NCBI GenBank assembly: GCA_951406725.2
Contig: OX597822.1
Span: 68,820,001 to 68,884,000, forward strand
DNA length: 64,000 nucleotides
Source of the DNA: Octopus vulgaris
Lineage: Eukaryota
Direction of reading: 5' to 3'
The notes under the pieces are model-generated. The model did not search any database. It saw only the letters and a program-made list of their open reading frames with translations, and was not told where the DNA came from. Shown one piece after another: positions 1 to 64,000 of this stretch. Within the stretch, counting starts at the first letter, position 1, and every line of letters starts with the position of its first letter. A program made the position numbers and the translations under genes.

Positions 1-217
1 TATGAGCGAAACACCTAAGCTCTACGTGGCTCCGGCAGAAGGTAATGGCGAACTTCTGCTGACCCTTTCACCACAACTTTCTCTCACTCATTCCTCCTGC
101 ATCTTGCAGCTCACCTGCGAGGACTGGCATCCCGTCCAGGTGGAGAACCTATACACCAAGGAAACCGGAAACCCGGCCCTCTGAGCCAGGCGTGGCTCAA
201 GAAGGAACAAACAACAA
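1..217 (+). mobile_element. SINE family C, 3' part (truncated by window edge)
   Basis: Core 'gagcgaaacacctaagctc...ctttcaccacaactttctctcactc' matches the minus-strand copy at 44257-44640. Tail 'gaaaccgg...ggccc..tgagcc' is shared with 26525-26745. Ends in (ACAA)n. Confidence 0.75.
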
Positions 218-232
218 TATATGTATAGTATA

Positions 233-403
233 GGCGTAGGAGTGGCTGTGTGGTAAGTAGCTTGCTTACCAACCACATGGTTCCATGTTCAGTCCCACTG
301 CATGGCACATTGGGCAAGTGTCTTTTACTATAGCCTCGGGCCGACCAAAGCCTTGTGAGTGGATTTGGTAGACGGAAACTGATAGAAGCCTGTCATATAT
401 ATG

Positions 404-459
<56 letters not shown>

Positions 460-628
460 TGTCTTTGTTTGTCCCCCCAACATCACTTGACAACCGAAGC
501 TGGTGTGTTTACGTCCCCGTAACTTAGCGGTTCGGCAAAAGAGACCGATACAATAAGTATACAATTTGCTCAACTAAAGGCGGTGCTCCAGCATGACCAC
601 AGTCAAATGACTGAATCAAGTAAAAAAG
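233..628 (+). mobile_element. SINE family A (tRNA-derived head, CORE-like segment, internal TA/TG microsatellite)
   Basis: A-box-like GGCTGTGTGG, B-box-like GTTCAGTCCC, CORE-like 'ttgggcaagtg', tail 'ggtgctccagcatg...cagtcaaatgactga'. About 25 related copies in the window. Confidence 0.9.
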
Positions 629-849
629 TATTCATAGGATTTGAACTCAGAATGTAAAGCAACATAAATGAATCTAACAAAGCATGTTATCCACTTCTCT
701 AACAATTCTGTCATCCACCACATTCTTAAAATTAAAATAACATCAACTAAAATTTGTTAGTAAAAATAATTTTTCATAATAGACAGTAAAGAAGGTTGGC
801 ATGTCCAGACAGCTTGAAGCCAAGACTCGTTTTTAATCTCTAATAACTG

Positions 850-1600
850 TAGTTACATGCATATATGATGAGACAGCTGCAACAAATTATGAATATTACT
901 CTGTTTGACAAGATCAGGAATGAAGAGATCCTTTGGTATGCTGGTCTGCTTCCTTTGATGGAAATCCTTGTTGAGAGAAATTTATGTTGGTTGGGACACC
1001 TACACAGAATAGACAACAGCAGGTTCCGCAGACAACTCATTTACTCTCAACTACGCAAAGGGAAAAGAAACCGTGGAAGACCTAGAGGGAGGTTCAAAGA
1101 TACTCTCTCTTTACTCTCTTACTTGTTTCAGTCATTTGACTGCGGCCATGCTGGAGCACCGCCTTTAATCGAGCAACTCGACCCCAGGACTTATTCTTTT
1201 GTAAGCCCAGTACTTATTCTATCGGTCTCTTTTGCCGAACCACTAAGTAACGGGGACATAAACACACCAGCATCAGTTGTAAAGCAATGCTAGGGGGACA
1301 AACACAGACACACAAACACATACATGCATATATATATATACATATATACGATGGGCTTCTTTCAGTTTCCATCTACCAAATCCGCTCACAAGGCTTTGGT
1401 CGGGCCGAGGCTATAGTAGAAGACACTTGCCCAAGGTGCCACGCAGTGGGAGTGAACCCAAAACATGCACCTCCTGCTAAAAGAAATATGAAGTGGAAAG
1501 GAAATGATCATAATAAGTGGCAAACTAAAGCAAAAAACCAACCAGTATGGAGAAAGCTTATCAAGTCACGCCAAAGCCATTAACAGATGACTTACAACAG
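850..1600 (+). pseudogene. RTE-clade LINE ORF C-terminal fragment, split by a SINE A insertion
   Basis: Translation ...RNEEIL...WLGHLHRIDNSR...GKRNRGRPRGRFKDT resumes after the SINE as AKRNMKWK...WRKLI. This is a typical RTE C-terminus. Confidence 0.8.
1101..1460 (-). mobile_element. SINE family A
   Basis: Reverse complement of the 233-628 family; interrupts the RTE fragment. Confidence 0.9.
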
Positions 1601-1989
1601 ATAATAACTGGAGTGAAATAAGTCCGATAAGAGTCATTTTACTACAGTTATACAACTAAAGCACCAGGGAAAGCATGAACATCACACTTTCCATCTCTGT
1701 ATATTCTCTTAAAATTACAAGAGCCTTAAAATATACACAGTAAAAGACTGAGGCAGAGTTTGATGGCATCAAAAGTCCACTTTCGATAATTTTTTAACTT
1801 GTCAGATGTTAAACAAACTCTATGTTCGTGTGTATGTGTGTTTTCCATGGGGGAAATGGAAAATGGAGTTAGCAAGATTCTAGATGACATCAGGTAGCCT
1901 AAACGGAGAAAGTGCTTTAATCGGCATACTACTAACCATATATAAAAGGTCCAAATAATTACTTGTGTGTGTGTGTGTGTCTGGATGTG

Positions 1990-2370
1990 TCGCTGCGTGG
2001 CAAGCAGCTTGCTTACCAACCACATGGTTCCAGGTTCAGTCCCACTTCATGGCACCTTGGGCAAGTGTCTTCTACTGTGGCCTTGGGCCAACCAAAGCCT
2101 TGTGAGTGGATTTGGTAGACGGAAACTGAAAGAAGCCTGTCATATACACATACATATTTATGTATATGTTTGTGTGTCTGTGTTTGTCCCTCCACCATCA
2201 CTTGACAACTGATGTTGGTGTTTGTGCCCCCATAACTTAGAGGTTCGGCAAAAGAAACCAACAGGATAAGTACTTGGGTTACAAAGAATAAGTCCTGGGG
2301 TCGATTTGTTCCACTAAAGGCAATACTCCAGCATGGTCACAGTCAAATGACTGAAACAAATAAAAGAATA
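1990..2370 (+). mobile_element. SINE family A
   Basis: Near full-length match to the family. Confidence 0.9.
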
Positions 2371-2408
2371 TAAACATATGTACAATACTGCACACTTCAA
2401 TTTATATA

Positions 2409-2439
<31 letters not shown>

Positions 2440-2647
2440 ACACACATGCATGTGGAAGAGGTAGCTATATGTGTGTGTGTGTGTGTGTGTGTAAGGGGCG
2501 CCACATCTATCAACTGCTCTCTTAGCCAAAGACTATAGAAAAAGATACTTGCCCTGGGTGTCACACAATAGGAGGGTAACTACAAACTTGTAGTTACAAA
2601 GCAAGCTCCATATCAACAGAGCCATAATATATAACATATATTGGTTT

Positions 2648-2685
<38 letters not shown>

Positions 2686-2686
<1 letters not shown>

Positions 2687-3672
2687 CTAGTATGCTCCAC
2701 TGGATGTGCAGTGTCAGTGTGCATACACGACAGAGTGTAAGCACTGTGAGAGAAAAGTTGGACATAAGAAGCATCAAATGTGGTGTGCAAGAGAGACGAT
2801 TGCACTGGTATGATCATGTGTTGCGTATGGATGAGGACAGCTGTGTGAAAAAGTGTCACACCCTAGCAGTAGAGGGAGCCTGTGGAGAGGTAGACCCAGG
2901 AAGACCTGGGATGAGGTGATGAAGCACGACCTTTGAATGCTGGGCCTCACGGAGGCGATGACAAGTGACTGAGACCCTTGGAGATATTCTGTGCTTGAGA
3001 AGACACAGCAAGCCAAGTGAGACCATAAGCGTGGCTTATACCAGTGCAGCATAACAGGCCCATTTAAGAGTACCCTTCAATCATTGGACAATAAACTGTG
3101 TTTGCAAAGATCTATTGAGTCAAGTGAAGTCATTGTCATGGCCAATGACAGTACCGCCTGATTGGCACCCATGCCAGTGACACGTAAAAAGCACTATTCG
3201 AGCATGGTCGAAGCCAGTGCTGCCTGATTGGTCCCATGCCGGTGGCACGTAAAAAGCACTATTTGAGTGTGATCATTGCCAGTGCCACCTCAATGGCTCC
3301 CAGTGGCACATAAAAAACACCATTCAAGCGTGGTCAATGCCATGGCAGTGGCACATAAAAAAGCACCATTTAAGCATAGTCACTGCCAGTGCTGCCTGAC
3401 TGGTTCCCATGCTGGTGGCACATAAAAAGCACCATTCAAGCGTGGTCAATGCCAGTACTGCCTTATTGACCCTCGTGCCAGTGACATGTAAAAAGTACCC
3501 ACTACACTCTTGGAGTGGTTGGCGTTAGGAACGGCATCCAGCTGTAGAAACTTTGCAAAATCAGATTAGAGCCTGGTGCAGCCTTCTGGCTTGCCAGCCT
3601 GTGGTCAAACCGTCCAACCCATGCCAGCATGAAAGGCGGATGTTAACTGACGATGATGATGATGATGATGAT
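2686..3672 (+). mobile_element. 5'-truncated RTE LINE: ORF end, 3'UTR minisatellite and (GAT)n tail
   Basis: ASMLHWMCSVS...QERRLHWYDHVLRMDE...GRPRKTW (frameshifted). Then ~55-60 bp repeats containing 'gtggcacgtaaaaagcacc', then 'acccatgccagcatg...gatgatgat'. Confidence 0.85.
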
Positions 3673-3908
3673 ATATACACAATATACAGAGTGGCCAAAA
3701 AGTAGGTTTGCAGTTGTCACATAGGCACTTGAAATTCCTTTTAAAACATTTCATTACATTTAAATTTCTATCTTACAAATAACTAAATTAGCGTAGAATA
3801 ATGGTTTCATATTTTTATATAATTAAGATATAAACTGTTAATATATGAATGCGAAAGTAGCACACACACACACATCTACATATAGATACGTGTGAGTGTA
3901 TGTGTATG

Positions 3909-3945
<37 letters not shown>

Positions 3946-4083
3946 TAAGCAATAGTATTACTTAGTATTACTTAAATTTTCCTCGAATGAGGCTTTTACA
4001 TGCCGAAGACTACTTGGTGTTATTGATAATTATTCCAACCCATGCTAGCATGGAGAACGGACGTTAAACGACGATGATGATGA

Positions 4084-4123
<40 letters not shown>

Positions 4124-4964
4124 CAAATAAGTGATTTGGTGCCTCAACTTAAGTACCTAATTCAACTGAATCTTAATTATATATATATATATAGATAGAT
4201 ATAGATATATAGATATAGATATATACACACACACACACATATGCATAAACATATCTAAATACACACACATAATATATACATAACATACATGCACACACAC
4301 ACACACACACACACTGACCTTTATCACCCAACAAAAGATAGTTAGATCACTATCTCACCAGCACACCTATTTACAGAAACAAGAATCACTACTGGCACAA
4401 TAGTAAAAACCCCACATAGTTTCGTCCTTCTCGTTCAACTGACTCTCAGAAGAATCCAGCTACACCCCTTCCTCACTCTTCTCTAATGAAAGGTTTCTTT
4501 CATTCCAAACAAAATATTCTTGTCTAAAGCAAACTGTCACCAAATTAATTCAAGCTCTGTACAGCCACTGCAACATTAAAATAACTTACTATGCCATGTT
4601 TGGCAAACCAGACAGTCAAACCAAACACATAAAAACTATAATAACAATTAGAAGACAACAGAATTGTTACAAGAGACATACAACAAGCAACAACAACTTA
4701 CCACATTACCACATTCAAATAACCACTCCTGATCACTCACCAAATACATCGCAACTTAAATTCCTCATTTCTCTTTCCTGACACTTACCAATCCCTAGAA
4801 ACATAATCTGCCACTTGCTGCCAGCACCAATATTTTGTAACTCCTCCTTTTTTTAATTTCAACTCTAAACTTCATGACATCAGACATCAACTACCAAATA
4901 CCATGACAACAATATGCTTTTGTTTCACATCTTCACAAACGAGACGTGTTAAACAGAAACAGGA

Positions 4965-5345
4965 TCGTCATCATCATTATCATGATCATGATCATCATCG
5001 TCGTTTAACGTCCACTTTCCATGCTAGCTTGGATTGGACGATTTGACTGAAGACTGGCAAACCAGATGGCTACACCAGACTCCAATCTGATCTGGTAGAG
5101 TTTCTACAGCTGGATGCCCTTCCTAACGCCAACCACTCCGAGAGTGTAGTGGGTGCTTTTACGTGCCACCGGCACAATCAGGCAGTACTGGCAACAGCCA
5201 CGCACAAATAGTGTTTTTTATGTGCCACCTGCACAGGAGCCAGTCCAGCAGCATTGGCAACGACCTCACTCGAATGTTTTTTCATATGCCACCAGCACAA
5301 GTGCCAGTAAGGCTCTTAGCACTCCACTAGCACGGATGCCAGTCA
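4965..5345 (-). mobile_element. RTE 3'UTR/tail copy
   Basis: Reverse complement of the 3500-3672 tail, including the (ATC)n end. Confidence 0.8.
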
Positions 5346-5419
5346 TCGAATTGTGGAAAAAGGAAACACAATGTCATAATATGCACAACAAAAACATACA
5401 ACAACAACTTGCCGACTAA

Positions 5420-5850
5420 GAGTAGGTGTGTGGTAAGAAGCTTGCTTCCCAACCACATGGTTCTGGGTTCCATCACAATGTGTGGCACCTTGGGCAAGTG
5501 TCTTCTACTATAGCCTGGAGTTGACCAAAGCCTTGTGAATGTATTTGGTACTGAAAGAAGCCTGTTGTATATATGTATATATATGTGTGTGTCTGTGTGT
5601 GTGTGTGTGTGTGTGCATGTGTGTGTGCGTATGTGTGCATGTGTGTTTGAGGTACTTGGCGACCTTACCAGAGCTGGCATTGCATAAAAAGCACCCAGTA
5701 CACTGTTAAATGATTGACACTAGGAAGTGCATCCAACTGTAGAAACCATGCCAAAGCAGATATAGAATCTGGTGGAGTCCTCTGGCTCGTCTGTTCTTGA
5801 GAAACTGTCCGACCCATGCCAACAAGGAAGAAAAAAGTACCTTAAATGAT
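5420..5850 (+). mobile_element. SINE A head + (TG)n + RTE-type tail
   Basis: Family A head at 5420-5570, then 'aaaagcacccagtacact...catccaactgtagaaacc...gacccatgcc'. Confidence 0.65.
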
Positions 5851-6534
5851 GTATCTGCATTTGTGTGTACTCTTGTCTTGTTGTAAATGAGCATCACAGT
5901 TAAACAAGCAATGTTATTTTTGTTTCTAGTCTTTAACAAAAAAAAACATGTCTGGCAAGAAGAAAATGTTACCTTGCTTGGAAACCAGTGAGGAAACCAA
6001 TGAAGATTGGTGATAAGAAGGGGATCTGGCCTTAGAATAATGTATCTCAACAAACTTCATCTGACCCATGAAAGCATGAAAAATTGGTCATTAATTGATG
6101 AAGATTATGATAAAGGAACAGAACTAAACCACTGAAGACCATTAACATAAAGCAATGGCTTCTTCATGCAAACTAACTTTTAAATATTAACATATCCTGA
6201 TCTCATAATCAATTGAGTTTTACGACTGAGTTTTTTCTAAGACTAATCTCCATGCTCAGTTGATAAAATTTAACCTTTTGCCTAACTAGAGATTGTAACT
6301 GTTTGGTTTCCATACAATGGTTTTCCTAACACAGTAAAAGAGTTTATACATTAGATGTGGGAGTCTGTCAGCTTGCCAAAAACACAGTAAAAATATCTTT
6401 ATCCTTTCATTACATTGCTACAACAGTATTGAATTTCTTTCAACACATTTTCTCCAAACTTGAACAAGGCCAAATTTCTCTTTATAAGGAATTTTCAATG
6501 TTGTAACAAACTAATTAACATGTTTTCCTTTTAC

Positions 6535-6602
6535 CTTTGGCCTTCTCCAGTTTAGAGACAGATTACATATTTTAAATTTCTTGTTGTGTTCTTCGATAGA
6601 TT
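6535..6602 (-). other. Weak candidate internal exon (68 nt; xSIEEHNKKFKICNLSLNWRRPK)
   Basis: Minus-strand 'ttctatttgtag|' acceptor and 'AAG|gtaaaa' donor; only one of three frames is open. No homology recognised. Confidence 0.2.
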
Positions 6603-7210
6603 CTACAAATAGAATCAGTTCAAGAGTGTTCATGGACACCAGTCCAAAATTCAATTAGAAAGACATCAAAGTCCAAATAGTAAAAAGTAATGGGTTTAAA
6701 ATAGAACTTCAGTAGTGCCAAATATCTACTTAATAATTAACATATTAAGATGAATTTCTGAAAATATATATAAACATATATTTTTAAAATCTGGTGTTTT
6801 TAACTGCTTACCAAGTCAATAAATACAAAGAATAATAATATTTCTATGGAGATTAATTTCCATTTACATATGAAGAAAATTAATTAGTGAAACGAGTTAG
6901 AGAATAATATCTGTGTTTATTTACACATTCAATTAAGAGCTTTTGTAAGTCTTCATGGATTAGGAGGATGGGAAAATGAAAATTACTGATTCCTGTAGCA
7001 TTATGCCAAAGACTGTTTACTTCAAAGGCATTGGTCATAGCTCCAACTAATTTCCAATCAGTTGTAGAGCACACTAAGTGAAGGAGGACAGGATAAACTA
7101 CCTGCATCAACTTGCTATAAAAGCAGGTAGTAATTTTACCTTGTTCTTAGTCTTAGTGCAAGCTTTGAAGAGTGCAGTTCGATTTTAACAGTTATTTTTT
7201 CAAAGCTATA

Positions 7211-8238
7211 ATTAAAGTGACAAAGGAGCATATTTGGTATATCTTGCTTTATAAATCCAATAAAGCAACAACGCAACAGAAAGTGCGAGGAATATTAACG
7301 CAATATATGGGGATCGGACAATAAGCGTAAGCCACTGTCAACACTGGTTCCAGAAATTCTGAGCTAGAAACTACAGCCTAGAAGATGAGCCTCACCCTGG
7401 AAGATCTGTAGAGCTCAACAAGGATGTCCTGCAAACACTGATGGAACAAAATCCTATCGTAACTGTTGAGGAACTAGCAGAGAAGCTTGGATTTCATCAT
7501 TCAACCATTCATCAACACCTGCATGCTATCAGAAAAGTCAGCAAATTGGGTCAATGGGTTCTTCAAAAATTTTCCAAGTCGAATTGCATGCAGAGAGTAA
7601 ATATGTGCTCTTCTTTGCTGTCATGTTTTACCAATGAACTTTTGTGAGACCAAATGGTGACTGGTGACAAGAAAGGGGTTCTCTATAAAAATGTCAAGCG
7701 CTAAAGACAGTGGGTAGAGACAGGAGAAACACTGACACCCCAGGCTAAAGAAGGTCTTTACCCACATAAGGTGTTGTTATGTGTTTGGTGGGATATAAAA
7801 GGCTTAGTACACTTTGAACTCTTAAACTCAAACCAAATGATAACAAGGGAGATCTACTACGAGCAGCTTGAGGGGCTTTAAGTCAGTGCTAGAAGAAAAA
7901 CAACCATCCTTGGTATCAAGATGAAAGGTGCTCTTCCATCAGAATAATGCTTGCCCACATCCAGCAAGGATGACATTCCAAAGGGAGGAGCAGTTTGAAT
8001 GGGAAACAATACCCCACCCACCATGTTCACCAGACATTGCCTCATCTGATTATCATTTATTCTGCAGTCTTCAAAATCATTTGGACGGAAAAAATATGAA
8101 TTCTGTAGATAAGGTTAGAACAGTACTGGAGGAGCATTTTTCATCATAACAAATTAATTTTGGAAGAGGGGCTTTGCAAGTCTACTATATAGATGGAAGA
8201 GCACTGTAGAAAATGAAGGAGAATATATTTTAGATTAA
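7211..8238 (+). pseudogene. Mariner (DD34D-type) transposase, inactivated by stops and frameshifts
   Basis: HWFQKF..NYSLEDEPHPGR (HTH region), MVTGD, KVLLCVWWD, FHQNNACPH, HPPCSPDIASSDYHLF (decayed YSPDLAPSD), RWK..VENEGEYILD*. Start codon appears mutated to ATT. Confidence 0.93.
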
Positions 8239-8257
8239 AAAGAACTTTGTTTATCTT

Positions 8258-8502
8258 GTGAGGTATACTTGCCATCTCAATATGGCTAACCACTAAGGGT
8301 GGGTGTTACTGTAGCTTGTAGCCTCAGGAGAACATCGTCTCCAGCTGGCTTTAGGCACACTTTCTGTGCCCTTATGGTATTTGCAAAGGGAGGTCAACTT
8401 TCCCTTGTCAACCTAAGTGATACGCCCGGACTGCAGTTTCTAGGTATTGACCTTTCCTCAGCGTACGACAATCACCGGTTTTCGTTCAGAGATTTATTAT
8501 TG
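8258..8502 (+). mobile_element. Short retroposed insertion inside the mariner 3' region
   Basis: Flanked by a perfect 12-bp duplication TTTGTTTATCTT (8246-8257, 8503-8514); ends in a (TTA)-like tail. Confidence 0.7.
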
Positions 8503-8579
8503 TTTGTTTATCTTAATTTTCAAAAATAAAAGAAATATAAAAAAACACATTATTTATGGGATGACCTAATATATATACA

Positions 8580-8900
8580 CCAGGTGTGGAGGTACCTTAG
8601 GTAAGTGTCTTCTACAATAGCTTCACACCAATCAAAGCCTTGTGAGGGGATTTGGTGGATAGAAACTGAAGATGCCTACCATATGTGTGTGTATTTGTTC
8701 TCCACTATTGCTTGATAATTGGTGTTGGTTTGTTTATATCTCCATTAGTTAGCAGTTCAGCAAGAGATACCAACAGGATAAGTAGCAAGCTTAAAAAAAC
8801 AATTAGTACTGAGATTGATCTGTTCAACAAAACTCTTCAAGGTCCATGCTCCAGTATAGCCACAGTTTAATGACTGAAACAAGTAAAAAACAGAAGATAA
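8580..8900 (+). mobile_element. SINE family A, degenerate
   Basis: Core and tail recognisable; CpGs lost. Confidence 0.75.
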
Positions 8901-9019
8901 ATATATATTATGAAAATGTCCTGTAATCTTTAATGGGTCATTGGATCACCAGTATACAACTCATCTTTATAGTTCTATATTTATGAGATGAGGAATTTTG
9001 TACATTATTTACATTATTT

Positions 9020-9246
9020 ACATTTTATGGATATTTGTCCTCATCTTGTTTGTTGTTAACATGTTTCAGCTGATATGCCCTCCAGCCTTCTTCTGGTATC
9101 TTGGAGAAACAACAAAAAAATATCGTAGAAATGAGAACTCACGCTCGAAATTTCCCCAATGACACATGATGAAGGCTGGAGGGTATATCAGCTGAAACAC
9201 TGTATTAACAACAAACAAGAGGACAAATATCTGTCAAATGTAAATT
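9020..9246. mobile_element. Penelope-like inverted-repeat relic with degenerate hammerhead cores
   Basis: Arms ~9020-9105 and ~9150-9246 are inverted copies. Motif 'aTGATGAaggctg..cagctGAAAC' on +, 'cAGAAGAaggctg..cagctGAAAC' on -. Confidence 0.55.
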
Positions 9247-10641
9247 ATGAACTTATCTTTATGCTGAGTACCAGAGAGTACATAGAACAATATGTTTGGA
9301 AGAGCTTGGGCGAATGTAAAGCTAATATCCCAAGAACCCATTCAATGGAGTCAAGTTCAGAATTGTGAAGTAAGATTCTTAACCAATTGAACATGTCTGT
9401 ATTCACTGTAGATTAAAAATAGGTTTTATCCTTCATCTACTTGCCTTTACAGGAACCAGATATATGTATCAGTTCTATAGATATTTGAAGTTCATTACAA
9501 TATATACTTTCCTCTCTCTCTCATTCTCTCTGACTAGGATAGTCATTTATCTCCTCTACTGCAAGACACCTGTCTCTGTCCCTCTTTCATATTCTAATCT
9601 CTCATCACTAGGAACAAAGCCACCTTCCTTCAATGTTATTCCCACTTCAGTTGAGGGGTCTTACCTTGCAAGTTATTTTGTGACCTCACTGGTGCCGGTG
9701 CCACAATAAAAGCACCCAGTACATTGATTGGTGTTAGGAAAAGTATCCAGCCATATAAACCATGCCAAAGCAGACAGAACTCAGCACAGCACAGCCTTCT
9801 GGCTTGTCAAACAATCCAACTCATGCCAGCATGGGAAGCAGATATTAAATGATGATGGTGATGATGATGATGATGATGCATCAGCTGTATACACCAGCCT
9901 TGTAGATACTTGAGGGTCATTCCATTATTTACTCATCATAACACACCATATGTATGAGTCCTTTGCTCATCGTAATGCACTATATGTACACATTGGCCCT
10001 TCCTTTCCCCTTCATAATGCACCAGACATATGCACTATACATGCGCACTAAACATATGCACCAGATGTATGCACCAGCCCTGTAGATACCCGAGGTCCGT
10101 TACAAAATTTACTCATCATAAAGTTGCACAATATCAGAAATGACTTGACTATATGAGAGGCTTTTTGATATATTTTCTGATACAAAAATAAATAACTTCA
10201 ACCTTTTCAACACTGGAACACAATCCTTCATGATAAATTAGCAATTTTCATAACAGCAAATTAAAAAAAAATAAATAAAAAAAAAAAACAAGAAGAAAAA
10301 GAAATATGCAAAGCAATATTTGAAAATGAATAATGTAAAACAGCCAGTTGAATTGTAAATAAGAACGAAAGGAGAAACAGAAACAGCAAGTAATGAAATA
10401 AATGACAAACAGTAATGAAGAACAGAGAATTCTAATGACAAGTGAGGTAGAATTAGTTATAAATAAAGCAGCATATAATTCAATTATTTTTTTTTTCTTC
10501 CTGTCATCATTTGACAACAGATTCAAAAACCAAGAGACTATTACAGACAACACCATTCAACAAGTTCAGTTTGCTCACATTAAACAATTAAATCAGACTG
10601 GTACAAGCAGCAGAAGAATTCTAATAAGAAAATATTGAACA

Positions 10642-10674
<33 letters not shown>

Positions 10675-10675
<1 letters not shown>

Positions 10676-10869
10676 TTTATTTAGAGCAACAGAAAATTCA
10701 ACAAAATCTGTTACTCAGTTTCTCGTTGCCGTTCATCAGACAGTTTTTGATGAACGGCAACGAGAATCTCTGAGTAACAGATTTTGTTGAATTTTCTGCT
10801 GCTTTAAATACCACTGGTATTTGAGTACTCTTTTTTCCACCTTGTTTCACATTTATGTGTTTACTCCGG

Positions 10870-10870
<1 letters not shown>
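10675..10870. mobile_element. Penelope-like foldback relic between (TA)n tracts
   Basis: ~60-bp inverted arms (10678-10738 / 10748-10810) with a 9-nt loop. Minus strand reads ctgt-CTGATGA-acggcaacga-GAAAC-tga-GTA-acag. Confidence 0.65.
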
Positions 10871-10914
<44 letters not shown>

Positions 10915-11179
10915 TTCTGGCCCATTTTTTTCTCATATTTTACCCAACCCCCTTCAATTCTTCATCTCCTCACATAAAGTTTCTTCTCTTGGGATTTGTA
11001 TGCAGGCTTGCAAGCTGTAATATGACTTTGCTAGTGCTGATGGCATGAAAAAACACCCCGGACATTCTGTTAAGTGGTTGACTTCAGGAAGGGCACCCAG
11101 CTGTAGAAACTATGTCAAAGCATATACCAGAGTGTAATGCAGTTCTTGGGTCTACCGAATCCTGTCAAACCAGCCAACC

Positions 11180-11490
11180 TAGGACTTTTAATTTTTAAAG
11201 CCTAGTACTTATTCTAGCAGTCTCTTTTGCTGAACCACTAAGTTACAGGGACGTAAACACACCAATACCGGTTGTCAAGCAGTAGTGGGGGGGGGGGGTA
11301 AAAACAGACACAAAGACACACATATGATAGGCTTCTTTCAGTTTCCATCAATCAAACCCACTCACAAGGCTTTGGTCGGCCTGAGGCTATAGCTGAAGAC
11401 ACTTGCCCATGGTGCCACACAGTGGGACTGAACCCGGAACCATGTAGTTAGGAAGTAAGCTTCTTACCACAGAGCCACACCTGCACCTAT
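11180..11490 (-). mobile_element. SINE family A (3' end truncated)
   Basis: Family match. Confidence 0.85.
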
Positions 11491-11944
11491 GTGGTGTTTA
11501 TGTGCATGTATGTATGTACGTAGATGTGTGTATAAACAAACAAAGTAAAGTTGTAAATAATGCTGGCAGCAAATGTCAGCATTGTCTGCAAAAAAATGTT
11601 GCTTATAGGAAATGTCTGGGTTTGAGAAATGGTAGGGAAAGAAATTACATCAAAATGTTCATAGAAATCAACAATGACAAAGAGAAACAAGCTTATCTTT
11701 AATTCAGACTAGAAAATTTAAACAATGATTATTGACTATGATTGAAAGTTTCTGTCCTAACTATACACAGTTGATGAGTAGATAAATATTAATTATAATA
11801 ATGGTATTGACAAAGAACTGACATGACAATGATAGCTGAAGCACAGTGATTAAGACCAAAAGCGTCTGTTGTGATAGGTCTTTAGAAATATGGAACTATG
11901 GAAAAATGGAAAAGGAATATTGGAAATTAATGGCTGGTATATCA

Positions 11945-12162
11945 TTACTGTTGTCGTCGTCATTTTCGCATCTTTTCTATGTATGCAAGGGTCGGATGGA
12001 GTTTATTGAGACGGATTTTCTTCAGTCTGATGCCCTCCCAGTAATGTGATACTCCCCATCACCATCACCAGGTATGTTTTCAGAGAATTCTGAAAACAAA
12101 GGGCATTGCTTACACAACAACCAACATCATTTACAATTACCATGCAATGAGACAAAAACACA

Positions 12163-12222
<60 letters not shown>

Positions 12223-12360
12223 TATATAACAGGCTTCTTTTGGTTTCTGTCTACCAAATTCACTCACAAGGCTACAGTAGAAAACAGTCGTCCAAGGTGC
12301 CACAGAGTGGGACTGAACCCACAAAAATGTGGTTAGAAGTAAACTTCTTACCAGACAGAC
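11945..12360 (-). mobile_element. SINE A head + (CA)n + RTE-like tail
   Basis: Head at 12225-12360; tail region resembles 5880-6110 and 31210-31445. Confidence 0.6.
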
Positions 12361-12561
12361 ATGTTTTTTGTCTATGTATTTCTTAAATTTATGACAACAG
12401 AACAGAGTTCCCTGAGGTGAGATTCTTCAGTTTCTATCAACTAAATTTTACTCACAAGGATTTAGTTGACTCGAAAGTATGGCAGTAAGCACTTGCTGAA
12501 GGTGCTGTCAAATAAAATTGAACCCAAAACCACAGTATAGCTACATAGTAATCTTTTAAAC

Positions 12562-13148
12562 CAGTGTTTCTCAACCATTTTTTGCCTATGTACCCCTCTG
12601 ATTCCAATTTTACTCGGATGGACCCTCATAACCATTTGAAGTTTAAAAATCATATATACTTCTATAATTAAATTAGGAATTGTATTAAAAAAACATTATC
12701 AAAACATTTTCAGTATTGCATGGTTCAGTGGTTAGAGCGTCAGGCTCACAATCATGAGGTTAGTGAGTTTCATTCCAGGTCCAGGCTGTGTTGTGTTCTT
12801 AAGCAAGACACTTTATTTCATGTTACTCCAGTTCACTCATCTGTAGAAATGCTTTGCGACATTATTGGTGCCAAGCTGTATCAGCCTTTGCCTTTCCCTT
12901 GGACAACATCAGTGACACAGAAATGGGAGGCTGGTATGCATAGGCAATTGATGGTCTTCCATAAACAACCTTGCCTGGACTTGTATTTCAGAAGGGAACT
13001 TTCTTGGTGCATCTCATGGTCATTTATGACTGACAGGAGTCTTTACCCTTTATTGCAGATGTATAACCAGTTTATTGCACATAAACTTTAACAACAAAAT
13101 CTTAAACGGACCCTCAATGTTTATATGGATTCCAGTTAAGAACCACTG
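12562..13148. mobile_element. hAT/Charlie-like MITE with a nested SINE
   Basis: Termini CAGTGTTTCTCAACC / AGTTAAGAACCACTG; imperfect 8-bp TSD ttttaaac/atctaaac. Confidence 0.75.
12715..13050 (+). mobile_element. SINE family C with a third tail variant
   Basis: tRNA-like head 'gcatggttcagtggttagagcg...', core 'gttcttaagcaagacactttatttca..ctccagttcactca'. Confidence 0.75.
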
Positions 13149-14016
13149 ATCTAAACCATACATCCATTTCAGAGCCAGATGAATTTAATGTCTTGTATTT
13201 CCAAATTTAAATCCTACAGATGTTGATTTGACGTTCCATACTTTAAAGAAGTAATAAATAAGGTAAGATAGACAACAGTATGGCCAACTGAATTTTCCCC
13301 TCTCCCTTCCACAAAATAGCTGCATTCCTTCTACTAAAAGACTACGATGGTAGAAATAGCCAAGATGCAAAGTACCAGATTATATATATATCAAAATGTA
13401 TAATTAGAAAACCAGTATAACTAGAAAACCAGTAGAGGGTGGTAACAGGAAGGGTATCTGGTAGTAGAGAATTTGTTTCAATAAAATTCCATCCGACTCA
13501 TGCAAGCATTGAAAAATCAATGTAAAAATGATGATGATGATGATGAAGATCTTGACGAATTAAAATAAAGCTGGCAGTGGGAGAAGTGCTGAGGTCAACT
13601 TTGATCTTTCTAAGATCACTAAAATAAGCACCAATAATATATTGGTTTGATGCATTCAATCAATATCTCTGTCTCACAAAATTTACCTTTTCTGAAATGA
13701 TAATACAGGCATAATAGATAGGATCATCATTATCAGCACCATTTTAACATCTGGTTTTCAATGCATACAGGGGCCAGATGGAGTTTATTGAAGCAGATTT
13801 TCTATGGTCAAATGCTCTTCCTGTTACAAACCCTCAACTTTTTCCAAACAAGGTACTATTTCTCTGTAGATAGATATGTTTCTACAGAAAACTGAAAATG
13901 AATGACCTCCATATACAACAACCATGTATTGTCATGACAAGAAGAAACAAGCACACATAAATATCTACATACACACACACACACAAACACGCATATACAC
14001 AAACATCATATATATT

Positions 14017-14390
14017 CTTTACTCTCTTTTACTCTATTACTTGTTTCAGTCATTTGACTGCGGCCATGTTGGAGCACTGCCTTCAGTCGACCAAATTGAC
14101 CCCAGGACTTATTCCTTACAAGCCTAGTACTTATTCTATTGGTCTCCTTTGCCAAACCACTAAGTTACAGGGATGCAAACACACCAGCATCGGTTGTCAA
14201 GCAATGTTGGGGGGACAAACACAGACACACAAACACACACACACGCACACATATATATACATATATATATGATGAGCTTCTTTCAGTTTCCATCTACTAA
14301 ATCCACTCACAAGGCTTTGGTTGGCCTGAGGTTATAGCAGAAGACACTTACCCAAGGTGCCACGCAGTGGGACTGAACCCAGAACAATGT
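14017..14390 (-). mobile_element. SINE family A
   Basis: Family match with many CpG>TpG/CpA changes. Confidence 0.9.
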
Positions 14391-14499
14391 GCCAGCAGAA
14401 TGGCATCAGTTGAAGGTTAAAACAATGTGAAGCACATTGTAACCAGTGATATGTAACAACAGCCAATAGTCTAGTCAATACTGTGACATATATATATAC

Positions 14500-14810
14500 A
14501 TGGCTTAATGGTTAGGGCATTCGGAACGAGATTGTATGGTCATGAGTTCAATTCCCAGTGACACGTGTCCTTGAGCAAGACACTTTATTTCACTTTGCTC
14601 CAGTTCACTCAGCTGGCAAAAACAAGTAGTACCTGTATTTCAAAGGGATGCCCTTGTCACAGTCTGTGTCACACTGAATCTCCCTGAGAACTATGTTAAG
14701 GTACATGTGTCTGTGGAGTGCTCAGCCACTTGCACGTTAATTTCACAAGCATGTTGTTCCGTTGATCGTATTGTCTGGGACTCTCATCGTCATAACCAAC
14801 AAAGTGCTCC
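14500..14810 (+). mobile_element. SINE family C
   Basis: Aligns to the reverse complement of 44257-44640 (head and tail), with CpGs decayed. Confidence 0.85.
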
Positions 14811-15297
14811 TACATACTACTACATATATACATATACATATTTATCTGTATAGATACACACACACACACATGCACGCATATACATACAACAAGTTTCTTT
14901 CAGTTTTTATCTCTCAAATCTTCTCATAAGGCTTTAGTAGGCCTGGGGCTGTAAAAGAGACTTGCCTAAGGTGCTATGTGGTGACACAGAACCCAAAACC
15001 ATGCAGATGGAGAGCAAACTTCTTAAACACATAGCCACGTCTGCGGCTAGAATGATGATAAATTCAGTATTGCACTGGTTACCAGTTTGAAATGGATATA
15101 TACTGTAAACATGGAGCTGTCCTGTCAACTCTGTAAATTACAATTGCTTTAAACAGTAGAACCAAGATAACTTTACATTGCTTATTGATCAGCACAAAGA
15201 ATGGTGTGATTTACAGTACAAAACCTCTAGTAATTGGAAACATTTCAAAAAAGGCCTCTGCTATGATGAGATTATAATGGAAATTTCTACATAATAT

Positions 15298-15875
15298 GGT
15301 GTGGCTGTGTGGTAAGAAGTCTGCTTCCCAACCACATAGTTCTGAGTTCAATTCCACTGCGTGGCACCTTGGAAAGGTCTCTTCTACTATAGCCTCAGGC
15401 CTGCCAAAGTCTTGCGAGTGGATTTGGTAGACAGAAACCTGAAAGAAACCTGCTGTGTGTATATATATATATATATTTAATAGGCACAGGTGTGGCTGTG
15501 TGGTAAGAAACTTGCTTCCCAACCACATAGTTCTGGGTTCAATCCCACTGCGTGGCACCTTAGACAAGTGTCTTCTATAACCTCAGATCAACCGAAACAC
15601 TGAGTGGATTTGGTAGACAGAAACTGAAAGAAGCCCATTATGTATACATGTATCTGTGTGTGTGTGTGTCTGTGTGTGTGTGTCCTACAACTGCTTGACA
15701 ACCAGTGTTGGTGTGTTTACATCCTTGTAACTTGGTTCGACAAAAGATACAAATAGAATAAGTACCAGGTTTTGAAAATATTAAGTACTGGGGTCAAATT
15801 CATTTAACTAAAATTCTTCAAAGTGGTGCCCCAGCATGGCCATAGTCTAATGACTGAAACAAGTAAAGAAAAAAG
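15298..15875 (+). mobile_element. Tandem SINE A copies (head-only 15298-15455, then full 15482-15875)
   Basis: Two family A heads in direct orientation. Confidence 0.85.
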
Positions 15876-16064
15876 AAGAAAAGGTGGTATGTGAAATTCT
15901 AAATGATAGGGAAACCAGTGAAAGCACAATATCAGAAAAGAAATAAGTAGGGATAAATAGGGCTAACTGGATATGCAATTCTAAAAATCATAAACTGAGT
16001 TCAGCTAAAAATCAAATATAACTATGATGACTAAAATAACAAAAAACAAAGCAAATCAATATAA

Positions 16065-16424
16065 ACTCAGAGAGTGCAAACCTCTGCCAAGGCAACACCA
16101 ATGACCTATCAACGATTAGCCAGAGATAATTTTTAAAATGAGAATATCTGAAATAAACTCAACTGTTCTTACAAACGAGAATAATAAAAAATGAACCCGA
16201 CAGCTCTCAGAAATTAAGGAAAAAAACAGGAAAAATAATCCAGAATCCTTGTCCGGTACTGGATCGATCCCAAAATCTAATCAGTTTGTGCCAGTCACGA
16301 GGCCAAACATCCCTGAAAGTTTCATCTGAATCCATCCAGCATGTCTTGAGATATCTTGTACACCGACAAACAAAAAAACAAACGCAACTGAAAACAATAC
16401 TTCTGCCTTCGCTAAGGAAGAGGT
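16065..16424 (+). mobile_element. Helentron/HINE-like non-autonomous element
   Basis: 5' 'cagagagtgcaaacctctgccaaggc' and 3' hairpin 'acttctgcctt-cgct-aaggaagaggt' related to the 5' motif; (ACAA)-rich stretch before the hairpin. Confidence 0.55.
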
Positions 16425-16604
16425 CACTAGAATGACTAAAATAACAAAAAACATGAAAAAAAGCTTCACTAAACTAAGAGAATCAATATAAACTAGAACA
16501 AAAGTAACCATCCTCATTACCATCATCATCATCATCATCACCACCATCAACATTGTCATGATCACCATCATCACTATCGTCGTCACCACTATCTATTATC
16601 ATCA

Positions 16605-16820
16605 AGGCAGCAAACTGGCAGAAATGTTAGCACACCAGGCGAAATACTTAGCAGTATTTTGCCTGTCTTTATGTTCTGAGTTCAAATTCCACCAAGATCA
16701 ACTTTGCCTTTTATCCTTTCAGGGTCAATAAATTAAGTACCAGTTGCATACTGGGATTGATCTAATCAACTGGTCCCTCCCCAAATATTTCAGGCCTTGT
16801 GCCTAGAGTAGAAAAGATTA
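16605..16820 (+). mobile_element. SINE family B (tRNA-derived)
   Basis: 'ctggcagaaatgttagc...gagttcaaattcc...ctttgccttttatcctttcagggtcaataaattaagtaccag'. Confidence 0.85.
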
Positions 16821-17234
16821 TTTAATATCATTGTTTTCCATGCTTCCAGGGGTCATATGGAAGTTAATGATGCAGATTCTCTACGACAAGATGCTCTTCC
16901 TGTCATCAATTCCTCCACCTGTTTTCAAGCAGGGCAGTATTTTCCCAATGCTAGACATATTTTTAATGTAATAATACAAATGGACAGCCTTGATTGCATG
17001 ACTGCCATGGTCATTTACAACCATTACATGATGTCTAGCCACAAGTTCATGCATGCACGCATGCACACACACACACACACACACACACCTTTTACTTCTT
17101 TCAGTCATTAGACTGCACCCATGAATATATATCATATATATCTGTGTGTGTATATATATATGTATGTGTGTATAGATATATATATGTGTGTATAGATATA
17201 TATATATGTATGTATGTGTGTATGTATATGTGTG

Positions 17235-17272
<38 letters not shown>

Positions 17273-17289
17273 AAAGTATGCCATGCAGT

Positions 17290-17545
17290 GCCAAATTAAA
17301 GCACCCAGCTCACTCTGTAAAGTGGTTGGTGTTAGGAAGGACACCCAGCCATAGAAACCATGTCAAATCAGACTGGGGCCTGGTGCAGCTCCCCAGCTTG
17401 CCAGCTCTGGTCAAACCGTCCAACCCATGCCAGCATGGACAACAGATGATGATGATGATGATGATGATGATATATATTACCAATGATGATGATGATGATG
17501 ATATATATTACCAATGATGATAATGATGATGATGATATATTACCG
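17290..17545 (+). mobile_element. RTE tail ending in a compound (GAT)n-ATATATTACC repeat
   Basis: Tail match; three GAT/ATATATTACC units. Confidence 0.75.
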
Positions 17546-18141
17546 TCATCATCATCTTTTAACGTCTGCCTTAAATATATATATAAATATATATAATGGC
17601 CTTCTTCTAGTTTCCACCTACCAAGTCCACACACAAGGTTTTGATTGACTCAGGGCTATAGTACAAGACACTTGATGAATCTATCACACAGTGGGACTGA
17701 ACCCAAGACCACATGGTAAGATAGGAAGCAGGCTTCTTAATTAACCACACAGCCATGCCTGTGCCAATAACATAAATATAAATGCACAATGATGATAAGC
17801 TAACTCTGAAAATTGTTTATGTGATATGTAACTGAATAGGGTGTGTTATTTTGGCTGCATTTGAACTAAGCTTTCCAATCAATGATTTAAACATCTATAT
17901 AAATACTTGAATAAACCAAAATAGTTTCTAAATTTTAAAACCATTGTATAAATCATGAAAATTAAAAATTGCTTTTTATTTTTTAGATTACATAATATGA
18001 AATATTGAGCTTGTAATATATATTTATTACACACAATGATAGAAATATATACATATATATATATATATAATCATCTTGATTATTGATGTGATGTTAAGCA
18101 GATAATCAGGCAGTAATTAGATTTAAAAAGTCTGTCCTTAC

Positions 18142-18308
18142 TCTCTACATCAATACAGAGAAGGCACCGCACTGGCTTCCACTTACTAACTTTATACATG
18201 GAGAGTCCTCAGAAAATGGTTTAAAATACACAGCATCCACTTGTCGATAACGCAAATATATCATCAGAATAAAACTCTTGGAAGAAAAACCAATAGTATT
18301 TCAAATTC
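18142..18308 (-). other. Candidate exon of the minus-strand gene (two possible donors)
   Basis: Acceptor 'ccattctttttgtgtag|' at 18308; donors TTA|GTAAGT (18187) or AGA|GTAAGG (18142). Keeps CpGs in a CpG-poor region. Frames give MIYLRYRQVDAVYFKPFSEDSPCIKL or MYKVSKWKPVRCLLCIDVE. Confidence 0.3.
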
Positions 18309-18686
18309 CTACACAAAAAGAATGGTAAATCTAAATGAGTTATAATGAAATATAATCTAAACTGCAGCAGCATCAAAAACAGCTTTGAAATATATTTAAA
18401 TATAAAGAGATAACAACAACAACAAAAAAAAAAAAAAGAGAAAGAGGAAATATTTCATTGCCTTATTGATTATTCTCTCTAAGACTAATTCTCAGTAAAG
18501 AAAAAGAATGTATATAAAATTAAAATCTAACATTGCAAAAATTCCAGTGATGTTTGAATATATAAATACTTCTACAGACTTAACTATAAATAACATTTTG
18601 AGCCCTTTGTATTATTAAAGACAAACCAACCATCTTTTCCCAAACACTATAAAGTTGGCAAGGAGACAATTTTTAGATTGGCATTT

Positions 18687-18866
18687 CTACTGAAATGTAA
18701 TCGGATTGGACGAAATCTTTTTGGCATTGACTTCTCTACTGAGTCTCATGAACATCAAATGTCTAAGGAAATACAGTAAAATCGGAAGCAGTACTACCAT
18801 GGCTACATAAAACAAAGACACGACTCCAACTAAACAATACACATGCCTGCTAAATAATGGTAGCAG
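18687..18866 (-). other. Candidate terminal coding exon (59 aa, hydrophobic)
   Basis: Acceptor 'ctttatgtttccag|', then LLPLFSRHVYCLVGVVSLFYVAMVVLLPILLYFLRHLMFMRLSREVNAKKISSNPITFQ*. Several CpGs retained. No homology recognised. Confidence 0.25.
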
Positions 18867-19783
18867 CTGGAAACATAAAGTAGAAATTATAATTTTCTTC
18901 TCTTAACTGTTGTCTACGCAGTAATTAGTTGTTCAACTGTTTTCTGTCTGCAACTGGTTTCAGGGATTATCCTGGTTTTGCTATTATCTCTGAATGCAAC
19001 TATATACTAAAGAGTCTATATCGCTTAATCTGTGCCAATTTCAGCTTTACAATATCCTTTTTTTTTTGTATTATTATTATCATTTTTTTTCTTTACTTAT
19101 TCAATTTATAATAAATAAAAAATCTATCCTTGAGATGAAAAGGAAAAAAAAAAAAATTAATGAATGAAAAAATAATAAAAAGAAAAAGAAAATCCTAAAA
19201 TCTATTGGAGGTTTTGTGGTTGCCGTAAATGAATCTGCATGTTTTCATAACATTTCAGTCTTGCTTCATTAGCAACGTTAGCAACAACAACAGCATCTCA
19301 GACACAGAATAGGATGAACAAATTAAAATCTCAACATCAACAAAGTATGATTTAATCCCATAGAACCACTTTAAAGTGCAACATCATGCATATACATGTG
19401 TGTGCATGTGTATATAGATATATAAACAAACATACATACATGTGTGTGTATATATATATTTTACTTGTTTCAGTCATTTGACTGCAGCCATGCTGGAGCA
19501 CCACCTTTAGTCAAACAAATCGCCTCCAGGACTTATTCTTTGTAAGCCTAGTATTTAATCTATAGGTCTATTTTGCCAAACTGCTAAGTTATGGGGGTGT
19601 AAAAACACCAACGGGGAGGGGGACACATATATATATATATATATATATAATATATTCGGTTAAGTAATTGAGATTCTAGTGAATTCTAAAGAATTCACAT
19701 GAATATGGTCCTTAACTAGGATGCAACCATACGACAAGTGGGGTGATTACAAATAGGAAAAAAGCAACAAGAATGGATTAAAA

Positions 19784-19870
19784 TCTCGGTACGATCGTTT
19801 CGTACGAGGACATCTTTAATAAGCTAAAAAAATGCAGTGAATACAGATGGCTCGTACTCGTCAGCCGAAA
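19784..19870 (-). ncRNA. Type I hammerhead ribozyme (predicted)
   Basis: Reverse-complement copy of 20055-20142 with an identical core. Confidence 0.75.
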
Positions 19871-20054
19871 AAACATCAGAGAATTCCCAACAACTTGATC
19901 AAATATTCAATATGAGCTATATGTAGACATGCATAAATTCTATAGGTTTAAAACCTTTCATCGGATCTCCATGAATCGAACTTTCTTCAATGCAGCTAAT
20001 CTTACAACCTCTTTTGTATCTACCCCTTTTGATGTTTGGGAATTCTCTGATGTT

Positions 20055-20142
20055 TTTCGGCTGACGAGTACGAGCCATCTGTATTCACTGCATTTTTTGT
20101 AGCTTATTAAAGATGTCCTCGTACGAAACGATCGTACCGAGA
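20055..20142 (+). ncRNA. Type I hammerhead ribozyme (predicted)
   Basis: Stem I tttcgg/ccgaga; core CUGACGA (20061-67); stem II GUACGAG/CUCGUAC extended by CAUCU/AGAUG; GAAA (20125-28); palindromic stem III ACGAUCGU; cleavage triplet GUA ending at 20136. Confidence 0.8.
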
Positions 20143-21064
20143 TTTTAATCCATTCTTGTTGCTTTTTTCCTATATATAATATATATACATATATAAATAT
20201 ATCAGACTTCTTTCAGTTTCCATACAGCAAATCAAGTCACAAGGTTTTGGCTAGCTAAAGGCTATAGTAGAAGACACCTAAGATACCATGTCATGGGACT
20301 GAACTGAGAATCATGTGGTTGGATAGCAAGCTTCCTACCATACAGCCATGCCTGCATATGTTTTCCACTAAACTCTGCTGAGTTTTCTTTATTTATCATT
20401 TTTTTTTTTTTTTTTGGAATTCTTTAAATTGTAAAGGTAATTTATGGACACCCTGTACATAAACACATACAGTCACACAAAGCAGAATAAACACTTTATG
20501 ATGGCTCTTTTCCTCACATTATCTCTTTATCTTTCACCAATATTTTAACAAGTCTTTACTGCATGGATGGAATCAATCCAAACATTTGGAATTGGCTCAC
20601 TTCCTTTCCAATTTTTTTTCTATTGCTGCATCGAGTAATGAAGAAGAATTATCAAAAACAGAGTGTCAAATGCAAGTATCTTTCAAACTGTTAAAAACTC
20701 TCACCATCTTTTTCTTTGATTCTTATAATTGATTGAAGCCATTAAATCTACATACCCAGCTGCTTTTAAGTTCACCATTCCAAGTAATATAAAAGTTCCA
20801 AGTAACATATGTTCCATTCATCATCATTATTATTTTTTCAAAGTCTACTTTTCCATGCAGATTTTCTATGGTTATACGTGTTACCAGCCGCAAACCCTTA
20901 TCTGTTTCTGTTTCTTCCAAGCAAGGTAATCTTTCCCCATAGCTAGACAGGATTTTGCAGAATATTGGAAACAAATGATGTTTACAACACTCACAGTATC
21001 AAGACAAGAAGCCACAAACATACTCACACATCTGTCTATCTATCTATCTATATATATATATATA

Positions 21065-21790
21065 TCATCATCATCATCATTATTATCATCATCATCATCG
21101 TTTAATGTCCGTCCATCTTCCATGCTGGCATGGGTTGGACGGTTCGACTGGGGTCTGGGAAACCAGGAGGCTGCACCAGGCCCCAACCTGATCTGGCAGT
21201 GTTTCTACAACTGGATGCCCTTCCTAACGCCAACCACTCTGATAGTGTAGTGGGTACTTTTTACGTGCCACCGGCACAGTGGCCAGAGGAGCTGGCATCA
21301 ACCATGATCAGATGGTGCTTTTTACATGCCACTGGCACGGAAGCCAGTCAAAGCCAGTCTACCGTTCACTCTGAGTGAGAGGCCCTTTGTCACCAGTAGG
21401 GTAGATACCAGTGCCGGAGGCATGTAAGAGAACCATCCGAACGTAGCCGTTGCCAGCGCCGCCTGACTGGCATCAGTGCCGGTGGCACATAAAAAGCACC
21501 ATCCGACCGTGGCCGTTGCCAGCTCCATCTGGTCCCCGTGCCGGTGGCACGTAAAAAGCACCATCCGATCGTGGCCGTTTGCCAGACTCGTCTGGCACCT
21601 GTGCCAGTGGCACGTAAAAAGCACCCACTACATTCACAGAGTGGTTGGCGTTAGGAAGGGCATCCAGCTGTAGAAACACTGCCAGATCAGACTGGGCCTG
21701 GTGCAGCCTTCTGGCTTCCCAGACCCCAGTTGAACCGTCCAACCCATGCCAGCATGGAAAGCGGACGTTAAACGATGATGATGATGATGA
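21065..21790. mobile_element. Two RTE 3'UTR/tail copies in inverted orientation
   Basis: 21065-21345 (minus, (ATC)n end) and 21410-21790 (plus, (GAT)n end). Confidence 0.85.
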
Positions 21791-22104
21791 TAAGTTATTT
21801 TTGTTTGACAGACAATGCAATTGTTTATGAAGGGGGAACTATAATCTTAACTTGAAGTAATAAGGTGTACAAATGAATTTCATTTTTTATTTTAAGTGAT
21901 AGAGTTATGTTTTAGGAGGGAGTATAATTTTAATTTTAACTTTAAGCAATAGAATTGTTGATTAAGAGATTGTATAATATAAATTCAAGAGACATCTGCA
22001 GCCACCTTCAACAGATGTGTATATGCATTCTTCCAGTTCAGTCAGTCAAGACTGTTGAGTCTATAGTCTCAAAAGTATGCATTTTAATATTTCAATGTAT
22101 TTAA

Positions 22105-22545
22105 GGGTAGCAAGCTGGCCAGAATCATTAGCACACCAGGCAAAATACTAGGTGGCATTTTGTCCATCTTTATATTCTGAGTTCAAATTAGCCCGGGTCA
22201 ACTTTGACTTTCATTTTTTCAGGGTCAATAAAATAAGTATCAGTTGAACACTAGGGTTCATGAAATTGACTAAACCCATTCCCCAAAATTTCTGGCTTTG
22301 TGCCAAAATTTGAAATCATTATCAATGTATATCCTAAGGTGACAAGCTGGAAGAATCGTTAGCACTCCAGGCAAAATGCTTAGAAGCATTTCATCCGTCT
22401 TTATGCTTGAGTTCAAATTCCGCCCAGGTCAACTTTGCCTTTCATCTTTTCAGGGTAAATATAATAAAAAAGAACATTTGAACACTGGAGTTGATGTAAC
22501 TGACTCACTTCCACCCCCGAAATTGCTGGCCTTGTGATTTGAAAC
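22105..22545 (+). mobile_element. Two tandem SINE family B copies
   Basis: Heads at ~22105 and ~22337. Confidence 0.8.
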
Positions 22546-22659
22546 CGGTATTTCAATGGTTTACAATTTCTGAAATCTCTTTACTATCAAGCATCTAGCA
22601 TGTCTTGCTGAGAGAGTTACTTCTTACAAGGGACCATAATCTAGATTTTAGCCATATGA

Positions 22660-23200
22660 CATGGAGGAAAAGTGGCTGAGTTCCTTTCGAGTGTTGGGCC
22701 TCATGGAAACAAGTGGCTGAGTTCCTTTCGAGCATTGGGCGCCATGGAGGCAAGTGGCTGAGTTCCTTTTGAGTGTTGGGCCTGAAGTGGCTGAGTTCCT
22801 TTCAAGTGTTGGGCCTCACAGAGGCAAGGTGGCTGAGTTCCTTTCAAGCACTGGGCCCCATGGGGCCAAAGTGGCTGAGTTCCTTTCGAGTGCTGGGCCT
22901 TACGGAAGTAATGACCAAGAACTTTGGCATTATGTCATGCTTGAGAAGAAGACCCATCAAGCTGAGCAAAATTGCCATCATGGCAGATACCAGTGTCACA
23001 CAAATGGCACTCATGCTGGTGACATATAAAAACACCCATTACACTCTTGGAGTGGTTGGCATTAGAAAGGGCATCCAGGCCATAGAAAACTATGCCAAAT
23101 CAGACTGGAGCTTGGCACAACCTTCCAGCATGCCAGCCCAGTCAAACTGTCCAACCCATGCAAGAATGGACAACAGACGTTAAAGGATGATGATGATGAT
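22660..23200 (+). mobile_element. RTE 3' fragment preceded by a ~42-bp minisatellite
   Basis: Six units 'aagtggctgagttcctttcgagtgttgggcc..', then 'gcttgagaagaagacc...' and the RTE tail with (GAT)n. Confidence 0.8.
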
Positions 23201-23288
23201 GTTACTTCTCGCCCCCACCCCACCTCCATCCCACCCTCTCATCCCCTACCACATTTCTTTAAAGCAAACTAGATTTATGATTTATATA

Positions 23289-23590
23289 CCGGTGGCACGT
23301 AAAAAGCACCATCCGATCATGGCTGTTGCCAGCCTTGTCTGGTCTCCGTGCCAGTAGCACGTAAAAAGCACCATCCGATCGTGGCTGTTTGCCAGTCTCG
23401 TCTGGCACGTAAAAAGCACCCACTACACTCACGGAGTGGTTGGCGTTAGGAAGGGCATCCAGCTGTAGAAACACTGCCAGATCAGACTGGGCCTGGTGCA
23501 GCCTTCTGGCTTCCCAGACCCCGGTTGAACCGTCCAACCCATGCTAGCATGGAAAGCGGACATCAAACGATAATGATGATGAATGATGAC
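23289..23590 (+). mobile_element. RTE 3'UTR/tail copy
   Basis: Nearly the same as 21480-21790. Confidence 0.85.
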
Positions 23591-24094
23591 AATACACACA
23601 GTCATTATTTGGTGGTGCAGCATATATACAGTTGATTCAACTGATCTTATTACATGACTGGTGCTTGTCCAACTGAGTCCAGATTTATGAAAATCTAAGT
23701 TGACACTGAGAAGATTTGAATTCATTCATGAAACTCTAGAAAATGATTCTCTGTTAGTTTCGGTAAGAAGCATTCAGCTAATTGATCAACTGAATTACTG
23801 CTCAATAAATTAGTATATAACATAGCTGAGTATTCTATAGACACAGCTAACCATAAAATAAACCTCAGGAAGCAGAACTGGCATAACACTGTGTATATGT
23901 GAGAAGAAGAGACAAACAGAGACAAGGCTGGAGCTTTGAATTACAGGCAGAATCTATTTTGACAGCCTTCCACAGTTTGTCCACCCAATTTTATTCATAA
24001 CACCTTAGTTGATCCAAGGTTACCATTAAAGACACTTTCTAAGATACCACAATGTAGGCTCAAGCCCCAGAGCCTTGTGATCGTGAATTGAACT

Positions 24095-24304
24095 TACCAT
24101 ATTTGATGGCATAAAAAATGCACAGGCATATTAGATGTACCCCCAATTTCAGTAGTACATATTCAGGTAAAAAAAAGCTTTTAGTGCATTCAAGTATGTA
24201 ATATTTAAAACAACTTCACATATACAACCTGAGGTGATTTGGGATGGGGGGGGGGACCATTTTAGGGAGCAAAGAATGCATTTTATATCCCATGATATAC
24301 AGTA
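24095..24304. mobile_element. Decayed Tc1/mariner-superfamily MITE
   Basis: Imperfect termini TA-ccatatttgatggcataaaa / ttttatatcccatgatatacag-TA. Confidence 0.4.
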
Positions 24305-24311
24305 ATTATAT

Positions 24312-24705
24312 CTGCCAGCTGGCAGAAATGTTAGTTCGCCGGGCGAAATGCTTAGCGGTATTTCGTCTGCCGCTACGTTCTAAGTTCAAATTCCGTCGAG
24401 GTTGACTTTGCCTTTCATCCTTTTGGGTTTGATTAAATAAGTACCAGTTATGCACTGGGATTGATATAATCGACTTAATCCGTTTGTCTGTCCTTGTTTG
24501 TCCTCTCTGTGTTTAGCCCCTTGTGGATAGTAAAGAAATAGGTATTTCATCTGTCTTTATGTTCTGATTTCAAATTCCGCCGAGGTCGACTTTGCCTTTC
24601 ATCCTTTCAGGGTTGATAAATTAAGTACCAGTTGCGTACTGGGGTTGTTTTAATCAACTGGCCCCCTCCCCAAAAATTTTGGGCCTTGTGCCTAGAGTAG
24701 AAAAG
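24312..24705 (+). mobile_element. Dimeric SINE family B
   Basis: Two B cores in tandem joined by 'gtaaagaaataggtattt'; same junction as 46874-47281. Confidence 0.85.
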
Positions 24706-25154
24706 GATATACAGTAAATTATTTTGTCATGCTGGATCTGTTCATAATTTCATGTACTCGCATTTTTTCAGGCTCCCTACCATTTCTGGTACACACTAGG
24801 CATAAGGCCAAAAATTGTGGGGAGGAGACAGTCTTCAATTCAAATATAGGATGCTTTAGAGGAATGATTATATCGATTCCAATACTCGACTGGGATTTAT
24901 TTTAAGAATGCCAAAAGAATTAATGGCAAAGTCAACTTTGGCAGAATTCAAAGAGACATAACTAAATACCACAAGGCATTTAGTCCAAATAATATTAATG
25001 ATTTCTAACATGGGAAGAAGGCCAAAAATTTTAGAGAGAGGGAACAGTCAAACAACTCAATCCCAATGCTTGGTTGGCTCTTATTTTATTGACTGTTGAA
25101 GGATGAAAGATAACTGACACTAAAGGAGTTTGATCTCAGAATGTAAAGATACAA

Positions 25155-25545
25155 ATGCAGGTATGGCTGTATGCTAAGACGTTCGGTTCCCAACAACATG
25201 GTTCTAGGTTCAGTCCCACCATAGGGCACCTTGGCTAAATGTGTTCTACCAGGGCATTGAACTGTCCAAAGCCTTGTACGAAGATTTGGTAGATGAGAAC
25301 TTATAGAAACCCATTATGTATGTGTGTGTGTCTTTGTGTCTGTATTTGTCCCCCAGCATTGATTGAACCAATGTTGGTGTGTTTATGTCCCTAAAACTTA
25401 GTGGTGCAGCAAAAGTCTGACAGAATAAGTACCAAGGTTAAAAACAGATGTATCGGAATCAATTCATTCGACTAAAACATTTTCAAGGCAGTGCATCAGT
25501 ATGACCACAGTCTAGTGACTGAAACAGGTAAAAAATAAAAGATAA
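25155..25545 (+). mobile_element. SINE family A, degenerate
   Basis: Family match. Confidence 0.8.
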
Positions 25546-26524
25546 ATACTACAATGTATTTTGTTTGCCATTTTACTAATTCTACCAATTTTTTATATCT
25601 AACATAAACACAAAAACAAAGAAATTTTTCAGAAGAGTACACCAAAATAACTCAACTGCAATACTGAAATGGAACTTGATTTGGAAGGATGAACCACAAG
25701 ACAAAGTCAACCATGAGATGTGATTCAAACATAATGTAAAGAAACATAGCTAAAACTGCAACAGATTTGTCTGACTCTCTTCTCTAATTTTGCTAATCAA
25801 TAATAATAATAATAATTGTTTCTAATTTAGATATAAGGCCAGCAATCTTGAGAAAAAAGGGTTAGTTAATACCATCATTCCCAGAATTTGACAAGTACCT
25901 TGTTTTATCAATCTCGAAAGTATGAAAGGCAAAGGGGAACCTTGGTAGGATTTGAACTCAAAACACAAAGAGCTGGAAGTTCATCATGTGTGTGTGTGTG
26001 TGTACGTGTGTGTGTGTGTGTATGCGTGTGTGTGTGTGTGTCTTCTCTCTTTCTCACACACAAGAACAAGTATTGTTCCTTGATGTGAAAACGACATCGT
26101 TTTGCTTATAAATTGTCAAGCAATGTCATATGGAATGTAAACAGACTCACTAAAATGCGTGTGTGTGTGTGTGTAAACATATATGACAATCTTCCATTCA
26201 GGACATTGGTCAGCCAGGAGTCTATAGCAGAAGACAAAAATACTAGTCCAAAGTCCCATGCAGAAGAGTAGAACCTGAAACCATATGTTTAAGTATGAAG
26301 CAAATTCTGTATGCACAACAGCCAAGCCTATGCCTAACAAAACAACACGAAACAACAGACTAACTTGACAGCAATATCAATTGTAATTTTTAAATTGTTC
26401 CACCCTACCAGTTATCAAAATGAAGAAAAAAAACAGAAATGCCTTTAATTTGAGTCTCATAATTGCAATTATATATTTCGTGAAAATAGATTATTCTTCT
26501 GGTCTGGTTTTCTGTAGAACATGG

Positions 26525-26745
26525 AAGCACGTGGCTTAGTGGTTAGGGTATCGGCATCATGATCGTAAGATTGTGGTTTCAATTCCTGGACTCGGCGACG
26601 CGTTGTGTTCTTGAGCAAAACACTTCATTTCACGTTGCTCCAATCCACTTGACTGGCAAAAATGAGTAACACTGTGAACACATATGCCATAGAAACCAGG
26701 AAACCGGGCCCATGAGCCTGGCTAGGCTTTAAAAGGGTACATTTA
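26525..26745 (+). mobile_element. SINE family C, short form
   Basis: tRNA-like head 'gtggcttagtggttaggg...ggtttcaattcctgg'; tail 'gaaaccaggaaaccgggcccatgagcc' followed by (TTA)n. Confidence 0.8.
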
Positions 26746-26851
26746 TTTATTATTATTATTTCTGCAGAACAGTACAAGTACAGAAAGAGCCAAACTTGCC
26801 CCAAACATAGAATGAAGACATACATTTTCAGGACATTAACATTAACATTAT

Positions 26852-27017
26852 AGACGTAGGAGTGGCTGTGTGGTAAGTAGCTTGCTTACCAACCACATGG
26901 TTCTGGGTTCAGTCCCACTGCGTGGCACCTTGGGCAAGTGTCTTCTACTATAGCCTTGGGCTGACCAAAGCCTTGTGAGTGGATTTGGTAGACGGAAACT
27001 GAAAGAAGCCTGTCATA

Positions 27018-27073
<56 letters not shown>

Positions 27074-27295
27074 CATATGTTTGTGTGTCTGTGTTTGTCC
27101 CCCCCCACCCGACATCGCTTGACAACCGATGCTGGTGTGTTTACGTCCCTGTAACTTAGCAGTTCATCAAAAGAGACCGATAGAATAAGTACTAGGCTTA
27201 CAAAGAATAAGTCCTGGGGTCGATTTGCTCGACAAAAGGTGGTGCTCCAGCATGGCCACAGTCAAACGACTGAAACAAGTAAAAGAGTAAAAAAA
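26852..27295 (+). mobile_element. SINE family A, full length
   Basis: Complete head to tail. Confidence 0.92.
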
Positions 27296-28598
27296 AGAGA
27301 TTAATATCATGAAAATATGAAGCATCTATCCATGAACAGGATTGCCTGGAGATGTTGCCTCTTAACAGTTGATTCACAGTGGTTAACGTAGTCACTTTGC
27401 AAATGACAGTTGGTTCTTGTGATTAGCATAAACACATTTAGGTCACTCAAGTATTTCATTCCATATTCTTCAGTCTATTTCTAATTTCATTTAAGTATTA
27501 ATAACTCACAGCAATTATTTAATTAATTTTACACATTGTATAGCAATCAAGTGGCTTTTCTGATTACCTATAGATAACAACCATCTTCTCGAAACACCTG
27601 AGCAAAGTATATTTATAAAATTCATTTGTCAGCCAACAAAATTATGTCCACTTCCAATGCCATGTAGTAGGAAGATATACACAAGTCATATATAATCACA
27701 AGCCAGTCTGCTTTTTGCACAGAAACCAATAGGGCACTGATTATTTCACTAAAGCAATAGGATTTATCTATAACTTGGCGTCTCTCTTTCTTTCTCTTAA
27801 CTATCTATTGCCTGCTCGTGACACTTCTTCATTCAATTCTTATCAACCATTCTTATCATACATTTTTATTGCTAACAAGCAACACTTGGTGCCTTTAATA
27901 CCCAACCACAATCTAGATTGAAGATTTATATTACATATTCAACAAGTGCAAAGTAGGAGTTTGTGTCACAATTTTCCACTTTTAATTTTCAGTAAAAAAT
28001 AAAAAATAAAAAAACTACACTTAAAGCTCAAAAAAATTCATAGATCTCTTCAACATAACTTAAATCATTTCAACAGCTTTTAGAATGTGAGTAGAATGTC
28101 ATCTTTTTCAAGCTAGAAACAAAATGAACTGCTGCTGGAAATAGGTCTAAACAGCTAACTAGACCTTCAGGCATGTGCCACACATATTGGAGGCCTATCC
28201 TCAATCAAATTACTATGTTATCTGTTTGTGTTTTAGGAAACAAATTATGAAGAATTGGATCCAACAATTTGAAGCAATTATCTCTTCTGCAATAATAAAC
28301 AGACATAAAACAATTTTGCAAATGAAAATTAGGCAATTATACTACTAACCAAAGTTGTAGAGAGCATTTGCAGTAAGATAACTAACATATTCTTCACTAT
28401 ACCTCTGTTCTGGTTATTTGACACCAACATCAAGGAAAAGATTAAATTCATTTCCTACTACTACAAATTCTGTGCTAGAAATGATGGCACTATTTAGAAT
28501 TATGTAACGTTGCTTTGAATTTCGCATTATTCCATGAAATTTGTCAGTCACAGAAGCCCAAAATTTTTTATATATATATATATGTATATGAATATGTG

Positions 28599-28645
<47 letters not shown>

Positions 28646-28694
28646 TCATCATCATCATTTAATATCCGCTTTCCATGCTAGCATGGGTTGGACT

Positions 28695-28724
<30 letters not shown>

Positions 28725-28731
<7 letters not shown>

Positions 28732-29207
28732 TACTCCCCACATCAAAGTGGCTGTCCTGTGTTACTACTCATTTAACCCCAGGCAAATCTTCCGCCAGCT
28801 CGTTATCGGTGCAGCACTGTACCCAGTACATATATATTGCCAATAGGGGAACAAACCCCTGTCATCCCCCAGCAGATGACAGGATCATGAGACTGACTCA
28901 GTTTCGAGCTAGTTTGCTCATCTTCAGACACAAACACCTGGTCGCCAGAGAAATGGCCAGAGTCCACTCCGGCTAGCAATATATTGTAAACAAAGCAACC
29001 ATCAGTCACTTATTCGCAACAAACAAAGTAGCTAGTTGTAAAATCTCGAGATGAGAGTAGTAACTATACTAACAAGTAAAGTTAATTGCCACAAAGTGGC
29101 TGTTCCATATTACTACTAGTTTAACCCCAAGCAGATCTTCCGCCAGCTGGTTTACAATATATTGCTAGCTGGAGCAGACTCTGACCATCGCTCATCTCTT
29201 CTTGAGA
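28725..29207. mobile_element. Penelope-like relic in (TA)n with direct and inverted segments
   Basis: Direct repeat 28745-28800 / 29093-29148; inverted repeat 28953-28996 / 29146-29188. Minus-strand CTGAAGAT-GAGC..GCTC-GAAAC-tga-GTC at 28891-28931. Confidence 0.65.
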
Positions 29208-29339
29208 TATATATATATATATATATTATTATTATTTATGCGCCCTTTTCAAGCCTAACCAGGCTCATGGGCCCGGTTTCTGTGGTGTATGTGTTCCCCC
29301 CCAGCTGGACGGAAAAGAGGAAGCTAAAACAATCATAAT

Positions 29340-29552
29340 AATCCTTTCTACTAAAGGCACAAGGCCAGAAATTTGGGGGGAGGGGACTAGTAGACCACAT
29401 CAACCCCAGTGTCTCACTGGTACTTAATTTATCGACCCTGAAAGGTTGAAAGATGAAGTCAACCTCAGCAGAATTTGAACTCAGGACATAAGAACAGCCA
29501 AAATGCTGCTAAGATTTTGTCCGGCGCACAAACGGTTCTGCCAGCTCACCGC
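29340..29552 (-). mobile_element. SINE family B
   Basis: Family match. Confidence 0.8.
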
Positions 29553-29557
29553 TTTAA

Positions 29558-29780
29558 CCCTTTCGATACCAATCCGGCTGAAACCACCTCTGGCTCTGTA
29601 GTACAAATGTCTCGTTTTCAAAAGTTCTTAATTAAAATATTCCTCCAAACCTTAGTCACAATTTATGTTCCTAACACTAGCTTAATGATAACTAAGTTAT
29701 TTTACTAAATTCTTTGTTATATTTAAATATTAAGTGGAAGAAACACAGACCATCTCAACAGAAATATGGTAATAAAAGGG
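29558..29780. mobile_element. piggyBac-type MITE
   Basis: TTAA|CCCTTTCGATACCA ... TGGTAATAAAAGGG|TTAA. Confidence 0.8.
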
Positions 29781-29899
29781 TTAAACGATCATAATAATAA
29801 TGATGTTCACTCTTCATGGAAATATAATCTGAATGAAGCTGCACCATTCTCTGTCTCTTTTAACATTTCAAACTTTCCACTGGCTATTCATTCAAAAAC

Positions 29900-30300
29900 C
29901 CTACTCCCAACTACACGGTTCCAGGTTAAGTCCCACTGTGTGAAATATTGGGCAAGTGCCTTCTACTATAGCCTTAGGCTGACCAAAGCCTTGTGGATGG
30001 ATTTGGTAGATGGAAACTGAAAGAAGCCCATCATATCTCTCTCTCTATCTATCTATCTACCTATTTATCTATCTATCTGTCTGTCTGTCTGTCTTTGTAG
30101 CTATGTTTGTCCCCCACCACTGCTTGACAACTGGTGTCGATGTGTTTATGTCCCTGTAACTTAGCAGTTCAGCAAAAGACACCAATAGAATAAGTACCAG
30201 GCATAAAAAAAAAGTACTGGGGTCAATTCATTCAACTAAAATTTCTTCAAGGCTGTGCTCCAGTATGGCCATGGTCTAATGACTGAAACAAGTAAAAAAT
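29900..30300 (+). mobile_element. SINE family A
   Basis: Family match. Confidence 0.85.
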
Positions 30301-30792
30301 ACAGTTTTAAAACGTGTCACTTCAAGTTGTATCTCTAACATTCACCAACAGATAACCTTTCATCCCGGATGCTTTCCCAAGCAAAGGTGGAGAAGGACTT
30401 CTTGCACTAAGTCCATTTTTTGTGAAAACTTTGCCGATTTTATACCTAATACACTTCACAGGTAACATGGAATGCATTGTTTATTGCAATGTTTCTCAAC
30501 CAGGTAACATATGGCCACAGTAGTGATATATGGTAGTTATATTGGATGTGCTGTCACACCCTTTGTCTATATGACCCCCAGGGGTCTACTTAAGATTTTG
30601 CAGGGTTCACGCAAACAAAATAGTAAACTGGGGTCCATGAAAAAGTTTTGATTTAGATATATCTATTTCAAGACCCAGTAGTTAGGGCAACAGACTCGGT
30701 ATCTACATATCAAATTTGAGCGCAATGGGATGGAGGATGCCCGAGATCCTAGAAGACACACACACAGACAGACAGAACGGATTTTATATAAT

Positions 30793-30835
<43 letters not shown>

Positions 30836-31729
30836 GCTTCTTTCAGTTTCTGTCAACCAAATCCACTCACAAGGCTTTGGTCGATCCAAGGCTATAGTAG
30901 AAGACGCTTGCCCAATGTGCCATGCAGTGGGACTGAACCCAGAACCATGTGGTTGGGAAGCAAGCTTCTTACCACACAGTCCTCCAGTGCCTATATCTTT
31001 TATGTTACATTTTTTTAACAGAGTACATGTTAATAAGTAAATTTCATAAACAAAAATATGTACCCTTTTCATCTAAGCCTAACATTTCAAGTCTTCTACT
31101 GTAGCCCCAGGTCTACCAAAGCCTTATAAGTAGATCTGTTAAATGAAAACTTAAAGAAGTTCATCATATGTGCATGTGAGTGTGCATGTATATCCTTGCC
31201 TTGGCCTCATGGTTGTAAATGGGCATCATCATCATTCAAGTAATGTTCATTTTCAATCTTCTATGAAAAACAAGGCATAAGAGTAATATTACCTTATTTG
31301 GAAACAGGGCATGGGAATAATATTACCTTATTTGGAAACAGATGAGGTTTGGTGACAGGAAGAGCTCCAGCTGTAGAAAATTTGCCTCAATGAAGTCCAT
31401 CTGACTCATGCAAGCATGAAAAAGTGAAAGCTAAATGCTGCTGAGGATATATCACATGACCACATAATCACATGACTGACCAAACTATCAGATGTTGTTA
31501 CATATTGCTGGTAACAATGTATTTTGCATCATTTTAGCCTTTCAATGACACCACCCTGCTGGCTTGGTGAGCAGGCCAACATTCCCCACTTAACTGGAGC
31601 AATGTGAAATGTAGTGTTTTGCTCAAGAACACATGGTACCCAGTCAGGGAACTGAACCCACAATCTAGCAATTGTAAGTGCAATACATTAACCACTAGGC
31701 CACATGCCTTCATGCTGATGACATATATG

Positions 31730-31762
<33 letters not shown>

Positions 31763-31765
<3 letters not shown>

Positions 31766-32135
31766 CGTAGGAGTGGTTGTGTGGTAAGTAGCTTGCTTAC
31801 CAACCACATGGCACCTTGGGCAAGTGTCTTCTACTATAGCCTCGGGTCGACCAAAGTCTTGAGTGGATTTGGTAAACAGAAACTGAAAGAAGCCCATCGT
31901 ATATACATGTGTGTGTGTGTGTGTGTTTGTGTAAGTTTGTGTGTCTGTGTGTGTCCCCAACATCGCTTGACAACCGATGCTGGTGTGTTTACGTCCCGTA
32001 ACTTAGCGGTTTGGCAAAAAGAGCCCGATAGAATAAGTACTAGGCTTACAAAAAATAAGTCCTGGGTCGATGTGCTTGACTAAAGGCAGTGCTCCAGCAT
32101 GGCCACAGTCAAATGACTGAAAAAGCAAAAGAGTA
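31763..32135 (+). mobile_element. SINE family A (B-box region deleted)
   Basis: 'accacatgg|caccttggg' joins across the missing segment. Confidence 0.88.
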
Positions 32136-32248
32136 TAAGACAGAGTATATATATACACATATATATATCATGCTAGCATGGAAAGCGGACGCTAAACGAT
32201 GATGATGATAACATATTTATATAATATATATATATATATTACATATAT

Positions 32249-32283
<35 letters not shown>

Positions 32284-35200
32284 CTTACTACATGTGATCA
32301 TTTCCTTACATTCAACTTGACACTCGACTCCTTCATTACATTTTCCTTTTTAACTTTTAATGGTGCTAAACGATAAAACATTTATCTTGTAAAAATAAAA
32401 TAATATCATCATAGCCTTGGACACTACTCGCATTTTCTACAAGCACTAAGTTCAGACATGTATTAGTTATGGAATCCCTGAGTCTAGGAAAGCCTAAAAA
32501 TCTAGAGACAGCCTCTTATTTGGACAGTGAAAAATTAAAACATACAAAAAAAAACAGTATCTTTTGAACTTATCAAAAGGATTTCTTGTGTGTGTGTTTG
32601 CAAGTATAGCTAACTTTTCAATAACTTGCTTGCCTTCTTAGCCAGCAGGTAAAACAACCAGAACAAAACTCAGTTTCTTTCAACTCAACAGTGTCAGCAT
32701 GCTTCCACCCTCCTAGTCTACCATCTCACAAAATAAAGACTCTCCATTCCTTAGCATGCTTCCACCCTCTCAGTTTATCCTCATCTATTGTCTCACAAAA
32801 TATACAGACACTACCTTCCCTCTCAACTTCTCTTATGACAAGGTCTACTTCGTTGCTTCATATATTGATTGTTACCTTCTGGATCCCACATCAACCATTC
32901 ATAAGAGACAGCCTGCTGAAGGATTTTTTTTTCTTTTTTATTACAGTAGGCTGTCTTCTATGAACTACCCAACAACCATATACTTTGTTCACTAACTCAT
33001 CTCTTGTTTTTCTGCAGTCTGGAACTTAGCTCTTCAAAAGAGCTTTCCTCCTTCAATTTCTTTCAACTACTCTTTAACTGTCTTTCTATATTTATTTACA
33101 TAATTTAATCTACAATAACACAATTGGTTTTATGCAATAACCTACAATACACCTCCACATGGAAACGGGTAGCTAGAATTAGCCTCACATATAATTATTT
33201 GTTCTTCACTGTTTCTCAAAAAAAAAAAAAAATAGAATTCAGCCAGAATTCTTTCTAAGTTAAAATATAACTAGCTCATATAACTGTTCTTACTTTACTT
33301 CATAAGCACTACATGGCTAGAAAAATATCAGCAGGTTTACCAATACAGCTATTGAAATCACCAACTACATTATTTAATACTCATGTCATCTGGTTTTAAG
33401 TTGCTTAGTGTCTTAACTTCTTAATTCTTTGCTTCAACAACTATGTGTGTATATATTTTACACACACACACATCACTATACACAAGTTGGCATCTGTTAA
33501 CCTACCATAAACAATGTCGATATTCACTTCAAATTACATCTATAACTTGTGAATCCAAGCATTTTCAGAACAAAAACCAGGCCAACACACTCCAGCCTCA
33601 CCTCAGAGCCTATCTACTTATTCACCTTACCCGTGATCATTCTTCCATAGCAAAACTTTTCAATCTATGACTGTGTGTGTGTATTATGCATAGAACGGCT
33701 AACTTGGTCCAGTTCTTTACTGTTATAGTCCTGTCTTTTCTGCTGTATAGTAAATAAAATAGACAAACAAATCGATAAAAAAAAATTTTATCACAAAATA
33801 TGAAAGTTACTGAAGAAAAAAAACCCTTTAAAATTTAACCCATTTAAAATTAAGAGTATAACAGCCAGAATAAGAGAACAGTTATATTGGTAATCTTAAT
33901 TATATGATAGGATTTTCAAAAATAAAATAAAGTATAAAATATCCCAATCAAACTGTACTTTGATGAATAATCTTCGTTATGTAAAAGGAACACCTAACTT
34001 TAGAATGAGAGGGAATTTCTCTCCCACCTTTAAAGCATGTTTCCATTTCATTAAATTCTGTAAATGTCTACGTGTCCTGATACAGAATAAATAACTTAGA
34101 GTAACGTAAAATGGTAATTTAGCAGTGACTTAAGGAGCTAGCATAGTTGGGACATTTTATGTCAGAGACGTGGCAGGATTCCATCTGCCACACGCATACT
34201 TTATCAGGAACAGGTGTGATGTAATCTCAAGTTCTCTACAGATTTTTCGATTGAAACAAATGTTATATAACGTAATATAGTTTATATATATATATATATA
34301 GTATAATATCATATACGATCACACGTATATATACACACACATGAAATCGTAATGAAAATATACATAAAGGTAGAACCATACGTGTGTTTGTATGTGGATA
34401 AATTAATTAAAAAAAAGAGAGGGGGGGTAAAACGAAACTATGTTAATGGTGGAAGATTGAGTAGGTTCTTGAATGGGATGAAGAATGACGAGATGCTGAA
34501 TTAAATAAGAGGAGATATCCACCACCCCGGGTGGATGTCTCGCTAAGCAACACCTCAATAGTTTAGTGCCAGCCAAGGAGAGGAGGAAAGAAAAGACAGC
34601 AAAGTCGGCCAGGCAACGTCATTTTGCCGCAAAATTTAGGCCAAACAACAGAATAGGAGATAGGCAGTTAGAGGAAAAAACCAGGACATACTACCAGACA
34701 TGCCACTCACACGTACATCTCAATGGAGATAGACATGTGTGAATAAGTATATATATATAACATACACGTGTTTAGATGGATAGATATATATGCACACACA
34801 TATATATGTATAAAGATACCTTTAAAAGATTCCTATTATACTTCCAAAGTTATGAATGTTTCTATAAAAGGGACTGCGAACATGGTTAGTGGGTAATGGG
34901 GATAGAATTGTGGAATGATTTCAGGATTGAAAAGGATAAGTAACAACAATTGAGAAAATCTAAAATAAAAGTGATTTTAAAACTAAGGTCTTCAGAAGAA
35001 TTGGAAAACCCGAAAGTTATAGGCATTCTTTTTACTTAGCTTAGTACTGATGTTTATTTTTGTTGATTTTTATCAAAGAAAAATAGGAAGAAAATAAGGT
35101 GAGAACGAAACTGGTTATTCCTTGATAGTTTAACTATTATTAAACACAGGAGTTCCTTTCAGGAAGAATCACAAAACGTGTGTTATTTTTGAAAGTTTGG

Positions 35201-37273
35201 TTCAAGTCTCTAAGGAGCGGGAAAACGTACCCCCCCTCCGTCTCAGTGTTTAATAAACAAAACGGTAAAACAATTTACGTACAAGCATTACTTATAATAG
35301 TGACAACATAATCCAAAATACTTATGGAATAACAGCATATATGGCAAACTTTATCAGGAAATTATTGCGGTAACCGAAATAAATAAGAAACCAAACTTTA
35401 CACACATACACACACACTCATGGTACGAGTGAAGCAGAGATCATCAATCCCTTGTGTGTATACATATATGTGTGGTGTTTATATGTTTAGTCTGCCTGAT
35501 TGTTATTGTTTTAGCTGTGTTGATGTGTGTGTGTATGTGAATTGTTTCGGCATATAGACATATATATGTGTAAACATAGATCTCTGCATGTGTGTTTATG
35601 TAAACAAATGCGTTAGCGTGTATGTAAATACAAATGTTGGTATGTGTGCGATTGCAGATGTTCTGGTATGTCTAACGGCATCGGACGATTGTAGTTTCAA
35701 AGCCAGAAAGGGTTTGGTCCCAAAAGAACATTACTACATGTTTAGCAGTAATTGGCACCGTGTTTTAAGTACAAGAACTTTCAACTTCAAAACCATCCTA
35801 TATAGATATTCAAAATAACTCGGTTCCGTCTTGGAACGGACATCGCTCTAAACAGCCCACACACACACACATACACATGTGTATACATCTTCTACAAGTT
35901 TAAACACAACATGTCTCTTTAACGATCAATAAAACAGATTATCCCACACCATCACACCAACATCAAATATTCACGCTGTTGACAATATGAAAACAAGCAA
36001 CACTTTTTTTTTTTTTTTTTGGTTGCTTACACACACGCACACACACACACACAACTTGAAATAAATGTTGGAAGGAATGAGTACTGAATTATCCAGAACC
36101 AAAGTTTTCAAATAAATAAATCAAATGCAAGCAGTTGTTCAATACGTGAAGTGTATAATAAAGGAGATTATATAAAATTAGAGACTGTATTAGTATATAT
36201 TATAACAGACAAGAATGAAAGACGATTGAAATGGAACGGTAAAAATCGTCCCGGGACGGAGGCAACCATTAGTCATTTCCCACTCGCACTCATTTCACAA
36301 TCATATATACACACAAGTAGATAGTTACACAAACAAATATATATATTCTTGCATACATAAATAATATAGATATAGATCTGTATATATATACATGTATATA
36401 CACAGATAAATATATACATACATGCAGACACCTGTCTTCTTTCTCTACAGAATATTTCACTCGGTCTCTACTCTTCCTGCGATTCTATCAGCCACGATGG
36501 AATTTGTGTTCGTTAAAACATCAAAGAGGGGGGAGGGGGAAAGAAAAACTCCAATTAAACAACAACAAACCAACTGTCCCCACCTTGTCATCATTTCAAT
36601 ACAACAATAACAATACCAACCGGTCAGTTTGTTTCTGGTGTTCTTCGAGCACTTTGTTTTGTTAACTTTTTCTTTCTTTTTCTCTCTCTCTCTCTCTCTT
36701 TCTCCCTCTTTAGCTCGTTCTTAGTCTCTCTCAAGAAAGTAAGTCTTTTAGGAGCTTCATAGTCAATATGATTGGCAGGCTGTAAATCTGTCTGTGCTGT
36801 AAAGTTGCAATTATAATAATAATGATTTCTTTTATTTTTTATTTTATTTTAATAATAGCAATGTCATTAAGATACTGCAGCGGTGTATAGATAGATGTGC
36901 CGAACAATTTTACCATTTCGGGCAGTTGGTGTCTTATAGAGAGAAAATAAATAAGATATAGAAAACAGATAGAGGGGGAAACAGGAAAAAATATATGGTG
37001 ATGGTTAGGGAGATCTAAGGGAATGTCTGCGAGGGAGATGGAAGAATCTACAGATAAATAGATTGATTTTTTTTTTAATTGGTACATAGATACATATATG
37101 CATACCTACATACATACATACATAGTTACATATATAGGTAAACAGATCGATAGAGAAAGATAGACAGAGACAGCCAAGAAAGATAGATAGACAGAGGTAA
37201 AATACACAGAAGAGATAAATAGAGTAAGACGAGGAAGGATGAGGGGTAGAAAAAAAAAAAGAAAAGTACTCAC

Positions 37274-37455
37274 CTTTCTGTTGACAATCAATGCAGTTGA
37301 GGACGTCACTAAGGTCGCTTCTCCGTCATGTCGGTTGGTTGGTCGGTTGGACGCGCAGACAGTCAGGCAGACAGACAGAAGACAGGCCGATAGACGGACG
37401 GTTGATGTGGTGTTAGCTGTGCAACAGCAGCAGCTGGGAGCAGCACTGCGTCTTG
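37274..37455 (-). other. Probable non-coding first exon (5'UTR) of a minus-strand gene, with uORF MTEKRP* (37309-37329)
   Basis: Perfect donor AAG|GTGAGT (GT at 37273-37272); GC/CpG-rich unique sequence; no in-frame ATG reading into the donor; lies near the CpG-domain boundary. Confidence 0.55.
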
Positions 37456-37579
37456 ATCTTTCTCTCTCTCTCTCTCAATCTATCTATCTATCCATTTCTC
37501 TTTCTCTCTCTCTATCTTTCTCTTTCCAATATCTATATTCTATCTATCTATCTATCTGCCTGTCTATCTCGCTCTCTCG

Positions 37580-37674
<95 letters not shown>

Positions 37675-38150
37675 GTATGTATGTATATATAGTTTCCAAA
37701 GAAAAGTGGAGAAGGACTCATTAGAAAAATACAATGTAAATATTTATTGTAATATTAAGCGTATTTTTCAGTTTCTACTCAGAGTTTCGTTTGCGCCGCT
37801 GATCGCGTAAAATATACAGTAAGAGTCGCTTATTATGATCACGGATAATGTCATCAAATTTTGTAATCCCAAACATGCTCAGAATATTGTCTCCATCCGG
37901 TTACTGTTATCGAAACGGCTCCGTCCCCAAAGTCATTGCAAAGCGCAACTTTTACTGCATGCATACATGTATACACCCATGCATGTATGTATGTAGAAAT
38001 AAGTGTGTGAGTGTGTGTATATTTACACGCGCGCACACACACACCATTCGATTTCGCACTGTCACATAATATATAATGTATTAGCGCCAACTTGGTGAAA
38101 GAAAAATTTTGCAAATTGAAAACGGCTTTACAGAAAATCGTTGGCATGAG
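37456..38150 (-). promoter_or_regulatory. Putative promoter region ((GA)n/(TA)n tracts followed by CpG-rich unique DNA)
   Basis: Upstream of the candidate first exon; CpG-rich at 37760-38150. Positional inference only. Confidence 0.3.
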
Positions 38151-38330
38151 AAAGGAAGTCAAGAGATAAATACACACACATACATACATACATACATACA
38201 TACATACATACATACATACATACATACATACATACATACATACATACATACATACATACATACATACATACATACATACATACGAGTGGACAAAAGGAAA
38301 TGACCCTCAACACATTGAGTAGGAATTACT

Positions 38331-38738
38331 CTTACTCTTTTACTCTTTTACTTGTTTCAGTCATTTGACTGCGGCCATGCTGGAGCACCGCCTTTAGTCG
38401 AGCAAATCGACCCCGGGACTTATTCTTTGTAAGCCCAGTACTTATTCTATCGGTCTCTTTTGCCGAACCGCTAAGTGACGGGGACGTAAACACACCAGCA
38501 TCGGTTGTCAAGCAATGCTAGGGGGACAAACACAGACACACAAACATATACACACACACTTATATATATATACATATATACGACAGGCTTCTTTCAGTTT
38601 CCGTCTACCAAATCCACTCACAAGGCATTAGTCGGCCCGGGGCTATAGCAGAAGACACTTGCCCAAGATGCCACGCAGTAGGACTGAACCCGGAACCATG
38701 TGGTTGGTTAGCAAGCTACTTACCACACAGCCACTCCT
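38331..38738 (-). mobile_element. SINE family A, young full-length copy
   Basis: CpG-rich, with a (TACTCTTT)n tail. Confidence 0.93.
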
Positions 38739-38974
38739 ATATTATTATTTAAAACAGTTTGATTTGGTCCCAAAGTTTCGTAGGTTCGTTACAGGAACCT
38801 AGCGCATTGTTATATATAAACATGAGGTAGAGATTTATATCCAGTGGAAAACAGCCAGTGAAATTCATTCTTCCATTGCTTGGTGTTTTATTGCAATTCT
38901 TCGAAATCATCTGTCACCAACATTCTTTGATCCTGTTACTTTCAATAGCACTATTTACTCTGTGTACGTATGTG

Positions 38975-41090
38975 AATATTTCTGTTCGTTCTAGCCTTGC
39001 AGCTGCGATCATACTGGAGCACCAGTGTGATTTTGCACTTTTTCCACAGCTTTCTTATTTGGCTGATTTCTTTAGGGTAGTGGGATTTCATAACACCACT
39101 CTTGCATGCGCTTTTATCATGGTTGTTGACCCATTTAGTGTATGAGGGAGTTTGACACTGCTGCCCTCATCCGCACTTCATGCCGGGACGTTGCTTCGTC
39201 TGGTATCGTGGATAGGAGAATGTCCAGTTCCTTTTTGAAGACATCCACATCCACATTGCGTAGATTTCTTAAATCTTTTGGCAGAGCATTGAAGAGATGG
39301 GGGCCTTTGAACCAGAAGCTATTACAGTACCTGGTCTTGACGTTAGACGGGGTGAACGGTACTTTTGGTACAACGCAATCTCGCCCAGTTCAAGCATTTG
39401 TATAATACTTGGTGCCCAAATTAGGTATTAATTCTTCCAGAATTTTCCATACTCTCTTTTACTCTTTTACTTGTTTCAGTCATTTTGACTGTGGCCATGC
39501 TGGAGCACCGCCTTTAGTCGAGCAAATCGACCCCAGGACTTATTCTTTGTAAGCCTATACTTATTCTATCGGTTTCTTTTGCCGAACCGCTAAATTACAG
39601 GGAAGTAAACACACCACCATCGGTTGTCAAGCGATGTTGGGGGGGGGGACAAACACAGACACACAAACACAGACACACAGACATACACACACATACATAT
39701 ATACGACGGGCTTCTTCTAGTTTCCGTCTACCAAATCCACCCACAAGGCTTTGGTCGGCCCGAGGCTATAGTAGAAGACACTTGCCCAAGGTGCCACGCG
39801 GTGGGACTGAACCCGGAACCATGTGGTTGGTAAGCAAACTACTTACCACACAGCCACTCCTACACCTGTAGATTATTACATATGTCTTGCGTCTTCGCTC
39901 CCGGGAATAAAGTCGTAGTTTTTTCAGCCTCTCTCTGTTGTTCATCTGTTGCTCTTACAGTCTTTTTAGTGGAATAACATTGGATCCCTTCAAGCTCCGC
40001 TGTTAATTTGGCACTATGTGGTGACCACAGCTGAGAGCAGTAGTCCAGGCGGCTGAGAACGAAAATTTTCCACCTGGTCAACGCGACTTCTGGGTCTGTT
40101 ATCCTGAAGGACTTTAGTATCCATCCTGCCAATTGTCTGTACTTTGTTGCCATCTTTGGAATGTGCATATGAAATGATGCATCATTACACTTATTAAACT
40201 TCAAGTCTCTCACTATCTGTGACTGAGATTGCAGTGCCTTCGGTACCTGTATATGCAGGCTGTGATGCATTCATGAGCTGATAGCGCAGTGCTTGAAATT
40301 TTCCAGCATTAACTTGTATGTTGTTATCTTCAGCCCATTTGTATATTGCTTTTAAGTCCCGCTGCAAGCTTGCGACATCGTCAGGGTTCTTAGTTGCTTG
40401 TGATAATTTTGTATCATCAACGCAGCTAATAACAGCGGCTGACAATGGACATGTCTAAGAGAGCTAATATAATCAGTAATAGCCCCAAGACAGTTCCTTG
40501 GGGGACTCCACTCATAATTTGTGTTCCCTTAGAGAGGACACCATTTGCTACAACTGCCTCACTTCTATCTTTTAGAAACTCATGCAACCATTCTCCCTAT
40601 TTACCATCTATGTCAAGGTCCCGCAACTGGTGACACATCATGCCATGACCCACGTTATTAAAGGCCTTTGCGAAATCAAGATATATCACATCGATATTTG
40701 AACGGTCGAACAGCTGCTTCAAAACTCAGTCACAGTACTGCAAGAGCTGTGTGAGACAACTTCTTCCTGGACGAAAGCCATATTAAGTATCGTTCAGTAA
40801 AACAGTTTCTTCTAGAAACGTTATCAATTTTCTTTTGATGATTTGTTCCATGAATTCGCTATGTAAAATCAGAGAAATCGATCGGTAGTTTTTAGCCTCT
40901 GCTCTGCTCTGCTCCCGCCGTTATGGATAGGGCATATATGCCCTCTTTTAGCTTTTTAGGAATTTTATCACCTGCAAGGAAACCCTGGAAAAGTATCTGA
41001 AATGGTTTCGCTGAAGCCTGCTTCAATGACTTCAAGGGAATTGCTAGGAAGCCATCGAGACCATATATAATAGCAGTTTGACTCGATTCC
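38975..41090 (-). pseudogene. CR1/L2-type LINE: decayed reverse transcriptase and 3'UTR
   Basis: NYRSISL, YGFRPGRSCLTQL, IYLDFAKAFN, SGVPQGTVLG, CVDDTKL, WAEDNNIQVNAGKF, SRLDYCSQLWSPH; multiple stops and frameshifts. Confidence 0.9.
39450..39862 (-). mobile_element. SINE family A inserted in the LINE
   Basis: Full-length family match. Confidence 0.92.
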
Positions 41091-41332
41091 ACATGACTTT
41101 AAGTTTCGTGGGCGCATAAGTGGAACCTCTCTCATCATATGTATATTTATGTGTTGGACGTTTTAATGTCTCTGATGTAATTAGATACAAATTGCGAAAC
41201 AGCTGTCAACAAATCGAATAAACATTTCACTTCTGTTATTTTGGTTTATTATTATTGTTGTTGTTGTTGTTTTGTGTTATTGTGTATGTGTGTGTGAGTG
41301 TGTGCATGTATGTCTGTCTGTCTGTATGTATG

Positions 41333-41366
<34 letters not shown>

Positions 41367-41436
41367 TGTATGTATGTATGTATGTACGTATGTATGTATG
41401 TGTGTGTGTGTGTGTATATATATATGTGTGTGTGTG

Positions 41437-41467
<31 letters not shown>

Positions 41468-42215
41468 ATACAAGGAAAAGATATAAAGTAACTCAAGGAC
41501 AGATAGTTTCGTGCATTAGTACTTCTCAAACCATGATAAGTGCCCTCCCAAAAACGAAACTCTCGGCTCTCGAGTCATCGAGTCACTCTATAACTTCTGC
41601 CGATTAAATAAAGTGTGTGTGTGTGCGCGCGCAATGCATATAGTTATGACATGACACGAAGGTGGGCAATCACATACCGCGACAGTGGGAAACTCTGAGT
41701 AATGAATTGTCTTTGAGTGGCAGTTTCCCGCTGAATATGAAACTCTATTTCAAGTTTTACTATTATTTTTTCTTGTTTGTACACAAATGTGTATATATAT
41801 ACAAGCATAAGGTGAAAATGGACTCACTATATAGAGTTGATAAAATAAAGAATACTGCGTAGTGCGTTGGACCAAAATATTCCTTCTAATTTTTCCATTC
41901 ATTTTAGAAGTTTTGTTCTTACCAGCGAGAAATGTATTTCATTGATGCCATGAGAATTTAGAAACTTTTGAAAGACGTAAAATAAATCGTTTTTAACAGT
42001 GACATTCGAAGTAGATAAAGCTATAAATAATAGCGGGGATAAAAAAAAAACCTTGGATGGAAAAAAGTCGGAGGCTGCCTGTGGCACTCGAACCCACATG
42101 TGGCACTCGAACACACAATATATATATGCGAGAGTTACTAAAAAGACCCAACCTTCCGAGTTCTTTTACAGAGCTTAAAGAAACTGAAGGACCGCTACAA
42201 TAAGTGTGCGAATCT

Positions 42216-42308
<93 letters not shown>

Positions 42309-43229
42309 CCCTCTCTTACCCTCATATTTCTGTAAATTCCGAGTTCCTTATGACGATAATCTTTGAATATTTTTTTGTCTTTTCACCATGTTATTACGAA
42401 GCAGACGATCTATGAACATCGTTGTAAACCCTCGGGATTTTAAGATGACTGTTCTTCAGATTTAACTTCTCTACGAGGACGCCTTGTGGCATGTTTCTGT
42501 CAATGGACTGCGGTAGTGCTGAAGCCATTACCTTGAAAGATTTTAGTCGATCGAATCGATCCCATTACTTATTTTTTAAGCCTGGTTTCTTTTTTTGCTG
42601 ACCCACTAAATTAGGGGGACTTAAAACAATAGCATGCAAATACCAGCACGCGAACACACACACACTATACAATATACACATACATATATAGACACACCGA
42701 AATGCATACACAGCAGACAGACACACACACACACACACAAGCATACACATATATGTATCTATGAATGTGTGTGTGTGTGTACACACACACCACACTTTCT
42801 CTCAAATCTGCACATATTGGTAGGCCTGGAGCTATAGTTGAACACATTTGTCCTTGGCGCTGCATATTAGGACCGGACCCGAAACCACATATTTGCAAAG
42901 CCTTATCTTCACCTTTATATTATATTATATTTTTATACGCAGTTTGCTCTGTCTCAGACTATCATAACTATTTTAGTACCTTCCGACACAATCGTTCTCA
43001 TCAACAGTACCAAGTAACATGGATGCTACGAGTGAAGGTTAGAGTTCATTTTCACTCAAATCATAACATCGTAGCATCCATTTTCTTTTCTTGTTTTCCA
43101 TGCTGACGCTTCACCAAAATAAGGACAGCTGCAATCACCCAAATTTAACAATGATTATTTTGTCATATTACACACACACACACACACACATGTATTGAAC
43201 TCTCGTCGCTTCGATGAATGAAGGACACA

Positions 43230-43440
43230 GCTGTACAGTGTCCTTAATTCAAAGTTTTACCGTGTCTTCTCATCTGGGAATTCAGACATATCCGGGATTT
43301 GCAGATCCGGTTGCAGACGTTGCTGTAGTAGTCGCCATCATATTAGGGATAAATTGGACCCGGCTTTAAGCAGGCATTTTTTCTCCCCGGAGCTGTTGAT
43401 CCAGGCTGTTTCAATGTCGTAGACGGCTTAGTAAGTAGAA
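43230..43440 (-). pseudogene. RTE ORF C-terminal zinc-finger-like remnant
   Basis: Translates NVCNRICKSRICLNSQMRRH, resembling the RTE terminal C..C.R.C.SRIGL.SH.R.H motif. Confidence 0.5.
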
Positions 43441-43663
43441 GGAGCTTCTCCATTCAGTGCTTTCGATTCGGTCATTAGAAGTCTGGTACTTATTCTATCG
43501 TTTATAGGGACGTAAACAAACCAGCACTGGTTGTAAAGTAATGATAGATGATATACACGAACATAGACGCGCCCCCCACACATATATGTATGACGGGCTT
43601 CTTTCAGTTACCGTCTACCAAATCCACTCGCAAGGTTTTTGGTTGGCCCAGGGTTATTATAAA

Positions 43664-43819
43664 CAGGGCCGGCCCTAGGTTGCTGGCGCCCCGGGAAAGC
43701 TGAACTTCGGCGTGTACAAGCTGGAAATCTCCTTATCTTTGTCACGCCCTCCTTGACGACCCCTAGCACATGGCGCCCCAGGTGACAACTTGAGTTACCG
43801 GTACCTTGAGCCGGCCCTG
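43664..43819. mobile_element. hAT-type MITE inside a SINE A copy (43485-43915, minus)
   Basis: TIR CAGGGCCGGC/GCCGGCCCTG; imperfect 8-bp TSD attataaa/attgtaga. Confidence 0.8.
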
Positions 43820-43920
43820 ATTGTAGAAGACATTTGTCCAAGGTGTCACACAGCGTGGTTGAACATGGAACTATGTGGTTAGAAAGTCAGCTTTTTACCA
43901 CACAGCCACACCTTCGCATA

Positions 43921-44125
43921 CAGTAATCCCTCGACTATTGCGAGTGTTACGTTCCAAAATCTCCAACAGAAATAATTAAAATATAAAAATATATAAATAC
44001 TTATCAGCTGCAGAAGTCCGTGATATACTGAAGAATCCAGATATAAATTTACATGTATTAGTCAGAAAAATCCGCGATGTACTGAGTGCGCGATAGGTGA
44101 ACCGCGATATGGCGAGGGATTGCTG
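43921..44125. mobile_element. Tigger/pogo-type MITE
   Basis: TA|CAGTAATCCCTCG ... CGAGGGATTGCTG|TA. Confidence 0.85.
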
Positions 44126-44256
44126 TATATTCATACATGCACACATAATAATAAATATTCAAGGTGTTACATGTGCTCTTAAATCAAACTTATTTTGTAA
44201 TTCACTCCTAACTAGAATGCTAGTGTAACATTCCCAAGAAAACTTATTCTTAGCTG

Positions 44257-44640
44257 GAAGCACTCCGTCGGTTACGACGACGAGGGTTCCGGTTGATCCG
44301 AATCAACGGAACAGCCTGCTCGTGAAATTAACGTGTAAGTGTCTGAGCACTCCACAGACACGTGTACCCTTAACGTAGTTCTCGGGGATATTCAGCGTGA
44401 CACAGAGAGTGACAAGGCCGGCCCTTTGAAATACAGGTACAACAGAAACAGGAAGTAAGAGTGAGAGAAAGTTGTGGTGAAAGAGTACAGCAGGGATCAC
44501 CACCATCCCCTGCCGGAGCCTCGTGGAGCTTCTTTAGGTGTTTTCGCTCAATAAACACTCACAACGCCCGGTCTGGGAATCGAAACCGCGATCCTATGAC
44601 CGCTAGTCCGCTGCCCTAACCACTGGGCCATTGCGCCTCA
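44257..44640 (-). mobile_element. SINE family C, young full-length copy
   Basis: tRNA-like head with A box TGGCCCAGTGG and B box GGTTTCGATTCC; CpG-rich. Confidence 0.9.
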
Positions 44641-44737
44641 GCACCTCGTATATGAACGAAGACATGTGAAATTTAGAATTTTGTCTGCCGAGCGCATAAT
44701 TCCAACACGGAGATATGAACTCGCCTGTTAGTTCAGT

Positions 44738-44802
<65 letters not shown>

Positions 44803-46601
44803 CGTGCGTGTACATGCTTACATATGAATGTGTTTGGGTGGATATATACACGTTTGAACAGATGTAAGTGGCGGCGCCACCGATTGAAAGATACTGAAAA
44901 AGAAGAAACATACAGGAAACGCGAAGAAAACAGAGAACGAAAAAATGAAGGAAGAAAAGACAAGTGTCTGCTCATATTAATGGCCACTATCACAGAGCAA
45001 AACCTTAAAATAAAACAAACGACAATAACGAAGGTGTAATAATCGATCGGAAGAAATAGACAAATCACCCAACTTAAGACTTTTTGGACAGCTTCCCAAG
45101 GAAAGCATCAAAATTGTGTTCTGATAGTCAAGAAACAGTCGACATTTTAGAGGGAAGCCTCAGGTTATGCGGTGCTGATGATTCGAAGAAGGGATGAAAT
45201 GGTGCCATACATGGCTACCAACGGCTGGAAATTTTAAGATCTATATAATATATAGGGAAAAGAAATATTAGTTTCTAACTTTTGGCTCAAGGCCAGCAAT
45301 TTCGGGGATAGGTGTAAGTCGATTACATCGACTCCAGTGGTCGACTGGTACTTATTTTATCGATCCCGAAGGAGTGGAAAGCAAAGTTGATGTCGGCGGA
45401 ATTTAAACTCAAAACGAAAAGGCGGACGAAATACTGATATTAAATATATATAAATTGTACCCTTTTAAATTTCAAACTTCCAAACATACCATAACTTAAT
45501 ATATTGTAGGAGGGATTGCACTACCCCGCTCCCACCTATGATAGCTGACCACCAGGGGTATACCACATGTATGAACAAGCATTATTTCGAAATGAATCAG
45601 TGTCTGTCGGTCAGTACATGCCAAACCACGAAGCTATTCGACATTCATAGAGGATTATAGTTAAACTGTCTATTTAATTAATCATTTAATTGGTTGGCTA
45701 TTCAGTTTAGTTCAGATATCCAAATAGCTGAAATATACCTTGTATTCATTGGCCAATACGAAACGCAGAAAAGATGCATTATTGAATGATTAAGAGCGTA
45801 TCTAATTTTATGCCTTACGTTTCAGAATCCGAGACTATTAAACATGCTAATAATATACGGAAGGCAATTCTATACACTTTGTTTCTTCTGACACGAGGTT
45901 ACAATATAAATTGGATAGGGAGAGATGGGAAAAACTTGTTGCGGACTCTTTCGTAAATCAGTCCATGCCACATTTTCGATCAAGTTCTGAAATTGATGGC
46001 GTAACGAGACCCCGGCTGAGATTTGAACCATAGCTTTTAGATTCTCCTAATCTAGAACCACAAACTAATGTATCTTCACAAAGGGAATAGCGTCACCATA
46101 AAAAGGTTTTAACTCCTGCGTGAATATGACACGATCAATCATCACTGGCTGTCTTATTATGGTTGACGCAGCGAGTTTTCCCGCCACACAGTTTGACCGA
46201 AGATTCTAGAATGTAACTAACAGCAGTAAAAGTTTGCAAATTTAACATCAGCTCAGATAGCCGCTAAGCTGTCTGTGGGAACCCAGCTCACTTATAGCAG
46301 TATGTCGGTCTCTCTCTTGTATCGAATAACGCGCAGTAATTATATGCAATGATATAAATTCCTCACACTACAACATAACATTACCCAGCAAGTTATATAC
46401 GGACGTTTCCTATTGGATGTACATTTGTAAATATAACGATGCAGGGTTAATAAAATATTTGAAAACTCAATTAAACTTTAACGCTGTTATTGTCTACACA
46501 CGCAATCTACCTCACATTGTGAATAGCCAGCAAAGAATATACAACGAACCACCACACTAAAAATTGGTGCCCACGATATCCTGCAAGAAACAACGCCAGG
46601 A

Positions 46602-46708
46602 CAGTGGCGTAGCTAATAGGGAAACAAAGGGAACGTTCGCTACCCCCGAGCACAATGTTTTCAATGATTTTTGAAAACTCTTAGTTTACTAGTACGATAA
46701 AATTGGAA

Positions 46709-46778
<70 letters not shown>

Positions 46779-47608
46779 ACTCTTTATACTCGCTTGACCT
46801 TAGAAGGACTTTCTGGAGTCATTGCTTTATTTGATCAATCTCCCATGTTTCTGAATTGTCCGCTCAATCTCTTATTTCTTTATTGCCCACAAGGGGCGAA
46901 ACACAGAGGGGACAAACAAAGACAAAGGGATTAAGTCGATTACATCGACCCCAGCGCGTAACTGGTACTTAATTTGTCGACCCCGAAAGGATGAAAGGCA
47001 AAGTCGACCTCGGCGGAATTTGAACTCAGAACGCAACGGCAGACGGAATACCTATTTCTTTACTACCCACAAGGGGCTAAACACAGAGAGGACAAACAAG
47101 GACAGACAAACGGATTAAGTCGATTACATCGACCCCAGTGCGTAACTGGTACTTATTTAATCGACGCCGAAAGGATGAAAAGCAAAGTAGACCTCGGCGG
47201 AATTTGAACTCATAACGTAGCGGCAGACGAAATACCGCTAATCACTTCGCCCGGCGTGCTAACGTTTCTGCCAGCTCGTCTGCTCAATCTCTTGTGGTGC
47301 TTTGTTGGCCGCTGACATCTGAAGAACCAAAACAAACCCTGGTGTCATAACCTCGCGACACTGGACAATACAGTGGGTCCATCATCTTCACATCACACCA
47401 ATATAAATAGTTGTAAGGTTCATACATAATTACATTATTACTGAAGCATAAAATTAATGAACGCAGAATACAATTACATAAATTATAACTAATGAAATAT
47501 TTCGTTAAATATAAGAGAAATCAGTTTAAAATTGTTTGAAATGTGTCGCGGCGCCTTCTTTTGTTAAGTGCTCGCGCCCCCTAATTTTAGAACCTGGCTA
47601 CGCCCCTG
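46602..47608. mobile_element. hAT-type non-autonomous element
   Basis: TIR CAGTGGCGTAGC/GCTACGCCCCTG; weak 8-bp TSD cgccagga/gcccaggg. Confidence 0.65.
46874..47281 (-). mobile_element. Dimeric SINE family B with TSD
   Basis: Flanked by GCTCAATCTCTT (46862-46873, 47282-47293). Confidence 0.9.
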
Positions 47609-48529
47609 GCCCAGGGCGCGAACACTACAATGGTATCGATTAGTTATTTCCTCTCAAAATCGTTGTCCTTGTGCCTAAATTAGAAAACAACGTTCGGAAA
47701 GTATTGTCGCCGAAACATTTTTGTATTTGATTGAGCAATAATACTCCTATCAATAAAACCTTTTAATTTCAAACCTTCTAACTGGAAATAGATATTGAAA
47801 TGCTGAGTTTTATGACTGGAATATGGAAACAATAAACATGGATTTCGTTTGTCAATGACTGCTAGATCCAAAATAGTCTGATTATTATCACTAGTTTCAT
47901 CGGATTCTAATTCCCGCCACCTTTTTTGTCTTTTTTATTTTTATTTTTATTTATTTATTTATTTTTTGGACTTCGAATTCGACCTTTTCAAAACGAAGTA
48001 AATGAAACTGACCAAAAAACTGTTCCTTATATTCCCACCAGGTTATAAATCTTTTCTTTGTTTACCTCTTTATCTTGTCCTAAGCTGCCATTACAGAACA
48101 CTTAATAGTTGGCCTTCTTGATCTCTGCAAATAATATTAAACTTCTATATTACATTAGAAGCACAATCAACTTAAAATCACAGACCACTCTTGAGAAAGG
48201 CCTTGTTCGAAACATCAATTTCTCTTCCTCCACCTCATCATATACATATGTCGTTTTGTTAACTTTTTTGTATTTATTATTTACCGATACAGACCACCAC
48301 TAGTTTCTACTGCGTCACTCTGATACGTCCACTAACTTGGTGTGTGTGTGTGTGTGCGTGTTGAACATATGAGTTACCAGCGTGCGTTTTTCTGACTCTT
48401 CTCTCTTTTCCTCTTTTCCGTGAGTTTTGTTTTTGCATCCAATGAAGGACTGTGTCTGAAACGTTATACTTTTCACTTAATAACTTTTTTCTCTTTTTTC
48501 GTCCAAGTTTCTGTAGTGCAACAGAAGTT

Positions 48530-49270
48530 CGGTTGGCACAGTCTTGACCATATAAGACTTCTGGAAGAACATAGGCGTTGTAGGGGCTTGATTTTAATGT
48601 GGTATGGGTATTCGTTTTGAAGTGAGTGCAATTTCGTTCCTATCAAATGCTGCCCAACAAAGTCTGGTTCTATAGTCGGCTGTGATCCTTTCGGTTTGAA
48701 CGGCAGTTTTTAAAAATAATTTCCACGTAACTAAACACTTTTAAACTTCGTAAACTGGTAGAATGTGTTTAAAAAACATCTTTTTCTCTTTGCTTTATTG
48801 AGAAAATTCTATGGTTTGTAAGATATTTGTTGTTGTTTTTCCTTCAATTTCTGCAATTTCAACCAATCAAGAACGTCTATTGAGGTGAAAACATTCTGTG
48901 CCGTATGAATATGTCCCTCGTTTAAGAAACAGATTGGGTTTATTTACATTTCTAAAGAAAAAAAAGATACCCTTCCCCCACCCCTAACCCTAACCGTAAA
49001 ACAGATTGAAATGCAATAGATCGATACTAGGGTCATAATTATGGGTGACAATTTCATATGACACCGCTAGAAAAAACTGCCGTTCAAACCGAAAATATCC
49101 GTCGGCTGCTATTATTCTATCGTTTTTTGAACAGAGATTGTGTCTGAGGTAGATTAATTCACACACTTGTTTTACTGGTTTGCCATATATTGTAAGGTTG
49201 AGGTCCGGATTAGTTTTCTCTGTTGCCATGCATTCAGCTTTCGATACGTTGATAGTCTTTCACAATCATG
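48530..49270 (-). pseudogene. RTE reverse-transcriptase fragment split by a MITE
   Basis: INVSKAECM...KQVCELIYL.H.L... resumes as RTRLCWAAF...LTSKRIPI. Confidence 0.6.
48683..49100. mobile_element. Merlin-type MITE with internal (CCCTAA)-like repeats
   Basis: Perfect 8-bp TSD GTCGGCTG; TIR containing TTTCGGTTTGAACGGCAGTTT; ccctaaccctaacc at ~48981-48995. Confidence 0.8.
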
Positions 49271-49596
49271 TAATACGATTTAATACAAACATCAGACTCT
49301 CAGGCCATGTGAGAATTGAAGATCTATGACAAATAACCAAATTAACACCAGTCATTTTTGTCATCAAAAATAAAATAACTCAAATTGCTTGACCACCGAA
49401 GCGAATGGTCTGTGGTGTCGGCAAGGTCTGTTTTGGAAGGCATAATTAATGGAAAGAGTAACAGAGGTGGGCAACATCACAGAGAGATAACATCACAGCA
49501 TGGGCAGGTTATGACATAGTTTCCCCTGAATGCTCTTGTCAAAGATCGAATACTATGGAGGTAACTATCTCATGTCGGTGCGCATTTTCTCACAGG

Positions 49597-49689
<93 letters not shown>

Positions 49690-50293
49690 TGATGCGGTCA
49701 CAGGAGGTGACGAAGAATATAAGATTAAGATTTAAATAAAAATTTATGGTGTGTTTTTATCAAATGGCAAAATGACATTCCTAATACACAAAAATATATA
49801 CATATATTCAAATTACAAAACAAAAGACGAAACAGGTGAAGGAACAACAGCAAGCAAGTGTATTAGGTTAACGTTCGGGAAGAATGGAAAAGTCTTTGAC
49901 GTTTCGGGCCTACGCTCTTCGACGGAAAGGATTAAGAGGGCGGGAATGGAGAGAGGACAATAAAAAAAAAAACGATATGTATGATGTGCAGTTCGAACGT
50001 CTGAACGTTGGTGTTTATAGAGAAAAATGGAAGGCTGCTCTGAACGGCCTACACTCAAGCTTCGCCAGTGGTTGAAGTTAAATCATGTATGAATATATAT
50101 CTGTCAATCGAATAGTCTTCTTAGTAGATCTTTGTGGAGATTTATGTGTAAAGTAGCAGCTGTCGCTTAAATGTTCTGATATGATCGCATTTCGATTTTG
50201 TAACAATTTAGAAACTGATTCCATGCTGAAGAATATTATGACCAGTCTTTGTTTTGCAATTTCGGTAATGTGAACCTGTCCTGTGAGATCGTT

Positions 50294-50447
50294 AGAGTAG
50301 AGGTTTTGTGGCTAAGAAGCTCGCTTTAAAACCACGTGGTTTTGAGTTCAATCCCACTGTGCGGCATCTTGAGCAAGTGTCTTCTCCTAGAGCTCTGGGA
50401 CAACCAACGCCATGAGAGTGAATTTGGTACAGAAAACTGCATGAAAG

Positions 50448-50498
<51 letters not shown>

Positions 50499-50780
50499 CA
50501 TGCGTGTGCGTGCATGCGTGTGCGTGCATGCGTGTGCGTGCATGCGTGTGCGTGCGTGCATGCGTGTGCTTGTCTTTGTATCGGTGTTTTTCCTTCCCCT
50601 ACCGTTCGACAACCGGTGTTGGTTTGTTTACGTATTTATAGCTTAGCAGTTCGCCAAAAGTGACAGATAAAATAAATACGAGACTTTAAAAATAAGTACT
50701 CTGTCGATCTGTTCGGCTAAAACCCTTCAAGGCGGTGACCCAGTATGGTCGCAGTCCTATGACTGAAAGAAGTAAAAGAT
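50294..50780 (+). mobile_element. SINE family A, diverged but CpG-retaining
   Basis: Family match with an internal (TG)n/(GCGTGCAT) array. Confidence 0.85.
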
Positions 50781-51417
50781 AAATGGGTGTTAAAGAGTAG
50801 AGAGTGTGCAAAAAGCAAATTGTTTCTTCGACAAGTATAGTGATTGCGACTTCTATGTGTCATTGAAGAACATTGGGCTGTCCAGTGCAAGAATGTTTTC
50901 AAGATTTCTGCCCATGGAAAAAGTGTATACTTGCTGTGATGTGTGTGTAGTTTGCATATGGATGACGTTTGTGTGCGAAAGATTAAGAATTTAAAGATGG
51001 TAACTTCATTGGAGTATGCGTGGTTAGAAGTTACAGAAAGAAAATCGTCATTGTACAGGAAGGAGAAAGTGGATATATAGCAGGGTTGATAGAGTTGTGT
51101 TTGAAAAGAGACCGATAGCGTTGCAATTTAACAATCTGACAGAAAATCTCCGATCAAAGAGATGAGTAGTAGATAGAAACTTTAAACAGACAACTAGAAA
51201 ATTCTTAAACTAGATAACACTCTAAAGTTTTTCTTGTGTCAAAGGCAGCAATGTAACGATTTCCAAGTTCTCGGTACAGAAGATAAATTTTGTGTGACGT
51301 AAGAACGCAAGGCTCTGATAAATGTATACAACTAAAACATACCGTTGGCCACTAAGAAGGAAGAGAGGGAGGTGGAGGGAGAAGTGGAGGGAGAGTGAGT
51401 GAGAGAGAGGGAGAATG

Positions 51418-52018
51418 GGATCTTTACCTTTTGACAGACAGATTTAAAAAATAATTTTTTGTAACTAAACACTTTCATATTTCGGACACTGGTAGAATAT
51501 GTCATATAAAACACCATTTACTCTTAGCATTTTTGAGAAAAACTTATATTTACGAAGTAATTTCATGTTAAAGTAGGCCTATTTCAGCAATTTCAACCAA
51601 TCAATGACGTGTATTCAGCTGAATTAAATTACTGTCATTGTTTGTCAACAAGAACTTCCAGCGGTGTATTTTTCGTTTGTCACTGTTATTTATGACAACC
51701 CTAACCCTAAAACCTTAAAGCTAAAACCAGTACAAACGTACGAATGATATCATAAATAACAGTGACAAACGAAAAATACACTGCCGATAGTTGTTGTTGA
51801 CAAACAACGGCAGTAATTTTATTCAGCTGAATACACGTCATTGATTGGTTGAAATTACCAAAATAGGCCTACTTTAACATGAAATTACTTCGTAAATATA
51901 AGTTTTTCTCAAAAATGCAAAGAGTAAAACCTGTTTTATATGACACATATCCGAAGTTTGAAAGTGTTTAGTTACAAAAAATTATTTTTTAAATCTGTCG
52001 GTCAAAAGGTAAAGATCT
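51418..52018. mobile_element. Merlin-type foldback MITE (~270-bp inverted arms)
   Basis: Perfect 8-bp TSD GGAGAATG; GGATC terminus; arms 51418-51695 / 51750-52018; aaccctaaccctaa in the spacer. Confidence 0.88.
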
Positions 52019-52042
52019 GGAGAATGTGTTGTGTGTGAATGT

Positions 52043-52106
<64 letters not shown>

Positions 52107-52629
52107 CAGACAATGACTGAAAGTGAAGAAGAAGGGATTGTTAATGTGTTTGCATCACTTTTAGAAAGTTGGCACTGATAAGTTAGTTGTATAGGTCTTA
52201 GACATTGCCCCCCTTGAAAATGGAACATATCGTCGAATATTTCTATAGACTGGATGAGTGGATGGATCCACGAAAAGAAAGAACGAAAAAAAGGAAGGAA
52301 AAAAGAAAGAAAGGAAGGAAAAAGAAAGGAAGAAAGAGAGAAAAAAGGAAGAAAGAAAGAAAAGAAAGGAAGAAAGAAAGAAAAGAAAGAAGTATCGATG
52401 AGATCGCGAGGGCAGGAGCACTCTGTTTGGGGATAATGTAAGGAATACCCTAAGGACCAACCACTAGTTGTATTATGGATGATTGGAAAAAGTTTCATAG
52501 CAATGAAACAGATGGAATGGAGCGGAAAGGAGAGTTAGGAATAGGAGTACTGAGCATGTGTGTGCAGTGTATGCCTTGCAAGAAAAATGAGCAACAGATG
52601 CAGTAAAACAAAGGAATGCTGTGTTGTCT

Positions 52630-53010
52630 GGCTGCTAGTTTGTTTTATTTCAATGCCATACTGGAAGAAGCTTTCAAAAGCATCTAAAATTTTATTTTAT
52701 ATCTCACGGACGGTAAACTGTTCAATATCAAAGGACGGAAAGCTAGTTTGAAAAAATAATTGTCTCAGCGTGCGAATTAGTTTACGCCGACGAATGCACC
52801 ATCGTTGTCCATTCGATGGAGGACTAAAGAATTTACCAGTAATGCAAAAGTCATGCGACGGAATGTCTTGGAATAAGTTATTGCCGCACAATTCGTCATC
52901 AAAACACCATACTGCAATCAACAGAACATTACTAGTCCTTACGAAGTTATAGCTATCTCAATCGACAAAGAAATAGAAAACAGACTGAGCAAAGCTGACT
53001 CGATTTAAAG
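52630..53010 (+). pseudogene. RTE (BovB-like) RT fragment
   Basis: TDGKLFNIK, ELVYADECTIVVHSMED*, IDKEIENRLSKA. Confidence 0.6.
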
Positions 53011-53207
53011 TTCTCTACGAAGGTGACTCATTGATATTAAAAATCTCTCTGGCAACAGCTAAAATAGTTGCGTACAAAACAGTTCAAATGCTCTCTCATG
53101 TGAAATATACGTATAGCATCTGTATAGTATCGAGTGAACATTCGATACTATATAGAGAAACACAACGCAACTCGAAACCTTCGAGTGTATGGCTCAATCT
53201 CTATTAG

Positions 53208-53655
53208 CCATCCATCCATCCATCTTCTTCGCCCACTATTCTTGGGAGAATCATAGAGGTAGAGTTCTCTGACACTTCATCCATAGGTTTGTACGAGAAG
53301 CAACTGTCATTACACTTTCCGGCTGAATTCCCAAGCGTGACTAACTGAGACTATTCAGCTCGTTCTTCGTCTACTTCTTGGGTCTCCTGCGGGTTGGTTC
53401 GGCTTGAAGAATCCATCTTGCGATTCTTCCCTGCAATATTCTAATCACATGCCCATAATACCTGACATGTGACTTCTCAAAATACGAAGTCGCAGTTTTA
53501 CCTGGAGAGACTCCCTGATCTCTGAACTACTATTCTTGCTGTATCCAGGGATACAGGCATCCAGCAACAGGACCTCCGTAATGCTATGATGGACCGTGAA
53601 GTCTGGCGTAGCATAGTAAATTCCATTGTCTCGACCACGGTCGAACAATGATGAA
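53208..53655. mobile_element. Two RTE-type 3' fragments: minus 53208-53545 with (GGAT)n tail; plus 53545-53655
   Basis: Minus: SEIRESLQVK.RLRILRS..., RRPKK. Plus: DTGIQQQDLRNAMMDREVWRSIV. Confidence 0.6.
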
Positions 53656-55998
53656 TAACGTTACGCTACAGATGCTTCGGAGGAACTCCATTATGATCGC
53701 GATCACAATCTTTCGGTCATTACCTAACGTTCATGAACCGTAGGTAAGGATAAACACACAAAAGCTGATAGCAAATTTGGCTGATTTTTGCCGACCTCTC
53801 TTTTATTATCGTTTTCTATAAATAAATATGACAAAATTCTTATGATTCTCTTTGCTATTCTGTTCATGGCTATCCATATGTAACGTAAAAGCAAGTTGAT
53901 GACATGCTGAAGTCATATTAACACCTAATAGGAAACTAATGATGGTGATTCGACAGTTTAGTGAAGTGGATATGAGAACATAAGGAGCCATCATTTGACT
54001 TAAATCATGAAAAGTTAAAGAACTCTTGCCTAAGAAAACTCGTGGGTTGGAAACAATAGGAGGATGTGAAGTATGCTACTTTCATTAGACAGTAACGGAG
54101 ATAGTTGAATAATGACAATGACCGAATTTGGATATCAGAAGGAAAAAGAAGTTAAGAAATGTTTGGTTAGGTCAATATGTTAGACAGTGAAATGGATTGA
54201 AGATTGTAGCAGGTAAAGAGAAGCGAAGTAGAAAAGCAAATAGGGAATAGAAAAAGCAAATGAGCGACAGAAAGGCTGTAAAATGATAAAGAGAATTAGC
54301 GAAAGGAAAGAGTTTGTTGTTGTTTAGTCTAATGTCTGCCATAATCAAATAGACCTGTAGTCGAAAGTGTTTCATCTATTATAACTTCGTCTATTTTCAA
54401 ATTCGACCTTGCTGAGTTTTTTCCTTAACGAGGTTCGGTATATGAGGAAAATTTTGGTTGCTATTTCTAGCAAATCGAGCGACTGTGTAGTGACTTCTTT
54501 ATTGGCTCGCAGAAGAAGCCGAAAAGGATGTGAGTGAGTGAATGAGTGAGAGTGAGTGAGTGTGTGTGTATGTGTGTGTGTGAGTATGTATGTACTGTCA
54601 GGACTCACTCGCTGGGGAATAACGGTGTAGAATATGTATGGATGTTAAGAAGTGCATATACACACACATGTATGATGTCGGACCAGATGTCTTGCGTTAT
54701 TTGTTCCGACTCTTCAAGTTCGGAGTTTAAATTCCGGAATGGCCTACATGGGCGGTAGACTTGATCAGTCGCTCGATTGAACATCAATACCTGGTATCTT
54801 GGGTGTCTTTAGCGGAATGCATTTTACTGCAAGCATTAAGAGCTAGGTCTCTGGTTTGAGGATACCTCCCCCCCCCCCCGCATTCCCAACACTCTTTGTG
54901 GAAGTGAGGGGTCAGTGGCACTAACTTGCTTCCTGACTAAAATATGTCTGTGTGCATGTGTACATATGTATGTAGATAGATAGATAGATAAAGGTGAGAG
55001 AGCATGTGTGTGAAGAAAACTGAATTTTTTTTAATGACTCAGAGACAAAAAGGCAAGCGGCTACGGCTGTCTTCGGGACCTCCGTCACTGGTGTTAGGAC
55101 GGGAGGAAGTTGTCCCCAGACCGGAGACTTGATCTGAATGCTTGCAACAGAATGGATTCTATTGCATGTGTTAAATCGAGATGATGTGAATCGATGTTCT
55201 ATTAACTCCCAATTACTGTCATTACATTAATCATCATCATCATCAATATATTACCGTTTTCCTCAGAAATTCCCTGACAACACTTCACTTCTCTACACTA
55301 GACTGAGGGCCTTATGGGTTTTACTGGTCTATGTCGATACCGTCCGTAGTAGACTAAACAAGCAGATAAATAAAAATAAGACATCATAAGAGAAAAAAGG
55401 AACGAGACACGTGGAAGTGACGGATAAATAAACAAATTTACAGATAGATATTAGATATACGAAATAGTACTAGAACCGGAAGATGCTAACCACTCTTTAT
55501 CTACTTTTCTATTTTACTTCTCATTCTATTATTGTTTTCGTGTTTCTGTTTCGCATATTTTCTCTTCTTATTTCACTTAGCGGCCATCCTTTGCTTTCAC
55601 GTATGTTTTTCCATATTTCTCTCAACAGTTGTCGCGTACGCTCTCTATCTCTCTGGTGCTTGTTCTCAGTCATTACTCTTGGTTCTTTCCTACTTCTAAT
55701 GACTTCTTTCGTCTTTTCCGTTAAATAAACTCTCTCCTCTGTAAATCTTTCTTTCAATCCATCAAATGCTCTTTCCGTCAATCTATTTGCCTCTTTTTCT
55801 CCCACAAATATCTTCTTTTTTTTTTTTTACTCCCTTCCCATTGCCTTGTATCTGTCTCTCTCTCACTTTCGCAGTGTCTCCATTTCTCACTCTCACACTT
55901 TTAAACTATTTATGTATCTAGCAAGCGCACGCAGACACACATACATATACGTACGCATACACCCAAAAACAATCCTTCACGTTATATGTAGTATATAC

Positions 55999-56048
<50 letters not shown>

Positions 56049-56577
56049 CACACGTATATATATTTGAATTTTCTAAAATTGATTCTTTTAATATTGTTTT
56101 TAAACGCTGTTTTGACTGAAAAATAAGTCTAAAACATACAAATTATACAAAAACAACAAATTATCGAGTATAAATTTCAGCATAATGGTTCTAAAGTATG
56201 TAATTATTAGCGATAGCTTTATTATTTGCTGCAATAATTGTAAACTTCTCATTACGTTTCAGTCAACAATTCTGTATAGAGTGAAGCATGGAAAATAACA
56301 GTAAAAGATGTCAAAGAAACTGAATGCATTCTACTACGAACGATGCCCTCAAAGTCACAGAAATGAAAACAGTTCTGCTTCCTATAGAGTTGGAAACTAT
56401 CTAGTGCGCCAAAACCGTAATTTCCTAGGATCTGTATGTTATAAAGCATCGTGGATTATGAATCTGCAAGATGTTGTGACAGGGACAAGCCCCTGCTTCT
56501 CTATAATTTTTCAGTTTTGACTTTCGTTTGAATTTTTTTTTTTGCCGTTTTTAGATCTATGTTTTAAACATCTGAGA

Positions 56578-56801
56578 GGTACTACTTAAGAAGACGCTAG
56601 CTAGTCGTGACTTGTCGATCCTACAACGACTACCTAACAAAGTAAATAAAACACAGAAGAAATAATTTTTTACACAAAGTAAATAATTTTTTTAAAACAA
56701 AGCAATTAAAGCAAAAACACAAAGAAAGGATCGACTAGTCACGACTAGCTAGCGCGAGTATGCGAGTGCGCGCACCGGGACCACTCTTCTTAAGTAGTAC
56801 C
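56578..56801. mobile_element. Merlin-type MITE nested in an older inverted-repeat element
   Basis: 17-bp perfect TIR GGTACTACTTAAGAAGA; perfect 9-bp TSD CATCTGAGA; subterminal inverted repeat GCTAGCTAGTCGTGACT.GTCGATCCT. Confidence 0.85.
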
Positions 56802-56984
56802 CATCTGAGATTTATGATCTTTCCAAATTATACGTGACGTAAATCTGAAAATCTATGTGAAGTGAGTCAACAATGCTTAAAACATACAGATCTAAAGAAA
56901 TTACAGTTTTTGAAGCAATAGATAATTTCCCACTCCATTCAACAAGGAGCCCAGAAATTACTTCGCAAAGCAAATTCTAGTCGC

Positions 56985-57240
56985 TGCCAAATATCGTGGC
57001 GCAACGTCAGTTTTGCTTAATACGTCATATTTTGCCCATGCACACAAAAGACTGCACTGATGTGGACACCGGCCGAAGAAAAGCAGAAAAAGGGCTGGCC
57101 GAACAACACTTGGCACCAGACATTCAAGGAAGACTCAGACATAAAAGAACCAGTTGGACAGGCGCAGTGGGGACTGCAGAATATTGACCACATTAGCGAA
57201 TATTCACTGTCTTTTGCTTCCCTCAATGCGGGAAGTCCGT
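56985..57240 (+). pseudogene. RTE C-terminal remnant
   Basis: RHILPM..., MWTPAEEKQKKGWPNNTWHQTFKED, resembling W.P..GKR.RGRP..TW...F.ED. Confidence 0.5.
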
Positions 57241-57317
57241 ACAATGCCTTCTGCATGTGTAAACTACTTCATGTCGCTGGTCGATCCTGATTTATACTTG
57301 AGTCAGTTATTTGCGAA

Positions 57318-57625
57318 GGCGCGTGGTCTAGAGGTTAAGTTGTATTCACGATCACCAGGTCATGGTTTCGATTCTCGGACCGAGAGGTTCATTGAGGTTT
57401 CGATTCTCGGACCGAGAGGTTCATTGAGGTCTCGATTCTCGGACCGAGAGGTTCTTGAACAAAACACTTCGTTTCACGTTGCTCCAGTCCATTCAGCTGT
57501 AAATAAGTAACCCTGCGACAGGCTGGCATCCAGTTATGGTGAAATGTTGTGATCTCAGTCATTTATACGCCATGAAAACCGAGTAACTGGCCCTATGAGT
57601 CCCTAGCACTCGAGATAGTACTTAC
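57318..57625 (+). mobile_element. SINE family C with a triplicated 32-bp B-box segment
   Basis: Units start at 57364, 57396 and 57428. Confidence 0.8.
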
Positions 57626-57866
57626 ATCTGTTTGAGCATGTTCAGAAAGTTTCAACATTCCTAGTGCATACTTCAGTGATAGGATCCACAAAACGACAAG
57701 ATGATTTACAATTCCATAGATGTAATCAAAGCTGAACAGATTATTATAGCTTCGCTATTCTTCGATTAAAAATAGCTGAGATAGGTGCAACGTTATCGAT
57801 AATAACAGCTTCCAAGACCACTGCAATATGAGGGAGATACTTACTGAAGCCATCCTTTTTTGTATG

Positions 57867-58104
57867 TGGATATTTCTGTAAATCCAACGCCTCAAATTGT
57901 TTAACTGCTCTACCACGTTTAGACTTTGGATATTTCTGTAAATCCAACGCCTCAAATTGTTTAACTGCTCTACCACGTTTAGACTTTGGATATTTCTGTA
58001 AATCCAACGCCTCAAATTGTTTAACTGCTCTACCACGTTTAGACTTTGGATATTTCTGTAAATCCAACGCCTCAAATTGTTTAACTGCTCTACCACGTTT
58101 AGAC
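57867..58104. repeat. Perfect 60-bp tandem repeat, ~4 copies
   Basis: Identical units tggatatttctgtaaatccaacgcctcaaattgtttaactgctctaccacgtttagactt. Confidence 0.97.
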
Positions 58105-58149
58105 ATTGAGATTTCGTCAATTTGATCTTTATAATTGGAACCACCGAGT

Positions 58150-58596
58150 CAGGGCCGGATTAAGACCCATTGAAGGCTCCAATAACTTAAATGATGTTGG
58201 TGTCTCCAAATAAATATAATTCAAAATATGAACAATAATAAAACATAAAATGAATTTTATTTTTCTAAATGAAACAAAACAGTAAGAGGGAAAATAATGT
58301 TTATTTTTCACCTCCCCTTCATTTATATTTGGAAAATAATGTTTATTTTACACCTCCCCTTCATTTATATTTGGAAAGTTTTCTACTGTGTTTACTTTGA
58401 TCAGATCCTCAATATTAAAATTACGTAATACATTTGATAATTATATTTCCGATCGTATTAACCATTTCGAATATTATATTAGCAAGTTTAAAGTGATTTC
58501 TTTTGTACCGTAAACCGTTTACCATTTCTGTGGTACGCTCTTTCCCTTGACGCCCTAAGAAAGTGCTTATTTTGCTTAATGGTTAATACACCGCTG
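58150..58596. mobile_element. hAT-type MITE inserted in the Merlin transposase
   Basis: CAGGGCCGGATTA / TAATACACCGCTG; TSD caccgagt/cacccagt (7/8); internal ~43-bp duplication at 58289-58377. Confidence 0.75.
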
Positions 58597-58994
58597 CACC
58601 CAGTTTCCTCCTTGTGAACTTTTTGTGGGGCATCATTTCATTATTTACACGCTCAAATTGCTGCTCATCATTCAGTGACATAAAACAGGTCACTACAACC
58701 TCACTAAGTGTATGCAATGCTAATTTCAAATACGACAGACATTGTCAGTTTAGATTTTCCATGAGATATACAGGATCGCACAAAAACTGCCATCTTTATA
58801 TTCTGAGCATCTCCAAATAATACATTGTTGCAATGACATATAATCACTACCCTACACTACACACACATTTTTATTGGCGAGAACACGCCCCACTTGTAAA
58901 AGCTGCTCAACAACGTTATGTGTTTAATTGTCCAATATTTCCATTCGAACTGTAGCCATTTTAAATCGCCGTGAATCAATTGAGCCAGTAAAGC

Positions 58995-60060
58995 GACGTG
59001 GCCGTGTGGTTATGCAGCTCACTTCGCAACCACGAAATTTCGGGTTCAGTCCCACTGCGCGACACTTCGGGGCACGTGTATTCTATTATAGCCCCGGGCC
59101 AATTCATGCCTTGTTAGTAAATTTGGTTAATTTTTACTTTAACACCCGGCCACCAAAACAAAAAAAAAAGTGTGATAGGTGTAAAAAAATGTTTATTAAA
59201 CGAATATGGGAACAAAATTTTGCGCCAATGAACCGATTATAAAGAAATGTGTGGGGGGATTTTTTTCCGAGAGGGTGGGTGAGGACTTTCGAAGAGAAAG
59301 GAATTCATAAATTATTTTTTTGTTTCAATGTAATGGAAAAAAGTTTGAAAATAAAATTTTTAGACTCATTTATTTTTCGCTTGAGTAATTAAAAAAAAAG
59401 GATTTTAAAAGATCCCACGTACTATGGTGAGAGAATCAAATTCATAAATACGGTGTTGAATATGGTTTCACCATGGAAAAAAAGTTAAGGGCGATTTAGC
59501 TGTTGTTTTTAGCACATCTAACATCCATCTGACCCCTTCCTTGTTTGTTTTCATTTAATTACTGCAAGTCCTATCGGTCACCAAAGTTAAGTCTAATGGG
59601 GGTAGGAAGACAATCTTTTCTCTACCCCTCGGAAAATTTTTTCCCCACAAATTTGTTTATAATCAGTTCGTTAGCGCAAATTTTTATTCTCATCTTCGTT
59701 CAATACACATTTTTTAACACCTATTACACTTTTTTTGTGTGTGTTTTGGTGCTTGGGTGTTAAAGTAAACATTAACCGTAAAATTGGTTGACGGAAACTG
59801 TGAAAGCTTGCATATATATGTATGTATATATGTGTGTGTGTGTGTTCGTGTGTGTTTCGTTTGTCCTCTACAACCGTTTGGCAACCTGTGTGGGTTTGTT
59901 TATGTCCCCGTCATCTAGTTGTTCAGCAAATGAGACCGATAAAATAAGTACCAGAATTAAAAGACAAGTACTGGAGTCGATTTATTTAACTAAAGCCTCC
60001 AAGATGGTGCCCAAGCATGGCCGCAGTCCAATGACAGAAATAAGTAAAAGATGAAAAAGT
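58995..60060 (+). mobile_element. SINE family A split by a MITE
   Basis: Head at 58995-59124 resumes at 59786 'ggttgacggaaactg'. Confidence 0.8.
59125..59777. mobile_element. Long-TIR MITE (GG..CC ends, 8-bp TSD; Merlin- or MULE-like)
   Basis: ~155-bp diverged inverted arms; TSD gtaaattt/gtaaaatt. Confidence 0.75.
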
Positions 60061-60167
60061 GAAAAAAAAAAACCTCGAAATACTTAGGAGACAACTTCAA
60101 AGCTTAAGAAATCCAAAGACTTTTAATTTGCTTCAGACCACCTTGAAGAACTTAAATACATCGACCC

Positions 60168-60550
60168 TGGCTGTGTGGTAAGTAGCTTACTTACCAACCA
60201 CATGGTTCCGGGTTCATTCCCACTGAGTGACACCTTGGGCAAGTGCCTTCTACTATAGCCTCGGGCCGATCAAAGCCTTGTGAGTGGATTTGGTAGACGG
60301 AAACTGAAGGAAGCACGTCGTATATATGTATATATATGTGTTTGTGTGTGTGTGTTTGTTCCTCCCCCCCACCATCGCTTGACAACCGATGGTGGTGTGT
60401 TTACATCCCCGTAAGTTAGCGGCTCGGCAAAAGAGATCGATAGAATAAATACTAGGCTTACAAAGAATAAGTCCTAGGGGTCGATTTGCTCGACTAAAGG
60501 CAGCGCTCCAGTATGGCCACAGTCAAATGACTGAAACAAGTAAAAGAGTA
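60168..60550 (+). mobile_element. SINE family A
   Basis: Near full-length family match. Confidence 0.9.
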
Positions 60551-61184
60551 TTTTTTTTTTAGCATTTATTCTATCGGTTCCATTTGCTGAACTGCTACTC
60601 CACGGAAATGTAAACAAACCAAAGTGGTGTTGATGAGGGAGAAAACACGAAACACGCTCAATACACGACGGAATTCCACTCAGTTTCTGCCAACGAATAG
60701 TATGAGAAATGCTGTAAATTACTATTTTGAGTTTTACTGACTACTATACAATCATTTAAAAAAAATCTTTATCTTTTATTTGTTTACAATTGGACTGCGG
60801 CCATGCAGGAGCACCGGCGTGAAGAATTCTACTCAAAGAAATCGCCCCCTGTACTTGTTTTTTTGTTTGTTTGTTCGTCTGCTTTTGTCTGGTACTTATT
60901 CTAAAAGTCTGTAAGTTAAGGGCATTTATTCCATGGTCCGATAAGTTATGGAGACGTAAACAAACCTACACTGGTTTCTAGCCGTGTGTGGAGGACAAAT
61001 AATCACAAAGACAGTCACCACAATGCACGCACGCGCGCACACATACACACACACACACACAGTTTCCATCTACCAAATTCACACAAGGCATTGGTCAACC
61101 TGTGGCTATTGTAGAATTCACTTGCCCAAGGTGCCGTGCAGTCAGATTGAACCCGAAACTGTGTGGTTGCAAAGCAATGCACGC

Positions 61185-61398
<214 letters not shown>

Positions 61399-61399
61399 C

Positions 61400-62459
61400 T
61401 AAATTTTTCTCAGATCGCTTTCACCATCTCCTCCATACTTTACTTTCCTGTTCTTTCAAAACTATTTTTTAACCATCTCTCTTGAATCTCTAATTTTCTT
61501 TTATTCCTTCTAAATTATTTTCCCAATCCAACCCCACTCTCTATGTATCTCTCTGTTTGTCAACGTTTCTTATGACCTCTCAAGATTTGTCCATTCTTAT
61601 CAGTAACCACTCTTACATTTTATTATATATATATACAGCTTTTCCTACTTTTGATATTTTTCTAATCTTTCCTTTTACTCCCATTTTCTATTCCTCTCTG
61701 CTTGTCTGCTGTCTCTCTTATTTTTCCCCTTCTCTAACATTTCATAACACATTTGTCACATTGTACTTTTCTATCATTATCCATCTTCCTTCTAAGACCA
61801 TTCTCTTTCCCGCTTTCTTTCTCCTCTCTCTCTCTCTCTGAATCTCCCTCCTTCCTTCTCTTTCCTCTCGCTCTTTTTGTCTTCCTTCTCGCTCTGAGTT
61901 GCTTCTCCCTTTTCTTTTTTCACTGCCTCTTTTTATTTATACCCTTTTCTCATTTCTCTTTATACTCTTCGTCTCTTTTACTTCCTCTCTTTTATACCTC
62001 ACTTTACTCTCCTATCTTCCCCCTCTTCCTCTCTCCAATTTCTTCCTACAATTTCTCTACACCGCCTCACCTTTATCTACCCTTTCTCTCATTCTCTAAA
62101 GTTTTAATGTCTATCTGCTTCTCTTCCCTTTCCCAACAGAAGACCTATTCAGTCATAATTCCTGTCACAAAAGACCAGTTTTCACCATCTCCTCCATTCT
62201 TTACTTTCCTGTTCTTTCAAAACTGATTTTTTTTCGTTGCCAGTTCACACATTTCTCCCTTTGTCTTTCTTTCTTCACTAAACTTTTTTAAGCGACTTCC
62301 TCTCTCCTTACATTTACTCTCTCTCTCTCTCATTCTATTTTAATCTCGCTATCTCCTCTTTCATTTAATACACTTTCTATTTTCCCCCTTTCTTAAGGTT
62401 TTTCTTATACCTTCCCGCTTCCATGTGTCTGTCTTTATTCTCTGTATCTTTCTCTATAG

Positions 62460-62538
<79 letters not shown>

Positions 62539-63060
62539 CATATTCCTCTTTCTCTTACTATATATTAATTTAACTATCTATCACTTTATATTTATCTCTG
62601 TCACCTGTTTTTGCTATATCACAACTCGAAGTCTTTTTCTTTTTTTGTCTCACGTTTTCACTCCGTCTTATTGTCTGTGTAATATATTTGTCTTTTTTTC
62701 TCTCACTACTTTGGCCTCTATCCTTATCTTTGTGCTATCAGCAACTCTTCCTCTCGTCATACGTTAATCTGTCGCCCTTCTCTCTCTCTATCTCTCTCAC
62801 GATCTCGTTTTTTTCGTCTTTCCTCCTCATCCTCTCTTAATCTTTTCTATATCTCACATTATCTCTTTCTCTCTCTTCTTCACCCTCTAACTCTCCCTCG
62901 TCTCTCATCCCTTTCTTTCTCACGATCTCACTTATTCATCTTTCCTCCTTCTCTCTTGATCTTTTCTGTATCTCATATCTCTCACCCTCTCTATTTCTAA
63001 CTTTTCCCCCTTCCCTCTTTTTCGTTCTTTTCTCCTCTCTGCCATTTCTTTCATTTAAAT
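61400..63060. repeat. Long pyrimidine-rich low-complexity tract
   Basis: Plus strand almost devoid of G; contains a ~45-bp duplication at 61419-61463 / 62180-62224. Confidence 0.8.
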
Positions 63061-64000
63061 TCTTTTAACTTGAAACTTGACAGATATCCTAAACAAGAGC
63101 CACCACGACATTTTTGACAACGTTATCAATTATATGAACATTTTCCATTTTTCTCTTGCATTTTGTCCTTTAACAATATCATTTTTGATGATAATCAATG
63201 TTTTGACTGCAAATACCGGCAAATTATTTGTTTAGTAGTTGTTAATTTAGTTTCGAAGAATATCTTTGTTATAAAAGTATATTAAGAATAAAAAAAAATG
63301 TTATTAAGTTCAAGGATATCAATTCTTTAAACTTAAGACTTCAAACTCTAGCATTATTTTTTTCAATAAAGCCCTTCACTGAAAGTTGTGGGTTCAAGTA
63401 ACACCTCAGTTTGGCGCTCAATATTTTTTCATATATCTACTTATTCAAATTCTCTCACATCTATCTATCTATCTATGTCTAGTTCACACACACACACATA
63501 TATGTATGTATACACACACATCTTGCTCGCTTTTCAATTAGTAAATAGAAATGTTTTCTTAGAACAAACCCTAGCTTAATAATAAATATCGTATTTTTGT
63601 TACAATCATGATATAGTTTTAATTTTCCTTTCATCTACCTTTCTTTTCGTCAATTTTTTTTTTTTTTTTTACTTTTTTTAAAATTTTGGCTTTCATTTTT
63701 TTCTTAAAGTTTCTTCTTTTTCTTTTATGTAATGGAATAAAATTTTCATAATTAAAATATTCGTTTCAGACATCTACTATTCATATAGGACATTGTTTCA
63801 GTATTATTCCTCGTCTGAAAAATGGTCTTGTTCTTAGGTTTGGGAGTTGACGGTGAGGTTAGTACTATGATTAGAAATTGCACGATTCCAGGTTGAAGAT
63901 TGACGAGTTGAACAAACAATTTATCTTCAGAGGAAAGGTGCAAACGTAAAGTTTATTATATATAAATAAGTTTCCGCATTCGATCTTTACTAAGGATGGG

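Follow-up and report, generated by a model that had tools for sequence, protein, structure and literature searches.

The insert, its target site and its hammerhead motifs

We found a 515-bp insert at positions 19656-20170 of the window (the whole 64,000-nucleotide stretch of Octopus vulgaris DNA analysed here), with two ~139-bp inverted arms and one type I hammerhead motif on each strand, as the initial annotation had described. Arm positions are numbered relative to the predicted hammerhead cut. The left arm (19656-19889, minus strand), placed by blastn to genomic copy L003, runs from -102 in the pLTR of the parent element described below to a long end at +154 and has a 21-bp deletion after 19725. 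The right arm (19890-20170, plus strand) is identical to L003 at 289 of 292 positions and runs from -248 in the 3' UTR/pLTR to a short end at +34. The inverted arms, aligned over 19746-19890 and 20036-20180, match in three collinear pieces (87 nt at 97% identity, 46 nt at 100% and 22 nt at 100%) with a 145-bp spacer between them, and the insert RNA is computed to fold into a single long hairpin (-280.8 kcal/mol, z -26.7). The CpG richness claimed for a ~520-bp insert was borne out in part: CpG observed/expected is 1.17 in the insert versus 0.58 in the window, but 8 of 123 window tiles are equally high, so the excess is modest. The copy starting at 19890 and two unrelated copies (L006 and L198) share the base at which they are 5'-truncated (reference 4530), which may be a hot spot for stopping.

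The insert is flanked by two halves of a SINE-like host repeat, the 3' half at 19461-19626 and the 5' half at 20203-20358 (both minus strand). In 11 further alignment rows of the window these halves are linked by a microsatellite of 74-260 bp, which bears out the proposed location in the (TA)n of such a repeat. The 5' half has a tRNA-like A- and B-box look, and the repeat may be a tRNA-type SINE. TATATATAATATAT is present at both ends of the insert, at 19642-19655 (the end of the (TA)n) and at 20171-20184, and what had been annotated as a possible target-site duplication (TSD) is a true one of 14 bp; that it is merely element-derived sequence was dismissed, since other loci also show mirrored flanks. 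The inner bases of the left copy match the element's own continuation as well (AATATATT), an overlap that may possibly reflect primer-template microhomology. Contigs from four sequencing runs over 19100-20700 were swamped by repeats and resolved the empty-site allele neither way, and a look-up across sequencing runs listed no RNA run with the sequence. Elsewhere in the window, short inverted repeats at 21253-21500 (34-37 nt, 85%) belong to another dispersed repeat, and an ORF fragment at 7363-7644 (plus strand) contains a helix-turn-helix (Pfam HTH_11, E 3e-6) and is perhaps a DNA-transposase remnant.

The plus-strand hammerhead motif (20055-20142), identified by descriptor scan and folding, comprises stem I at 20055-20060, CTGACGA at 20061-20067, a 57-nt stem II, GAA, ACGATCGT and A20136, after which the cut is predicted. 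Its minus-strand counterpart (19784-19870, core start 19864), identified by descriptor scan, has a 56-nt stem II and a predicted cut 3' of A19790. Both have a 6-bp stem I, a 7-bp stem II base and the palindromic ACGATCGT followed by A, and the scan found exactly two such motifs in the whole window, at 20061 (+) and 19864 (-). The Rfam search proposed in the initial annotation matched no hammerhead family in the insert region at E<=1 or E<=10; the long stem II likely breaks the Rfam hammerhead model. A short-loop hammerhead pattern gave 3 matches in the window versus 1.07 expected by chance and missed the motif of the insert. The arms had also been said to fold into complete hammerheads, which holds for the dimer model but not for the monomer, where bases of the core are paired to the GUA region. 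The homodimer opens the core through an 8-bp duplex (-60.4 versus -54.4 kcal/mol for two monomers), and from this modelling we predict that the ribozyme acts in dimeric form in the RNA of the parent element, not in the stub.

The two motifs of the stub lie on opposite strands, which precludes dimerisation within one transcript. In addition, the tails-out palindrome puts the sense ribozyme after its complement, and both geometry and fold indicate that it would likely be trapped in a 139-bp duplex. We found no convincing host exon in the 150 of 190 higher-complexity ORFs scanned (window 91-49960). With no such exon found there and the sense motif likely masked, the earlier suggestion of a self-cleavage site in a host transcript is unsupported, and we regard a role of the insert in host RNA control as extremely doubtful.

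A Penelope-like parent family

At 98-99% identity, the two arms correspond to the pLTR at the 3' end of an autonomous Penelope-like element (PLE). Copies linked to an ORF, for which the initial annotation had suggested looking, do exist in the genome: full copy L031 has the same 3' end behind an intact 1,072-aa ORF (P0001), and a second copy, L101, has a 1,071-aa ORF. The reverse transcriptase (RT) part of P0001 models at a pLDDT of 92.6, with telomerase RT as its top Foldseek match (TERT 3du5, E 6.6e-9), and the RT part of a sister family, likewise modelled, also has telomerase RT as best match. Pfam gave no match for P0001 and a weak RT match in 1 of 13 relatives, and a PDB sequence search with the ORF found nothing. 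The ORF contains RWR (RWK in L102), DKT, CNCRIKSKC (CxCX5C), CQLC (CxxC) and CIH (CxH), has a single Cys between the GIY and YIG boxes, and lacks CCHH. C-terminal IIY..YVG, R, E and N motifs align, and Pfam matches GIY-YIG weakly in two of the 13 relatives aligned (E 9e-4 at best). (TA)n adjoins nearly all terminal ends of the element copies, and pLTRs with the hammerhead, as partial tandems, direct or inverted, with a tail, are present in L031 and in sister-family L102, L103, L105, L106, L120 and L130.

Craig et al. (2021, PMC8557442) define the RW[K/R], DKT, CxCX5C, CxxC and CxH set without CCHH for the Hydra clade, a clade of C-terminal EN+ PLEs that includes Hydra-1_Obim and Penelope-13_HM. 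The octopus element shares with the clade, as described there, these motifs, the (TA)n targets and a type I hammerhead near the 3' end. It differs in size, having a ~4.7-kb unit, its 1,072-aa ORF and two Asn-rich inserts where Hydra-clade elements are generally <3 kb; in its stem II region, which is 56-57 nt long versus a 3-10-nt loop 2 on 3-7-bp stems in Hydra hammerheads; and in its tail (120 nt versus 30-40 bp). The Hydra-1_Obim family itself was dismissed as the parent, since its hammerhead as listed there and its N-terminus differ. On the basis of sequence, the insert is almost certainly a stub of a Hydra-type PLE. It is a 5'-truncated, inverted pLTR stub of a young family, and in itself an ordinary example.

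A core 20-mer has 419 exact copies in the octopus's own genome (2.8 Gb) versus 0 for the control; at least 108 alignments were listed, from 40 scored among 1,113 candidates. Sister families with ~85% and ~64% RT identity are abundant. In L031 (3457-6675), two Asn-rich inserts (P0001 residues ~490-640 and ~710-925) lie between the RT thumb and the linker; such inserts have family-specific lengths and do not interrupt the frame, the ORFs of three families measuring 1,072, ~955 and 836 aa. The 3' UTR of L031 contains an old ~165-bp internal duplication (reference ~4255-4410 and ~4490-4640, 72% identity) just upstream of the hammerhead. At the same locus, a compound insertion (104-8980) has an inverted arm that takes in ~0.9 kb past the element's short end, then the hammerhead and a long end, which suggests that the template extended by read-through and that copying jumped between templates.

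A pattern with a 30-60-nt stem II and a palindromic stem III, which required neither stem I pairing nor stem II base pairing, gave 21,095 matches genome-wide versus 148 in the control. Among 102 distinct motifs at fetched loci, stem I of at least 3 bp was present in 93 and a stem II base of at least 4 bp in 91. Stem I pairing of at least 3 bp was found in 10 of 10 groups versus 32 of 90 cross pairings, and its pairs switch type from group to group. The core is invariant in the alignment, the stem III palindrome is retained as ACGATCGT, ACAATTGT, ACATATGT and wobble forms, and in most groups the fold of the long stem II is better than that of shuffled sequences. As judged from the alignment, the long-stem-II hammerhead is kept across families with covarying stems, which is the conservation of core and stems among copies on which the initial annotation had made its reading depend. 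Like the minimal PLE hammerheads described by Cervera and de la Pena (2014, PMC4209133), the octopus motif has a 7-bp helix II, a short helix I and a palindromic 15.2-16.2/loop 3; unlike them, it has an 8-nt palindrome and a 40-nt structured extension of helix II. The value of these observations is carried by the long stem II and by the pairing rule described below, not by the 19656-20170 locus itself: one animal genome contains ~21,000 long-stem-II motifs, of a kind missed by Rfam in the window. More hammerhead families, with other palindromes (ACCGGT, ATGGCCAT and ACTGTACGGT), adjoin the studied elements at L106:2795, L110:9089 and L111:7102 (all minus strand).

Long and short ends of inverted pairs

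Terminal ends fall into two classes, at ~+34 and ~+154, and all 79 classifiable inverted pairs, from six families, have one short and one long end. In family A this holds for 37/37 tails-out pairs, a result with a probability of ~1e-11 if ends were independent 50:50 draws; these 37 were chosen as inverted pairs, with three loci omitted: L042, whose second arm stops inside the tail; L187, which duplicates L186; and L031, which is compound. The other five groups together give 42/42 (B 5/5, A2 1/1, C 24/24, F 10/10 and G 2/2), the end sites in group C lying at 22-46 versus 108-136. The pair at L121 (134/221) has no assignable class and stands outside the 79, and 12 of 40 fetched regions were dropped from the pair count, 11 because at least one arm could not be parsed and 1 because it is tails-in. 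Among the first 30 of 182 long-end matches, 1 was internal and 29 were terminal; 21 of the latter have an inverted partner, short in every case, and 8 are alone.

Several loci show other arrangements. L144 (G000:C1:19711700-19713500) is a family-C locus with two long ends tails-in, likely separate insertions into one microsatellite. The long ends of L046, L064, L186 and L196 have 1-2 extra non-TA bases before the target, possibly untemplated additions. At L051 (G000:C1:6243000-6252000), a long-end stub and its flanks are duplicated at 6,187-bp spacing with 99% identity; this arose by tandem duplication of the locality and is no pair of pLTRs.

Earlier publications already describe truncated pLTRs in inverted orientation, hammerhead pairs on opposite strands and targeting of (TA)n. 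PMC8557442 describes inverted truncated copies, often with a tail at one end only, and an Octopus Hydra family, and its entry for Penelope-13_HM gives a truncated copy that is inverted, with one hammerhead per strand; PMC4209133 reports truncated PLEs with dual hammerheads 100-700 bp apart on opposite strands. Added here to this literature are the fixed pairing of short and long ends, the common haplotype of the arms and the mostly 14-bp mirrored flanks. The papers covered, subscription papers aside, contained no statement that pairs strictly combine one long and one short end, that the stagger is 14 bp or that octopus hammerheads have the long stem II. The formation of PLE tandem and inverted repeats and tails is named as an open question in PMC8557442; the octopus family is a large natural data set on this process, and its intact young ORFs suit in vitro tests.

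Origin of the inverted pairs

Arms within a pair agree at 468/479 diagnostic sites (28 pairs), versus 74% agreement between loci. Interrupted mirrored flanks were found in 11/80 pairs, versus 1.1 expected from cross-locus pairing. By eye, 7/8 clearly informative family-A pairs mirror (over 14, 14, 14, 14, 14, 14-15 and 16 bp); L060 is informative and has no 14-bp mirror, L063 is ambiguous, and the remaining family-A flanks are pure TA. Some family-F flanks look shorter. At 3/35 loci the long arm breaks off at +23 to +26, adjoining the short site, as expected for twin priming of a single RNA; the arms of the other loci overlap, and there strand displacement or two templates would be needed. The 5' truncations do not accumulate at the predicted cut, with 0/69 arm starts within 5 nt of it and 66 upstream of it, and the 5' pLTRs of ORF-bearing copies extend hundreds of bases upstream of it. 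These arm starts and 5' pLTRs indicate that the template was likely uncut or re-ligated and of more than unit length.

As both element 3' ends face out and the target is duplicated, we infer a staggered cut whose 3' overhangs each primed a cDNA. We consider it probable (roughly 0.75), as judged from sequence, that priming on two strands at two fixed RNA sites made the insert in one event. The element's enzyme would cut (TA)n with a stagger of ~14 nt, leaving 3' overhangs; both 3' ends would prime reverse transcription at different fixed sites of an element RNA that was uncut or re-ligated and exceeded unit length; and the two truncated cDNAs would meet head to head, joining at short microhomology. 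The twin ribozymes of the stub would then be a by-product of inverted copying. What was observed, and forms the base of this explanation, is the identity to ORF copies, the +34 and +154 ends, their occurrence as one each per pair, the haplotype, the 14-bp mirrors and the read-through of the hammerhead site. Points that weigh against it are L060, the shorter family-F flanks, the 8/29 lone long ends, the weak or missing Pfam matches of the ORF, the strand displacement that the mostly overlapping arms would require on one RNA and the equal use of start sites by both strands in the Anolis element described below, and gene conversion could be an alternative source of the within-pair identity.

Related behaviour has been described in two other PLEs. 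For Anolis Poseidon PAc, Frangieh et al. (2024, PMC11167929) report that both strands are cut and extended in vitro and that reverse transcription starts at two internal sites bounding the tail, with no strand difference in start-site use. The octopus element resembles PAc in its two internal RT starts downstream of the hammerhead, in ribozyme-site read-through and in AT-rich targets; it belongs to another clade, its start sites lie upstream of the ORF at a distance of 120 nt from each other, and PAc showed no pairing of site and strand. The Adineta vaga Penelope, as described by Arkhipova et al. (2013, PMC3846280), has inverted pLTRs, an optional 31-bp tail, an 8-10-bp TSD and Asn-rich ORF inserts. 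Head-to-head pLTRs, a tail on one of them, a TSD around the unit and the Asn-rich inserts are thus common to both, whereas in the octopus each pair that could be parsed has a single tailed arm and TSD lengths cluster at 14 bp. Tentatively, and at well short of even odds, the head-to-head form may be the normal product of a two-headed complex, in which a dimeric RT-endonuclease would make a 14-nt staggered double-strand cut in (TA)n, its two RT sites being kept at start points that must differ (+34 and +154), on one RNA or two palindrome-paired RNAs, with the long stem II positioning the protein. If true, a single rule would account for pLTR inversion, tail and TSD, and it could be measured on genomic copies in their thousands.

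Could the palindrome instead have come from the same parent element by fold-back or self-priming, with either the first cDNA or an antisense strand as template? Many inversion junctions have short overlaps and 8/34 pairs have arm starts within 20 nt of each other, both in keeping with this, and self-priming is what PMC3846280 proposes for head-to-head rotifer PLE copies. However, fold-back of a long-primed cDNA would nest the short arm inside the long one, whereas the short arm reaches further 5' in 12/34 pairs (the long arm in 14, with 8 equal), and the window pair also breaks nesting (-248 for the short arm versus -102 for the long); a short-primed cDNA would provide no source for the 120-nt tail. 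We consider fold-back unlikely. That two independent insertions entered one (TA)n, or that symmetric pairs were later lost, seems to us scarcely credible, even though elements do nest in each other's microsatellites (L031, L107 and L052) and the tails-in long/long pair L144 exists: no (TA)n lies between the arms, the arms have a common haplotype, mirrored flanks surround the whole unit, and long/short pairs are as palindromic as the symmetric pairs would be.

The two-primer reading also differs from one in which the insert is a self-standing unit, be it a non-autonomous retrozyme, a MITE-like element bounded by terminal inverted repeats or an RNA switch adopted by the host. Hammerhead motifs intact on both strands would fit a retrozyme or switch, but the insert is not tandem, is 98-99% like neutral family copies and carries a 21-bp deletion, the ORFs scanned yielded no host exon, and its two arm lengths are unmatched at any second locus among 35 mapped family-A pair loci; we judge such a unit very improbable. 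Retrozymes are tandem head-to-tail units with a hammerhead, according to PMC7229834 and bioRxiv 10.64898/2026.07.22.740005. The insert is like the animal non-LTR retrozymes in its type I hammerhead and weak palindromic helix III, and unlike them in that it is inverted, occurs singly and belongs to a coding element; a retrozyme at 19656-20170 was ruled out on these grounds and by collinearity with the 3' end of the coding PLE. The initial annotation's proposal of a young PLE or retrozyme-type family is thus upheld as to a PLE with dimer-type hammerheads, while two end sites and variable arm lengths speak against a retrozyme or fixed unit. A tandem hammerhead array of 534-bp units, which would favour a retrozyme origin, does occur elsewhere in the genome, at L127:1515-3394 (G000:C1:5011014-5012893), where head-to-tail units, 100% identical and each with a long-stem-II hammerhead, have (TA)n-like flanks; this array may be retrozyme-like or a multimeric pLTR insertion.
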